Under the pieces are notes generated by a model. It did not search any database. It was not told the origin of the DNA and saw nothing but the letters and a program-made list of their open reading frames with translations. 55,924 nucleotides of DNA from Acidimicrobiia bacterium (GTDB taxonomy: Bacteria; Actinomycetota; Acidimicrobiia; Spongiisociales; ZC4RG35), in contig DATHVR010000094.1 of NCBI GenBank assembly GCA_035461175.1, forward strand, positions 1 to 55,924, given 5' to 3'. Below, in pieces: positions 1 through 55,924 of this stretch (the stretch's first letter is position 1; each line of letters begins with the position of its first letter). Position numbers and translations under genes: made by a program.

Positions 1-566
1 GCCCCGACGTCGCGGCGCTGAGTGATCCGACCGAACTCGTGGCTCAGGTGGTGGGCGAACTGGAGATCGCTGCCTCCGACAACGACGTGGCCTATTCGGT
101 GGTGCCGATCCAGCGCGGCGGGATGGTGGGAGTGCCCCAGGCGACCGAGACCAGCACCGACGGTGACCTGTCGGTGACGATCGAGGCGGCGGCCGACGCT
201 CCCTCCTGGTACCGGTTCGCCGGATGGCGGCTGGAGCTCGCCCCCGACGTCCCGTGGCGTCTGATCCTCAACGGAGAGATCGACGCCGATCTACGTGAAG
301 TGGCGGTCGGCTCCGGGGCGGTGGCCGGTTCCGGCGCCATCCGCCTGGGCAGCCCCCCTCAGGGCGGGGCGGGCATCATCCTGGCGGGCGATTTCGTCGT
401 CACCGTTCCCGCCGGAGCGGCGGTCATCGTCGATGGCGAGGCGGTCGTGCCCTCCGGCTGGGAGACGTCGGGTGATCGCCACCTCTCGCCCACGGCCGTC
501 GACGGCGCCGACGTCTGGCGGCTCACGATCCAGGGAGACGTCCCCGTCACCGTGCGGGAAGGCTGA
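1..566 (+). CDS. Hypothetical protein, probably 5'-truncated by the window edge
   Basis: Open frame 39..566 with GC-rich coding-like codon usage and beta-strand-like composition; no recognisable motif. Confidence 0.55.
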   Translation, partial: PDVAALSDPTELVAQVVGELEIAASDNDVAYSVVPIQRGGMVGVPQATETSTDGDLSVTIEAAADAPSWYRFAGWRLELAPDVPWRLILNGEIDADLREVAVGSGAVAGSGAIRLGSPPQGGAGIILAGDFVVTVPAGAAVIVDGEAVVPSGWETSGDRHLSPTAVDGADVWRLTIQGDVPVTVREG

Positions 567-596
567 AGTCCCCGGCGTGGATAGACTCTGCCACCG

Positions 597-1841
597 ATGC
601 CGAACCCCCTGACCCGAGCCGAGGCCCTGCGCCGGATCGCCTTCACCGTCTGGGCCACCATCGGTGTCATCGCACTGATCTGGATCTTCCTGGTCGTGGC
701 CGACTCGGTGCGGATCATCTGGCTGCCTCTCGCCTTTGCCGGCGGCCTCACCCTTCTGCTCAACCCCGTCGTCGACGCTCTGGAACGTGTCCGCGTCCCC
801 CGGCTTCTCGGCACGATCTTCGCCTTCCTGGTGGCGGCGAGCCTGATCGCCGCCACCGTGGTGCTCCTCATCCCCGCCCTCCAGGAGCAGGGGAGCGACT
901 TCGCCGCCCAGCTGCCCAGCCTCTACGACGGAGTCGTCCGGTGGCTCAACGAGGTCTCGGAGACGGTCGGAATCGACCTGGGCGAGGTCTGGACCTCGGA
1001 GACGATCAAGGAGTGGATCCAGAACCCCGACAACCAGGCCACGATCCAGGACCTCCTCGGTGGCTTCGGCTCGGGCGCGGGACGCATCCTGCGCGGAGTG
1101 ACCGAGACCATCGCCGTCGCCCTGCTCGCCCCCGTCCTTGCCTTCTACATGCTGATGGACTCCACCAAATTCAAGCAGCGCAGCCTCGAGCTGACTCCTC
1201 CCCCGCACCGGGAGGAGGTCAGCTACGTCACCGGCCAGGTGGTGACGGCACTCGGCTCGTTCGTGCGGGGCCAGCTCCTGGTGGCGCTGATCGTGGGGAT
1301 CCTCTCCAGCATCGGCCTGTATTTCCTCGATCTGCCCTTCTGGCTGCTGATCGGTCTCACCGCCGGCTTCCTCAACCTGGTCCCCTTCGTGGGGCCATTC
1401 GTCGGCGGGGCACTGGCCGCCATCGTCGCCCTGTTCAACGGCTCGCTCTCGCAGGCGCTGTGGGCGGTGGGCATCTTCACCGCCATCCAGCAGTTCGACA
1501 ACCACGTGGTCACCCCGCTGGTGCAACGGGCCCGGGTCAATCTCTCTCCGCTCGTCATCGTGCTCGCCCTGATCGCCGGTGGCTCCCTGGCAGGTTTGCT
1601 CGGAGTGGTGCTGGCGGTACCCATCGTCACCGCCCTCCGCATCGTCGCCGGCCACCTGTGGCGGACGCGGGTGCTGGGGGAGTCGTGGCAGGAGGCCAGC
1701 GACGCCATGATCGAGATCACCGAGCGCCCCGAGCGGATGACCGTCCGCCGCCGTCGTGTGGAAGGCGACCAGCAACGCCTGTTCGACACGGCCGAAACCC
1801 CCGTAGTGAGCAACAAACCAGCCGAGCCGACCAGCGGATGA
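597..1841 (+). CDS. AI-2E (PerM/UPF0118) family transporter
   Basis: Multi-TM protein with family-like segments PLAFAGGLTLLLNPVV, LNLVPFVGPFVG and QQFDNHVVTPLV...LSP. Confidence 0.9.
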   Translation: MPNPLTRAEALRRIAFTVWATIGVIALIWIFLVVADSVRIIWLPLAFAGGLTLLLNPVVDALERVRVPRLLGTIFAFLVAASLIAATVVLLIPALQEQGSDFAAQLPSLYDGVVRWLNEVSETVGIDLGEVWTSETIKEWIQNPDNQATIQDLLGGFGSGAGRILRGVTETIAVALLAPVLAFYMLMDSTKFKQRSLELTPPPHREEVSYVTGQVVTALGSFVRGQLLVALIVGILSSIGLYFLDLPFWLLIGLTAGFLNLVPFVGPFVGGALAAIVALFNGSLSQALWAVGIFTAIQQFDNHVVTPLVQRARVNLSPLVIVLALIAGGSLAGLLGVVLAVPIVTALRIVAGHLWRTRVLGESWQEASDAMIEITERPERMTVRRRRVEGDQQRLFDTAETPVVSNKPAEPTSG

Positions 1842-1842
1842 T

Positions 1843-1972
1843 TTTGTCCCCCACGAAGTGCAGCCGGTAGGGAGAAGGCTCTGAGGCGCGCTCTGCCCGA
1901 CCCCTCCGGGGTCAGAGCCCTACCCCGCTTCGCGGGGACCCCTTCCCCCCTCGCTTCCCTCTGGGGGACAAA
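1843..1972. repeat. REP/MITE-like palindromic element, family A copy 1
   Basis: 11-bp terminal inverted repeat TTTGTCCCCCA (1843-1853) / TGGGGGACAAA (1962-1972); 1881-1972 is a reverse-complement homologue of 8828-8917. Confidence 0.8.
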
Positions 1973-1983
1973 GGGGTTTTGGC

Positions 1984-2011
1984 TTCCGACTCCCGACTTC
2001 CGACTTCCGAC
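1984..2011. repeat. Heptamer tandem repeat (TTCCGAC)x4
   Basis: TTCCGAC TCCCGAC TTCCGAC TTCCGAC read directly; reverse complement of the GTCGGAA repeat at 40188-40259. Confidence 0.9.
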
Positions 2012-2037
2012 TTGAAGCCGAGGCCGCCTGACCCGTA

Positions 2038-2769
2038 TCAAGTCTCGCCCAGGTACGCCTTGCGCATCTGGGGGTTGGCCAGCAGGCCCTCGGCGGTGTC
2101 GTTGAGGACTACCTCGCCGGTCTGGAGCACGTAGCCGCGGTCGGCGATGGAGAGGGCCATGTTGGCGTTCTGCTCGACCATGAAGATGGTGGTGCCAGCC
2201 CGGTTGATCTGGTCGATGATCTCGAAGTTCTGGGCCACCAGCACCGGGGCCAGGCCCATCGAAGGCTCGTCCATCAGGAGGATTTTGGGCTTGGCCATCA
2301 ATGCCCGGCCCATTGCCACCATCTGCTGCTCACCACCGGAGAGCGTCCCGGCCTTCTGATTGAGCCGCTCCTTGACCCGGGGGAACATCTCAAAAATGCG
2401 CTCGATGTCGTCGTCGAGGTTTTCCCTGTCCTCGCGCAGGTAGGCACCGATCTCGAGGTTCTCCTGGACCGTCATCCGCTTGAAGAGACGCCGGTTCTCG
2501 GGAACCATCGACACCCCGGCCTTGACCCGGTCGGCGGTGGTCCAGTCGTTGGCATTTTCCCCGTTCAGATAGACGGCCCCGGAGGTCGGGGCCACGATCC
2601 CCAGGATGGTCTTGAGAGTGGTCGTCTTACCCGAGGCGTTGCCACCCAGCAGGCACACCATCTCACCTTCGTAGATCTCGATGTCCACATCCTTGAGGAT
2701 GTGGGCGGCCCCATAATGGGTATTGATCCCCCGGAACTCGAGGACGGGTTCGCGGCCGTTCTCGCTCAT
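2038..2769 (-). CDS. livF: Branched-chain amino acid ABC transporter ATP-binding protein
   Basis: Walker A GGNASGKT, signature LSGGEQQM, Walker B LLMDEPS; last gene of the liv operon. Confidence 0.93.
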   Translation of the reverse strand: MSENGREPVLEFRGINTHYGAAHILKDVDIEIYEGEMVCLLGGNASGKTTTLKTILGIVAPTSGAVYLNGENANDWTTADRVKAGVSMVPENRRLFKRMTVQENLEIGAYLREDRENLDDDIERIFEMFPRVKERLNQKAGTLSGGEQQMVAMGRALMAKPKILLMDEPSMGLAPVLVAQNFEIIDQINRAGTTIFMVEQNANMALSIADRGYVLQTGEVVLNDTAEGLLANPQMRKAYLGET

Positions 2770-3557
2770 GCGGTGCTCTTCCCTTCGGCCGGCCGACCCA
2801 GATAGGCCTCGATCACGTCTTCGTTGTTCGAGACCTCGGCATAGGAGCCCTCGGCGATCTTGACTCCGTGGTCGAGCACGACCACGCGGTCGGAGACATT
2901 GCCAACCACCTTCATGTCGTGTTCAATCATGACCACGGTGAAACCCTTCTCGCTTCTCAGCTTGCCGATCAGATCGGTCAGTTCGGCCGTCTCCATTGGG
3001 TTCATGCCCGCAGTGGGCTCGTCCAGCAGCAGCAGAGTGGGCTCGGTGCCCATCGCCCGGGCAATCTCCAGCCGACGCCGGTTGGCATAGGAGAGGACGA
3101 AGGCGGGCTGGTCGAATCGATACCCGACCAGGCGGCTGCCGAAGAACGAGAGGATCTCCTTGGATTTCTCCTCGATCTCCCGCTCCTCGCGCTTGAAGCC
3201 CGGGGTCTGGAAGATGGCGCTGAAGATGCCCTTCCTGGTTCGGCAGTGCTGGCCGACCTTTACGTTCTCGAGAACGGTCAGGTTGGGGAACAGCCGCACG
3301 TTCTGGAAGGTGCGGGCGATCCCCGCCTCGGTGATCTCCGAGGGGCTGTGGCCGGCGATGTCGAGACCCTGAAAGATGATCCGGCCCTCGTCGGGGGGAA
3401 ACATCCCCGAGATCACATTGAAGAATGAGGTCTTGCCGGCGCCATTCGGTCCGATCACCGACACGATCTCGCCCTCGTCGATCGAAAAGTCCACCCCGCC
3501 AATCGCCTGGACACCGCCGAAGGCCTTCTTCAGGCCCGTGATTTCCAGCAGGGGCAT
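2766..3557 (-). CDS. livG: Branched-chain amino acid ABC transporter ATP-binding protein
   Basis: MPLLEITGLKKAFGG start at 3557; GPNGAGKT, ARTFQNVRLF, LSYANRRRLEIARA, LLLDEPTAG. Confidence 0.93.
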   Translation of the reverse strand: MPLLEITGLKKAFGGVQAIGGVDFSIDEGEIVSVIGPNGAGKTSFFNVISGMFPPDEGRIIFQGLDIAGHSPSEITEAGIARTFQNVRLFPNLTVLENVKVGQHCRTRKGIFSAIFQTPGFKREEREIEEKSKEILSFFGSRLVGYRFDQPAFVLSYANRRRLEIARAMGTEPTLLLLDEPTAGMNPMETAELTDLIGKLRSEKGFTVVMIEHDMKVVGNVSDRVVVLDHGVKIAEGSYAEVSNNEDVIEAYLGRPAEGKSTA

Positions 3558-5347
3558 CAGACTTTCTCCTTCTCCGTTTCGGCAGACTCGCTGCCCTTGT
3601 CGAGCCAGGCGTCCTGGAGGAACTCCTCCTGATGCAACTCCTGGGCTCTTCGTGCCGAGGGAATCAGACCTTCGGGTTTGTTGAGCATCATGAACACCAG
3701 CAGGGCACCGTATATGAGGAGCTTGAACTCGCCGAACTCCTGGAGAAGGCCTGGCTGGTTGGGTCCGCCGAGCACACCGATCAGCAGGAGGGCGCCCACC
3801 GCCACCCCGGCGATGCTGCCCATGCCGCCCACGATGACGATGACGAGGATGATGATCGAGACGATGATTTCGAACGAGTTGGTGAAAACCGACCCGACCT
3901 TGGCCGAGAACAGCGCTCCGGCGAATGAGGCCAACACGGCACCGGTGACGAACGCCAGCAGCTTGGCCCGAACGGTGTCGACCCCCACCGCCTCGGCCAC
4001 GTCCTCGTCCTCGCGCATCGCCGCCCAGGCCCGCCCGACCCGCGAGTCCTGCAGGCGCCACGAGATGTAGGCCGACACCGCCACGAAGAAGAGGATGGCG
4101 TAGATGAAGAGGTCGGGGGTGGTGGCGTTGATGAAGTTGTCCTCGCCGGGGAGGGGAATGCCGGGAATGCGGCGGATCCCCTGGGCGCCTCCGAAATAGG
4201 GGGAGAGCCAATCGGAGAGCAGGACCAGACGCACGATCTCGCCGAAACCGAGGGTGACGATTGCCAGGTAGTCCCCCCGCATCCGGAGGACCGGCGTTCC
4301 CACCAAGAGCCCGGCGATGGCGGCGGCGATGAGCACAACGGGAAAGGCGAGCCACCAGGACAGCTCGGGGTTGAAAGCGGGTGAGAGCGGCGAGGTGAGT
4401 ACCGCGGTCGTGTAGGCCCCGACCGCGAAGAAGGCCACGTACCCGAGGTCGAGCAAGCCGGCCGAACCGACCACGATGTTGAGCCCCAGCGCCATCAGGA
4501 GGAACAAACCGACGTTAGTGAGCAACTCGTTGATGATCCCGCCCAGGAACTGGGGCAGGATCAACACGATCAAGAAGACGATGCCGGCCAGGATCAGTGA
4601 CTTCCGCGTCTGCCGCTTGGGATCCGGGTCGGCGACCATTTCCCGCACGCCCTTCACCCGGCCGGGGAGGTACAGGCCCAGCGCCACCGCCGCCACGAAG
4701 ACGACGATTGCGGCCGTCACGGAGAGACCGCCCCGGGAGGCATAGAGGAAGTCGGGGATCGTCTCGAACCAGTCGAACAGGTCGTCGATCACTGCCTGGA
4801 ACACCGCCAGGATGACCAGCGTTTCGAAGCCGATCAGTAGGGCTTTCCGGATCCGGTCGGGCATCATACCGAGACTGGATCCGACTAGTCCGGCCACTCC
4901 GGCGCCTACCACCACTAGGACTGCACCGGTCCCCAGTCCCTGGTCGAGTGTGAGCAATTGCACCAGCACCGGGCTGAGCTTGGGAAAAACGGAGCGCATT
5001 CCGGGGAAGGCGTCGACGATGACGGCGAACAGGGCGAGGATCCCACCGGCTATGAGTCCGGCCATCAGCCCGGCCATGACGTCCGCCCCGGTACGGGGGG
5101 CGGTTTCGATTCCCTCGATGTGCTTGCGGCGGGTGAACATCCACCCGGCCACGACGGGGATGGCGAAGAGGAGGGCATAGCCGAGGCTGAGGATGGGGCT
5201 GATGATCAGTCGCCCGTTGAAGGCAGCGAGCATCCCGATGGCCGAGACAAATACCATGATCAGGCCGGCCAGTGCCCCAACCCGCAGCACCCGGCGCAGG
5301 TCGAAGGTGGAGGAGGCCACGGTGGTGGGAGCGGTGGTCGTCGTCAT
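3557..5347 (-). CDS. livM: Branched-chain amino acid ABC transporter permease with long N-terminal membrane extension
   Basis: LGLNIVVGSAGLLDLGYVAF, LRMRGDYLAIVTLGFGE, AMREDEDVAEAVG motifs. Confidence 0.9.
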   Translation of the reverse strand: MTTTTAPTTVASSTFDLRRVLRVGALAGLIMVFVSAIGMLAAFNGRLIISPILSLGYALLFAIPVVAGWMFTRRKHIEGIETAPRTGADVMAGLMAGLIAGGILALFAVIVDAFPGMRSVFPKLSPVLVQLLTLDQGLGTGAVLVVVGAGVAGLVGSSLGMMPDRIRKALLIGFETLVILAVFQAVIDDLFDWFETIPDFLYASRGGLSVTAAIVVFVAAVALGLYLPGRVKGVREMVADPDPKRQTRKSLILAGIVFLIVLILPQFLGGIINELLTNVGLFLLMALGLNIVVGSAGLLDLGYVAFFAVGAYTTAVLTSPLSPAFNPELSWWLAFPVVLIAAAIAGLLVGTPVLRMRGDYLAIVTLGFGEIVRLVLLSDWLSPYFGGAQGIRRIPGIPLPGEDNFINATTPDLFIYAILFFVAVSAYISWRLQDSRVGRAWAAMREDEDVAEAVGVDTVRAKLLAFVTGAVLASFAGALFSAKVGSVFTNSFEIIVSIIILVIVIVGGMGSIAGVAVGALLLIGVLGGPNQPGLLQEFGEFKLLIYGALLVFMMLNKPEGLIPSARRAQELHQEEFLQDAWLDKGSESAETEKEKV

Positions 5348-6450
5348 GCCCGGTCCTCCGAGCCGAGCTGCTCACCGAAAAGCCCGGAAGGACGGAAGAT
5401 CAACACCAGCACCAGAGCGGTAAACGCCACCACGTCCTTGAGCTGGGAAACGCCTGGGATACCGAGCCCATCGAGGATGAGCAGCGGGCCTACTCCCTCG
5501 AAGATGCCGAGGAGGACACCGCCCCCCATGGCTCCCACCAGGTTGCCGATGCCGCCGAGGACGGCGGCGGTGAAGGCCTTGATTCCGGGGATGAAACCGC
5601 TGAAGAAGTTCACGGAGCGGAACAGGAGCGCCCACATCAGGCCGGCCACTCCGGCCATGGCGCCGCCAACGGCGAAGACGGTGACGATGGTCTTGTCCAC
5701 GTCGATGCCCATAAGACCGGCGATTTCCTTGTCTTCGGCCACCGCCCGCATGGCACGTCCGGTCTTGGTCCGGGTCACGAAGTACCACAGAGCGATCATG
5801 GATGCCACCGCCACCCCGATCACGACCAGGCTGGTCACGGGAAAGCGGAGCCCGAACGCCTCGATGAATCCGGTCAGTTGGGGCGGGGCCTGGGGATAGG
5901 TGCTGAAGCCGACGCCGAATAGTCCCGAGAAGGTGTACTGCAGGAAGAACGAGACCCCGATCGAGGTGATGAGGGGGATCAAGCGGGGAGCGCCGCGCAG
6001 CGGGCGATAGGCGATTCGCTCCACAAGAACTGCCACCAAGGTGGAGGTGAACATCGCCACCGCCAGCACGATGAGGAGCGAGAGAAACGGATTGGAGGCC
6101 CAGACTCCGGCATCGAACAGCCAGTTGGCGGCGATGAATCCCACCATGGCGCCGGACATGAACACTTCGCCGTGGGCAAAGTTGATGAAGCCGAGGACGC
6201 CGTAGACCATCGAGTATCCGAGGGCCAGGAGCCCATACATCGCTCCCTGAGAGATTCCGGCAATGAGCAGGTCGGTCCACTGCCGTGCAGAGAGGCCCTC
6301 GCCAGCCATGAACTTGCCGATCGATCCGATCAGGCCCCATGTGATGATGATGATGGCACCGACGCGGATCGTCCACAGGAAGATGTCGACCCAGTTGGCG
6401 CGGAATCTCGTGGTGGGGGATCTCTCCGCGGCCGATACGGTCTGAGTCAT
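5344..6450 (-). CDS. livH: Branched-chain amino acid ABC transporter permease
   Basis: LLALGYSMVYGVLGFINFAHGE, GRAMRAVAED, KAFTAAVLGGIG motifs. Confidence 0.92.
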   Translation of the reverse strand: MTQTVSAAERSPTTRFRANWVDIFLWTIRVGAIIIITWGLIGSIGKFMAGEGLSARQWTDLLIAGISQGAMYGLLALGYSMVYGVLGFINFAHGEVFMSGAMVGFIAANWLFDAGVWASNPFLSLLIVLAVAMFTSTLVAVLVERIAYRPLRGAPRLIPLITSIGVSFFLQYTFSGLFGVGFSTYPQAPPQLTGFIEAFGLRFPVTSLVVIGVAVASMIALWYFVTRTKTGRAMRAVAEDKEIAGLMGIDVDKTIVTVFAVGGAMAGVAGLMWALLFRSVNFFSGFIPGIKAFTAAVLGGIGNLVGAMGGGVLLGIFEGVGPLLILDGLGIPGVSQLKDVVAFTALVLVLIFRPSGLFGEQLGSEDRA

Positions 6451-6541
6451 GTGTCCCTCGGGTCGATGAGGGCACCGTTATAGCAGGGGGGGTGCGGCCA
6501 TGCCGCACCCCCCCAGGTCGAATCCGGATTGGAAGTGGCGA

Positions 6542-7933
6542 TCAGCCTTCTTCCAGACCGCTGAACGAGTACACGACCTCCATCTGGGTGGCGTCGGTCA
6601 CAGACGAGTCGGCGTGCAACACGATCTGGATCTCCTGGGCGCCGCAGTCGCCGAACTCATCACAGGCGAGTCCGCCGATCAAGCCTTGGAAGGAAGTTGC
6701 CTCGATCGCATCCCGCAGGGCCTGGCGGCCGATGCTGAGCGATCCGTCGTCGCCTTCCACGGCCACCTCGTCGATGGCGCTGAGAAGCATGGTGGTGGCG
6801 TCGTACGAGTGGGCCCAGAAGGCGGCCGACGGAGCTTCACCGTAGGTGTCGTTGTAGGTGGCCAGGAAGTCGCTGGCCGAGACACCGGTGATCTCGTTGG
6901 CGTTGCCCTCGAACTGGAGGCTCGGACCGGAGAAGTACATCCCCTCCGATTCGGGCAGACCCAGGAAGTTCGCCACCAACAGGCCGTCGGCGGCGATCAG
7001 GGTCGTCTCCTCGAAGCCTTCCACTCCGCCGATCTGCTGGACGATGAAGTCACCCTCCGGCGGGAAGATCGGGAAGTAGAGCGCCTCCGGCGAACCCGAA
7101 GCTGCCTCCGAGAGCACCCCGCTCATGTCGGTGTCGCCCTTGTTCACGGCCGTGAAGGTCGTGATGGTACCGCCGAGTTCCTCGAACGCATCGGCGAACG
7201 CCTGGGCGAGACCCTGGGTATAGGGGTCGCCGTCGTGGATCGCCGCCGCCGTCGTGAGGCCCAGATCGTCGTAGACGAAGTTGGCCACGGCCCGACCCTG
7301 GAAAAGGTCGTTGTGGGCGGTGCGGTAGTAGCCCTCGTGCCAGTCGGTCCCGGCCGTGCCGGCCAGGTCCGAGGTCAGCGAAGGTGAGGTGTTCGACGGG
7401 CTGATCATGACCATGCCGGCGTCGCTGATCAGCGGCGAGGCCGCCACCGCCGCGCCGGAGCACGAGGTGCCGATCACGCCGAGGACCTGCTGGTCGGCGA
7501 CGATGGTCTGGGCCGCAGCCTGGCCACCTTCGTTCGAGCAGAGGTCGTCGAGGCCAGTGCCCATATCGACGTCGTGGCCCTTGATCTGTCCGTAATCCTC
7601 GATCGCCAGCTCCATGGCGCGCTCGTTGGGAATACCCAGGGTGGCCACCTCGCCGGAGATGGCGTTGAGGGAGCGAACCTGAATGGCATCGCCTTCGGCG
7701 ACGGTCACGGTGCCGAGGGGGTCTTCCTCCATCGGCGTGGTGTCGTCAGGGGCTTCGGTGTCGTCGGGCGCTTCCGTGTCGTCGGGAGCTTCTGTGTCGT
7801 CGGGTGCCTCGGTCGGCGCGGTGGTGTCACCGGGAGCCGCCGTGGTATCTGCCGGCTCGTCGCCGCCGCAAGCGGCGAGTACGAGCGCGAGCACTGCGAC
7901 GAGAGACAGGAGCCTGATGAGTCGTTTGCTCAT
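6542..7933 (-). CDS. livK: Branched-chain amino acid ABC transporter substrate-binding lipoprotein
   Basis: MSKRLIRLL start at 7933, lipobox LAAC, acidic EAPDDT linker repeats, periplasmic-binding-protein motifs (ISPSNTSPSLT, YYRTAHND); first gene of the operon. Confidence 0.9.
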   Translation of the reverse strand: MSKRLIRLLSLVAVLALVLAACGGDEPADTTAAPGDTTAPTEAPDDTEAPDDTEAPDDTEAPDDTTPMEEDPLGTVTVAEGDAIQVRSLNAISGEVATLGIPNERAMELAIEDYGQIKGHDVDMGTGLDDLCSNEGGQAAAQTIVADQQVLGVIGTSCSGAAVAASPLISDAGMVMISPSNTSPSLTSDLAGTAGTDWHEGYYRTAHNDLFQGRAVANFVYDDLGLTTAAAIHDGDPYTQGLAQAFADAFEELGGTITTFTAVNKGDTDMSGVLSEAASGSPEALYFPIFPPEGDFIVQQIGGVEGFEETTLIAADGLLVANFLGLPESEGMYFSGPSLQFEGNANEITGVSASDFLATYNDTYGEAPSAAFWAHSYDATTMLLSAIDEVAVEGDDGSLSIGRQALRDAIEATSFQGLIGGLACDEFGDCGAQEIQIVLHADSSVTDATQMEVVYSFSGLEEG

Positions 7934-8044
7934 TTGTTTCCTTCCTCCGTTTAGTGAGAGACGCGCTCTGGTCAGAACGCGTCCCGCTGCAATATACCGG
8001 CTTCGGGCGCCGGAAGACATTGCGATACCGTTTGGCGCCTGGAG

Positions 8045-8767
8045 GTGATCGACGTGGAGATCGAGGAACTGGCCGGAAAGGAGAGCTATCTCGACCGGTC
8101 TGAAGGGTCGGTTCTGGCGGCCGACGACGGAATCGTGGTGCTGGACCGGACCGTGTTCTACGCCCGCGGCGGTGGCCAGCCGGGCGACACCGGCATCATC
8201 CGTTGGGACGGTGGCGAGGTGCAGGTGACGGACACGGTCCGGCGGGATGGGCGTCTGGTCCATGTGGTCGACGCGGAGAACCTTCCTGAGCCGGGGGCGC
8301 CGGTGGAAGGGATCATCGATTGGGATCGCCGCTACACGATCATGCGCACCCACACCGCTCTCCACGCCCTCTCCGGGGTGGTGTGGCGGGACTTCGGGGC
8401 CAAGGTCACCGGCGGCAACATGGAAGAAGGCACTGCCCGGATGGACTTCGAACTCGACTCGATCAGCACCGAGTTCGGCCGGGAGGTAGAGCGCAAGCTC
8501 AACGAGGAACTCGTCAAGGGTTATCCCACCGAGATCGTCTACCTGGCCCGGGATGCCGCCGTCAAAGATCCCGATCTGATCCGCACCAAGGTCAACCTCA
8601 TTCCCGAATGGGTCGCAGAGATCCGGGTGGTCGACATCGTCGGCCTCGATCGCCAGGCCGACGGCGGCACCCACGTCCGCTCCACGCTCGAAGTAGGCCG
8701 GATCGAGGTCGTCAAGACTGAGTCCAAAGGCAAAGCCAACAAACGCATGAAGATCCAGTTGAAGTAG
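8045..8767 (+). CDS. alaX: Alanyl-tRNA editing protein (AlaX family)
   Basis: TVFYARGGGQPGDTG, HTALH and DGGTH (normally CGGTH) editing-site motifs. Confidence 0.9.
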   Translation: MIDVEIEELAGKESYLDRSEGSVLAADDGIVVLDRTVFYARGGGQPGDTGIIRWDGGEVQVTDTVRRDGRLVHVVDAENLPEPGAPVEGIIDWDRRYTIMRTHTALHALSGVVWRDFGAKVTGGNMEEGTARMDFELDSISTEFGREVERKLNEELVKGYPTEIVYLARDAAVKDPDLIRTKVNLIPEWVAEIRVVDIVGLDRQADGGTHVRSTLEVGRIEVVKTESKGKANKRMKIQLK

Positions 8768-8827
8768 GACGGAGGTCGGAACCCAGACCCACCTCTGAGC
8801 TCCCCTAGGGAAGCTTGTCCCCTGAGC

Positions 8828-8917
8828 TTTGTCCCCCGAAGCGAAGCGAGGGGGGAAGGGACCCGCCGTCAGGCGGGTAGGGGGCGACCCGAAGGGGTCG
8901 GGCAGAGCGAGCCTCAG
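8828..8917. repeat. REP/MITE-like element, family A copy 2
   Basis: TTTGTCCCCC...GAAGCGAGGGGGGAAGGG...GGGGTCGGGCAGAGCG(A/C)GCCTCAG shared with the reverse complement of 1881-1972. Confidence 0.8.
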
Positions 8918-9081
8918 ATCTCACCACAGGTCATGGCCGGAGGGGGCAGCACTCCGATCTCGGCCTGGTGGCGTGCCGGTGCCCGCCGGGCCTGGTGGGC
9001 ACGGCGGGCGTTGTGGGCGTCGATGAGCAGATCCTGTCGGCGGGCCCGGGCCAGGGCCGCGGCGGTGATGGGGTTGAACAT
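8914..9081 (-). CDS. Small hypothetical protein, 55 aa (MFNPITAAALARARRQDLLIDAHNARRAHQARRAPARHQAEIGVLPPPAMTCGEI)
   Basis: Translated by hand (below the ORF-track length); ATG preceded by GAGGAGG at 8-nt spacing; divergent from the WYL regulator. Confidence 0.65.
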   Translation of the reverse strand: MFNPITAAALARARRQDLLIDAHNARRAHQARRAPARHQAEIGVLPPPAMTCGEI

Positions 9082-9133
9082 TCCGGCTGCCTCCTCTGCA
9101 GTCGGCTACTTACAAGGGTGAAATTACGCCTCA

Positions 9134-9156
9134 ATGTGGACAGATCCGGTCCGCAT
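9134..9156. promoter_or_regulatory. Candidate operator ATGTGGAC-N7-GTCCGCAT
   Basis: Inverted repeat with 7/8 arm match in the short gap between the small ORF and the WYL gene. Confidence 0.5.
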
Positions 9157-9174
9157 AGACCAAAATCTGTGCGA

Positions 9175-10140
9175 ATGGATACTCCGGCCCGGATCCTGCG
9201 CCTGCTGTCGCTGCTTCAATCCCGTCCCTCCTGGAGCGGGCCTGCACTGGCAGACCGCCTGGAGGTCACCCCCCGCACGTTGCGACGCGACGTTGCCCGG
9301 CTGCGCGAACTCGGCTATCCCGTGGAAGCCGTCCCCGGACGCCATGGCGGCTACCGGCTGGTGGCGGGAGGGGCGATGCCGCCCCTGGTCCTGGAGGACG
9401 AAGAGGCGGTGGCCGTGGCCTGGGGCCTGCGGGCGGCGGCGGGTGGGGCCATGCCCGGAATGGAGGAGCCCGCCTTGCTTGCCCTCGCCAAGATCGAACA
9501 GGTGCTGCCCACCCGCCTGCAGACACGTATTCGCGAGATCACCGAGGCCACCGTCCGGGTCGGAGGTTCCTCGCCGTCCCATCCATCGATTCGGATCCCC
9601 GTCCTGGTCGAGCTCGCCCAGGCCCGCCGGGAGTCCGTACGCGTCCGCTTCCTGTATCGGGACGGATCGGGACGGGAGAGCGACCGCCACGTCGACCCGT
9701 ACCAGCTGGTCCACGCCGGGCGGCGGTGGTACCTGTTCGCCTGGGATCGCGATCGGGCTGACTGGCGCAGCTTCCGGGTCGATCGAATGGCCGAGGTGAA
9801 GGCGACCGGGATGCGGTTCCAGCCCCGCGCGGCCCCCGATGCGGCCGGCTTCGTGGCAGAAGGGGTCGCGGTCCATGCCTACCGTATCCACGCGGTGGTG
9901 GAGCTGGACGTCCCGATCACGACCGCCCGCAAGCTGGTCCCGCCCACGGTGGCGGTTCTGGAAGAAGACGGGGACAGGACGCTCATGCGGATCGGAGCCG
10001 ACGAGCCCGATTGGCTGGCGCGATACCTGGCCGGCCTTCCCTGCCGTTTCACCGTCCGGGCTCCCGATGAGGTGCGGCATGCGGTGGTGGAACTGGCCGA
10101 CCAGCTTCGGGACTACGTCGGGACGGCTGGATCCGGATGA
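9175..10140 (+). CDS. YafY-family HTH-WYL transcriptional regulator
   Basis: MDTPARILRLLSLLQ...LADRLEVTPRTLRRDVARLRELGYPV (HTH_11); WYL region VDPYQLV...RWYLFAWD...WRSFRVDRM. Confidence 0.93.
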   Translation: MDTPARILRLLSLLQSRPSWSGPALADRLEVTPRTLRRDVARLRELGYPVEAVPGRHGGYRLVAGGAMPPLVLEDEEAVAVAWGLRAAAGGAMPGMEEPALLALAKIEQVLPTRLQTRIREITEATVRVGGSSPSHPSIRIPVLVELAQARRESVRVRFLYRDGSGRESDRHVDPYQLVHAGRRWYLFAWDRDRADWRSFRVDRMAEVKATGMRFQPRAAPDAAGFVAEGVAVHAYRIHAVVELDVPITTARKLVPPTVAVLEEDGDRTLMRIGADEPDWLARYLAGLPCRFTVRAPDEVRHAVVELADQLRDYVGTAGSG

Positions 10141-10180
10141 AGACAGAATCCCGCCTCATTCCTGTTACAACCCCTGTCTG

Positions 10181-11137
10181 ATGCTGGATTTCATCCTCGG
10201 CTTGTATATCGCCGGATTGGCGGTGCGCGGATGGTTGCGAGGATTCGTGCGCGAATTGATGGACCTCGTTGGCCTGGTGGTGGGGGCGGCCGTGGCCTTT
10301 CGCCTCTCGGCTCCCTTCGGCGGATTCCTGACCGATCGGTTCGGATTCTCCCCGGAATGGGGCCGCATCGGTGCCGGGATCGTGCTCTTCATCGTCTTTG
10401 GCCTGACGATGTCGGTCCTGGCCCATTACCTGTCCAAGGTGGCCCGCTTGCCCGGGCTATCGCTGGCCAATCGAGTGCTCGGGTCGGCGGTGGCGGCTGC
10501 CTGGGGGATCCTTCTGGTGCTGGTGATCGTGAGCGTGGTATCGGTCCTGCCCGTGCCCGACAGCGTCGACGACGCCATTGCCGAGTCGTCTGTCGCCCAG
10601 GCGGTGGCGGGACCCGAGGCGCTGCCCCGGAGGATGGTCGAGCCGCTGATCGGCGACGACGCGGTGAGCGCCCTCGCCGCCATCGAACGTCTCACCGGTG
10701 GACGTCGGGTCGTCCCGGCCGAAGGCGAGCGAATCGATCTGGAAGAGGTGGATCCGGACGCGGTGGCGGTGGTGCCGGGTTCGGTGGGCTTCGTGTTCGA
10801 CCGGATCAACGCCGACCGCCTCGACGCGGGTGCCGATCCGCTGACCCAGTCCGACGCCCTGGCCGAGATCGCCCGGGTCCGGGGGCTCGAGATGTATCGG
10901 GCCGGCTACGTGGAGCGCCGCACCGACGACGGGGTCCTGGACGCGACGCGGTCCGGGTCGCTTCGCCTGGTGGCGGCTTCGGAGATGGTGGCACTCGCCT
11001 CCTCCGACCGGGCCGCCCACGCCGGCATTGCCGAGGACCCGGCCACCTCGCTCACCAACCCCGACCTCGACCGTGCCGGGGTGGCGGTGATTCGGGGTCC
11101 GCTCGGCACGATGGTGGTGGAGGTCTACGGACGATGA
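10181..11137 (+). CDS. CvpA family membrane protein fused to a degenerate CAP/SCP-like domain
   Basis: N-terminal GWLRGFVRELMDLVG...NRVLG (CvpA-like); C-terminal INADRLDAG..PL....LAEIA and DLDRAGVAV (CAP-like). Confidence 0.7.
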   Translation: MLDFILGLYIAGLAVRGWLRGFVRELMDLVGLVVGAAVAFRLSAPFGGFLTDRFGFSPEWGRIGAGIVLFIVFGLTMSVLAHYLSKVARLPGLSLANRVLGSAVAAAWGILLVLVIVSVVSVLPVPDSVDDAIAESSVAQAVAGPEALPRRMVEPLIGDDAVSALAAIERLTGGRRVVPAEGERIDLEEVDPDAVAVVPGSVGFVFDRINADRLDAGADPLTQSDALAEIARVRGLEMYRAGYVERRTDDGVLDATRSGSLRLVAASEMVALASSDRAAHAGIAEDPATSLTNPDLDRAGVAVIRGPLGTMVVEVYGR

Positions 11138-11532
11138 CCATGGTCCCCGAGTCACAGCGCCTGCTCGAGGCGATGGTCGCCGCCTATCCGACCTACGTCA
11201 GGTCCCGCCTCCCGGCCACTCCCGAAGGAATCGACGACGTTCTGGCGCAGGGCGCGGCATGGCTCCGCACCACCCTCACCGACCTCCTCGCCCTCCCGTT
11301 CGCCGAGCAGCGGCGAGGTCCGTTGGAGGTGTTCCAAGAGGCGATGAGATTTCCGACCGAGGCCCTCCGGCAGGCCGGAGTCGAGCCGTCCCGTCGCGAC
11401 CCGGTGTCTGAAACCGCCCTTCCCGGGGATGTCTACGGACTCGCCCCGGCCTCCAGCCGTGATCTGGGAGAGGAAATCTGGATGATCCATCTCACCTGGG
11501 GCGCCACCAAAGCCAGCGCCCTCACCTCCTAG
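11134..11532 (+). CDS. Hypothetical protein
   Basis: ATGA overlap with the upstream stop; 132 aa with coding-like codon usage. Confidence 0.7.
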   Translation: MTMVPESQRLLEAMVAAYPTYVRSRLPATPEGIDDVLAQGAAWLRTTLTDLLALPFAEQRRGPLEVFQEAMRFPTEALRQAGVEPSRRDPVSETALPGDVYGLAPASSRDLGEEIWMIHLTWGATKASALTS

Positions 11533-11677
11533 GCCGTCGACGTTCGGGCAACGGGTCAGGCTGCCCACTAACTCGCGCCTCCGCAGCTCCGGCGGCAGGG
11601 ACCGTCCCCCGTGGGGGACTAAGCAAGCGCCTGCGGCGCTGACTCACCACTCAGAGCCCATCACCCGATACCGTCAC

Positions 11678-12562
11678 CTACACCGCAGGCAGACCGGCCG
11701 GGCGGCGTCTCGTAGTCATCGCCGCAACCATTCCCACTCCGGCCAGCACGATCGCCGCCCCGGTCAACTGGAGTAACGAGGGACGTTCGGCGAACAGAAG
11801 CGTTCCCCAGACCATGGTCAGCACCGGCTGGACCAGGATGAAGGTGGAGGTCTCGGCGGCGGGAAGGCGGGGCAGGGCGTAACCGATCGCCAGCCATCCC
11901 ACCACCTGCGAGCCGATGGCTAGGGCGACGAGCCATCCGTGGGCCGGCCACGACGGAACGAAGTCGATTCCGCCCAGTAGCGGAGCTGCCACCAGGGTGG
12001 CCAGGGCCGCCCCGGCTGAGGCATCGAGCAACGATCCCACCGCCGGGGCCTGGACCCGGTTGGAGCGGCGGTAGCCGAGCAGGAAGCCGGCATAGAAGAT
12101 GGCGGAGGCGACTCCGAGCACCGCTCCCAGCACGGGGTTGACCCCGAAGCTGCCCTCCCGGCCCAGGCCGGTGACCAGGGCCAGGCCCAACAGAACGACG
12201 GGAATCGAGGCGATCACCACCCGGGCCGGCCGCTCGCCGAACAACGCCCACGCCAGAACGCCGACGATGATCACCTGGCAGTTGGCGATCAGAGTGGCGA
12301 GCCCGGTTCCGATCTGATCGATGGCCAGATGCCAGCAGATGAAGTCACCCGCCAGCATCGCCCCGGCGAGGACCGCCAGCCACCGCGAACGGGGAGTCCG
12401 CCGATCGCGGTGGCGGATCCGCAGCCACAACAGCCCCAGGATCGGTATGGCATAGACGACGCGGAAGAAGGCGCCGGTGACGGCGTCGACGTCGGCCAGT
12501 TCAAACCAGACGGCCGAAAATGAGATGGCGATGGCGCCGACCAGGGCGGCCACGAGAGGCAT
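11678..12562 (-). CDS. DMT/EamA family transporter
   Basis: Two EamA-like repeats, about 10 TM segments, LFGERP and LFAERP motifs. Confidence 0.9.
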   Translation of the reverse strand: MPLVAALVGAIAISFSAVWFELADVDAVTGAFFRVVYAIPILGLLWLRIRHRDRRTPRSRWLAVLAGAMLAGDFICWHLAIDQIGTGLATLIANCQVIIVGVLAWALFGERPARVVIASIPVVLLGLALVTGLGREGSFGVNPVLGAVLGVASAIFYAGFLLGYRRSNRVQAPAVGSLLDASAGAALATLVAAPLLGGIDFVPSWPAHGWLVALAIGSQVVGWLAIGYALPRLPAAETSTFILVQPVLTMVWGTLLFAERPSLLQLTGAAIVLAGVGMVAAMTTRRRPAGLPAV

Positions 12563-12601
12563 CCCGGAAGCATGACATCCGGGCCGTGGCCGCCCAAACG
12601 G

Positions 12602-13558
12602 TCAGCGGAGCTGGATCGGGTACTCGCGGATGTTCTGGCGACTTCCGTCCTTGGCCGAGTTCTCCCACTCGATCAGGGCACCGAACTGTTCACGGTCGAT
12701 CTCATAGGGGATCTCCACCGAGAAGTCTCCCCAACAACCGGTACCGCAGGAGGCGGTCACGAAGTCCTCGTACAGGGGTTCTCCGTCATCGTCGGTCAGC
12801 ATGATCTGGAAGGTGGCTTCGAACACGTTGGCGATCCCGGTCACGGTCACAGGGCTCTCGACGACCTCACCCCAGGCGGGGGAGTCGACGAAGATCGGCG
12901 GGATCTGTTCGAGGTAGTCCTCACGGGTCTGGGGGCCGTCGAGGATGATCCCCTCGGACGAGAACACCTCTACCGCTTCCCCATCGAGGTGCAAGAGCAC
13001 GCCGTCGACGGTGGGGAAGCGGGTCAGTGTGAAGACCAACTGAGCGAGGCGGGCCGCCATCGAGGCGGTGCCGCCCCCGTCGTCGAACTCACCGCTCAGG
13101 TCGACCGTCGCCACCCCGTCCTCGATGACGATTCCCAGCAGCTGGGATCCCTCGGGCACCGCGCTCGAGATCGAGGGCAGGCCGTCCGCCTCATCCTGGC
13201 TGGGTCCCTCCAGCAGGGCTTCGACGGCGGCGGCCGCTACTCCCTCGGTTTCGGGAACACCCCGGTACACCGGAACGAGATAGGGCCCCATGGCCGGATC
13301 CTCGATGTTCTCGAGGATGAAGTAGGCGACCACGTCCATCTCCTCCATCTCGGGAGCCTCGCTGGTTGTGGTGGTCTCCGGAGCGGTGGTTGTGGTCTCG
13401 GGTGCCGACGTTGAGGTTGTGGTCTCGGGGGCGGTCGAGGTCGTCGCCTCGATCGTGGTGGACGTCTCGGCGGCGGTGGTGGTGGCTCCGTCTCCGCCCT
13501 CTCCGCACGCCGCCAGCACCATGGCGAGGACGGTCAGGCCGATCAGGAACTTGCGCAT
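12602..13558 (-). CDS. GerMN + Gmad2 Ig-like domain lipoprotein
   Basis: Lipobox LAAC, Thr/Glu-rich linker, GerMN-like ALLEGPS...TVDLS...QLVFTLTRFPTVDGV, C-terminal GIANVFEA. Confidence 0.85.
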   Translation of the reverse strand: MRKFLIGLTVLAMVLAACGEGGDGATTTAAETSTTIEATTSTAPETTTSTSAPETTTTAPETTTTSEAPEMEEMDVVAYFILENIEDPAMGPYLVPVYRGVPETEGVAAAAVEALLEGPSQDEADGLPSISSAVPEGSQLLGIVIEDGVATVDLSGEFDDGGGTASMAARLAQLVFTLTRFPTVDGVLLHLDGEAVEVFSSEGIILDGPQTREDYLEQIPPIFVDSPAWGEVVESPVTVTGIANVFEATFQIMLTDDDGEPLYEDFVTASCGTGCWGDFSVEIPYEIDREQFGALIEWENSAKDGSRQNIREYPIQLR

Positions 13559-13628
13559 AGGTCTCCTTTCGAGATCCATACGAATTGTCCCGAGGGCGCC
13601 GCCCCTTCGACAGGGGATAAGGACCCTC

Positions 13629-15047
13629 TCAGAGGGCGGCGGCGTTGAGCATCTGGTGGGTGGCGGTGTGGATCGAGTCGATCAGGTGGTCGCTGTCGGG
13701 GAGGGCGTCGTAGTCGGCGTGGATTCCCCAGTTCAGGTGGCCGTCGTAGCTGAAGATGGCCAGTCCGAGGCCGTGCTGAGTCCACAGCGGGACGATCGGG
13801 TAGTTGGCCAGCATCCGCGCCTCCAGCAGATACATCGGGAACTGGGGGCCGGGGATGTTGGTCACGGTCAGGTTAAAAGGACGGATGCGGGGCCCGGCCA
13901 GCCGGCTCGCCAACGACAGCAGGGTGATCGGGGTGCCGCGGGAGAGTTCGACCAGGGTGGAAGCGCCAAGGGCATTGTTGGTGTTCTTCTGCCGGTCGGT
14001 CTCGGCCCGGATGGCGAGATGACGGGCGACCGGGTCGGGCTCGTCGATGGGGAGATTGACCAGCCACATCGCCACCTGGTTGCCGAGCGCTCCCCGCTGG
14101 TCCTCCCGGCGGGTGCTGACCGGCACCATCACCCGGAACTCGAGGCCCTCGACCTCGTACTCGCGATGGGCCAGGAAGAAGTGACGCAGGGCGCCGGCGA
14201 CGATGGAGAGAACGGTGTCGTTGACGGACCCCCCCAGGGCGTTCTTGATCTGCTTGACGTCCTTGAGGGAGGTGGTGGTCCAGTCGAAGCGCCGGTTGGG
14301 CCCGATCTCGGGGTTGAGGGGTGTGGAGGCGGCCATCGACAGCCATCCCGAGCGCAGGGAGTTGAATGCGGCGAAGGTTCGTCCGGCCACCTGGGTCACG
14401 GTCTGGCGGCTGTCGGAGAGAAGGGTGCCGACCGAGGTGAGCCGCTCCAGGTTGCGCCGGGTGGTGCGGGCGGCCGCTGCCACCGCCAGCTCGGTACGGG
14501 TGGGGGCCCGGCGCGGGACCCACTCGGGGCTCTCCTCGACCTCGGAGGTGGGAATCACGTTGAGGAGGATCGTGGTCAGATCCACCCCGGAGAGGCCGTC
14601 GATCATGCAGTGGTGGATCTTGGCGATAATCGCGAACCGGCCCTCGGTCAGACCCTCCACCACCCACAGCTCCCACAGCGGCTTGGATCGATCCAGCTGC
14701 TGGGAAACGATCCGCCCGGCCAGCGCCTTGAGCTGGTCGTCCGACCCGGGACGGGGGAGGCTGGTGTGGCGGACGTGGTAGTCGAGGTTGAAGTCGGCGT
14801 CGTCCACCCAGACGGGGGAGCGGTCGTAGGGGATGTAGTCGAGGCGCTGGCGGTAGCGGGGGATGTACTCCAGCTTCGCCTCGATGTGGGCACGGATTCG
14901 CTGGAAGTCGATTCCGCCCGCCTCGTCGCCCAGCTCATTCGCCTCGAACACCGCCACCCCCGCCACGTGCATGTGGGTGGTGCGCGATTCGAGAGCGAGG
15001 AAGGAGCTGTCCAGGTAGGACAACGGCTCGAAGTAGAAGTCCGGCAC
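13629..15047 (-). CDS. Wax ester synthase/diacylglycerol acyltransferase (WS/DGAT)
   Basis: LSYLDSSFL, TTHMHVAG, LDRSKPLWE, catalytic HHCMIDG, NLTVTNIPGP; GTG start chosen (ORF track extends to 15071). Confidence 0.93.
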   Translation of the reverse strand: MPDFYFEPLSYLDSSFLALESRTTHMHVAGVAVFEANELGDEAGGIDFQRIRAHIEAKLEYIPRYRQRLDYIPYDRSPVWVDDADFNLDYHVRHTSLPRPGSDDQLKALAGRIVSQQLDRSKPLWELWVVEGLTEGRFAIIAKIHHCMIDGLSGVDLTTILLNVIPTSEVEESPEWVPRRAPTRTELAVAAAARTTRRNLERLTSVGTLLSDSRQTVTQVAGRTFAAFNSLRSGWLSMAASTPLNPEIGPNRRFDWTTTSLKDVKQIKNALGGSVNDTVLSIVAGALRHFFLAHREYEVEGLEFRVMVPVSTRREDQRGALGNQVAMWLVNLPIDEPDPVARHLAIRAETDRQKNTNNALGASTLVELSRGTPITLLSLASRLAGPRIRPFNLTVTNIPGPQFPMYLLEARMLANYPIVPLWTQHGLGLAIFSYDGHLNWGIHADYDALPDSDHLIDSIHTATHQMLNAAAL

Positions 15048-15252
15048 ACCAAGAGGATACGGCCCGGGCACGGATCATGTAGAGGCCTTACCGACGCGGA
15101 CCGGCACCGGCCTGGCCGGTGCCGGGTCCGAGGCCGTGTCTCGCCTCGCTTACGTCGTTACATGTCCGGGCGGCCGCGTTTCCAACTCGATATATATGGT
15201 TGGAAGTCGTCGGTTCCGGACACTGACGGGGTGAAGGAGGTCGGGAACGCCG

Positions 15253-15813
15253 ATGACGACCCCGCATGAGGCGGACGAGAAGCTCAGGCTTTTGTATCAG
15301 AGCCATCGTGCGCAGATCGACGCGTACTGTCGTCGACGGGTCCCGGCCGAGTCGGTGGCCGACGTCGTTTCGGAGGTCTTCATGACCGCCTGGCGGCGGA
15401 TCGCCGACATCCCCGATGGCTCCGAGTTGCCCTGGTTGTACGGCGTGGCGCGACGAGTGGTGATGAACCATCGTCGCGGGGCGCGGCGTCGCCATCGTTT
15501 GGGAGCGGCTCTGATCTCACAGCCCAACGACCCCGCCCCGGAGGCGGACGTTCCCGTAGTCCGCCGGGCCGAGGATCGAATGATTCTCGAAGCCCTGGCG
15601 GGCCTCGCCCCTGGGGATCAGGAGGTACTTCGGTTGAAGGCGTGGGAGGAGCTGTCGAGTGCAGAGATCGGTGCCGTTCTCGGCATCAGCCCCGCCGCCG
15701 TCGACATGCGTCTGACCAGGGCGAAGCGGCGATTGCGCCGAGCCCTCGACGCCGTCGGGTTCTTCGAGTCCGTGTCATCGCTTCGAATCGCTGAGAACGG
15801 AGGACGCTCGTGA
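15253..15813 (+). CDS. ECF RNA polymerase sigma factor
   Basis: Region 2 DVVSEVFMTAWRR...WLYGVARR; region 4 LSSAEIGAVLGISPAAVDMRLTRAKRRL; GAAGGAGG RBS. Confidence 0.92.
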   Translation: MTTPHEADEKLRLLYQSHRAQIDAYCRRRVPAESVADVVSEVFMTAWRRIADIPDGSELPWLYGVARRVVMNHRRGARRRHRLGAALISQPNDPAPEADVPVVRRAEDRMILEALAGLAPGDQEVLRLKAWEELSSAEIGAVLGISPAAVDMRLTRAKRRLRRALDAVGFFESVSSLRIAENGGRS

Positions 15814-16700
15814 ACAGGCGGATCGACGTCATCGAGCTTCTCCGGGGAGTGAATCCAGTTCCCCCCGGAGCAGTGACGGATGAAGCCGTCCCGACCTTCG
15901 ACGAGGCCCTCGGTTCCTCATTCGAAAGGACAGAGACGATGTCACAAACGACGATCGCGCCGCCGGAGACTCCGGCGAGATCGCGCAAGAGCTGGCCCAA
16001 GTTCCTGGGTGCGGCGGCTGCTCTGGTGGTGGCGGTGGGACTGGTGGTGCCACTCACCCTGCGGGTGGCGGGGACTGAGTGGAACGGGACGCCGACCGAG
16101 CAAAGGGCCGCCATCGAGCAGGTAATGGAGGCGGTGAACGGCGGCGACTCTACCGGTTTCGCAAGAGCTTTCGGTGAAGACGCGACCTTCAATGCGCAGG
16201 CCTTCATGAACTTCATCGATCGAGATCGAGTCATCCCGCAACAAGACCCGGCTTTGGTCGAGTCGATCATGGCGGTGATTGGAGCCTGGGAGGTGGAAAC
16301 CGTTCTCGAGTCCTGCCAACCCCAGACCGAGTTGCTGGTGCGTTGTCCCGTTCGGCATCTTTGGCACGTCGCCCAGGCCGAGTTTGTCGCCGACTGGGTG
16401 TTCGCTTTCGATGGTGGACAGATCTCCAGTGCCGGGATCATCCAGGAGGACCTCGACCCGGCCGATCGGACGATGCCGCTCAGTTGGCTTGACCTGACCG
16501 GTGCCATGACCGTGACCGGCTCTCGCGATACATGGTGGGCCTGGGTGGCAGAGAACGATCCCGACCTGTTCGAACGGATGGGCGATGGGCTGCTCGAGAT
16601 CAATGGTGTCGCCTTCGAAAGCAGCCTGTTCATGGGCATGGACCCGTCACTGGCGCCTGAGATCCGCGAGTCCGTTGACCGGTACCTGGCGGAAGGTTGA
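15810..16700 (+). CDS. Membrane-anchored ECF partner (putative anti-sigma) with an NTF2/SnoaL-like extracytoplasmic domain
   Basis: GTGA overlap with the sigma stop; single TM (FLGAAAALVVAVGLVV); AIEQVMEAVNGGD...AFGEDATF resembles the NTF2-like N-terminus. Confidence 0.6.
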   Translation: MNRRIDVIELLRGVNPVPPGAVTDEAVPTFDEALGSSFERTETMSQTTIAPPETPARSRKSWPKFLGAAAALVVAVGLVVPLTLRVAGTEWNGTPTEQRAAIEQVMEAVNGGDSTGFARAFGEDATFNAQAFMNFIDRDRVIPQQDPALVESIMAVIGAWEVETVLESCQPQTELLVRCPVRHLWHVAQAEFVADWVFAFDGGQISSAGIIQEDLDPADRTMPLSWLDLTGAMTVTGSRDTWWAWVAENDPDLFERMGDGLLEINGVAFESSLFMGMDPSLAPEIRESVDRYLAEG

Positions 16701-16741
16701 GACAAGGGCCCCCGGTGCTTCTCGGCGCCGGGGGTCTGAAG

Positions 16742-16814
16742 CGCCCGCGGCAGGATTCGAACCTGCGGCCTACCGCTTAGGAGGCGGTTGCTCTATCCCC
16801 TGAGCTACGCGGGC
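16742..16814 (-). tRNA. tRNA-Arg (anticodon CCT)
   Basis: Cloverleaf: GCCCGCG acceptor, GCTC/GAGC D-stem, ACCGC-CTCCTAA-GCGGT anticodon arm, GCAGG-TTCGAAT-CCTGC T-arm; CCA not encoded. Confidence 0.97.
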
Positions 16815-16979
16815 GGGATGGGTTGAAAACGCAATTGGAAACCGGGTGTTGTCGGTCCCGGAGGTAAGGGTAGGCGCCGGAGGGCATGTTTTCGGCGGGT
16901 GGAATCGACCAGACAAGCGCGAACAGGTCCGAGATTGGCGCGGCTCGTAAGCGGTGGGAGGGAGTTCGGGATTGGACCA

Positions 16980-17690
16980 GGGCTCAGCTGGCCCGGGGGA
17001 TTGGCGGGTCGGTGGTGGTGGGGTCGTGGCGGGTGGTGAAGATGGCTTCGGTTTGGCGTTGCGGTGGGCTTGCCAGCCGAGCACGGAGAGGTGGTTGGTG
17101 GCGAAGCCGTAGTGGTGGAGGCGTTCGCGGGGGAGGTGGTCGTCGATGGTGCGGTTGGCGGATTCGGCGGCGGCCCGCAGCGGCCGTTGGATGTCGGCGA
17201 AGACGGGGTCGGTTTATGGGAAGGCGCGGAGGTGTTCGGGCCGGTGTAGCCGGCGAGTTCGTCGTCTGTGGTTTGGTCGAGGCGGATGCGGATGTATCCG
17301 TCGGGTTGGCCGGTGGGGTCTTCGACTTGGTATTCGGCGAAGAGGCGGTAGGTGCCGGTGGTCTTGTTGCGGCGCCGGTTGATGCGTCGCCTCAGGAGTG
17401 GTTGGAGGTGTTGGTTGCCGTCGACGTCGTAGCTGCGGATGTGGGGTGCTCCTCCGACGAGGTGGATCTCCACTTCGGTGGGTTCGCCTTGGGCGGGGCG
17501 GTGGGTTTCGAGGCCGTGGTAGCGGTCGGGGGTCTTGCCGCGGCTGCTGTGGAGGCCGACGAGTCCGATGTGGCCGGCTTTGAGGAGCCGGTCGAGGCGG
17601 ACTCCGCGAAGTGCCCGGTCGTACGCGTAGCCGACCAGTCCCGGCCGGTTCTGGGCGGCTTGGAGGTAAGAGCTGCCCCAAGTGTCGAGT
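16980..17690 (-). pseudogene. Degenerate transposase remnant (C-terminal half)
   Basis: Stitched reading YAYDRALRGV...NRAEHLRAFP*TDPVF...AESANRTIDDH requires frameshifts and an in-frame stop; resembles actinobacterial DDE-type transposase C-termini (from memory, family not fixed). Confidence 0.55.
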
Positions 17691-18132
17691 CAACGGAGCG
17701 ACCCGCTGGCTGTCACCAGACAAGGCGATGATCGCTTTGGTCGGGTTGGCCGCCCGTAGCGCCATCTCGGTACTCGATCTTTGCGCCGCCACTGCATGGC
17801 GGTATGCCCATGGTGGCCCTCCACCTACGGGAGAAGCTGATTTCGCTATGGCTGTGAAGTCCTCCTCGGGCCTAGACCATCACCATCAGGAATGGGTCCG
17901 CCAGATCAACGGCACAAACGACAAGGCTCTGGCTGAGGATTGTCGTCACCAGCTAGTTCACCGCACCACCGGAAGGAACCTTTATCGAGGGGGGCGTACG
18001 GGAACAGAATGGAGCGACTATCGAATCGGGAAGAACGAGCAGCCCGTCAGGGTGGACCACCTGGTGACGAGGATGGCCAAATACGCTGAAGGTTGGTTCT
18101 GCTCATTCTGTGATGTCCGACCTAGTCCTTAG
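17690..18132 (+). pseudogene. 5'-truncated hypothetical protein with an Rx4H (HEPN-like) motif
   Basis: Open frame ...AMIALVGLAARSAISVLDLCAA...DCRHQLVHR...; AT-richer than the flanks; abuts the transposase remnant. Confidence 0.35.
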
Positions 18133-18399
18133 CTGGAGACGGGTCAGGCACCTCGTTCCCAGCCTGGCACACCCGTCCTCTAGTCTCAGACCCCGGAGCC
18201 CTGGTCACCCTGGCGACTGAAACCCGCCGCCGCCCCCGGCATGCGTCGGCCCCGGCAGCGGCAGCAGTCTCATCCTGACCGCAAGACCTCCCGTGACGGA
18301 TGCAGGGGATGGCCTGGACTGGAGGCGTCTTTGGACGAGCCGGACGACCACCGGTGCCGAGGTGATTCGGCGGCGCTGGCGGAACCGGCGTCGGCTGCG

Positions 18400-18945
18400 G
18401 TGTCCGTCACCATCGTCTTGCTTGCGGTGGGGACTCCACGGGTCATCTCAATTGGCCGGACGCGCGGCCACGGTCCTTGGCGGCGGAGCCGAATGTCGTC
18501 GATTGCTTCCCCGGCCCGCCGCCGAGGTGCCTGGAGGGCCGTCTCCTATGGAGTCGGCGGCTGTGCGGTAGCCATTGTCCTCGCACTTCTGGCCGGACCT
18601 GCAGGGTCTGAGGTATTCGCGGGAACCACCAGCACCACAGCCGTCGCCGTGATCAGTCCGCTCGGAGGGCTGGCCGGAACGACAGTGGCCTTTCGTCGAT
18701 ATCGGAGCCGACAACCGACGAGCCATGATCTGGCTCTCTTCTGGTGCGCAATGACCGCCGTGATCGTCATATCCACATACGTCTACCTGCGTGTCGACCA
18801 GGCGTCGACGGCCACGGCTCTCATCACCGGCGCCGCCGGTCTTCGGGTCATGCGGATCGGCCTCATGGAACGATCCGCCGGCCACGCCGGCCAGGTCGTT
18901 CCCCGAGGCCCCAGATCAAGGCGGCTGCGAGCGCATCCCCGTTAG
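18400..18945 (+). CDS. Possible (degenerate) membrane protein
   Basis: Several hydrophobic segments in ORF 18241..18945; start uncertain. Confidence 0.3.
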   Translation: MSVTIVLLAVGTPRVISIGRTRGHGPWRRSRMSSIASPARRRGAWRAVSYGVGGCAVAIVLALLAGPAGSEVFAGTTSTTAVAVISPLGGLAGTTVAFRRYRSRQPTSHDLALFWCAMTAVIVISTYVYLRVDQASTATALITGAAGLRVMRIGLMERSAGHAGQVVPRGPRSRRLRAHPR

Positions 18946-19058
18946 CGGCTGTTGGCCAGCAGACAACCTCACAAGAGTGGAAAGACAAGAGACAATGGAC
19001 TTCAGAGCCCATCGACATCAAACTCTGGCCGTCTGGTCGACGATAGGAGCACAACCAC

Positions 19059-19286
19059 ATGAGCAAGCAAAGTAGCGACAGCCCGGGTTCCTCGTTGCCC
19101 GTGCTGGCACTGACCGGGTTGGGGATCCTCATCACCGTTCTTGGCCTCTTCGCCGCCGGCGACATGGCTATCGTCGTCATCGGCCTGGCTGCGATCTTCG
19201 GTGCGGGGGTGATCGGTGTGATCGAGCGCCTCATCGAAGGGCGCAGGGTCCAACCGGACGACGAGCACGAAAGAGCCGAAACATGA
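19059..19286 (+). CDS. Small two-TM membrane protein, 75 aa
   Basis: AGGAG RBS before ATG; two hydrophobic helices. Confidence 0.65.
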   Translation: MSKQSSDSPGSSLPVLALTGLGILITVLGLFAAGDMAIVVIGLAAIFGAGVIGVIERLIEGRRVQPDDEHERAET

Positions 19287-19702
19287 ATATCCGTCTCGCC
19301 ATTGCTCGCATCGAGTCAGCCGCGCCCTGTGAGGCCCTGTGGTCCGCGGCGGGATGGTCAGGATCGAGATGGTCGAATAGCCATATCCGCCTCTCATTCC
19401 CGATGGCTGGGATGGCACGTCTCGTATCCTCATGATCCTTGAACTGGAGATGCCAGCTCTTGAAGAGGAGGTCAAGTTCTGGTGCTAAACACGGAATTCC
19501 TAAGCGCCCCTCAAGAACAGCCGACTACCAATGTGGGCTAGGTGCCTGGTCCGCCGTGCTGTTGGGGCTCCGGGAATTTCACCTGGATCATCGGTGCGTT
19601 GACTAGGGGTGGTCACCGTTGGCGGGATTGGCGATGAATGGGTCTTCCGATTGTTTCGTGTTGTGTTAGCGGCTTCGCCTGGTGGGATAACCCCCCGGGG
19701 GT

Positions 19703-20335
19703 CTAGTCGAGGCGTATGAGGCCGGCTCTCAGGGCGGCGGTGACTGCCGCTGTTCGGCTGTCAACGCCGAGCTTGTCGTAGATGTGAATGAGGTGGGTCT
19801 TGACAGTGGCTTCGCTGACGTAGAGTGCCTGGCCGACTTCTCGGTTGGATGACCCTTCGGCGATGAGTTCGAGCACGGCGACCTCTCGTTCGGTGAGAGG
19901 CGTCACCGGATCCTCGCTGGTGTTGGCCAGTGCGTTGGCGACACCTGGAGCCATGACGGTTTGTCCTTGGGCAACGGTGCGAATGGCGGCGAATAGCTCG
20001 CTGCGAGGAGCGTCTTTGAGGAGGTATCCGGATGCGCCGGCGGCGATGGCTGAGCGAACGTCGGCGGTGGTGTCGTAGGTGGTGAGGACGAGCACTTTGA
20101 GGTCGGGATGGTGCAGAACCAGCGCCTTTGTGGCTGCGATCCCATCGAGATGGGGCATCTTGAGGTCCATGAGGACGACGTCGGGGTTCAGTTCCTCAAC
20201 GAGGGCCAGGGCTTCGCGACCGTTGGATCCCTGGCCGACCACCTCGAGATCTTCTGCTCCAGCCAGCATGCCTGCCAGTCCGTCTCGCACGACGGGGTGG
20301 TCGTCGACGATCAGGACTCGGATCGGTGCGCTCAT
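19703..20335 (-). CDS. NarL/LuxR-family response regulator
   Basis: IRVLIVDDHPVVRDG, DVVLMDLKMP, VLTTY, GYLLKD, LTEREVAVL...VKTHLIHIYDKLGV. Confidence 0.95.
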   Translation of the reverse strand: MSAPIRVLIVDDHPVVRDGLAGMLAGAEDLEVVGQGSNGREALALVEELNPDVVLMDLKMPHLDGIAATKALVLHHPDLKVLVLTTYDTTADVRSAIAAGASGYLLKDAPRSELFAAIRTVAQGQTVMAPGVANALANTSEDPVTPLTEREVAVLELIAEGSSNREVGQALYVSEATVKTHLIHIYDKLGVDSRTAAVTAALRAGLIRLD

Positions 20336-21804
20336 ACCTGTCCCGGGGGGATCGGCAGGACGGCCGATATCGTGGTGCCTTCGCCGCGGCCGCTCTTCAC
20401 CATGAGGCGCCCTCCGAGTTCTTCGATGCGGTCTCTCATGGTGCGTAGGCCGTAGCCGGAGCCGTCTTGCCGGCTGTGAGGAGGGTCGGCGGCATCGAAG
20501 CCGACGCCGTCGTCGTTCACTTCCAGTCGGAGTTCGCCCGGGCCGTATTGGAGGTTTAGGGCGGCTCGGCGGGCGGCGGCGTGTTGATGGATGTTGGCTA
20601 ACGCCTCTTGGGCGACGCGGAGGATTGCCGCTTCGTGAGCCGGTGAAAGGTTGCGGACCTGTCCGGAGGCGCTGTAGCGGGCAGGAATGCTGGTCTCTTC
20701 GCGCCACCGTTCGACTAGGTGGCCCACCGCATCGGTCAGGGTCGCGTCGACGAGTTCGGCGGGTCGTTTGTCCCGGACGAAGGCACGGGCGGCCTCCAAT
20801 CCCTGTCGTGCGCTCTGTCGGGCGATACCGAGTCGCCGGGTTACCTCTTGTGGATGTTGCGGAAACGCTCCTTCGGCTGCTTCCAGTTGGGTGACGATGC
20901 TGGTGAGAGCCTGGGCCAGGTTGTCGTGGACTTCCCGGGCCAGCCGTTCCCTCTCTTCGAATACACCGGCGGTGCGAGCCCGGTCGGCGAGTCTGAGGTT
21001 GTCGAGCATCACCCCGACGTGGGGGCCAATGGTGTGCCACCGGGCCCGCTCGTCGGCTGTGAGTTCTCGCTCTGTGGTTACGACCAGGGCGTCGTCACGG
21101 GTTGAACTGAGCGGAACCACCAGCCCGGGCCCGGTGACTGTCCCCGACCGGGAAATAGTTACCGAGTCGCCGGGGCTCCCGAGGTGGGTGATGACTGCTG
21201 CGCACACTGCTCGTTCTGTTCTGGCTGCGGCGACTGCCGCCGTGGCGGTGTGGATCCTGTGTAGCTCATCGAGGGCGTGTCGGCGGCGCCGGGACTGGCC
21301 ATGGACCCCTTCGATGAAGTAGCCGATCGCCACGGCGACGACGCCACTCGCTATCACACTGGCCGCGGCGCCGGGGTCGTCTTGGGCGCGGGGCACGACA
21401 CCAACCGCCAGACCCAACGTAACAAGCACGACGCCCACCCACTTCCACCGACCCAGAAACAGGAAAGCCTGGGGGTAAAGGGCATATACCAACAAGAAAT
21501 AGGCGGGGTTGCGTTGGATCAGGACAGTGGCAAACACGACGGAGACGGCGAAGTAACCGAGGAACATGCGGCTACCCCCTAGTCCATCCCAGTCTTCCAC
21601 GCCACGCACCAACAGCAGATACAGACCCGCCCACACAGTGGCCAGCGCAACGGTCGCCGTTCGTACGCCGAGGCCGGTGGACGGGTCGGCGGCCGCGATG
21701 GCAGTGGGGATCCCCAAGCTTGCCGCGAACAGGCTATGCCATATCCATGCACGCCGGTTGATTGCTTCGGTGTCTCGCATGGCCGGCGCGTCGGGGACGA
21801 CCAT
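20332..21804 (-). CDS. Membrane sensor histidine kinase (HisKA_3/HATPase)
   Basis: About 5 TM; ERERLAREVHDNLAQ, LRVAQEALANIHQH, EVNDDGVGF, GYGLRTMRDR. Confidence 0.93.
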   Translation of the reverse strand: MVVPDAPAMRDTEAINRRAWIWHSLFAASLGIPTAIAAADPSTGLGVRTATVALATVWAGLYLLLVRGVEDWDGLGGSRMFLGYFAVSVVFATVLIQRNPAYFLLVYALYPQAFLFLGRWKWVGVVLVTLGLAVGVVPRAQDDPGAAASVIASGVVAVAIGYFIEGVHGQSRRRRHALDELHRIHTATAAVAAARTERAVCAAVITHLGSPGDSVTISRSGTVTGPGLVVPLSSTRDDALVVTTERELTADERARWHTIGPHVGVMLDNLRLADRARTAGVFEERERLAREVHDNLAQALTSIVTQLEAAEGAFPQHPQEVTRRLGIARQSARQGLEAARAFVRDKRPAELVDATLTDAVGHLVERWREETSIPARYSASGQVRNLSPAHEAAILRVAQEALANIHQHAAARRAALNLQYGPGELRLEVNDDGVGFDAADPPHSRQDGSGYGLRTMRDRIEELGGRLMVKSGRGEGTTISAVLPIPPGQV

Positions 21805-21806
21805 GC

Positions 21807-22541
21807 TCACTCCCAGCGGAACGTGCGGGCAGAGAGGGTTGCAGCGACGATGGCGGTGACGGCGAGGACAGCAATCGCCATCAGCGGTATCGGCCGTCCT
21901 GTCCATGGGTGTTGCATTGCCTCGATAGCGTAGGTGAGTGGAAGGAAGTCGCCCAGGGTCCGCAGGGTCTCGCTCATCACGTGACGTGGCCAAGTCGCCC
22001 CCGACAGGAAGATCATCGGGAAGTAGAGCCCGGCGGCAACGGCCTGCGCGGTCCTCGCCGTGCGGACCACCCCGGCGAGGAGGAATCCGAGCGCATAGAT
22101 GCTGGCTGCCGACAACAGCAACGCCACCAGCGCCCAGAGGGGATTCGTGGGCGGATTGAGGTCGAACGCCGCCATACCCACCGCAACCAGGACTCCCACC
22201 CCCACCACGGTGACGATCATGGCGACGACCACATGTGAAGCCAGTAGAACCGTCGACGACAGAGGGGTGGCGCGCTGGCGGCGGAGCACGCCTTGTTCGC
22301 GGTAGCCGGCCAGATGCACGGGCAGGACCATCAGTCCCATCGTGGCGATGACCAGAGCCATATAGCCTGGCACCAGGGTATCCAAGGCACCCACACCTCC
22401 CAGCTCGGGCACAGGGTCGTTGCCGTGTGTGCTGTTCATCACCAGCAGCAACAGGGGGAGACCGAGCACGAAGACGGCCGCGGCCGGTTCACGCATCAGA
22501 AGCTTCAGTTCTGTCCAGGTAGTGGTTGTGAATGCATGCAT
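21807..22541 (-). CDS. ABC-2 type exporter permease
   Basis: TELKLLMREP, YREQGVLRRQRATP, FLSGATWP...LPLTY; about 6 TM. Confidence 0.9.
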   Translation of the reverse strand: MHAFTTTTWTELKLLMREPAAAVFVLGLPLLLLVMNSTHGNDPVPELGGVGALDTLVPGYMALVIATMGLMVLPVHLAGYREQGVLRRQRATPLSSTVLLASHVVVAMIVTVVGVGVLVAVGMAAFDLNPPTNPLWALVALLLSAASIYALGFLLAGVVRTARTAQAVAAGLYFPMIFLSGATWPRHVMSETLRTLGDFLPLTYAIEAMQHPWTGRPIPLMAIAVLAVTAIVAATLSARTFRWE

Positions 22542-22564
22542 GATGTTCTCCTTCCTCGTTTCGT

Positions 22565-23332
22565 TTAGACGTAGTCGGCCAGGGCGCCGGTGAGCGTCAG
22601 GTAGGCGTCCTCGAAGTTGCGGGGAGACTCGCCGTCCTGTGAGGCCTGTGCCATGAGGGCGCTGGGCGTGCCAGAAGCAACGACCCGGCCGGCGGCGATC
22701 ACCGCTACCCGATCGCACAGCTGTTCCACTTCATCCATGAAATGAGTCACCAACAGGACGGACACTCCCTGGTCTCGCAGCTTGCGGACCAGTTGCCATG
22801 TGACGCGGCGGACCTCCGGGTCCAAACCCGTGGTCAGCTCGTCCAGCACCACCACCTCGGGGCTCCCGACCAGGGCGAGGGCGATGAAGAGACGCTGCCG
22901 CTGACCGCCCGATAGGGAGGCCACCGCGGCACCACGTTTGTCGGAGAGCTGCCAGTCGTTGAGGAGGCTCTCGATGTCGGCCGGGTCGGGGTAGTACGAG
23001 GCAAAAAGACGGAGGGCCTCTACCACCCGAAGACGTGCAGGAAGGGCCGATTGCTGAAGCTGTACCCCGACCCGCTCACGGACCGCCCGGACGTCATCGA
23101 CCGGATCGAGACCCAGCACGCGAATACGACCTTGATCCGGGCTGCGAAGACTGGCGATGCACTCGACGATCGTCGTCTTTCCGGCACCATTCGGGCCGAC
23201 GATCCCGAAGATCTCCCCACGTCGAACCTCCAGGCTCACGCCGCTCACGGCGGCTGTCGCCCCATAAGACTTCTCGATTCCCTGCACACTGATTATCGGC
23301 TCCAAGACGGCTCCTTGCCTCGCTTGCGCCAA
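22565..23332 (-). CDS. ABC exporter ATP-binding protein
   Basis: GPNGAGKT, LSGGQRQR, VVVLDELTTGLDP, VTHFMDE; true start may be the TTG about 9 codons downstream. Confidence 0.93.
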   Translation of the reverse strand: MAQARQGAVLEPIISVQGIEKSYGATAAVSGVSLEVRRGEIFGIVGPNGAGKTTIVECIASLRSPDQGRIRVLGLDPVDDVRAVRERVGVQLQQSALPARLRVVEALRLFASYYPDPADIESLLNDWQLSDKRGAAVASLSGGQRQRLFIALALVGSPEVVVLDELTTGLDPEVRRVTWQLVRKLRDQGVSVLLVTHFMDEVEQLCDRVAVIAAGRVVASGTPSALMAQASQDGESPRNFEDAYLTLTGALADYV

Positions 23333-23469
23333 TCATCAGGGCATCCCAGCTCAAGGGAATCAGCCGGTCGTTGAATCCGACATCCATCATTCGGTTGATC
23401 CTGTCGGACAGGGTTGATCGGTCACCCCATCCACTGCAGTGGGCCTCCAGGCGTATCTACCATGACAGT

Positions 23470-24180
23470 GTGCATGGCGCCGCGAATCGCGACGGACAAC
23501 GGTCAGCCGTCGAAGTCACGTTCCCGTTCACAGGGCTGTGGCTAGTCCAAAACAGCCCCGCTCGACGTGTCCCCAGCCATGGAAGCGAGCTCTTCGGCGA
23601 GAAGTATGCGATCGACTTCGTCGGGGTCGACGAACGTCATCGCAGTTCTCCCATCCGCGACTGGCGCACGACGTTCTCGAAAGAACCGCCAGAACGTTTT
23701 GTCGGGTTCGGTCGGCCACTCCTCGCTCCAGTCGCAGGTCAGGTAGCTGGCGTATACGATGGAGAGCCTGACCATGAGGCTCGACGTTCGCAGCTCGCCC
23801 TGATCCCGTATGCGTTCGGTCAGGCTTCCCGCATCCGGCAGGGCATCGGTGGCATCGCGGGGAACCACGTTGTCATTTCCGTTGCCGAGGGAGTGCATGT
23901 AGCCCTGGTTCACCTCAAGAAGAGCTCAATACGAGTGGCCCCTGGCCAGAGGGTCGACAGAGGTCAGCATCTCGCGGACTGCGGTAATTCGGGGAATTCG
24001 ACCGAGCCCCACGTCCACATGCAGGTCATGGATCAAGCGGATCCGAGCTCAGCTCGCGGCGTCCCCATGGTGTTCGACCGATTCCGGGAGTGGCGACGCG
24101 ACGCCCCCGGCTTTGTCGATCGCCAGAACGGCATTCCCGGCGAAGGCTCGGTCATCGAGCCGCTCCCATTCGACGTCTAG
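23470..24180 (+). CDS. M23 family metallopeptidase
   Basis: SH...YAIDF, GNHVVI, HLKKSS, GNSGNSTEPHVHMQ; start uncertain (ORF track 23371). Confidence 0.85.
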   Translation: MHGAANRDGQRSAVEVTFPFTGLWLVQNSPARRVPSHGSELFGEKYAIDFVGVDERHRSSPIRDWRTTFSKEPPERFVGFGRPLLAPVAGQVAGVYDGEPDHEARRSQLALIPYAFGQASRIRQGIGGIAGNHVVISVAEGVHVALVHLKKSSIRVAPGQRVDRGQHLADCGNSGNSTEPHVHMQVMDQADPSSARGVPMVFDRFREWRRDAPGFVDRQNGIPGEGSVIEPLPFDV

Positions 24181-25157
24181 TTGTGCTCCGCGGGGAGGTT
24201 GTCCTTGAGGATGCTGGCGGGGGTGGCCCAGCCGAGTGATCCGTGGGGTCGGTGGTGATTGTAGAAGTGGATGAACCCGGTGTAGGCCTGGTGACGTTCG
24301 GTCTCTGAGTCCCAGTGTCGGATGTAGGCCCATTCCTCGAGGAGGATCCGGTGGAACCGTTCGACTTTGCCGTTGGTCTGGGGTCGTCGTGGCCGTGTCT
24401 TTTTCACCGTGGTGCCGGTGGCTGCGCAGGCTCGATGCCATAGCCCCGACCGGTAGCAGGAGCCGTTGTCGGTTAGCACTCGTCTTGGGGTGACGCCGCG
24501 GGAGAGGAACCAGGCTGTGGCTCTCATCCAGAACCCGGCGGCAGTCGCTGCCTTCTCGTCTCCGAGGACCTCTGAGTAGACGAGCCGGCTGCGGTCATCG
24601 ACCGCCGAGTGGATATACCGGTATCCGACATAGCGGTGTTTGGAGTGCTCTCCGGTGTATCCACGGCCTCGTGTCCGCCATCCGCCGTCAGGCGGAATCG
24701 CAGCCAGCTTCTTGATGTCGACGTGGATTAGATCACCAGGTTTGTCCCACTGATACCGGTTCACCCGCCTCGTGTCGGTGGCCCGATCGCCACGGTCGAG
24801 ACGTCCCATGTTTGCCTGGTTGAGGATCGTTGGGACTGTCGACGCCGCCAATCCAACCTCGAAACCGATCCGGTCAGCACCCCAGCGACGTTTGTGTCGC
24901 AACCGCACCACTCGACGGCGTAGCTGGCGAGGCGTCCGGTTCGGTGATGAATGTGGCCGAGACGACCGATCCAACAGTCCGTCGTCGCCCTCAGCGAGAA
25001 ACCGGGCTCGCCACTTACGGACCGTCTTAGCGTCGACCTGGAACCGCTCCGCGGTCGCCTCCACCGACCAACCCCGATCAAGAACACACTCGACCATCCG
25101 CCGTCGCCCCTCAGGAGTAAGAGGCGCATTGGGATGCTGGGATCTAGCGTGCGACAT
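24177..25157 (-). CDS. IS481-family transposase
   Basis: HPNAPLTPEGRRRMV N-terminus; DDE triad in IHVDIKKL, LTDNGSCY, KVERFHR; TNGKVE motif. Confidence 0.95.
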   Translation of the reverse strand: MSHARSQHPNAPLTPEGRRRMVECVLDRGWSVEATAERFQVDAKTVRKWRARFLAEGDDGLLDRSSRPHSSPNRTPRQLRRRVVRLRHKRRWGADRIGFEVGLAASTVPTILNQANMGRLDRGDRATDTRRVNRYQWDKPGDLIHVDIKKLAAIPPDGGWRTRGRGYTGEHSKHRYVGYRYIHSAVDDRSRLVYSEVLGDEKAATAAGFWMRATAWFLSRGVTPRRVLTDNGSCYRSGLWHRACAATGTTVKKTRPRRPQTNGKVERFHRILLEEWAYIRHWDSETERHQAYTGFIHFYNHHRPHGSLGWATPASILKDNLPAEHN

Positions 25158-25259
25158 GAGCCCTCCTTATGAGTTGTGAGTCGCTAAACCCACAGTCTCA
25201 TTCGGAGGGCTCAACCATTCACACCATTCCGCCAAGGACAACGTCCCCGGTTGTCACAA
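24181..25259 (-). mobile_element. IS481-family insertion sequence flanked by CTAG at both ends
   Basis: Imperfect terminal IRs TTGTG(ctccgc)GGGGA(g)GTTGTCCTTG and CAAGGACAAC(g)TCCCC(ggttgt)CACAA; CTAG at 24177-24180 and 25260-25263. Confidence 0.9.
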
Positions 25260-26336
25260 CTAGGCCTCGACTCGGTCCAGCGCCTCAAGGAACCGGGTGT
25301 TCTCGTCGGCGGTGCCCACGGTGACCCTGACCCATTGCTCACCGAAGGTGCGGACGATGATCCCCTGGCGGACGTAGGCGAGGAACGGATCCTCGGCCCG
25401 GGAGCGGAACCAGGCGAAGTTGGTCTGGCTGTCGGCGTGAGTGAGGTTGCGGTCCTCGAGCGCGTCCAGGAGCAGGCGCCTTCCCCGGGCGTTGTCCTCG
25501 ACCCGGGCCGCCAGCCGATTGGGGTCATCCAGCGAGGCCGCCGCCGCCGCCTGGCCGGGCTGAGTCACGGTGAAGGGAGCCTGGGCCCGCCTCATCTCGG
25601 CGATGGTGGAGGGGTGGGCGATGGCGTAACCCACCCGCAGGGCGGCCAGGGAGTAGACCTTGGAAAAGGTCCGGGTCACGACCAGGTTGGTGCGGTCGGC
25701 CGCCAGTGACGCCATCGAACGGTAGTCGGCCGCCGTCACGAACTCCTGATATGCCTCGTCGATCACCACCGTCACCCGCTCGGGGATGTCCTCCACGAAG
25801 GCCGCCACCTCGTCGGTGGAGAGATGGGTCCCGGTGGGGTTGTTGGGATTGCACACGAAAACCAGCGTCGTCTCGTCGTCGATTGCCGTGGCCATCGACT
25901 CGAGATCGAGCCGATGCTCGGCGTCGAGGGGGATCTCCCGACGCTCGCTCATCGCCCACATCGCCCCGAGCCGATAGACGACGAAGGACGGCCAGGCGTA
26001 GACGACGTTGGTGCCCGGCCCGCCGACGGCCAGGGCCATCGTCCGCAACAGCTCGGATGAGCCTCCGCCCAACCAGATCGAGTCACGATGCACGCCGAGC
26101 GTCTCGCCCAGACGGGTGCGCAGCTCATAGCCCTCGTTGTCGGGATAGCGATTGGTGTTCTGCATCACCGAGGACATCGCCTCCAGGGCCTCCGGATAGG
26201 GCCCGAAGGGGCTCTCGTTCGAAGCCAACTTGATGATCCCGGCCGGATCGAGGCCGTGGCGCCGGGCGACCTCCTCGACCGGCAGCCCGGGCTCATAGGG
26301 GGCGATCTGGGCGAGATCGGGACGGTAGGTAGGCAT
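25260..26336 (-). CDS. hisC: Histidinol-phosphate aminotransferase
   Basis: IKLASNESP, CNPNNPTG, VIDEAYQEF, RTFSKVYSLAALRVGY (PLP lysine); could be the pat paralogue. Confidence 0.9.
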   Translation of the reverse strand: MPTYRPDLAQIAPYEPGLPVEEVARRHGLDPAGIIKLASNESPFGPYPEALEAMSSVMQNTNRYPDNEGYELRTRLGETLGVHRDSIWLGGGSSELLRTMALAVGGPGTNVVYAWPSFVVYRLGAMWAMSERREIPLDAEHRLDLESMATAIDDETTLVFVCNPNNPTGTHLSTDEVAAFVEDIPERVTVVIDEAYQEFVTAADYRSMASLAADRTNLVVTRTFSKVYSLAALRVGYAIAHPSTIAEMRRAQAPFTVTQPGQAAAAASLDDPNRLAARVEDNARGRRLLLDALEDRNLTHADSQTNFAWFRSRAEDPFLAYVRQGIIVRTFGEQWVRVTVGTADENTRFLEALDRVEA

Positions 26337-26410
26337 CGGGGCGAGAATAACCCGGTTGCATTCCAGGGGGTCGACCACACATCGAGCGCGGGTATGGCAC
26401 ACTCGACGCC

Positions 26411-28522
26411 ATGAGCGCTGATCCCCGTCAGGTCGTCGACGCTTCCGAGTATCCACTGGTCCAGGTGATCGATCCCGCCGGCAACCTCGTGGGCGAGGAT
26501 CCCGGGCTCGACCCGGACCTGTACCAGGACCTCTACCGCAACATGGTCCTGGCCCGCACCCTCGATCGCCGGATGCTCGCTCTCCAGCGGCAGGGGCGGG
26601 TCGGCACCTATCCCATGCTGGAGGGGCAGGAAGCGGTCCAGATCGGGTCCGCCCTCGCGCTGGGCGAGCACGACTTCGTCTTCCCCTCCTACCGTGAGCA
26701 TGGCGTCCAGATCGCCCGCGGCCTTCCGATCGAGGTGTTCATGGCCTACTGGCGGGGTCTGCCGAACCGCGACTGGGACCTCGCCCGCTACCGGCAGGGA
26801 ATCGTCACGGTTCCGATCGCCAGCCAACTCCCCCACGCCGTCGGCTACTCCTACGTCACCCGCCTGCGGGGCGAGGACACCGTCACCGCGGTCTACTTCG
26901 GTGATGGCGCCACTTCGGAAGTCGACTTCCACTCCGGGATGAACTTCGCCGGGGTGTGGAAGACTCCCACCGTCTTCATCTGCGCCAACAACCTGTACGC
27001 CATCTCGGTTCCCTACGAGAAGCAGACCGCCTCTCCCACCATCGCTCAGAAGGCCTCCGCCTACGGGTTCGAGGGGAAGCGGGTCGACGGCATGGACCCG
27101 ATCGCCGTCTACCTCGCCACCCGGGAGGCAGTGGAGGCGGCCCGGGCCGGCTCCGGCCCCACCCTTATCGAAGCGCTCACCTACCGGTATGGAGCCCATG
27201 CCACCGCCGACGATGCCCGGCTCTATCGGTCCGCCGCCGAGGAGGAGCAATGGCGCGAGCGGGACCCGATCCGGCGATTGGAAGGGTTCCTCGCCACCCG
27301 GGACGAATGGGATGAGGCCGTCGGCGAGAAGGTGGCCATGGAGACCGCCGACCTGGTCGAGGCCGCCATCACCGAGATCGAAGCCAGGCCCGACCCCGAC
27401 CGCTCGGATGTGGTCAGGCACGCCTTCTCCCGCATCCCCACCCAGGTAGTCGACCAGCTCCACGCCATGCAGAAATCCCACGGCGAACCAGAAACGGACT
27501 TCGACCCCGCCGACGTGTGGGTGCCCGGCGAAGACCAGCTCCCGTCCGGTCCCAGCGAGAAGTGGACCATGGCCCAGGCCATCAACGCCGCCCTCCGCCA
27601 GGCGCTGGAGCGCAACCCCGAGACGATCCTGCTGGGCGAGGACATCGGGGTCTCGGGCGGCGTGTTCCGCATCACCGAGGGCCTGCATCGCGACTTCGGC
27701 GAGGATCGGGTCATCGACACTCCCCTGAACGAGTCGGGGATCGTGGGAACGGCGGTGGGAATGGCGCTGGCGGGCGCCCGACCGGTGGCCGAGATCCAGT
27801 TCGACGGATTCGTCTACCCCGCCTTCGACCAGATCGTGTCGCATCTGGGACGGTTCAGGTACCGCACCCGGGGAAACTCCTCCGTCCCCGTGGTGGTGCG
27901 CTTTCCCAGCGGAGCGGGGATCGGCGCCCACGAGCACCATTGCGACTCGCCCGAGGCCTACTTCGTCCACGCCCCCGGACTCGTGGTGGTGTGCCCATCT
28001 TCGCCCCGCGACGCCAAGGGTCTGCTCGCCGCCGCCCTGGAAGGCGACGACCCCGTCATCTTCCTCGAACCCAAGGTGCTGTATCGGGCAGGACGCGAGG
28101 ACGTCCCCACCGACCATTTCACTCTCCCGATCGGCCGGGCCCGGGTCCGAAAGGACGGGGACGACGCCACCATCGTCACCTACGGGGGGATGGTGCCGGT
28201 GGCACTCGCAGCGGCCGAGTCGGTCGACGCCTCGGTGGAGGTGATCGACCTGCGCACCCTCTTTCCCTGGGACCGCCAGACCGTGCTCGACTCGGTGCGC
28301 CGCACCGGACGGCTGCTGGTCGTCCAGGAACCCCAGGGGGCGGCCGGCGTTGCCTCCGATGTGGCGGCGGTAGTGGCGGAGCAGGCGATCTTCGACCTGG
28401 TCGCTCCCATCCGCCGGGTGACGGGCCTCGATGTCCCCTGGCCCCAGTTCCACATCGAGCGCCACGGCCTGATCGACGCCGATCGGGTGCGGATGGAGCT
28501 CGAAGCACTCCTCGCCGACTGA
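26411..28522 (+). CDS. Fused 2-oxoacid (pyruvate/branched-chain) dehydrogenase E1 alpha-beta
   Basis: Alpha: GQEAVQIG, TPP motif GDGATSEVDF...N, YRYGAHATADD; beta: GEDIG..GGVFRIT, DTPLNESGIVG, EIQFDGF, IDLRTL. Confidence 0.93.
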   Translation: MSADPRQVVDASEYPLVQVIDPAGNLVGEDPGLDPDLYQDLYRNMVLARTLDRRMLALQRQGRVGTYPMLEGQEAVQIGSALALGEHDFVFPSYREHGVQIARGLPIEVFMAYWRGLPNRDWDLARYRQGIVTVPIASQLPHAVGYSYVTRLRGEDTVTAVYFGDGATSEVDFHSGMNFAGVWKTPTVFICANNLYAISVPYEKQTASPTIAQKASAYGFEGKRVDGMDPIAVYLATREAVEAARAGSGPTLIEALTYRYGAHATADDARLYRSAAEEEQWRERDPIRRLEGFLATRDEWDEAVGEKVAMETADLVEAAITEIEARPDPDRSDVVRHAFSRIPTQVVDQLHAMQKSHGEPETDFDPADVWVPGEDQLPSGPSEKWTMAQAINAALRQALERNPETILLGEDIGVSGGVFRITEGLHRDFGEDRVIDTPLNESGIVGTAVGMALAGARPVAEIQFDGFVYPAFDQIVSHLGRFRYRTRGNSSVPVVVRFPSGAGIGAHEHHCDSPEAYFVHAPGLVVVCPSSPRDAKGLLAAALEGDDPVIFLEPKVLYRAGREDVPTDHFTLPIGRARVRKDGDDATIVTYGGMVPVALAAAESVDASVEVIDLRTLFPWDRQTVLDSVRRTGRLLVVQEPQGAAGVASDVAAVVAEQAIFDLVAPIRRVTGLDVPWPQFHIERHGLIDADRVRMELEALLAD

Positions 28523-28523
28523 A

Positions 28524-29303
28524 GTGGCGGTTCCCACCTTCGATCCCACCGCACCGCTCCACCACCGCGGAACCAGCGGGCACGCGGTCGTGTTGCTCCA
28601 TGGCTTCACCGGCCAGCCCGGGCATTGGTTGCCGTTCGCCGAGGACCTCATGGAGCGCGGGCACAGCCTGGTGGCCCCGCTGCTCCCCGGCCACGGTCCG
28701 GGACCCGAGCGCCTGATCGGCCACCGGCTAGACGACTGGGTCGAAACGGCAGTGGAAGCGGCCGGCTCGGTCGCCGACCATGGGCGACTTCATCTGGTCG
28801 GCCTCTCGCTGGGAGGCCTGGTGGCGATTCTGGCTGCCGGACCGACCGGCGCCACCAGCCTCGCCACCGTCAATTCTCCGGTTCTCGTCCGGGATCTGCG
28901 CTTCTATCTGGCACCGGTGGCCCATCGCCTGGTGCCGGAGACTCTCGCCACTCAGACGGAGGTGCCCGATCCGATCCTGGCCCATCTCTGGAGCCCGTGG
29001 GAGACCCAGCCCACCGCCGGCGTCGCCGAGCTGGTGGAGGGAGTCGTCAAGGCACTGTCGGCCGCCGGGCGGCTGCGGCGCCGAGCCCTCGTGGTCCAGT
29101 CCCGGAACGACGAGGTGGTGTACCCGGTCTCGGCCCGCATCCTCGCCGCCCGACTGCGGGCCCGGCTCGTGTGGCTCTCCGACACTCGCCACAATACGCT
29201 TCTCGATCCTTCCCGAAACCGTCTGCACCGGATCTTGCTCCGCCACCTCGAGGCGGGGACACCACCCGTGACGCCCCCGGAGTTCGAAGAGCAACTAGCC
29301 TGA
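28524..29303 (+). CDS. Alpha/beta hydrolase (carboxylesterase-like)
   Basis: LLHGFTG, LPGHG, GLSLGG nucleophile elbow, C-terminal D and H. Confidence 0.88.
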   Translation: MAVPTFDPTAPLHHRGTSGHAVVLLHGFTGQPGHWLPFAEDLMERGHSLVAPLLPGHGPGPERLIGHRLDDWVETAVEAAGSVADHGRLHLVGLSLGGLVAILAAGPTGATSLATVNSPVLVRDLRFYLAPVAHRLVPETLATQTEVPDPILAHLWSPWETQPTAGVAELVEGVVKALSAAGRLRRRALVVQSRNDEVVYPVSARILAARLRARLVWLSDTRHNTLLDPSRNRLHRILLRHLEAGTPPVTPPEFEEQLA

Positions 29304-29312
29304 CGTGCCGAC

Positions 29313-29537
29313 ATGGCCATCGGCAAGAAACGGGCCCACAACCGGCGCAGCCGACGCAAGGCAGCCGCCGACTGCAAACAGGGCAACCATCGCTACGGAT
29401 CCCCGCGCTACATCGGCGGCGGGATGACCCGTCAGACCTGCTCGGTGTGCCGGGCGGTGTCGATCGACATCACCCGGGCCGACGCGCCGGCCGTCCAACC
29501 CTCGACGGATTCCGCCTCGTCCCGCCCCCGCCGGTGA
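29313..29537 (+). CDS. Small basic hypothetical protein with C..H / CxxC
   Basis: 74 aa filling the gap in a co-directional cluster; its stop overlaps the next GTG start. Confidence 0.6.
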   Translation: MAIGKKRAHNRRSRRKAAADCKQGNHRYGSPRYIGGGMTRQTCSVCRAVSIDITRADAPAVQPSTDSASSRPRR

Positions 29538-30418
29538 GCCGCGACACCCCTCCGGACCTCATCCGCGCCGCCGGGGGCATGATCGTCCGCGGCGTGCGTT
29601 TCGAAGAATCCGAGATCGTGGTCGTCCACCGCCCCCGATACGACGATTGGACGCTTCCCAAGGGCAAGGAAGACCCGGGTGAGTCATCGCTCGATTGCGC
29701 CGCCCGCGAGGTCCTCGAGGAGACCGGTCTTCGAGTTCGCGTAGTGGGCCATGCCGGCACCGCCCACTACCGGGCCGATGGGAAGCCCAAGCAGGTCGAG
29801 TACTACCTGATGCGGCCCTATCGCTTCGCCGGATTCGAGCCAAATGCCGAGGTCGACACGGTGCGATGGATTCCCCTCTCGGAGGCAAGATCCATCCTGA
29901 CGTACGACTTCGATCGGGACCTGGTGGCGGAGGTGGACCTGCAGGGCATGCTGGCTTACACCGACCTGCACCTGGTCCGTCACGGCGCCGCCGGGAATCG
30001 CTCGGAGTGGGACGCCCCCGACCACCTGCGCCCCCTCACGGACAAAGGCTTCGCTCAGGCCCGGGCTCTGGCCACAGAACTGGACGGGATCGGGATCACA
30101 CGGATCCTCACCAGCCCCTACGTGCGCTGTGTGCAGACCGTCGAGGCGCTGGCCGACCGGTTGGGAATCGAGGTCGAGACGACCGACGCCCTGGCCGAGG
30201 GTGCCGACCAGCGCCAGATTGCCGACCTGATCGACGAGGTGACCGGCACCAGCACCGTGCTCTCCTCCCACGGCGACGTCATCCCGGCCATGCTCCAGCG
30301 GCTGCAATGGATGGGGGTGGAGTTCCTGTCTCCCTTCGAATGCAAGAAGGGCTCGACCTGGGTGGTCGGCCACGACGGCCTCGGCTTCGACGAAGCGATC
30401 TACCTACGGCCTCCGTGA
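29534..30418 (+). CDS. mutT1: NUDIX hydrolase-histidine phosphatase fusion (MutT1-like)
   Basis: Nudix box GKEDPGESSLDCAAREVLEETG; phosphatase LVRHG, RPLT..G, TSPYVRCVQT, SHGDVIP. Confidence 0.88.
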   Translation: MSRDTPPDLIRAAGGMIVRGVRFEESEIVVVHRPRYDDWTLPKGKEDPGESSLDCAAREVLEETGLRVRVVGHAGTAHYRADGKPKQVEYYLMRPYRFAGFEPNAEVDTVRWIPLSEARSILTYDFDRDLVAEVDLQGMLAYTDLHLVRHGAAGNRSEWDAPDHLRPLTDKGFAQARALATELDGIGITRILTSPYVRCVQTVEALADRLGIEVETTDALAEGADQRQIADLIDEVTGTSTVLSSHGDVIPAMLQRLQWMGVEFLSPFECKKGSTWVVGHDGLGFDEAIYLRPP

Positions 30419-30485
30419 CGGGTCGACCGTCTCGCTAGCCGCCGTATCGGGTGGTGAGTGGTGAGTAGTGGGCCCCAAGAACCCG

Positions 30486-30533
30486 TTTTCGCGACAGAAT
30501 TGCACGCCATGGCGCGCAATTCTGTCGCGAAAA
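30486..30533. repeat. 48-bp palindrome, family B copy 1
   Basis: TTTTCGCGACAGAATTGCACGCCATGGCGCGCAATTCTGTCGCGAAAA, self-complementary except one position; second copy at 55890+. Confidence 0.9.
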
Positions 30534-30674
30534 TCCCATGGGGTTCCCCACGACCCGGAGCGTTCGACGACAGACGACCTGCCGGCGAGAGACAGGCCAG
30601 CGGATGGCCCCAGGGTTCAAGGAGAGGTCCTCACGAGCAGCCGCGGGGGGTTAGAGGGGGGTCGTCCCGGTTGA

Positions 30675-31196
30675 TCATTTCCTGACGGCGGCGGCGGGGA
30701 GGGTGCCGTTGGCGTGGGTGGCGCTCTCCACCGTGACGAAGGCGTCGGGGTTGTGGCCACGGATCAGGGCCATCACCGGTTCCACCTGGCGGCGAGGCAC
30801 CACCGAGAAGGTGATGCGCACCTCTCCGTAGGCACCTTCGCCGTTGACCACGGTGACGGCGTAACCGGCCTCGTGGAGGACGCTGCCGACCGGCGGCGAG
30901 GCGATCGGCGAGACGACCCGAACCAGGCGGCTGCCCAGGCCGATCTGCCGTTCGATTCTCGATCCGAGCATGGTTCCGGCCGCATACCCACCGGCGTAGC
31001 CGACGATCTTCAGCGGCTCGGTCAGATCGGAGAGCACCTGGGCGGCCGCCAGCACCCACACGAGGGATTCGAAGAACGCCGTGGCGCCCGCCAGGCGGGT
31101 GTGGCCCTGCACAACAAACTGGATGCGCAGCGTCCCGAGACTGACGTCGACCAGACGCAGGCAGAAGATCACGAGGGCAGCAAAAAGGAGGTTCAT
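30675..31196 (-). CDS. UPF0316 / DUF2179-DUF5698 family membrane protein
   Basis: IFCLRLVDVSLGTLR, AFFESLVWV, GYAGGYAAGTMLG, GYAVTVVNGEG, PDAFVTVE. Confidence 0.88.
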   Translation of the reverse strand: MNLLFAALVIFCLRLVDVSLGTLRIQFVVQGHTRLAGATAFFESLVWVLAAAQVLSDLTEPLKIVGYAGGYAAGTMLGSRIERQIGLGSRLVRVVSPIASPPVGSVLHEAGYAVTVVNGEGAYGEVRITFSVVPRRQVEPVMALIRGHNPDAFVTVESATHANGTLPAAAVRK

Positions 31197-31415
31197 AGCG
31201 GACCGGGGAAGGGGCAAAGGTCTACACCCAGATTCTACCTGTATGGAACCAGCGGCCCATTAGCGCGCAAAAGAATCCAGGCTACGATCAGGCGGTCGCC
31301 GGTGCGGGGAGACGCTTCCCGAGTTCTCCAGACCCCCTCAGGACGTCTACCCGCCCGGCGGCTCTACAGGGAGGTAGTACCCGGCGGCCGCCGAGTGTTA
31401 CAGGAAATCTCCCGA

Positions 31416-34400
31416 TCACTCCGATGCGAGTCCCAGCGCCTGATCGACCAGGTATGCCTGCTGCTCGCGATGGACCCGGGCCGACCCGGTGGCGGGGCTA
31501 CCAGCCGGCTTTCGCCCGGCATAGACCGGCTCCTGACCGAAGATCTCTCGCAGCTGTGGCCACAGGAATCGGTAGGCACCCATGTTCTCCGGTTCCTCCT
31601 GGCACCACACCAGGGTCGCATCCGTGTATTGCTCGGCCAGGCGTTCCAGTTCCTCGGCCGGAAGCGGATGAAGCTGGGCGAGCCGGACGATGGCGACGTC
31701 GTCGAGTTCCGCCTCCCGGCGCCGGGCATCGAGGTCGTGGTACACCTTGCCGGCACACAGGACCAGCCGGGAGGCGCCCTCCACATCGTCGGGCACCAGG
31801 GCCTCGAATCGACCGGATTCGAGGTCGGCCGCCCTGACAAAAGAAGCGCGGGAGCGAAGCAGGGACTTGGGGGTAAACACGATCAGCGGCTTCTGCGGGC
31901 GCCGCAGAGCCTGGCGCCGGAGCAGGTGGAAGTACTGCCCCGACGTGGCGGGGATCGCCACCCGCAGGTTGTCCCCGGCTGCCAGCTCCAGGAACCGCTC
32001 GATGCGAGCCGACGAATGCTCGGGGCCCTGACCCTCGTATCCGTGGGGCAGCAGCAGGGTGAGCCCGGACGATTGTCCCCATTTGGCCTCGCCGGCGGCG
32101 ATGAACTGGTCGAACACCACCTGGGCTCCATTGGCGAAGTCGCCGTACTGAGCCTCCCACATCACCAGGGCCTCGGGCCACTCGATCGAGTATCCGTACT
32201 CGAACCCGACGGCCGCGAACTCGGACAGGAGCGAGTCGACGATCCGCACCCGTGTCTCCCCGGCCGTCAGGGTCTCCAGCGGCGCCCACACCTCGCCGGT
32301 CCGGTAGTCGGTCAGCTCCGCATGCCGGTGGCTGAAGGTGCCCCGGCGAGAGTCCTCGCCCGCCAGGCGGATGGGGACACCCTCCAGCGCCAGCGAACCG
32401 AAGGCGAGCGCCTCCGCCGTCCCCCAGTCGATGATGTCGTCCTCGAGGGCGGAGCTCCGTTCGGCCACGATCCGCTCCAGCTTGGGATGGACCGTGAACC
32501 CCTCGGGTACGTCGGCGATGTGGTGGAGAACCTGTTCGAGCCGCTCCCGGTCCACGCCGGTGGGGGGATCGCTGTCATCTGCCCCCGCCGCAGCGGCGGC
32601 GGGCACGGTGGTTGGCTCCTTGCTGGTCTTGAAGGCGGCATCGAGCATCTGGCGGTATTCGAAGAGGATGCCGTCGGCCTCGTCCTCCGAGAGGAGGTCG
32701 TTGGCCATGAGCCGATCCAGATACAGCTTCCGCACCGACGGGTGCTCGTCGATCCGCTTGTACATCAGCGGCTGGGTGTAGGAGGGCTCATCGCCCTCGT
32801 TGTGCCCCCGGCGCCGGTAACACACCATGTCGATGACGACGTCCTTGTGGAAGGTCTGACGGAACTCGAAGGCGAGCCGGGCCACCCGGGTCACGGCCTC
32901 GGGGTCGTCGCCATTGACGTGGAAGATGGGAGCCTGAACGGTCTTGGCGACGTCGGTGGCGTAGAAACTTGACCGGGCGTCGAGGGTGGAGGTCGTGAAG
33001 CCGACCTGGTTGTTGACGACCACATGGATCGTGCCGCCGGTGCGATACCCCCGCAACTGGGAGAGGTTGTGGGTCTCGACGACGACTCCCTGGCCGGCAT
33101 AGGCGGCATCACCGTGCATGAGGATCGGCAGCACCCGCCGGTGTCCGTCCGGTCCGACCTTCTCCTGCTTCGCCCGGGCCACTCCCTCCAGAACAGGATC
33201 GACGGCCTCGAGGTGGCTGGGGTTGGCCACCACTTCCACCCCGATGTCGCCCGCCGCCGATTCATATGTCCCGGTCGCTCCGAGGTGGTACTTCACGTCG
33301 TCGGCGCCCCCCTCGACACCCGGAAGGAGGTCGCCGTCGAACTCCCGGAAGATCCGCGGCAGCGGCTTGCCGATGATGTTGGTGAGGACGTTGAGCCGGC
33401 CCCGATGGGCCATACCGATGACCGCCTCCGACATGCCGTCGCCGGTGGCCGCAGTCAGGACGGAGTCGAGCATCGGAATCAGACTCTCACACCCTTCCAG
33501 ACCGAAGCGTTTCTGACCTACGTACTTGGTGTGGAGGAACGTCTCGAACGACTCGGCCTCGTTGAGCTTGCGCAGGATCTGCATCCGCTCCTCTGGCAAC
33601 GCCGGGCTGGGCGTCACCTCGACCCGGTCCTGAATCCAGCGCTTCTGACCCGGCTCCTGGATGTGCATGTACTCGACCCCGACCGTGCGGCAGTAGGCAT
33701 CTCGAAGGAGGGAGAGGATGCTGCCCAGGGTCATGGTTTCCCGTCCCAGGATGCCGCCGGTGGCGAACTCGCGATCGAGGTCCCAAATCGTCAACCCGTA
33801 GGACAGCGGGTTCAGCTCCTCGAACATGCGGGGAGGCTCCATCCGCAGGGGATCGAGGTCGGCGAGGAGATGACCCCGGACGCGGTAGGCATTGATGATG
33901 CGGAAGACGTTGGCCTGCTTGGCGATCCAGTCGTCGCTGCCGATCGGTGGGTTCTCGTCCTTCGCCCAGCGGGCGGGCGTGTAGGGAATCGAGAGCGAAC
34001 GGAAGATCTCGTCGTAGAACTCGTCCTCGCCCAGGAGCAGCTGGTGGATGCGGGCCAGGAACTCCCCCGACTGTGCGCCCTGGATGACGCGATGGTCGTA
34101 GGTGGAGGTGATGCTGATGATCCGGCCGACGCCCTGGCGGGCCAGGTAGGCGGCATCAGCCCCCTGGTACTCGGGCGGATAGGCGATGGCTCCAACTCCC
34201 ACGATCACGCCCTGGTCGGGCATGAGCCGGGGCACCGACTGCACCGTGCCGATCGTCCCCGGGTTGGTGAGGGTGGCAGTCGTCCCGGCGAAGTCGTCGG
34301 GGCTGAGCTTGTTGTTGCGGGTTTTGGCGACCAGGACCTCGTACGCCTCCCAGAAGCCACGGAAGTCCATCTGGTCGGCAGCCTTGACCGCCGGCACCAA

Positions 34401-35048
34401 TAGCACACGGGACCCATCGGGTCGTTCCATGTCGATCGCCAACCCGAGGTTGACGGCGGCGTGACGGATGATGTGGGGGGTCCCGTCGATCTCCCGGAAT
34501 GAGACGTTCATCTCCGGGAACTCACGCATCGCCCGCACCACCGCCCACCCGATCAGATGGGTGAAGCTGACCTTGCCGCCGCCCGGAACCCGCTTGAGCT
34601 GGTTGTTGAGGATCTTGCGGTTCACCTCGAGGAGCTTGGCGGGCATCGTCCGTACTGAGGTGGCGGTGGGGACGGACAGGCTTTCGTCCATCCGGTCGGC
34701 GATCACGCCCAGGATCCCCTTGAGGGCGGCGGCATTCTCGGGCACCGAGGCCGCGTCTGTCTCGGCCGCGCCCTCGCTCCCGCCCTGGCCCTCGCTCCTG
34801 CCCTGGCCCTCGCCCTCGGGCGTCTCGGTCTCGGGGGCGGGAGCTTCCCCCTTCTCATTCTCCCGCCTCGCCGGCGCCGTTGGGGTCTCGGCGGGAGCGC
34901 CACCTCCGCCCTCGACTGCTCCCCCGTTCTCGAAGTACCGGCGCCACGGCTCGCTCACCGAGCGGGGCGAATCGAGGTAGCGCTCGTACATCTCCTCGAT
35001 CAGCCAGTCGTTGCGGCCGGCGGCGGCGATGTCGGGGGTTTCGGGCAT
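31416..35048 (-). CDS. kgd: Multifunctional 2-oxoglutarate dehydrogenase/decarboxylase (E2-like + E1 fusion)
   Basis: NDWLIEEMYERY, TSTYDHRVIQGAQSG, KRFGLEG, GMAHRGRLNVL, HGDAAYAGQG, WEAQYGDFANG, WCQEEPENMG. Confidence 0.96.
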   Translation of the reverse strand: MPETPDIAAAGRNDWLIEEMYERYLDSPRSVSEPWRRYFENGGAVEGGGGAPAETPTAPARRENEKGEAPAPETETPEGEGQGRSEGQGGSEGAAETDAASVPENAAALKGILGVIADRMDESLSVPTATSVRTMPAKLLEVNRKILNNQLKRVPGGGKVSFTHLIGWAVVRAMREFPEMNVSFREIDGTPHIIRHAAVNLGLAIDMERPDGSRVLLVPAVKAADQMDFRGFWEAYEVLVAKTRNNKLSPDDFAGTTATLTNPGTIGTVQSVPRLMPDQGVIVGVGAIAYPPEYQGADAAYLARQGVGRIISITSTYDHRVIQGAQSGEFLARIHQLLLGEDEFYDEIFRSLSIPYTPARWAKDENPPIGSDDWIAKQANVFRIINAYRVRGHLLADLDPLRMEPPRMFEELNPLSYGLTIWDLDREFATGGILGRETMTLGSILSLLRDAYCRTVGVEYMHIQEPGQKRWIQDRVEVTPSPALPEERMQILRKLNEAESFETFLHTKYVGQKRFGLEGCESLIPMLDSVLTAATGDGMSEAVIGMAHRGRLNVLTNIIGKPLPRIFREFDGDLLPGVEGGADDVKYHLGATGTYESAAGDIGVEVVANPSHLEAVDPVLEGVARAKQEKVGPDGHRRVLPILMHGDAAYAGQGVVVETHNLSQLRGYRTGGTIHVVVNNQVGFTTSTLDARSSFYATDVAKTVQAPIFHVNGDDPEAVTRVARLAFEFRQTFHKDVVIDMVCYRRRGHNEGDEPSYTQPLMYKRIDEHPSVRKLYLDRLMANDLLSEDEADGILFEYRQMLDAAFKTSKEPTTVPAAAAAGADDSDPPTGVDRERLEQVLHHIADVPEGFTVHPKLERIVAERSSALEDDIIDWGTAEALAFGSLALEGVPIRLAGEDSRRGTFSHRHAELTDYRTGEVWAPLETLTAGETRVRIVDSLLSEFAAVGFEYGYSIEWPEALVMWEAQYGDFANGAQVVFDQFIAAGEAKWGQSSGLTLLLPHGYEGQGPEHSSARIERFLELAAGDNLRVAIPATSGQYFHLLRRQALRRPQKPLIVFTPKSLLRSRASFVRAADLESGRFEALVPDDVEGASRLVLCAGKVYHDLDARRREAELDDVAIVRLAQLHPLPAEELERLAEQYTDATLVWCQEEPENMGAYRFLWPQLREIFGQEPVYAGRKPAGSPATGSARVHREQQAYLVDQALGLASE

Positions 35049-35084
35049 ACCCCCGGCAGTGTACCGAGGGTCGATTTCCTGACC

Positions 35085-36884
35085 CTAGACGGTCTTGGTG
35101 CCCGAAACCCAGTCGTCGAAGAGGGCGGCGTACACCCCGCCCGCCGCCACCAGCTCGGGGTGAGAGCCGCGCTCGACGAGCCGACCGGCGTCGAACACCA
35201 GCACTTCGTCGGCCGACTCGGCGGTGGCGAGCCGATGGGCGATGGTGACGGAGGTGCGTCCGGCGGTGAGCCGGTCCATCGCCCGTCGCAGCTGAACGTC
35301 GAGGGCGGGATCGACCGCCGAGGTGGCTTCGTCCAGCAGAAGGAGATCGGGAGCCGAGATCCACGCCCTGACCAGGGCGACGAGCTGTCGTTCCCCCGCC
35401 GACAGGTTGCCGCCCCGCTCGCCCACCTCGGTCTCGATGCCCTCGGGGAGGGTGGTGACCCACCCGTCGAGGCCGAGCTCGAGGAACGCCGTCCGCACCT
35501 CCTTTGGCCCCGCACCGGGACATCCGTAACGGACGTTGTCGGCCACCGTGCCCTCGAAGAGGAATCCCTCCTGGGGGACGAAGGCGACCCGCTGGCGCAG
35601 GTGGGTGGAAGCCACCCGGCGCAGGTCGACGCCCCCGATCCGCACCGTCCCCTCGGCCGGGTCGAGCATCCGCACCAGCAGCTTGGCGAAGGTGGTCTTG
35701 CCGGAGCCCGTCTCGCCCACCACCGCCACCCGCCGGCCCGGTGGGATGTCCACCGAGACGTCGCTGAGCACGTCGGGACCGGTGGGGTAACGGAAGCGTA
35801 CGCTGTCGAACTTCACTCCGAGGACGCCACCGGGGAGCGGAACCGGTTCCCTCGGTTCCGTGATCTCGTCGGGGCGGTCCAGGGTTCCCACCACCCGCCG
35901 CAGCCCGGAGGCGGCGTTCTGGGCGAAATCGAGAATTTCCACCAGGCTCTGGACCGGCTCGATGAGGAGGTTGACCAGGAACAAGAAGGCGAGGAGGACT
36001 CCGGCCGTCACCCCTTGCTCGGGCCCGAGGAGGAGACCGGCCACCACCACCCCGGCGGTCAGGGCGGCGGCGAAGATTTCGGCGGTGGAGAAGAGACTGT
36101 TGCCGAAGGCCGCCGTCTTGTATTCGGTCCGGGACCGACGGTCCAGCGCCGCCCTCACTCGCTGCATGGTCGAGGTCTCGATCCCGTAGGCCCGCACCTC
36201 GGGAAGTCCGGTGACGGCCTCTCCCATCACCGCCAGCGAATCGGCCACCACCGCACGCACCCGGTCGTAGTTGCGCTGGAGGATGCGCTGGAACCAGAGC
36301 AGCACCAGGGCATAGATGAGTACCGCCACTACCACCAGCGCCGCCAGACGCCATTCGTAGACGGCCATGGCGGTGACGGCGATCAGGACCTGGGTCATGT
36401 TGACCACGAACACCACTCCGCCCCACTCGGTGAACTCCTGCACCGTGCTGATGTCGGAAGTCACCCGCGAAACCAGGGCACCGCGCCGCTCGGACTGGAC
36501 GTGAAGCATCGAACTCGAGATCAGCTTCGAGAAGACCTTGACGCGCAGATCGGAGAGGCCGGCGGCGGCCTGGCGGGCGAGGCGCACCATTGCCTGACGG
36601 GCCATGAACGCACCCAACACCAGCACCACGACGGCCAGGGCGGCCTTGGTGAAGACGGATCCGACATCGACCACCCCGCCGGAGATGTCGTCATCCACCG
36701 TCTGCTGGATGAGGACCGGCACCAGGACCTGGACCAGCGTGCCGCCGGCGTTCATGAGCAGGATCAGCCACAGTCGATGACCGAGTACCGGCGCCTCGAC
36801 GAAGGCGCGCCGCAGCACCGCCACCGTTGAGGTGTCACCCCCGGGCACGGAGATGGTGTCCCCTGTGATGGTGTCCTCGCTCAT
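35085..36884 (-). CDS. ABC exporter TMD-NBD half transporter
   Basis: N-terminal TMD; GETGSGKT, LSAGERQL (degenerate signature), LLLDEATS, IAHRL. Confidence 0.93.
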   Translation of the reverse strand: MSEDTITGDTISVPGGDTSTVAVLRRAFVEAPVLGHRLWLILLMNAGGTLVQVLVPVLIQQTVDDDISGGVVDVGSVFTKAALAVVVLVLGAFMARQAMVRLARQAAAGLSDLRVKVFSKLISSSMLHVQSERRGALVSRVTSDISTVQEFTEWGGVVFVVNMTQVLIAVTAMAVYEWRLAALVVVAVLIYALVLLWFQRILQRNYDRVRAVVADSLAVMGEAVTGLPEVRAYGIETSTMQRVRAALDRRSRTEYKTAAFGNSLFSTAEIFAAALTAGVVVAGLLLGPEQGVTAGVLLAFLFLVNLLIEPVQSLVEILDFAQNAASGLRRVVGTLDRPDEITEPREPVPLPGGVLGVKFDSVRFRYPTGPDVLSDVSVDIPPGRRVAVVGETGSGKTTFAKLLVRMLDPAEGTVRIGGVDLRRVASTHLRQRVAFVPQEGFLFEGTVADNVRYGCPGAGPKEVRTAFLELGLDGWVTTLPEGIETEVGERGGNLSAGERQLVALVRAWISAPDLLLLDEATSAVDPALDVQLRRAMDRLTAGRTSVTIAHRLATAESADEVLVFDAGRLVERGSHPELVAAGGVYAALFDDWVSGTKTV

Positions 36885-38689
36885 CGTTCGGCCTCCCGCC
36901 GGCGATCGGCGGCGTCCTCCTCGTAGGCCCGAACCAGGCGGGCGTACCCGGGCTGGGAGGCCATCAGCTCCTCGTGGGTTCCCTGGGCCATGACCCGGCC
37001 CTCGTCGACGAAGACCACCTCGTCGGCCAGCCGGATCGATGAGGGCCGGTAGGCGACGAGGACCACGGTCGAGGGAAGGTCGGCGGAGCGGAGACGGCGC
37101 AGGATCTGGGCTTCCACCGAAGGGTCGACCGCCGAGGTGGCGTCGTCCAGGATGAGGAGCCGGGGGCGGCGGATGAGGGCGCGGGCCAGGGCGACCCGCT
37201 GGCGCTGGCCACCCGACAGAGCCGCTCCCCGCTCACCGATCCGGGTGTCGTATCCCTCCGGCAGCTCCCGAATGAACTCGTCGGCGCCGGCGGTCCGGGC
37301 GGCGTCCACCACCGCCTCGGGCCGGAAATCACCCCCCAGGGTGATGTTGCCGGTGACGGTGTCGTCGAAGAGGAACGAACTCTGAGAGACGAAGGCCACC
37401 TCACGGGGGAGCTCGTGGCGGGCGAAACTACGCAGGTCACGGCCGTCGATGCGGATTCGCCCCGAACCGGGGTCCCACAGGCGGGCGAGCAGCAGGGTCA
37501 GGGTCGACTTGCCCGACCCGGTCGGGCCTACCACCGCCACGGTCTTGCCGGCCGGGATGTCGAGCGCCACCCGGTCGAGGACCACCGAGCCGCCCTCGTA
37601 CCCGAAAGTGACTTCCTCGCCCTCGACCGGGGCAGGACCGCTTCCGGCCTCGGCCACCTCTGCCCCGTACTCGACCATCTCCTCGACGTCGAGTACCGCC
37701 TGGACCCGGCGCTGGGCGGGGATGGAGGCGGCCATGTCGAAGAGCACGAAAGCGATCAGTTGGACCGGGAAGGCCAGCAGCCCCAGCAGGTAGAGGGCCG
37801 AGACGACGTCGCCCGGAGTCACGGCGGCGGCGTCGACCCGAAGCGCCCCAACCGCCAACAGGACCAGGCTGGTGGCGGGCATGAGGGCGGTGATGATCAC
37901 CCGGTACGTCTCCCACATGACGTTGACGTGGGTGATCCGATCCCTCAGTTCGTCCGATTCCCCCCGCAGACGGCCGATCTCGTGCTCCTCCCGGCCCAGC
38001 GCCTTGATGGTCAACGCCCCGTCGAAGGACTCGTGCGCCACCCGCGACACCTGCCCGAGCTGATCCTGGATCCCTTCCCAGAACGGATAGACGGTCACCG
38101 CCGCCCGCACCTCGATGATTACGATCGTGCCCAGGCCGACCAGCACCACCACCCCGATCCAGGGGTCGATGAAGAGGGACAGGATCACGGTCCCGATCAG
38201 CAGCAGCGACACCCCGCTGGCGTAGGGGAACGGGGCCAGGACCCCGGTCGCCTGGCGGGCGTCGTTGTCGGCCACCGACAGCAGATCGCCGACCGACTGG
38301 CGGCCGAACCAGGCGAGTTCGAGCCGTAGCTCATGCTCGATGAGGTTCTCCCGAACGTCCTGTTGGGTCTTGAACTGGAGGAAGCCGGCGGAATTGCGGC
38401 GCAGGACGATGGCGGCAGCCTTCCAGACCGCCACCCCCATGATGGCCCCGACCACCGCCGGAAGCTTGCCCCGCAGCGGCTCGCCCTCGGACAGCACAGG
38501 AATGATGGCGGTGTCGGTCACCCACCCGATCACCTGAGAGGCGGCGATGATGGCGCCGGCGTACAGGGCTGCTCCCAGCACGGCGAGCGTGAAGGGCAGC
38601 GGGCGCGCCCGGGCGTAGCCCCCGACCAGGCGGAGGCCCTCGCTCACGACGGCGCGAGCCGACACGGGGGCTGGGGTGGTGGCGACCAT
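36881..38689 (-). CDS. ABC exporter TMD-NBD half transporter (heterodimer partner)
   Basis: GPTGSGKS, LSGGQRQR, LILDDATS (E to D), VAYRP (switch H to Y): non-canonical site typical of heterodimeric exporters. Confidence 0.92.
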   Translation of the reverse strand: MVATTPAPVSARAVVSEGLRLVGGYARARPLPFTLAVLGAALYAGAIIAASQVIGWVTDTAIIPVLSEGEPLRGKLPAVVGAIMGVAVWKAAAIVLRRNSAGFLQFKTQQDVRENLIEHELRLELAWFGRQSVGDLLSVADNDARQATGVLAPFPYASGVSLLLIGTVILSLFIDPWIGVVVLVGLGTIVIIEVRAAVTVYPFWEGIQDQLGQVSRVAHESFDGALTIKALGREEHEIGRLRGESDELRDRITHVNVMWETYRVIITALMPATSLVLLAVGALRVDAAAVTPGDVVSALYLLGLLAFPVQLIAFVLFDMAASIPAQRRVQAVLDVEEMVEYGAEVAEAGSGPAPVEGEEVTFGYEGGSVVLDRVALDIPAGKTVAVVGPTGSGKSTLTLLLARLWDPGSGRIRIDGRDLRSFARHELPREVAFVSQSSFLFDDTVTGNITLGGDFRPEAVVDAARTAGADEFIRELPEGYDTRIGERGAALSGGQRQRVALARALIRRPRLLILDDATSAVDPSVEAQILRRLRSADLPSTVVLVAYRPSSIRLADEVVFVDEGRVMAQGTHEELMASQPGYARLVRAYEEDAADRRREAER

Positions 38690-38808
38690 GCGAGGTGTCA
38701 AGACTATCCGTCCCCTACCCGCCTCGTTGGAGAATTTCCTCGACCTGCACCCCTGGAAGGTGGTGACGCCAGGCGGGTAGGGTCCCCGACATCACATGAG
38801 GAGAGAAG

Positions 38809-41280
<2,472 letters not shown>

Positions 41281-41317
41281 GTCACCTACCACCTAGAACC
41301 TATTAGCTACCGCTCTC

Positions 41318-42304
41318 TTAAATCAGGTCGGCTTCGCGGATTCCGAAGGAGGGGTGCCGGAGCCGGCACAGGGCCAGCTTCTCGAGCTGACGAATTCGCT
41401 CCCGGGTGAGGTTGAATTCGTCGCCGATCTCTTCCAGGGTGCGCGGAACGCCGTCGAAGAAGCCATAGCGCAGGGCGAGTATGCGGCCTTCCCGGTCGGG
41501 AAGCCGCTCGATCGACTTGCGCAGCGAGTTGGCGACGTCCATCTCCTCGGTGAGCAGCACCGGATCGGCGGCGTCCTCGTCCTCGATGAAATCGCCGAGT
41601 TGGGCTCCGTCCTCTCCGATCGGCTGCTCAAGCGAAACCGTGTCGGCCACACCGAGGGCCAGTTCCACCTTGTCGACCGTGACACCGGCCTCTTCGGCGA
41701 TTTCCTCGGGGCGGGGCTCGCGCCCCAGTTCAGCCTTGAGGCTGGCCTGGGCGGCCCGAACCGCGGCGAGGGTGTCGTGGAGGTGGACCGGAATCCGGAC
41801 CGTGCGCGACTTGTCGGCGATGGCGCGGGTGATGGCCTGACGGATCCACCAGGTGGCGTAAGTAGAGAACTTGAACCCCTTGCGCCAGTCGAACTTCTCG
41901 ACGGCGCGGATGAGGCCCAGGTTGCCTTCCTGGATGAGGTCGAGGAAGTCGATGCCGGACGTGTTGGCATAACGGCGGGCGTTGGCGACCACGAGACGGA
42001 GGTTGGCCGTCAGGAAGGCGTCTTTGGCCTCCCGGCCCTTGCGCTCGGCCCGCTTGAGCTCGATTTCTTGCTTCTTGCCCTTGTAGTCGCCCTTCTCGAG
42101 CCGCTCGGCGGCTTCCTCACCCGATTCAATCTGCTGGGCGAGCTCGACCTCCTGCTCGGCGGTCAGCAGGTCGTACTCGCCGATCGCCGTCAGGTATTGG
42201 GAGACGAGGTCGGTGGTGAGCCGACCGCGCTCGTCGGTGAGCTTGCTCTGAAGCCGCGATCGCTTGGCTTTGGGGCGATCAGGCTTCGTTTCGGCAGCGG
42301 GCAT
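41318..42304 (-). CDS. Group 1/2 sigma-70 factor (RpoD/SigB-like)
   Basis: [77 protein letters not shown]. Confidence 0.95.
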
Positions 42305-42533
42305 GGATAACAGTCCTCCGTGACATCGTGTCAGGTATGGGGCGGTGGGGGCCGGGGACTCACTATGCCAGAGATTCCGGTACTTGTGAACCCCCAATCG
42401 GAGACCACTCCCGGTGGGAGTCCCTCCGAAGCAGCCACAGAAACGTCAACCACCCCCTGGTTCGCTGTATTCCACACCTGCCCACGATCCGCCCCCGCCA
42501 AACACGCCGTCGGGATCGAATTAGCATCTCGAC

Positions 42534-43295
42534 ATGCCGACCCGGCTCGAATTGGAACATCACCTCGAGCTCATCTCCAAGGCCGGCCTCGCCCTGGGCG
42601 AACGCGCCCGACAGGCCGGAGAGACGGCGCCGGTGCCCACCTGCCCGAGATGGACGGTGACCGATCTGGTCGGCCACATCGGGATGGTGCACCGCTGGGC
42701 GCGGGCCAACCTCCTCGGTGACCCCGACGGCTCTACCCGGGCCTGGAAGGAGGAGGCCGCCACGGTCCCCGATCGACTGGCGTGGCTCGGGACCGGAGTC
42801 GGCGACCTGGTCGCCACCCTCCGGGAGGTGCCGGACGACACGAAGGCGATGGTCTTCCTGCGCGATGCGCCCTCGCCGCGTCGATTCTGGGCCCGGCGCC
42901 AGGCCCACGAGACCACGATCCACTCGGTCGACGCCCTCGCCGCCGTCCTGGGGCGGGTCCCGTCCACCGACGAAGCCGGGATCCCACCAGAGGTGGCCGA
43001 GGACGGCGTGGACGAACTGGTGTGCGGGTTTCTCCCCCGGGGCAAGGGCAAGCCCCGGTTCGACGGCGTCGATCGACTACGCATCTCAGCCGCCGACACC
43101 GGTCGCAGCTGGACGATGCACTACACGGACGATGAAGTGACGACCGTTCCCGATGACAACGCCCCGGCGGACGCCACGATCTCCGGCACCGCCGTCCAGC
43201 TCTATCTCGGATTGTGGAACCGCGGGGCGGAACTGGACGGACCCGAAGAGATCCTCACAGGCTGGCAGAAGCAGGCCCGGGTGCGCTGGAGCTGA
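42534..43295 (+). CDS. Maleylpyruvate isomerase family mycothiol-dependent enzyme (DinB-like)
   Basis: [43 protein letters not shown]. Confidence 0.88.
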
Positions 43296-43338
43296 TCGGG
43301 CCCTTTCCGTAGGCCGGACCCGTGGTTACGGTGCGAGC

Positions 43339-45339
43339 ATGCCCAACCGCCTCGCCGACTCGGCCTCCCCCTACCTCCTCCAGCACGCCGACAACCCCGT
43401 AGACTGGTACGAGTGGGGTGAGGAGGCCTTCGCCGAGGCGCGCCGTCGCGACGTCCCCCTCCTCATCTCGATCGGCTACTCGGCCTGCCACTGGTGCCAC
43501 GTGATGGCCCACGAGTCCTTCGAGGACCCCGACATCGCCGACCTCATGAACCGCGGCTTCGTCAACATCAAGGTCGACCGCGAGGAGCGGCCCGACGTCG
43601 ACGCCGTCTACATGGAGGCCACCCAGGCCATGACCGGCCACGGCGGATGGCCGATGACGGTCTTCGTCGACCACGCCGGCACCCCCTTTTTCACAGGCAC
43701 CTACTTCCCTCCCCAGGATCGCGCCGGCATGCCCGGCTTCCGGACGATCCTGGCCGCAGTTGGAGAGGCGTGGGCCGAGCGCCGCAGTGAGGTCGACGAG
43801 CAGGGACGCCGCGTGACCGAGGCGATCGGCCGTCGCCTCCCCGCTGCCAGAGATCTTCCCGACCGGTCGATACTGGAGGCCGCCGTGGCGGCGATCGCCG
43901 GGCAGTTCGACCCGGTGCACGGCGGCTTCGGTGGCGCCCCGAAGTTTCCCCAGCAGCCGACGCTGGAGTTCCTGCTCCGGGTCCACGATCGACCCTGGGG
44001 CGGTTCGGCGGAAGAGATGCTCAAGCGGACCCTGGCCGCGATGGCGGCAGGCGGGATCCGGGACCATCTCGGCGGCGGATTCGCCCGCTACTCGGTCGAC
44101 GACCGCTGGCTGGTCCCCCATTTCGAGAAGATGCTCTACGACAACGCCCAACTCGCCCGGCTCTACCTGTGGGCGGGCCGCGAGTTCGGGTCCGGCCCCC
44201 TGGTCCAGGTTGCGGTCGACACCCTCGAGTACATGCTTAGGGATCTCCGGCACCCCGACGGTGGCCTCTTCTCGGCGGAGGACGCCGACTCGGAAGGCGA
44301 GGAAGGTCGCTTCTATGTCTGGGACCTGCCCGAATTCCTGGAGGTGGCGGGCGACGACGCCGCCTTAGCCTCCGACTACTTCGGTGTCAGCGCCGAGGGC
44401 AACTTCGAGGGCAGCAACATCCTGCACCGGGCCCGGGGCATCTCCGACGTGGCCGCCGACCACGGGCTCGAACCCGAGGAGGCGGCAGAGGCGGTGCGCC
44501 GCGCCGGCGAAGCTCTGCTCGCCCGGCGGGCCGAGCGGGTTCGTCCCGGGCTCGACGACAAGGTGGTGGCCGAATGGAACGGTCTCGCCATTCGCGCCCT
44601 GGCGGAGGCGGGAGCCTCGCTGGGAAAGCCCCGCTACCTCGATGCCGCCCGGAAGGCGGCCCGGTTCCTGCTCGACCACCTCCTCGTCGAAGGGAGGCTG
44701 CACCGCTCCTGGGCAAAGGGTCGCCTGGGACCCGAAGGCTTCCTGGCCGATCACGCCGGCGTCGCCGTGGGCCTCTTCGCGCTGTACGCTGCCGACGGAG
44801 ACCCGAACTGGTACACGGCCGCCATGTCGCTGGTCGAGGCACTGGAACAGTTCCAGGACCCAGAGGGGGGATACTTCACCACCCCCGACGACGGCGAGAG
44901 CCTCGTCACCCGGCCCAAGGACCATTTCGACAATCCGTCGCCGTCGGGGAACGCGCTGGCGGCGGAGGCGCTCTACTTGGCCGCCGCCTACAGCGGCGAG
45001 AGCCGGTTCTGGGAGAAGGCCGAGGCGACTCTGCGGGCTGGAGCGGTGGTGATGGACAGGGCCCCGACGGGGGCGGGCCACTCCCTGGCGGTCCTGTATG
45101 AGATCCTCGAGGGCCCCCGGGAACTGGCGGTGGTGGGGCCGGATGCCGAACGACTGGCCCGGGTGGCGTGGGAACGCTATCGCCCCGGCCTGGCGGTGGC
45201 GACCGCCGCCTCACCCGCCTCGGTGCCGCCGCTGCTGTCGGACCGGGGGACGGAAGGCGCCACCCTGGCCTACGTGTGCCGGCGCTTCGCCTGCGCTGCC
45301 CCGGTCACATCGGTGGAAGAACTGCGCGCCGCGCTTTAG
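43339..45339 (+). CDS. Thioredoxin-domain protein, YyaL/SPATA20 family
   Basis: [64 protein letters not shown]. Confidence 0.95.
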
Positions 45340-46220
45340 GTGGGAGCCGCCACTCGCGGCCGCGCCAACAGGTGGGCGACGGCCAGCACATAGCCCACCC
45401 ACAGCACGTCCGCCAGGGCGAGATGGGTGACCCGCATCCATAGCGGTAAACCGGCCAGGATCATCACGAACCCGGTCAGGATCTGGGCTCCGACCATCCC
45501 CGAGAGGACGGTGAGCGTCCGGCCCCCGGAGCCCCGGCGGGCCAGGGCGGTGGCGGCGGCGAGGACTAACACCACCGCCACGATCGGGTGCACGACCCGC
45601 AGATCGGTCAGGAAGTGCTCGACCGCCTCCGAGCCGGCTCCGGTCTTCGGGAACAGGGTGTCGGCCAGGGCGGTGACGGCACCGGTGGCGGCGATGACGA
45701 GGAAGGCGAGGGCACCGACCAGGCTCCAGCGGCGTAGGCGGGGATGGGCCGAGGCTTGCAAGGGGATACCGCCTCCGAGCAGGTGAGCGGTGATGGTCAG
45801 GGCGGCCAGCAGCACGAACGTGTTGACCAGGTGAAGAGGGACCGACACGGCTCGGGCCACCGAGGCATCGTTCGCCACCCATTCGAACAGGACGATCACC
45901 GCTCCGATCAGCGCCTCTCCGATGATCGCCACCATGGACCAGACGGCCGCCGTCCGGGCCTGGTGGGGGGCGGCCACCCGCCGAAACACCCACAAGACGA
46001 GGATCGCCACCATCACCAGGGCGATGCCCGACACGGCCCTGTGGGCGAATTCAATGGCGGTGGCTCCCTCCAGCTCGGGCACCACCTGGCCCTGGCAGGA
46101 GGGCCAGGAACGACCGCACCCCGCTCCCGATCCGGTGGCTCGCACGATCGCCCCCATCAGGATCACCACCACATTGAAGGCGAGGGTGACCCAGGCGAAG
46201 CGGGCCGGTCCAGAAGCCAT
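45336..46220 (-). CDS. ctaA: COX15/CtaA (heme A synthase) family protein
   Basis: [44 protein letters not shown]. Confidence 0.8.
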
Positions 46221-46379
46221 GCCGGGAATGGTACGGCTCCAGATGTTGGAGGTGAATTCTGCCCGGAGTTGCCCGGTGAGCGATGAGCCGGAAGCCCGTT
46301 GGCCTCGTCCGGCGAGGCGGTAGCAGTCCTGTCGGTTCACCGGTTGGGGGCCGTGGCCCGACCGCATAGGCTGGGTGCG

Positions 46380-47333
46380 ATGCAGATCTCCGAGTCGATC
46401 GTCGACGTCATCGGCCACACTCCCCTGGTCCGGCTCTCACGACTCCATCCTCCCGGCAACCTGGTCGCCAAGGTCGAGTACATGAACCCGGGCGGCTCGG
46501 TCAAAGAGCGGATCGCGGTGGCGATGGTCGATGCCGCCGAGCGCGATGGACTTCTGGGACCGGGTGGAACGATCGTCGAGCCGACCTCGGGCAACACCGG
46601 CGTGGGTCTGGCCCTGGTGGGCACTGTGCGGGGATACCGGGTCATCTGCACCGTCCCCGACAAGGTCTCGCAGGAGAAGCGTGATCTGCTGCGCGCCTAC
46701 GGGGTCGAGGTCATCGTCACCCCCACCGAGCTCCTCCCCGAACATCCCGACAGCTACTACGGGGTGGCCCGCCGCCTCGCCGCCGAGATCCCGGGCGCCT
46801 TTCATCCCGACCAGTACTCGAATCAGGCCAATCCGGCCGCCCACTACGCCACCACGGGTCCCGAACTGTGGAGCCAAACCGATGGCGCCATCGACGTGTT
46901 CGTGGCCGGGGTCGGCACCGGCGGAACCATCACCGGTGCGGCCCGGTATCTGAAAGAGCACAAGCCCGGGGTGACGATCGTGGGAGTCGATCCCGAGGGA
47001 TCGATCTACACCGCCGGTCCCGACGGCGACATCCATCAGTACTTCATCGAGGGCGTCGGCGAAGACTTCTATCCCGAGACCGTCGACCTCGATCTGATCG
47101 ATCGCTGGGAGATGGTCGACGACCCCCAGGCCTTCTCCATGGCCCGCCGCCTGGCCCGCGCCGAAGGGGTCCTGACCGGGCCCTCGGGCGGGATGGCGGT
47201 GGAAGGAGCACTGCGGGTTGCCGACGAGGACCACAAAGCACTGGTGGTGGTGCTGGTGCCCGACTCGGGCCGCGGCTACATCTCCAAGCTCTTCAACGAC
47301 GAGTGGATGGCCGAGCACGGCTTTCCGCTCTGA
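46380..47333 (+). CDS. PLP-dependent cysteine synthase / cystathionine beta-synthase family (no CBS domains)
   Basis: GHTPLVRL, NPGGSVKERIA, EPTSGNTG, QYSNQANP, GVGTGGT, IEGVGEDF. Confidence 0.9.
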   Translation: MQISESIVDVIGHTPLVRLSRLHPPGNLVAKVEYMNPGGSVKERIAVAMVDAAERDGLLGPGGTIVEPTSGNTGVGLALVGTVRGYRVICTVPDKVSQEKRDLLRAYGVEVIVTPTELLPEHPDSYYGVARRLAAEIPGAFHPDQYSNQANPAAHYATTGPELWSQTDGAIDVFVAGVGTGGTITGAARYLKEHKPGVTIVGVDPEGSIYTAGPDGDIHQYFIEGVGEDFYPETVDLDLIDRWEMVDDPQAFSMARRLARAEGVLTGPSGGMAVEGALRVADEDHKALVVVLVPDSGRGYISKLFNDEWMAEHGFPL

Positions 47334-47382
47334 ACGCGGCCCCAACGGCCACCACGAACTCGCAACCACGAGCTTTCCGGGA

Positions 47383-47640
47383 CATGAAGAGAGCGGGCGC
47401 CCGAAGGCGCCCGCTCGAGAACTCGTGGGATTAGCTTCGGTGACCGCCCGAAGGCGTCTCACCGCTGCGGTGGGACCAGTTCCGCAGTGCCCAGAGTCGG
47501 TGGTCCGAGTTTGGAGTCGCCACCGTCCTCGCTGAGGCGAGGGAGCGGCGCTTCAGGCTCCGCGCCACTCAGCGCTCGGCCACCTCCAGAGTCCCAAAGA
47601 AACAACTATGCAAGTAGGACCACCTCCTTTCTCTGGTAGC
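47383..47640 (-). ncRNA. Candidate structured RNA carrying a 14-codon ORF and an extended Shine-Dalgarno
   Basis: At least six hairpins including two cUUCGg stem-loops; AGAAAGGAGGTG-GTCC before TTG; no long ORF; does not match a family I can name. Confidence 0.6.
47391..47416. terminator. 11-bp perfect hairpin GAGCGGGCGCC-TTCG-GGCGCCCGCTC (minus strand)
   Basis: Perfect GC stem between convergent transcription units; weak U-tract, as is common in actinobacteria. Confidence 0.7.
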
Positions 47641-47677
47641 GACATTTTGGCACATCGTCGGAGAAATGCGAATGGAA

Positions 47678-48310
47678 TTATCCGGCGGCGTCGGGAGTGT
47701 CGAGAACGGTGGCGGGGAAGGGGGCCGGGTCGGCGTCGGCCGGTTCCCGGGTGATCCAGATGCGCGGGAACTCGGACCGCCTCACTCCGGCGATCACCTC
47801 GACTCGCCCGGCCGCCTGAAAGGTTCCGGCAGAGACGTGGCGACCATCGGGGGCGGTGAGCCAGACCTCGTAGTAGGCGTCGCCCCCCGCGGCGGCCAGC
47901 CCTTCTACCTCCAGCACCATCCTCGTCCCCTCGTCCTGGTTCCACCCCCGAACCGTGGCCTGGGCAGTTGGGGCTGCGTCCGCCCCTATCAATTCGACGG
48001 TCCAGTCGGGCCGACCCTGCCACACGGCCAGGGCCGCCACCACCACGAGGACCGCCGCCGCACCCGCGGCCCACCACGACCACCGCGTGGGCGGCCTCGG
48101 GCGCCCCTCATTCGCTACCGCCGCCGCCACTCGATGCTGAAGGTCCGGCGGGGGCGACTCCCACAGCAGTGGATCGGCCAGATGCCGGCCGAGGACAGCG
48201 GTCCGCTCCGCTTCGAGGCGGCAGGTGGGGCACACCGCCAGGTGGGCTACCACGGCGGGGTCGTTCTCGCCTCCTCGGGCGATGAGCTCCAGAACTTCCT
48301 CGCAGGTCAT
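47678..48310 (-). CDS. Anti-sigma factor, RskA family
   Basis: N-terminal HLAVCPTC (ZAS HxxxCxxC), TM, C-terminal YYEVWL...VSAGTF...ITREP. Confidence 0.88.
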   Translation of the reverse strand: MTCEEVLELIARGGENDPAVVAHLAVCPTCRLEAERTAVLGRHLADPLLWESPPPDLQHRVAAAVANEGRPRPPTRWSWWAAGAAAVLVVVAALAVWQGRPDWTVELIGADAAPTAQATVRGWNQDEGTRMVLEVEGLAAAGGDAYYEVWLTAPDGRHVSAGTFQAAGRVEVIAGVRRSEFPRIWITREPADADPAPFPATVLDTPDAAG

Positions 48311-48885
48311 GCCGATTCCTCACCGAGGTGCTCGAGGAGCCCGGCCAGCCGGCGGAAGGCCCGGTACGAACGCGACTTCACCGTTCCCACCGGTATGCCC
48401 AGTTCGGCGGCTGCCTCGACGTGGGTGAGCTGACGGTAGAAGGTGGCATGGATCACTGAGCGCTCGTCCTCCGGCAGCCGGTCGATCGCCGCCCGCACCT
48501 CCCAGACCTCCCACAGGTTCTCAAAGGACGGAGGCAGCACGGCCATGTCCGAGCCGTCCCGACCTTCCCACGCATCCCAGCCCTCCCCTTCTCCGATCGG
48601 CATCCGACTCCGGCCCTCACGATGCCTTCGTTCGCGCCGGTAGACGTCCACCGCCGCACGACGGGCGATGGAATAGAGCCAGGGAGCCGGATCGAGCTGG
48701 GGATCGAAGCGGGCCGACGCCCGCCAGGCGTTGAGAAACGTCTGTTGCACTACCTCCTCGGCCAACAGCCGATCCCCCAGGGAGCGGATGGCGATGGCAA
48801 AGACCGGACGACTGTACCGCTGGTACAGGGTGTGCACGGCGTCCTGGTCGCCGCGAGCGAACCGCTCCATCAATCGCCTGGTCAT
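48307..48885 (-). CDS. ECF sigma factor, SigK-like
   Basis: GDQDAVHTLYQRY, AEEVVQQTFLNAWR, WLYSIARR, GIPVGTVKSR; overlaps the rskA-like start. Confidence 0.92.
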   Translation of the reverse strand: MTRRLMERFARGDQDAVHTLYQRYSRPVFAIAIRSLGDRLLAEEVVQQTFLNAWRASARFDPQLDPAPWLYSIARRAAVDVYRRERRHREGRSRMPIGEGEGWDAWEGRDGSDMAVLPPSFENLWEVWEVRAAIDRLPEDERSVIHATFYRQLTHVEAAAELGIPVGTVKSRSYRAFRRLAGLLEHLGEESA

Positions 48886-48930
48886 CCATCAGACAGTACG
48901 TATTCACGTCCCGCGATGGTTCTCCTGGGG

Positions 48931-49881
48931 TCAGACCCGGAGCTGGGAGAAGAAGTCGTCCCACAGGGTGGAGAAGGCATCGGTGGCGCGATCGAATGCC
49001 CACAGGAGCACGATGACGAGTCCGATCACCAGAGCCGCCGTGACCACCGCCCGGATCCGGTACTGCTGACGCTCTCCCGGATCTTCCAGATACGACGGCT
49101 CACCGGGCGGTGTCGCCTCGAGCACCGTGGGTGGGGCGGCCCGGGCCAAGCGGCGGGAAGCAGGAGGTGACTCGGCGGGAGGGGAAGTGGCCGCCCGGTC
49201 GCCAGGGGCCCAGACCGGCCGCGGTTCGGAGCCAGGGCGATCGTCGACCTGCGCCTCGTCGGGCTCCGGGGGCGGCCACGACGGGATCAGATCCGCCTCG
49301 GCCGCCGCAGTCTCTTCGTCGGTGGCGTTGGGCCGGTCCGGCCGGGTCGGCTTCGATTCTGCCCTTGCCGCCTCCACCGGTGATCCCGTCTCGACGCCGG
49401 CAGACTCTTCGCCCCGATCGTGTCCGGGCGCCGGAACCGAGCCATGGTCGATCTCGATGCCCTCGTCCTGGGATGGAGCCCCCGTGTCCGGTCTCTCCTC
49501 GACGACCGAGACCTCGTCGACTGTGGCCTGTTCGAATGCGGCGTTTTCGGCTGAGACCTCCGGGGCTGGTTCCTCCTCGGCGGCTACCTCGGGAACGGAA
49601 TGCCGCTCGGGAGCGAGCGAGGCATAACCCTGCTCCAGGGTTTGGTGGGTTCCGGCCTCCTCGACGTCGAAGCCCGCTCCCTCCAGCACATCACGCTCGT
49701 CGAGGCCCAGGACGGCGGCCAGGGCCACGGCGTCGGAGCGCTCTGACGGAGTCGAGTTGCCCCGCTCCCAGTTGCGGATTGTGCTGGCCGATCTGCCCAC
49801 CAGCTCGCCAAGGCGCGCCTGGCTGAAGCCGAGGGCATCCCGGCGGCGTTTGATTAGGCGGGCGAACGAGTGGTCCCCCAT
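48931..49881 (-). CDS. XRE-HTH protein with acidic/Pro-rich linker and C-terminal TM helix
   Basis: LIKRRRDALGFSQARLGELVGRSASTIRNWERG; C-terminal AVVTAALVIGLVIVLLW. Confidence 0.8.
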   Translation of the reverse strand: MGDHSFARLIKRRRDALGFSQARLGELVGRSASTIRNWERGNSTPSERSDAVALAAVLGLDERDVLEGAGFDVEEAGTHQTLEQGYASLAPERHSVPEVAAEEEPAPEVSAENAAFEQATVDEVSVVEERPDTGAPSQDEGIEIDHGSVPAPGHDRGEESAGVETGSPVEAARAESKPTRPDRPNATDEETAAAEADLIPSWPPPEPDEAQVDDRPGSEPRPVWAPGDRAATSPPAESPPASRRLARAAPPTVLEATPPGEPSYLEDPGERQQYRIRAVVTAALVIGLVIVLLWAFDRATDAFSTLWDDFFSQLRV

Positions 49882-49905
49882 GGCGGTCAGGTTACCGACA
49901 CCCGA

Positions 49906-50238
49906 TCAGTGTGGTGGATTCTCGGGGACCGAGTCGGGCTCCTCGCCCACAGTGAGGCGGATCCGCTCCAGCGCCTTGACGTTCCAGCACAGGGTGTCGC
50001 CCTCCTCCACCCGGAGTCGCAGCGAACCGTCTTCCTCCAACAGAATCCGGCCCTGGCTCCGCGCCACCTCGAGGGGGATGGAGGCCCGGTAGTCGCCACT
50101 GAGGGATTCGAAGGTGGCGTGGGTGGCACCGGGATCGGAGGGGAGGATGCCGCCGACCTCGACGACGTCACCGGACAACGCCTCCTCCAGATCCTGAAGC
50201 GTCAGGACCGTTCGATCATTCAGAGTGTGGACTTCGAG
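49906..50238 (-). CDS. Small hypothetical protein, possibly a minimal molybdopterin-oxidoreductase-like domain
   Basis: F.S..G.Y.ASIPL and RL.V..G..LCWNVK.L.RI pattern; start MLEVHT chosen (ORF track 50262). Confidence 0.55.
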   Translation of the reverse strand, partial: LEVHTLNDRTVLTLQDLEEALSGDVVEVGGILPSDPGATHATFESLSGDYRASIPLEVARSQGRILLEEDGSLRLRVEEGDTLCWNVKALERIRLTVGEEPDSVPENPPH

Positions 50239-50281
50239 CATCGATCCGAAGTATGGCCGCATACCTCCTACCCTGCCCGAC

Positions 50282-50376
50282 GGAGGCGTCCGGACGCCTG
50301 GTGGGTCCCCCGGTCTTCAAAACCGGTGAGGGGTCGCAAGATCCCTGGCGGGTTCGATTCCCGTCCGCCTCCGCCA
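50282..50376 (+). tRNA. selC: tRNA-Sec (anticodon TCA)
   Basis: 95 nt; GGAGGCG/CGCCTCC acceptor + GCCA end, CCGGT-CTTCAAA-ACCGG anticodon arm, long variable arm, GCGGG-TTCGATT-CCCGT T-arm. Confidence 0.96.
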
Positions 50377-50462
50377 ACAGCGCTACCCGTGCATCCCCCC
50401 GGGTCCGGCTCCGGCGGACCCGCCGCGCCCGATGCCATCTCCCCGCCAGCGACTACGTCGCC

Positions 50463-50522
50463 CCCTGGCGGGTTCGATTCCCGTCCGCCTCCGCCAACAG
50501 CGCGATTCCCGTCCGCCTCCGC
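50463..50522 (+). repeat. Duplicated selC 3' end (att-like direct repeat) plus a third partial copy
   Basis: 50343-50383 and 50463-50503 are identical over 41 bp; 50504-50522 repeats GATTCCCGTCCGCCTCCGC. Confidence 0.92.
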
Positions 50523-50578
50523 TACCAGGCCAGCCCAGGTCTGGGTTTGCCCGCCGTCCGTGTTCGGGTATCGAGTCA

Positions 50579-50620
50579 TGGGTGGTGGGTGGTGGGTGGT
50601 GAGTGGTGGGTGGTGAGTCG
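50579..50620. repeat. (GGTGGTG/GGTGAGT)n heptamer array, family C
   Basis: GGGTGGTGGGTGGTGGGTGGTGAGTGGTGGGTGGTGAGT; related tracts at about 11641, 30452, 41260 and 51722. Confidence 0.85.
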
Positions 50621-50627
50621 TGAGGCG

Positions 50628-51650
50628 TCAATGCCAGCCCATTGCCGGGGCCACGTGGGTGATGATGTTCTCGAGGACATGGGTGTTGTAGTCGACCCCG
50701 AGTTGGTTCGGCACCGTCAACAGGATGGTGTCGGCCGCCTGGAGCGCCTCATCCCCGGCCAGCTGTTCCACCAGGACATCCGGCTCGGCGGCATAGGAGC
50801 GTCCAAAGATCGCTCGGGTGTTCTCGTCGATCATGCCGATCTGATCGGCCGAGCCGCGATCGTGGCCGAAATAGGCCCGATCCTGATCGTTGGTGAGGGC
50901 GAAGATGCTTCGACTCACCGATACGCGGGGTCGACGCGAATGTCCCGCCTGCTTCCAGGCATCGAGATAGGCCTCGATCTGGCGGCGCTGCTGGATGTGA
51001 AGCGGCTCTCCTGACTCGTCGAACTTGAGGGTGGAGGTCTGCATGTTCATGCCGAGCCGGGCCGCCCACACCGCGGTCGCGTCGGAGCCAGACCCCCACC
51101 AGATCCGCTCGCGCAGACCCTCCGAATACGGCTCCACCCGCAGCAGGCCGGGAGGGTTGGGGAACATCGGCCGGGGGTGGGGCTCCGCAAAGCCTTCCCC
51201 TTCCAGTACCTCCAACAGGGTCTCGGTGCGCCGTCGGGCCATGTCGACGTCGTCTTCGCCTTCGGCCGGCTCATATCCGAAATAGCGCCAACCGTCCACG
51301 ACCTGCTCGGGCGATCCGCGGCTGATTCCGAGTTGGAGGCGGCCGCCGGCGATCAGGTCGGCGGCCCCGGCGTCCTCGGCGAAATACATCGGGTTCTCGT
51401 ACCGCATGTCGATGACCGCGGTGCCGATCTCGATTCGTGACGTCTTCGCCCCCACCGCCGCCAGCAGCGGAAATGGTGAGCCGAGTTGTCGGGCGAAGTG
51501 ATGCACGCGGAAGTAGGCGCCGTCGATCCCGATCTCTTCGGCCGCCACCGCCAGTTCGATCGACTGGAGAAGGGCGTCGGAGGCGGTGCGGGTGCGTGAG
51601 CCGTGGGCCGTCGACCAATGGCCGAAGGAGAGAAATCCGATCTTCTTCAC
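50628..51650 (-). CDS. LLM-class flavin-dependent oxidoreductase (luciferase-like)
   Basis: KKIGFLSFGHW, AYFRVHHF, IEIGTAVIDMRYENP, GRLQLGISRGSPE. Confidence 0.93.
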   Translation of the reverse strand: MKKIGFLSFGHWSTAHGSRTRTASDALLQSIELAVAAEEIGIDGAYFRVHHFARQLGSPFPLLAAVGAKTSRIEIGTAVIDMRYENPMYFAEDAGAADLIAGGRLQLGISRGSPEQVVDGWRYFGYEPAEGEDDVDMARRRTETLLEVLEGEGFAEPHPRPMFPNPPGLLRVEPYSEGLRERIWWGSGSDATAVWAARLGMNMQTSTLKFDESGEPLHIQQRRQIEAYLDAWKQAGHSRRPRVSVSRSIFALTNDQDRAYFGHDRGSADQIGMIDENTRAIFGRSYAAEPDVLVEQLAGDEALQAADTILLTVPNQLGVDYNTHVLENIITHVAPAMGWH

Positions 51651-51813
51651 GGTGTCCTCAACCTTTCCGGGCGAGAAGAATTCCCGGCCCAGGCCACCTC
51701 TCGTAGACGGGTAGCGGGCGGAGAGTGGTGAGTGGTGAGTCACGGAGACGCCACCCACAACCCATCACCCAAACTCACTACCGCCAACTTCCGAACCGAG
51801 GGAGCGAGCCAGG

Positions 51814-54102
51814 TCAGACCTCAGGGAGGGCTTGGGCTCGGCGGCGGCGGTGGGCGTCGGCGACCGCCACCGCGGTCAGGTTGACCACGTCGGTGACCTC
51901 GGCATCGCGCTGGAGCACGTGGACCGACTTGGCGAGACCGGACAGGATCGGTCCGATCACTTCGGCTCCGGCCAGCCGGTTCAACAGCTGGTAGGAGGCG
52001 TTGGCGGCGGTCAGGTTGGGGAACACCAGCACGTTGGGTGGCCGGTCCAGCGGACCACCGGGGCGGCGACGGCGCAAGAGATCGGCGACCACCGCGGTGC
52101 CGGCCTGCATCTCGCCGTCGACGGGGATGCCGGGATGCTTGGCCCGGAACATGTCCACCGCCTCCCGTACCCGGGCGGGCTCGTCGCCCCCGGCGGAGCC
52201 GAAGTCGGAGTAGCTGATGAACCCGACCCGGGGGCTGCGGTCGAACTGTCGCTCGGCGATGTCGGCGGCGGCCTCAGCGATCTCGACCAGTTGCTCGGAG
52301 GTGGGCTCGATGTTGACGGCGCAGTCGGTGAAGAAATAGGGGGTGCCGTCGACTACCACGACGTACAGCGAGGAGACGATCGTGCGTCCCTCCTCGACCC
52401 GCAGCACCTGCAGAGCGGGGCGGATGGTCTCGGCGTAGAAGGTGGTCAGGCCGCCGAGGACGGCGTCGGCGGCACCCTCGCGCACCATCAGACAGGCGTA
52501 CATGTTCGGGTCCAGGACCCAGCGCTTGGCCTCGTGAAGCGAGACTCCCTTGTGACGGCGCAGCTCCTCGAGGGTGACGGCGTACCGCTCGCGTGTCTCC
52601 TCCATGACGTTCGGATCCACCATTTCGATCCCGTCCAGGGAGACCCCGGCCTCCTCGGCCAACTCGGCCATCAGGCCGACCTCGCCCACCAAGACCGGGT
52701 TGGCGATGCCCTCGTCCAGAACGCGTCGGGCGGCCCGGATGATGCGCAGGTCGTGGCCGTGGGGGTAGGCCACCCGCATGGGATGGGTTCGAGCTTTGGT
52801 CGTGACCAGGTTTATGAGCCCGTAGGAAGCCTGGAAGCGAGCCCGGAGTGCCTCGCGGTAGGCGTCCACGTCCTCGATGGGGGTGCGGGCCAAGCCCTCT
52901 TCGGTGGCCGCCAGGGCCACGGCCGGGGCGAGCCGAACCAGGACGCGGGGATCGAACGGCTTGGGTATCAGGTAGTCGCGGCCGAACTGCAGCCGCTCGA
53001 GGTTGTAAGCCCGCAGCACGGAGTCGGGGACAGGTTCACGGGCCAGCTGGGCCAGGGCTTGAGCGGCGGCCACCTTCATCCCCTCGGAAACGCCCCGGGC
53101 TCGAACGTCGAGAGCCCCCCGGAAGATGAACGGGAACCCGAGCACGTTGTTGACCTGGTTGGGGTAGTCGGAGCGTCCGGTGGCAACGATGACATCTGGG
53201 CGGGCGCCGGTGGCGTCCTCGTAGCTGATCTCGGGATCGGGGTTGGCGAGGGCGAAGACGATGGGATCGGCCGCCATCGAGCGGACCATGTCCTGGGTGA
53301 CGGCGTCGGCCACAGACACACCCACGAACGCATCGGCCCCGTCCAGGGCATCGGCCAGCGAGCGGGCATCGGTGGTCCGGGCAAACTCGGTCTTGATCGG
53401 GGTGAGGTCGTCACGCCCGTCGTGGATCACGCCCTTCGAATCACAGAGGAGGACGTGTTCGGGATCGAGTCCCAACTCGATGAAGAAGCGGGCCGTGGCA
53501 ATTCCGGCCGCCCCCGCCCCCGAAAACACGACCCGGGTCTCTTCGATCTTGCGGTTGGTGAGGGCAAGCGCATTGAGAAAGCCGGCGCCGGCGATGATGG
53601 CGGTGCCGTGCTGGTCGTCGTGAAAGACGGGTATGTCGAGGCGCTCACGCAGGGTCTGCTCGATCTCGAAGCAGTCCGGGGCCTTGATGTCTTCCAGGTT
53701 GATCCCGCCCACGGTGGGAGCCAGCATCTCGCAGAACCGGATCACGTCCTTGGGGTCAGTGGCATCCACCTCGATGTCGAACACGTCGATGTCGGCGAAC
53801 CGTTTGAAGAGGACCGCCTTGCCTTCCATCACCGGCTTGGAGGCGAGTGGCCCGATGTTGCCCAGCCCCAGCACCGCCGTGCCGTTGGACACGACCGCCA
53901 CCAGGTTGGCCCGGTTGGTGAAGCGGAAGGCGGCCTCGGGATCGTCGGCGATCATCCGACACGGCTCCGCCACCCCCGGGGTATAGGCGAGGCTCAGGTC
54001 GGCCTGAGTGGCGGTGGGCTTGGTGGCCCTGATCTCGAGCTTCCCGGGCCGGGGATGCTCGTGATATTCGAGGGCTTCGGAGAAGGTGCGTGAGTCGGCC
54101 AT
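51814..54102 (-). CDS. maeB: NADP-dependent malic enzyme with phosphotransacetylase-like domain
   Basis: [62 protein letters not shown]; C-terminal DGEMQ...NVLVFPNL. Confidence 0.96.
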
Positions 54103-54199
54103 CGTTCCCGATGCTACCGGCGCCGGAGGGCGGGGAGACGAGTGGGCGCTCTGGAGCCGGAGTCGCCCTGTATCCCGTGGGCTGCGAGAATTGAACCGG

Positions 54200-54490
54200 A
54201 TGAGTGAGAACCACAACGGCTTCAAGGTCATGGGCGGCTGGAGGGTCGGCGCCCCACCCGAGGAATCGACCACCAAATCCGGACTGCTGGTCCCGGTGGG
54301 CACCAAAGAGGGAAACGACGCCCTCGCCCTGGTCGACGTCAACACCGGACAGCGATTTTGGGCGGTACCGACCGGGGCCTGGCGTTTCATCTGGCCTGCC
54401 ACCGGCCGGCCGGTGGTGGCGGTGCGAGAGTCCCAGATCATCGCCGAGGAGGAACTCGAACACGTCGAGCCCGAGGGCCAGTACCTGTGA
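54200..54490 (+). CDS. Divergent GroES/Cpn10-like small protein, 96 aa
   Basis: EESTTKSGLLVP resembles the GroES mobile loop (E.T.SGI.LP); VVAVRESQIIA resembles the C-terminal .L.LRESDILA. Confidence 0.55.
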   Translation: MSENHNGFKVMGGWRVGAPPEESTTKSGLLVPVGTKEGNDALALVDVNTGQRFWAVPTGAWRFIWPATGRPVVAVRESQIIAEEELEHVEPEGQYL

Positions 54491-54535
54491 AATTCGAGCG
54501 ACACAAGCCCCGGAGGCTGGTACCAATCGGAGTGT

Positions 54536-55846
<1,311 letters not shown>

Positions 55847-55889
55847 TCTGGGTCTGTATGGGTGGGTTCTGAGAGACGGCCTCCCCCCT

Positions 55890-55924
55890 TTTTCGCGCCA
55901 GAATTGCGCGCCATGGCGCGCAAT
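55890..55924. repeat. Palindrome family B copy 2 (cut by the window end)
   Basis: TTTTCGCGCCAGAATTGCGCGCCATGGCGCGCAAT matches 30486 onward with 2 substitutions. Confidence 0.88.

What the first reader, a model, noticed from the sequence alone, without database searches (positions are those of the whole stretch)
47383..47640. Orphan structured RNA locus with a near-perfect 16S anti-SD complement, a 14-aa ORF and two cUUCGg hairpins
Seen (minus strand): AGAAAGGAGGTG-GTCC at 47617-47632 is complementary at 15 of 16 positions to the canonical 16S 3' end (GGAUCACCUCCUUUCU), far longer than any other RBS noted here. It is followed by TTG-started MHSCFFGTLEVAER* (47613-47569), which contains a second GGAGGTG (47581-47587). 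Then come about 190 nt of stacked stems: GTGGCGC/GCGCCGC, CCTCGC/GCGAGG, CGGTGG/CCACCG, CTGCGG/CCGCAG, CGCC-TTCG-GGCG and an 11-bp TTCG hairpin. No gene follows on this strand, so it is not a leader attenuator or riboswitch for a downstream gene. It lies 45 bp after a SigK/RskA-like pair and matches no RNA family I can recognise. Inference: a standalone small RNA or micro-peptide gene that may bind or sequester 30S subunits, or a type I toxin-like mRNA whose translation is gated by structure. This is my best candidate for an undescribed system.
Basis: partly seen in the sequence, partly recalled or inferred. Interest (0 to 1): 0.78.

Follow-up and report, generated by a model that had tools for sequence, protein, structure and literature searches.

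The report
Ribosome-gripping small RNA with mini-gene
This is a real, stand-alone small RNA gene of about 250 bases, a divergent relative of the uncharacterised actinobacterial sRNA Ms_IGR-5, whose exposed ribosome-binding site matches the whole 3' tail of 16S rRNA and whose 14-codon reading frame is conserved in start, frame and stop but not in its first residues.

Summary
On the minus strand, about 47637-47385, lies a self-contained transcription unit: an extended -10 promoter, a 16-nt complement of the 16S 3' tail, a TTG-started 14-codon ORF, stacked helices and a UUCG terminator.

It is not an orphan. Rfam gives a sub-threshold match to RF02471, Ms_IGR-5 (24.7 bits, cut-off 45). A motif scan found the same core in at least 120 genomes, and many of those score above the cut-off, including other Acidimicrobiia.

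Across 104-121 relatives:
- The stop codon is always at the same place, as TAG, TGA or TAA.
- An in-frame start lies 5-13 nt after the SD in 102 of 104 cores, against 0 of 104 in the other two frames.
- The N-terminal residues vary.

Covariation supports a fold that leaves the SD unpaired in a bulge and puts the second half of the ORF inside helices. Metatranscriptome contigs cover only this RNA.

The most likely working is an RNA that engages ribosomes and is refolded by translating its own mini-gene. The downstream effect is unknown. A type I toxin or a leader for a downstream gene is not supported.

It is a new variant of a known but uncharacterised family.

The parts
47644..47654 (-). Predicted promoter: extended -10 (TGTGcCAAAAT; CAAAAT at 47649-47644), 6 nt before the predicted +1 A at 47637
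   Evidence: Read from the sequence. The same TGG/TGT-CAAA(c/a)T-N6-ACC layout is seen in the close relatives L001, L030, L073 and L088, and a TTGnnn-N18-TAnnnT-N6-A layout in Actinomycetes. The simple sigma-70 scan found nothing. The Rfam match also starts at 47637. +1A agrees with NAD captureSeq for M. smegmatis IGR-5.
47617..47632 (-). Extended Shine-Dalgarno AGAAAGGAGGUGGUCC, complementary to the whole single-stranded 3' tail of 16S rRNA
   Evidence: -29.4 kcal/mol, 16 pairs. At positions the search pattern did not fix, -2 is G in 107 of 107 relatives, -1 is A or G in 107 of 107, and -3 is a purine in 94 of 107. It is unpaired in the covariation-supported fold. SD-sequestering alternatives show no covariation.
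47569..47613 (-). Micro-ORF, TTG start to TGA stop: MHSCFFGTLEVAER
   Evidence: The stop is at the same place in 121 of 121 loci (TAG 97, TGA 14, TAA 10). An in-frame start with an open frame is present in 102 of 104 unique cores, against 0 of 104 in each of the other two frames. Length is 12-19 codons.
47586..47636 (-). Helix a: CCAGA (47636-47632) pairs with UCUGG (47590-47586). It closes the 5' domain, with the SD bulged out.
   Evidence: the three inner pairs show AU 59/CG 29/GC 15, CG 76/AU 16/GC 12 and GC 64/AU 29. Covariation is 0.319 against 0.105 shuffled, and 0 of 500 shuffles reach it.
47591..47620 (-). Helix b: GUCC (47620-47617) with GGAC (47594-47591); the start codon lies in the apical loop
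   Evidence: 97-99% of cells paired, but the columns are invariant and partly fixed by the search pattern, so there is no covariation test. A rival partner for GGAC is the GUCC loop at 47476-47473.
47580..47587 (-). Second, ORF-internal SD-like GGAGGUGG, ending 8 nt before the last sense codon
   Evidence: It can pair with the 16S tail at -17.7 kcal/mol. It is also the 5' strand of helix c.
47499..47584 (-). Helix c: GGUGGCCGAG (47584-47575) with CUCGG-A-CCACC (47509-47499). It encloses two hairpins (47568-47545 and 47542-47527) and the conserved strand GGUGGCGACUCCAAA (47524-47510).
   Evidence: 99.9% paired, with one pair AU 50/GC 24. Across the phylum, a sequence's own c fits its own downstream region better than a swapped c in 84 of 107 cases, p = 7e-12. 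CCACC can also pair with the true SD (-17.5 against -19.1 kcal/mol).
47420..47498 (-). 3' domain: outer helix (47498-47490 with 47429-47420), a hairpin 47487-47465 whose loop shows GGUCCC (GUCC at 47476-47473), and the hairpin 47464-47438 with an inner cUUCGg
   Evidence: all 8 outer-helix pairs and all 6 hairpin pairs show changes on both sides. A GUCC loop in a covarying hairpin is also part of the Rfam consensus and of the loci listed.
47381..47416 (-). Terminator: 11-bp GC stem with a UUCG loop (47416-47391), followed by UCUUCAUGUC
   Evidence: Relatives carry a strong GC hairpin at the equivalent place. The consensus terminator scan found none because there is no T run. Metatranscriptome contigs end at 47416-47424.

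Best explanation
The locus is an independent small-RNA gene of about 250 nt, a divergent Acidimicrobiia form of the Ms_IGR-5 family that is found throughout the Actinomycetota.

Shown:
- It has its own conserved promoter and terminator.
- It is present as a discrete, abundant piece in metatranscriptomes.
- Its fold is supported by covariation.
- That fold leaves a 15-16-nt complement of the entire 16S 3' tail unpaired in a bulge, with the start codon in the loop above it.
- The 12-19-codon frame is conserved in start position, frame and stop position, but not in its N-terminal residues.

Inferred:
- The RNA works by engaging ribosomes. A 30S subunit docks on the exposed super-SD and translates the mini-gene.
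- In doing so it must melt helix a, the GGAC pairing and helix c, because the second half of the ORF is one strand of each.
- The ORF-internal GGAGGUGG lies 8 nt before the last sense codon, where a terminating ribosome could pair with it again.
- Melting frees the CCACC strand, which in this window can capture the true SD almost as well as its normal partner. It also frees the conserved GGCGAnUCC strand and the GUCC loop of the 3' domain.

So the shape of the RNA would report whether it is being translated. What the 3' domain then acts on is unknown.
For: Family and homology:
- Sub-threshold RF02471 match covering the 5' domain.
- The same composite motif in at least 120 genomes of Acidimicrobiia, Actinomycetes and Thermoleophilia, plus three MAGs with the longer acidobacterial-type ORF, two of them titled Acidobacteria/Terriglobales.
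- RF02471 scores run from 176 bits (Mycobacterium) down to 58 and 49 bits (Acidimicrobiia L017, L011).

Micro-ORF:
- Stop codon at one fixed place in 121 of 121 loci, with three different stop codons.
- In-frame start in 102 of 104 cores against 0 of 104 in the other frames. N-terminal residues vary even among close relatives.

SD:
- G at -2 is invariant and R at -1 is universal, although neither was fixed by the search pattern.
- The duplex with the 16S tail is -29.4 kcal/mol.

Fold:
- Covariation for helix a, helix c, the outer 3' helix and the GUCC hairpin.
- SD-sequestering helices, including Rfam's stem 1 and the window's own minimum-energy helix, have no support.
- The supported fold is only 3.5 kcal/mol above the minimum-energy fold.

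Stand-alone gene:
- No conserved co-directional downstream gene; neighbours differ.
- Against its nearest genome, L030, only the RNA (93%) and tRNA-Sec align at the DNA level.

Expression:
- Metatranscriptome contigs of 139-175 nt lie inside the RNA at depths 10.6, 30 and 125, with flanks at 0.

Literature:
- Homologues are ribosome-protected in M. smegmatis and M. abscessus (PMC4974804).
- IGR-5 is a validated, NAD-capped, +1A sRNA described as uncharacterised (bioRxiv 10.1101/2021.12.14.472595; PMC10454040).
Against: - No experiment shows ribosome binding or translation for this copy. The contigs give neither strand nor ends and may contain DNA.
- The relatives were collected with patterns that fix AAGGAGGTGRTCC, GGAC and GAGGTGGC. 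Conservation of those letters, and of T-x-E-V-A, is therefore partly built in.
- The shuffle controls ignore relatedness among the sequences.
- A 15-16-bp SD duplex may slow ribosome clearance rather than promote translation, which fits a decoy as well.
- The start is CTG in 14 loci, and 2 loci lack a start in the expected window.
- No target of the 3' domain is known.
Confidence: 0.55

Rival explanations
1. Pure ribosome decoy or sponge. The RNA titrates the 16S 3' tail of free 30S subunits through the 15-16-nt duplex. Translation of the short frame is incidental, or serves only to release the subunit.
For: The complement covers the full tail, with positions conserved beyond the usual SD, and the duplex is very stable. 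The RNA is abundant. There is a second SD-like site.
Against: A decoy does not need a start codon at the right spacing, a kept frame, or a stop codon fixed in place across three stop-codon types. One RNA binds one or two subunits, so very high copy numbers would be needed, and none has been measured.
Confidence: 0.15
2. Dual-function or base-pairing sRNA. The conserved single strands (GGCGAnUCC and the GUCC loop) pair with mRNAs in trans, and the mini-gene mainly stabilises or gates the RNA.
For: The unpaired motifs are conserved across the phylum. The gene stands alone with varying neighbours. Known precedents are SgrS/SgrT, RNAIII and SR1.
Against: No targets were identified. The GUCC loop has a candidate partner within the same molecule, since the base before GGAC tends to pair with the base after GUCC.
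Confidence: 0.15
3. Micropeptide gene. The 12-19-residue product, with the conserved C-terminal T-x-E-V-A-x-x, is the active molecule.
For: Conserved frame, start and stop. Ribosome protection is reported for homologues.
Against: The conserved residues coincide with nucleotides that form helices or were fixed by the search pattern. The free N-terminal half varies even between near relatives (HSCFFG, HSCFSG, HSFLG). It uses A/T-ending codons that, from general knowledge, are rare in high-G+C genomes, as expected for an open loop. No partner or modification genes are linked.
Confidence: 0.08
4. Cis-acting leader or attenuator, or a type I toxin mRNA.
For: A short ORF followed by alternative helices resembles attenuators.
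Against: The next gene is convergent here. Across loci no co-directional gene is conserved and about half are convergent. The peptide is too short and too polar for a membrane toxin, and no antisense promoter or RNA was seen.
Confidence: 0.03

Closest known systems
Rfam RF02471, Ms_IGR-5 (Actinobacteria sRNA; M. smegmatis IGR-5 = ncMSMEG15794c, between MSMEG_5794 and MSMEG_5795)
   Same: - 5' end A-C-(C/A)... followed by (A/G)AAGGAGGUGGUCC
- GGAC-N4-GAGGUGGC and a stop codon 15 nt after GAG
- A long-range helix from GGUGGCnnn to nnnG(C/U)CACC
- A GGCGA(A/C)U(U/C)CC strand
- A GUCC-loop hairpin inside a long 3' helix
- A stand-alone gene
   Different: It scores 24.7 bits against a cut-off of 45. 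The central part differs: two extra hairpins, GGUGGCGACUCCAAA in place of GGCGAAUUCC, a further hairpin, and a separate UUCG terminator, giving about 250 nt against about 185 nt. The ORF has 14 codons rather than 12. In the papers I could search, the family's function is unknown, and neither the mini-gene nor the full-tail SD is described. Rfam's own first stem is not supported by covariation.
Dual-function sRNAs that carry a small ORF (SgrS/SgrT, RNAIII/hld, SR1/SR1P, rnTrpL/peTrpL)
   Same: A structured small RNA with its own promoter and terminator that is also translated. This is a comparison from general knowledge. rnTrpL appeared in the paper search (PMC6614838).
   Different: Those peptides are usually longer and conserved as peptides, and their base-pairing targets are known. 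Here the peptide's free part is not conserved, no target is known, and the ORF is woven into the fold.
Ribosome-sensing leader peptides and uORFs (trp-type attenuators, erm/cat leaders, the whiB7 uORF)
   Same: A short frame whose translation decides between alternative RNA pairings. A strand (CCACC) has more than one partner.
   Different: There is no regulated gene downstream, no run of regulatory codons, and the SD is exposed rather than masked.
Rfam RF01867, CC2171 (Caulobacter sRNA)
   Same: It begins with GAAAGGAGGUGAUCC, the same full-tail complement.
   Different: Only 16 bits against a cut-off of 75, and the likeness is confined to the SD string. Common descent is neither shown nor excluded.
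6S RNA and Ms1 RNA (RNA-polymerase-binding RNAs of Actinobacteria)
   Same: An abundant, widely conserved, stand-alone structured RNA of a few hundred nt. IGR-5 and Ms1 are both NAD-capped in M. smegmatis.
   Different: No Rfam match, and no long rod with a central bubble. The defining features here point to the ribosome, not RNA polymerase. Ms1 lies at a different, syntenic locus.

Membership tests
Rfam RF02471 Ms_IGR-5 | Score at or above the curated gathering cut-off (45 bits) with the family's covariance model | tested here: not met
   24.7 bits, E = 0.001, on window 47637-47511; no match in the gathering-threshold scan. The close relatives L030 and L001 also fail, while the Acidimicrobiia L017 (58.4 bits) and L011 (48.8 bits) pass.
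Rfam RF02471 Ms_IGR-5 | 5' block: +1 A, then (A/G)AAGGAGGUGGUCC ... GGAC-N4-GAGGUGGC | tested here: met
   Exact match at 47629-47579. It is aligned to model positions 1-60 at high posterior probability.
Rfam RF02471 Ms_IGR-5 | Long-range helix between GGUGGCnnn and nnnG(C/U)CACC, enclosing a variable hairpin region | tested here: met
   Helix c is 99.9% paired in 76 relatives with one compensatory pair. Phylum-wide own-versus-swapped test p = 7e-12. This helix is not in Rfam's annotation, but its sequences are in the Rfam consensus.
Rfam RF02471 Ms_IGR-5 | 3' hairpin with GUCC in the loop, nested in a long GC-rich helix | tested here: met
   Window 47487-47465 inside 47498-47420; both helices covary. 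The same element is in the Rfam consensus.
Rfam RF02471 Ms_IGR-5 | Independent transcript | tested here: inconclusive
   A promoter is inferred from conservation. Metatranscriptome contigs are confined to the RNA. No strand or end information exists for this copy. Homologues were detected or validated in M. smegmatis and Streptomyces.
Type I toxin-antitoxin | Small hydrophobic membrane peptide (usually 20-60 residues) and an overlapping antisense RNA | tested here: not met
   The peptide has 14 residues and is polar (MHSCFFGTLEVAER). The family range is 12-19 residues with a variable N-terminus. No antisense promoter or terminator was found.
Leader-peptide attenuator or riboswitch | A regulated gene downstream on the same strand | tested here: not met
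   The next gene in the window is convergent. No conserved co-directional gene across 120 loci.
Rfam RF01867 CC2171 | Score at or above the gathering cut-off (75 bits) | tested here: not met
   16 bits, with only the SD string aligned.

The most novel reading that the evidence does not exclude
The family may be an ancient, phylum-wide sensor of ribosome state. Its 5' bulge pairs with the complete mature 3' tail of 16S rRNA, so only free 30S subunits with an intact, fully processed tail can load. Translating the mini-gene then flips the RNA between two folds: the CCACC strand moves between the ORF-internal GGUGG and the true SD, and GGAC moves between the SD-adjacent GUCC and the 3' hairpin loop. 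That would expose or hide a conserved 3' module which signals translational capacity to an unknown partner. It would be a ribosome-side counterpart to 6S and Ms1 RNA for RNA polymerase.
Probability: 0.15. Interest if true: 0.85.

Novelty: new variant of a known kind. Interest (0 to 1): 0.6.

Why it matters
Ms_IGR-5 has been in Rfam since the 2013 M. smegmatis survey, and the papers I could search still call it uncharacterised.

This analysis shows that the family reaches well beyond what the Rfam model detects:
- a separate Acidimicrobiia form, with more than 120 metagenome copies;
- Thermoleophilia;
- a few Acidobacteria.

It also shows that the invariant core is a translated-looking mini-gene behind a binding site for the whole 16S tail, built into a covarying fold.

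That turns an anonymous sRNA into a testable hypothesis about how high-G+C Gram-positive bacteria, including mycobacteria and streptomycetes, might monitor or buffer ribosome availability. It also suggests that the Rfam secondary structure and seed need revision.

Tried and rejected
- The Rfam gathering-threshold scan of the whole window gave only two tRNAs.
- The simple promoter and terminator scans found nothing, because the -10 is non-consensus and there is no T run.
- I considered Ms1/6S identity because of the HTH-protein neighbourhood. The Ms1 paper gives no link, and the S. lividans Ms_IGR-5 gene lies elsewhere.
- SD-sequestering structures have no covariation or conservation. This covers RNAalifold's extension of helix b, Rfam's stem 1 and the window's own minimum-energy helix with the U-rich codons.
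- Neighbour-gene clustering gave no universal partner. The commonest are a convergent nitrobindin-like gene in 29 loci, a YgfZ-like gene in 24 and a divergent Fur-family gene in 15; these three names are my reading of the sequences, not a family search.
- Literature searches for Mtb names (ncRv10812 and similar) and for Rv0812/Rv0813c found nothing relevant.
- The original Li et al. 2013 paper is not held.
The organism's own 16S 3' end, the copy number in its genome and a model-based taxonomic census could not be done.
- MAFFT misaligns the variable hairpins, so the two inner hairpins and the inner pairs of the GUCC hairpin are under-counted.

Full report
**1. What is there**

On the minus strand the region reads as follows:
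- an extended -10 (TGTGcCAAAAT, 47654-47644);
- six bases, then A at 47637;
- CCAGAG;
- AGAAAGGAGGUGGUCC (47632-47617);
- UAC, then UUG (47613-47611);
- a 14-codon frame ending in UGA (47571-47569), which contains a second GGAGGUGG (47587-47580);
- about 180 nt of helices, ending in an 11-bp UUCG hairpin (47416-47391) followed by UCUUCAUGUC.

The flanking genes are an RskA_C anti-sigma factor with an ECF sigma factor upstream on the same strand, and a convergent PLP enzyme downstream.

The 16-nt stretch can pair with all 16 letters of GGAUCACCUCCUUUCU, as 15 Watson-Crick pairs and one G.U. The duplex energy is -29.4 kcal/mol, against -9.2 for AGGAGG. The region folds better than all 100 shuffles, z = -4.3.

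**2. It belongs to a known, uncharacterised family**

Rfam's gathering-threshold scan finds nothing here. The permissive scan gives RF02471, Ms_IGR-5, at 24.7 bits (cut-off 45, E = 0.001) from 47637 to 47511, with the 5' sixty positions aligned at high confidence.

I searched one genome per species with the composite motif AAGGAGGTGRTCC-N12-42-GGAC-N4-GAGGTGGC. By record title they come from Acidimicrobiia, many Actinomycetes (Mycobacterium, Streptomyces, Micromonospora, Nocardioides, Tsukamurella and others), Solirubrobacteraceae, and three MAGs with the longer acidobacterial-type ORF. Two of those three are titled Acidobacteria or Terriglobales; the third title was not shown.

Eighteen of these loci were scanned against Rfam at gathering threshold:

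| Source | RF02471 score (bits) |
|---|---|
| Mycobacterium | 176, 172 |
| L006 | 102 |
| Micromonospora | 98 |
| Streptomyces, Kineococcus | 85, 85 |
| Acidimicrobiia L017, L011 | 58, 49 |
| Acidobacteria MAG (L020) | 48 |
| L030, L001 (window's near relatives), L019 (Solirubrobacteraceae), five others | below cut-off |

So there is a graded series from the Rfam seed to this window.

The literature held here says the following:
- IGR-5 of M. smegmatis lies between MSMEG_5794 and MSMEG_5795. It is a 'validated but yet uncharacterized' sRNA, is NAD-capped and starts with A.
- It was seen again in cold-stress transcriptomes as ncMSMEG15794c.
- It is detected by RNA-seq in S. lividans and S. avermitilis.
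- Its homologues carry ribosome footprints in M. smegmatis and M. abscessus.

I found no paper that assigns a function or describes the mini-gene.

**3. The mini-gene is conserved as a frame**

- In all 121 sequences an in-frame stop lies exactly 15 nt after the GAG of GAGGUGGC: TAG 97, TGA 14, TAA 10.
- Among 104 distinct cores, 102 have ATG, GTG, TTG or CTG 5-13 nt after AAGGAGG, in that frame and open up to the stop. The other two frames have 0 of 104. Stop triplets at neighbouring offsets are almost absent.
- Lengths are 12 codons (85 loci), 13, 14 (25), 15 and 19. Length changes come in whole codons.
- The C-terminal T-x-E-V-A is fixed by letters that the search pattern required and that also form helices, so it says little about the peptide.
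- The free N-terminal part varies even among near relatives of the window (HSCFFG, HSCFSG, HSFLG).
- That part uses A/T-ending codons. From general knowledge these are rare in high-G+C genomes.

I read this as selection for the act of translation, or at least for start and stop signals, rather than for a particular peptide.

**4. The SD is longer than the search pattern**

The three positions upstream of the required AAGGAGG were free to vary:

| Position | Bases (of 107) | 16S tail partner |
|---|---|---|
| -2 | G 107 | C, second-last base of the tail |
| -1 | A 85, G 22 | U (either base pairs) |
| -3 | purine 94 | the terminal U |

The complement therefore spans the whole single-stranded 16S tail, as known for actinobacterial 16S rRNA, in every lineage sampled.

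**5. The fold**

A second scan, of metagenomes, used GCGACTYCAA-N0-3-CGGACCACC, which is specific to the window's form. Of these plus the genome loci, 95 had the 5' block within 200 nt.

On 76 non-redundant full-length sequences (alignment A1), my structure has 84.7% of cells paired, against 29-50% when partners are slid by 1-3 columns. Its covariation is 0.224 against 0.136 in shuffles, and 0 of 500 shuffles reach it. All pairs of the outer 3' helix and of the GUCC hairpin change on both sides. Helix c has one pair that switches A-U (50) to G-C (24).

On 107 phylum-wide 5' domains (alignment A2), helix a is strongly compensatory:
- pair 5-71: AU 59, CG 29, GC 15;
- pair 6-70: CG 76, AU 16, GC 12;
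- pair 7-69: GC 64, AU 29;
- covariation 0.319 against 0.105 shuffled, 0 of 500 shuffles.

Three structures that would mask the SD show no covariation or conservation:
- RNAalifold's extension of helix b;
- Rfam's annotated stem 1;
- the window's own minimum-energy helix with the U-rich codons, 58.5% paired against 57.3% when slid by one column.

Across the phylum, each sequence's own GGUGGCnnnn fits its own downstream region better than swapped ones in 84 of 107 cases, p = 7e-12.

The supported fold therefore has the 5' end paired to the codons just before the internal GGAGGUGG. The SD sits as an unpaired bulge and the start codon lies in the loop. In the window this fold is 3.5 kcal/mol above the minimum-energy fold.

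**6. Alternative pairings (inference)**

In the window, CCACC of CUCGGACCACC can pair with three different partners:

| Partner of CCACC strand | Energy (kcal/mol) |
|---|---|
| ORF-internal GGUGGCCGAG (helix c) | -19.1 |
| True SD, GGUGGUCC | -17.5 |

GGAC likewise has two possible partners: the GUCC next to the SD and the GUCC in the 3' hairpin loop.

The base before GGAC forms a standard pair with the base after the loop GUCC in 60 of 79 window-type sequences (36 expected from shuffles). The types are A-U 33, G-C 12, U-A 9 and C-G 2. The same holds in 40 of 86 phylum-wide sequences (22 expected). The base after the SD-adjacent GUCC does so in only 25 of 79.

This hints at a pseudoknot between the ORF and the 3' domain. 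The test ignores phylogeny, and one large group (C opposite A, 20 sequences) does not fit.

**7. Independence and expression**

- Nearest genes on both sides differ among the 120 genome loci, and about half of the downstream genes are convergent.
- Against L030, an Acidimicrobiia MAG with the same tRNA-Sec neighbourhood, only the RNA (93% over 198 nt) and tRNA-Sec align at the DNA level. The RNA is therefore better conserved than the flanking coding DNA.
- In compost, sediment and rhizosphere metatranscriptomes, short contigs match inside the RNA and the flanks are at depth 0:

| Run | Window span | Depth |
|---|---|---|
| X26 | 47424-47590 | 10.6 |
| X27 | 47416-47590 | 30 |
| X29 | 47453-47591 | 125 |

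- One 'metagenomic RNA-Seq' contig from a relative (X34, depth 4.7, 93% alike) runs on into the upstream gene. It may be DNA or read-through.
- Contigs give no strand or true ends.

**8. Mechanism and rivals**

The anatomy points to the ribosome:
- an exposed, maximal docking site;
- a correctly spaced start;
- a frame whose second half is one strand of helix a, of the GGAC pairing and of helix c;
- an internal SD-like site 8 nt before the last sense codon;
- a stop at the foot of the next hairpin.

Translation must unfold the 5' domain and release strands that have other partners. I therefore favour a translation-gated conformational RNA, at 0.55 including the family assignment, which on its own I put near 0.9.

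The rivals, with their confidences, are:
- a pure 30S decoy (0.15), which does not explain the conserved start, frame and stop;
- a trans-pairing dual-function sRNA (0.15);
- a functional micropeptide (0.08);
- a cis leader or type I toxin (0.03).

**9. Novelty**

The thing itself is a new, structurally distinct variant of a known but uncharacterised family. It is not an undescribed system.

Earlier AI notes of this scan reached the same family assignment in other genomes. I treated them as leads and re-derived each claim on my own data.

**Limits**
- Ascertainment through fixed motifs.
- Shuffle controls that ignore relatedness.
- No access to the organism's own genome.

Noticed in passing
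window 50282-50531: tRNA-Sec (50282-50376, +) is followed by a perfect 41-nt direct repeat of its 3' end (50343-50383 and 50463-50503) and a third partial copy (50491-50531). This looks like leftover attachment sites of an integrative element at the tRNA-Sec gene.
   Followed up: partly
window 50566-50621: A tandem GGGTGGT-type 14-nt repeat, three units, just after the tRNA-Sec repeats.
   Followed up: no
Rfam RF02471 consensus; alignment A2 columns 16-21 with 78-83: Rfam's annotated first stem, which pairs the SD GGUGGU with GCUGCC, has no covariation. A different helix (5' end with the codons before GAGGUGGC) is strongly compensatory. The family's seed structure probably needs revision.
   Followed up: yes
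loci L001-L120: The mini-gene's stop codon is TAG in 97 of 121 loci. From general knowledge, TGA is the usual stop in high-G+C genomes, so TAG looks over-represented. It lies in a GCUAGC palindrome at the foot of the next hairpin, so the bias may be structural or may relate to RF1.
   Followed up: no
loci L013, L016, L028, L033, L038, L041 and others: A gene I read from its sequence as a Fur-family regulator is transcribed divergently about 100 nt upstream of the RNA in 15 loci. A nitrobindin-like (Rv0813c-type) gene is convergent downstream in 29 loci, and a YgfZ-like gene lies upstream in 24. These names were not checked against a family library. In mycobacteria the RNA sits just after a roughly 290-residue gene that I take, from memory of the Mtb gene order, to be the Rv0812 type.
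   Followed up: partly
L006 93-145 and 2059-2653; L093 60-421: Other Rfam matches in the fetched loci: a Guanidine-II riboswitch and Sernc389 in L006, and a tmRNA gene about 900 nt from the Ms_IGR-5-like RNA in L093.
   Followed up: no
window 47461-47658 against L030 4026-4216: Between the window and its nearest genome in the collection, the flanking protein genes are too diverged for blastn, while the small RNA is 93% identical. This is an unusually sharp island of conservation.
   Followed up: partly
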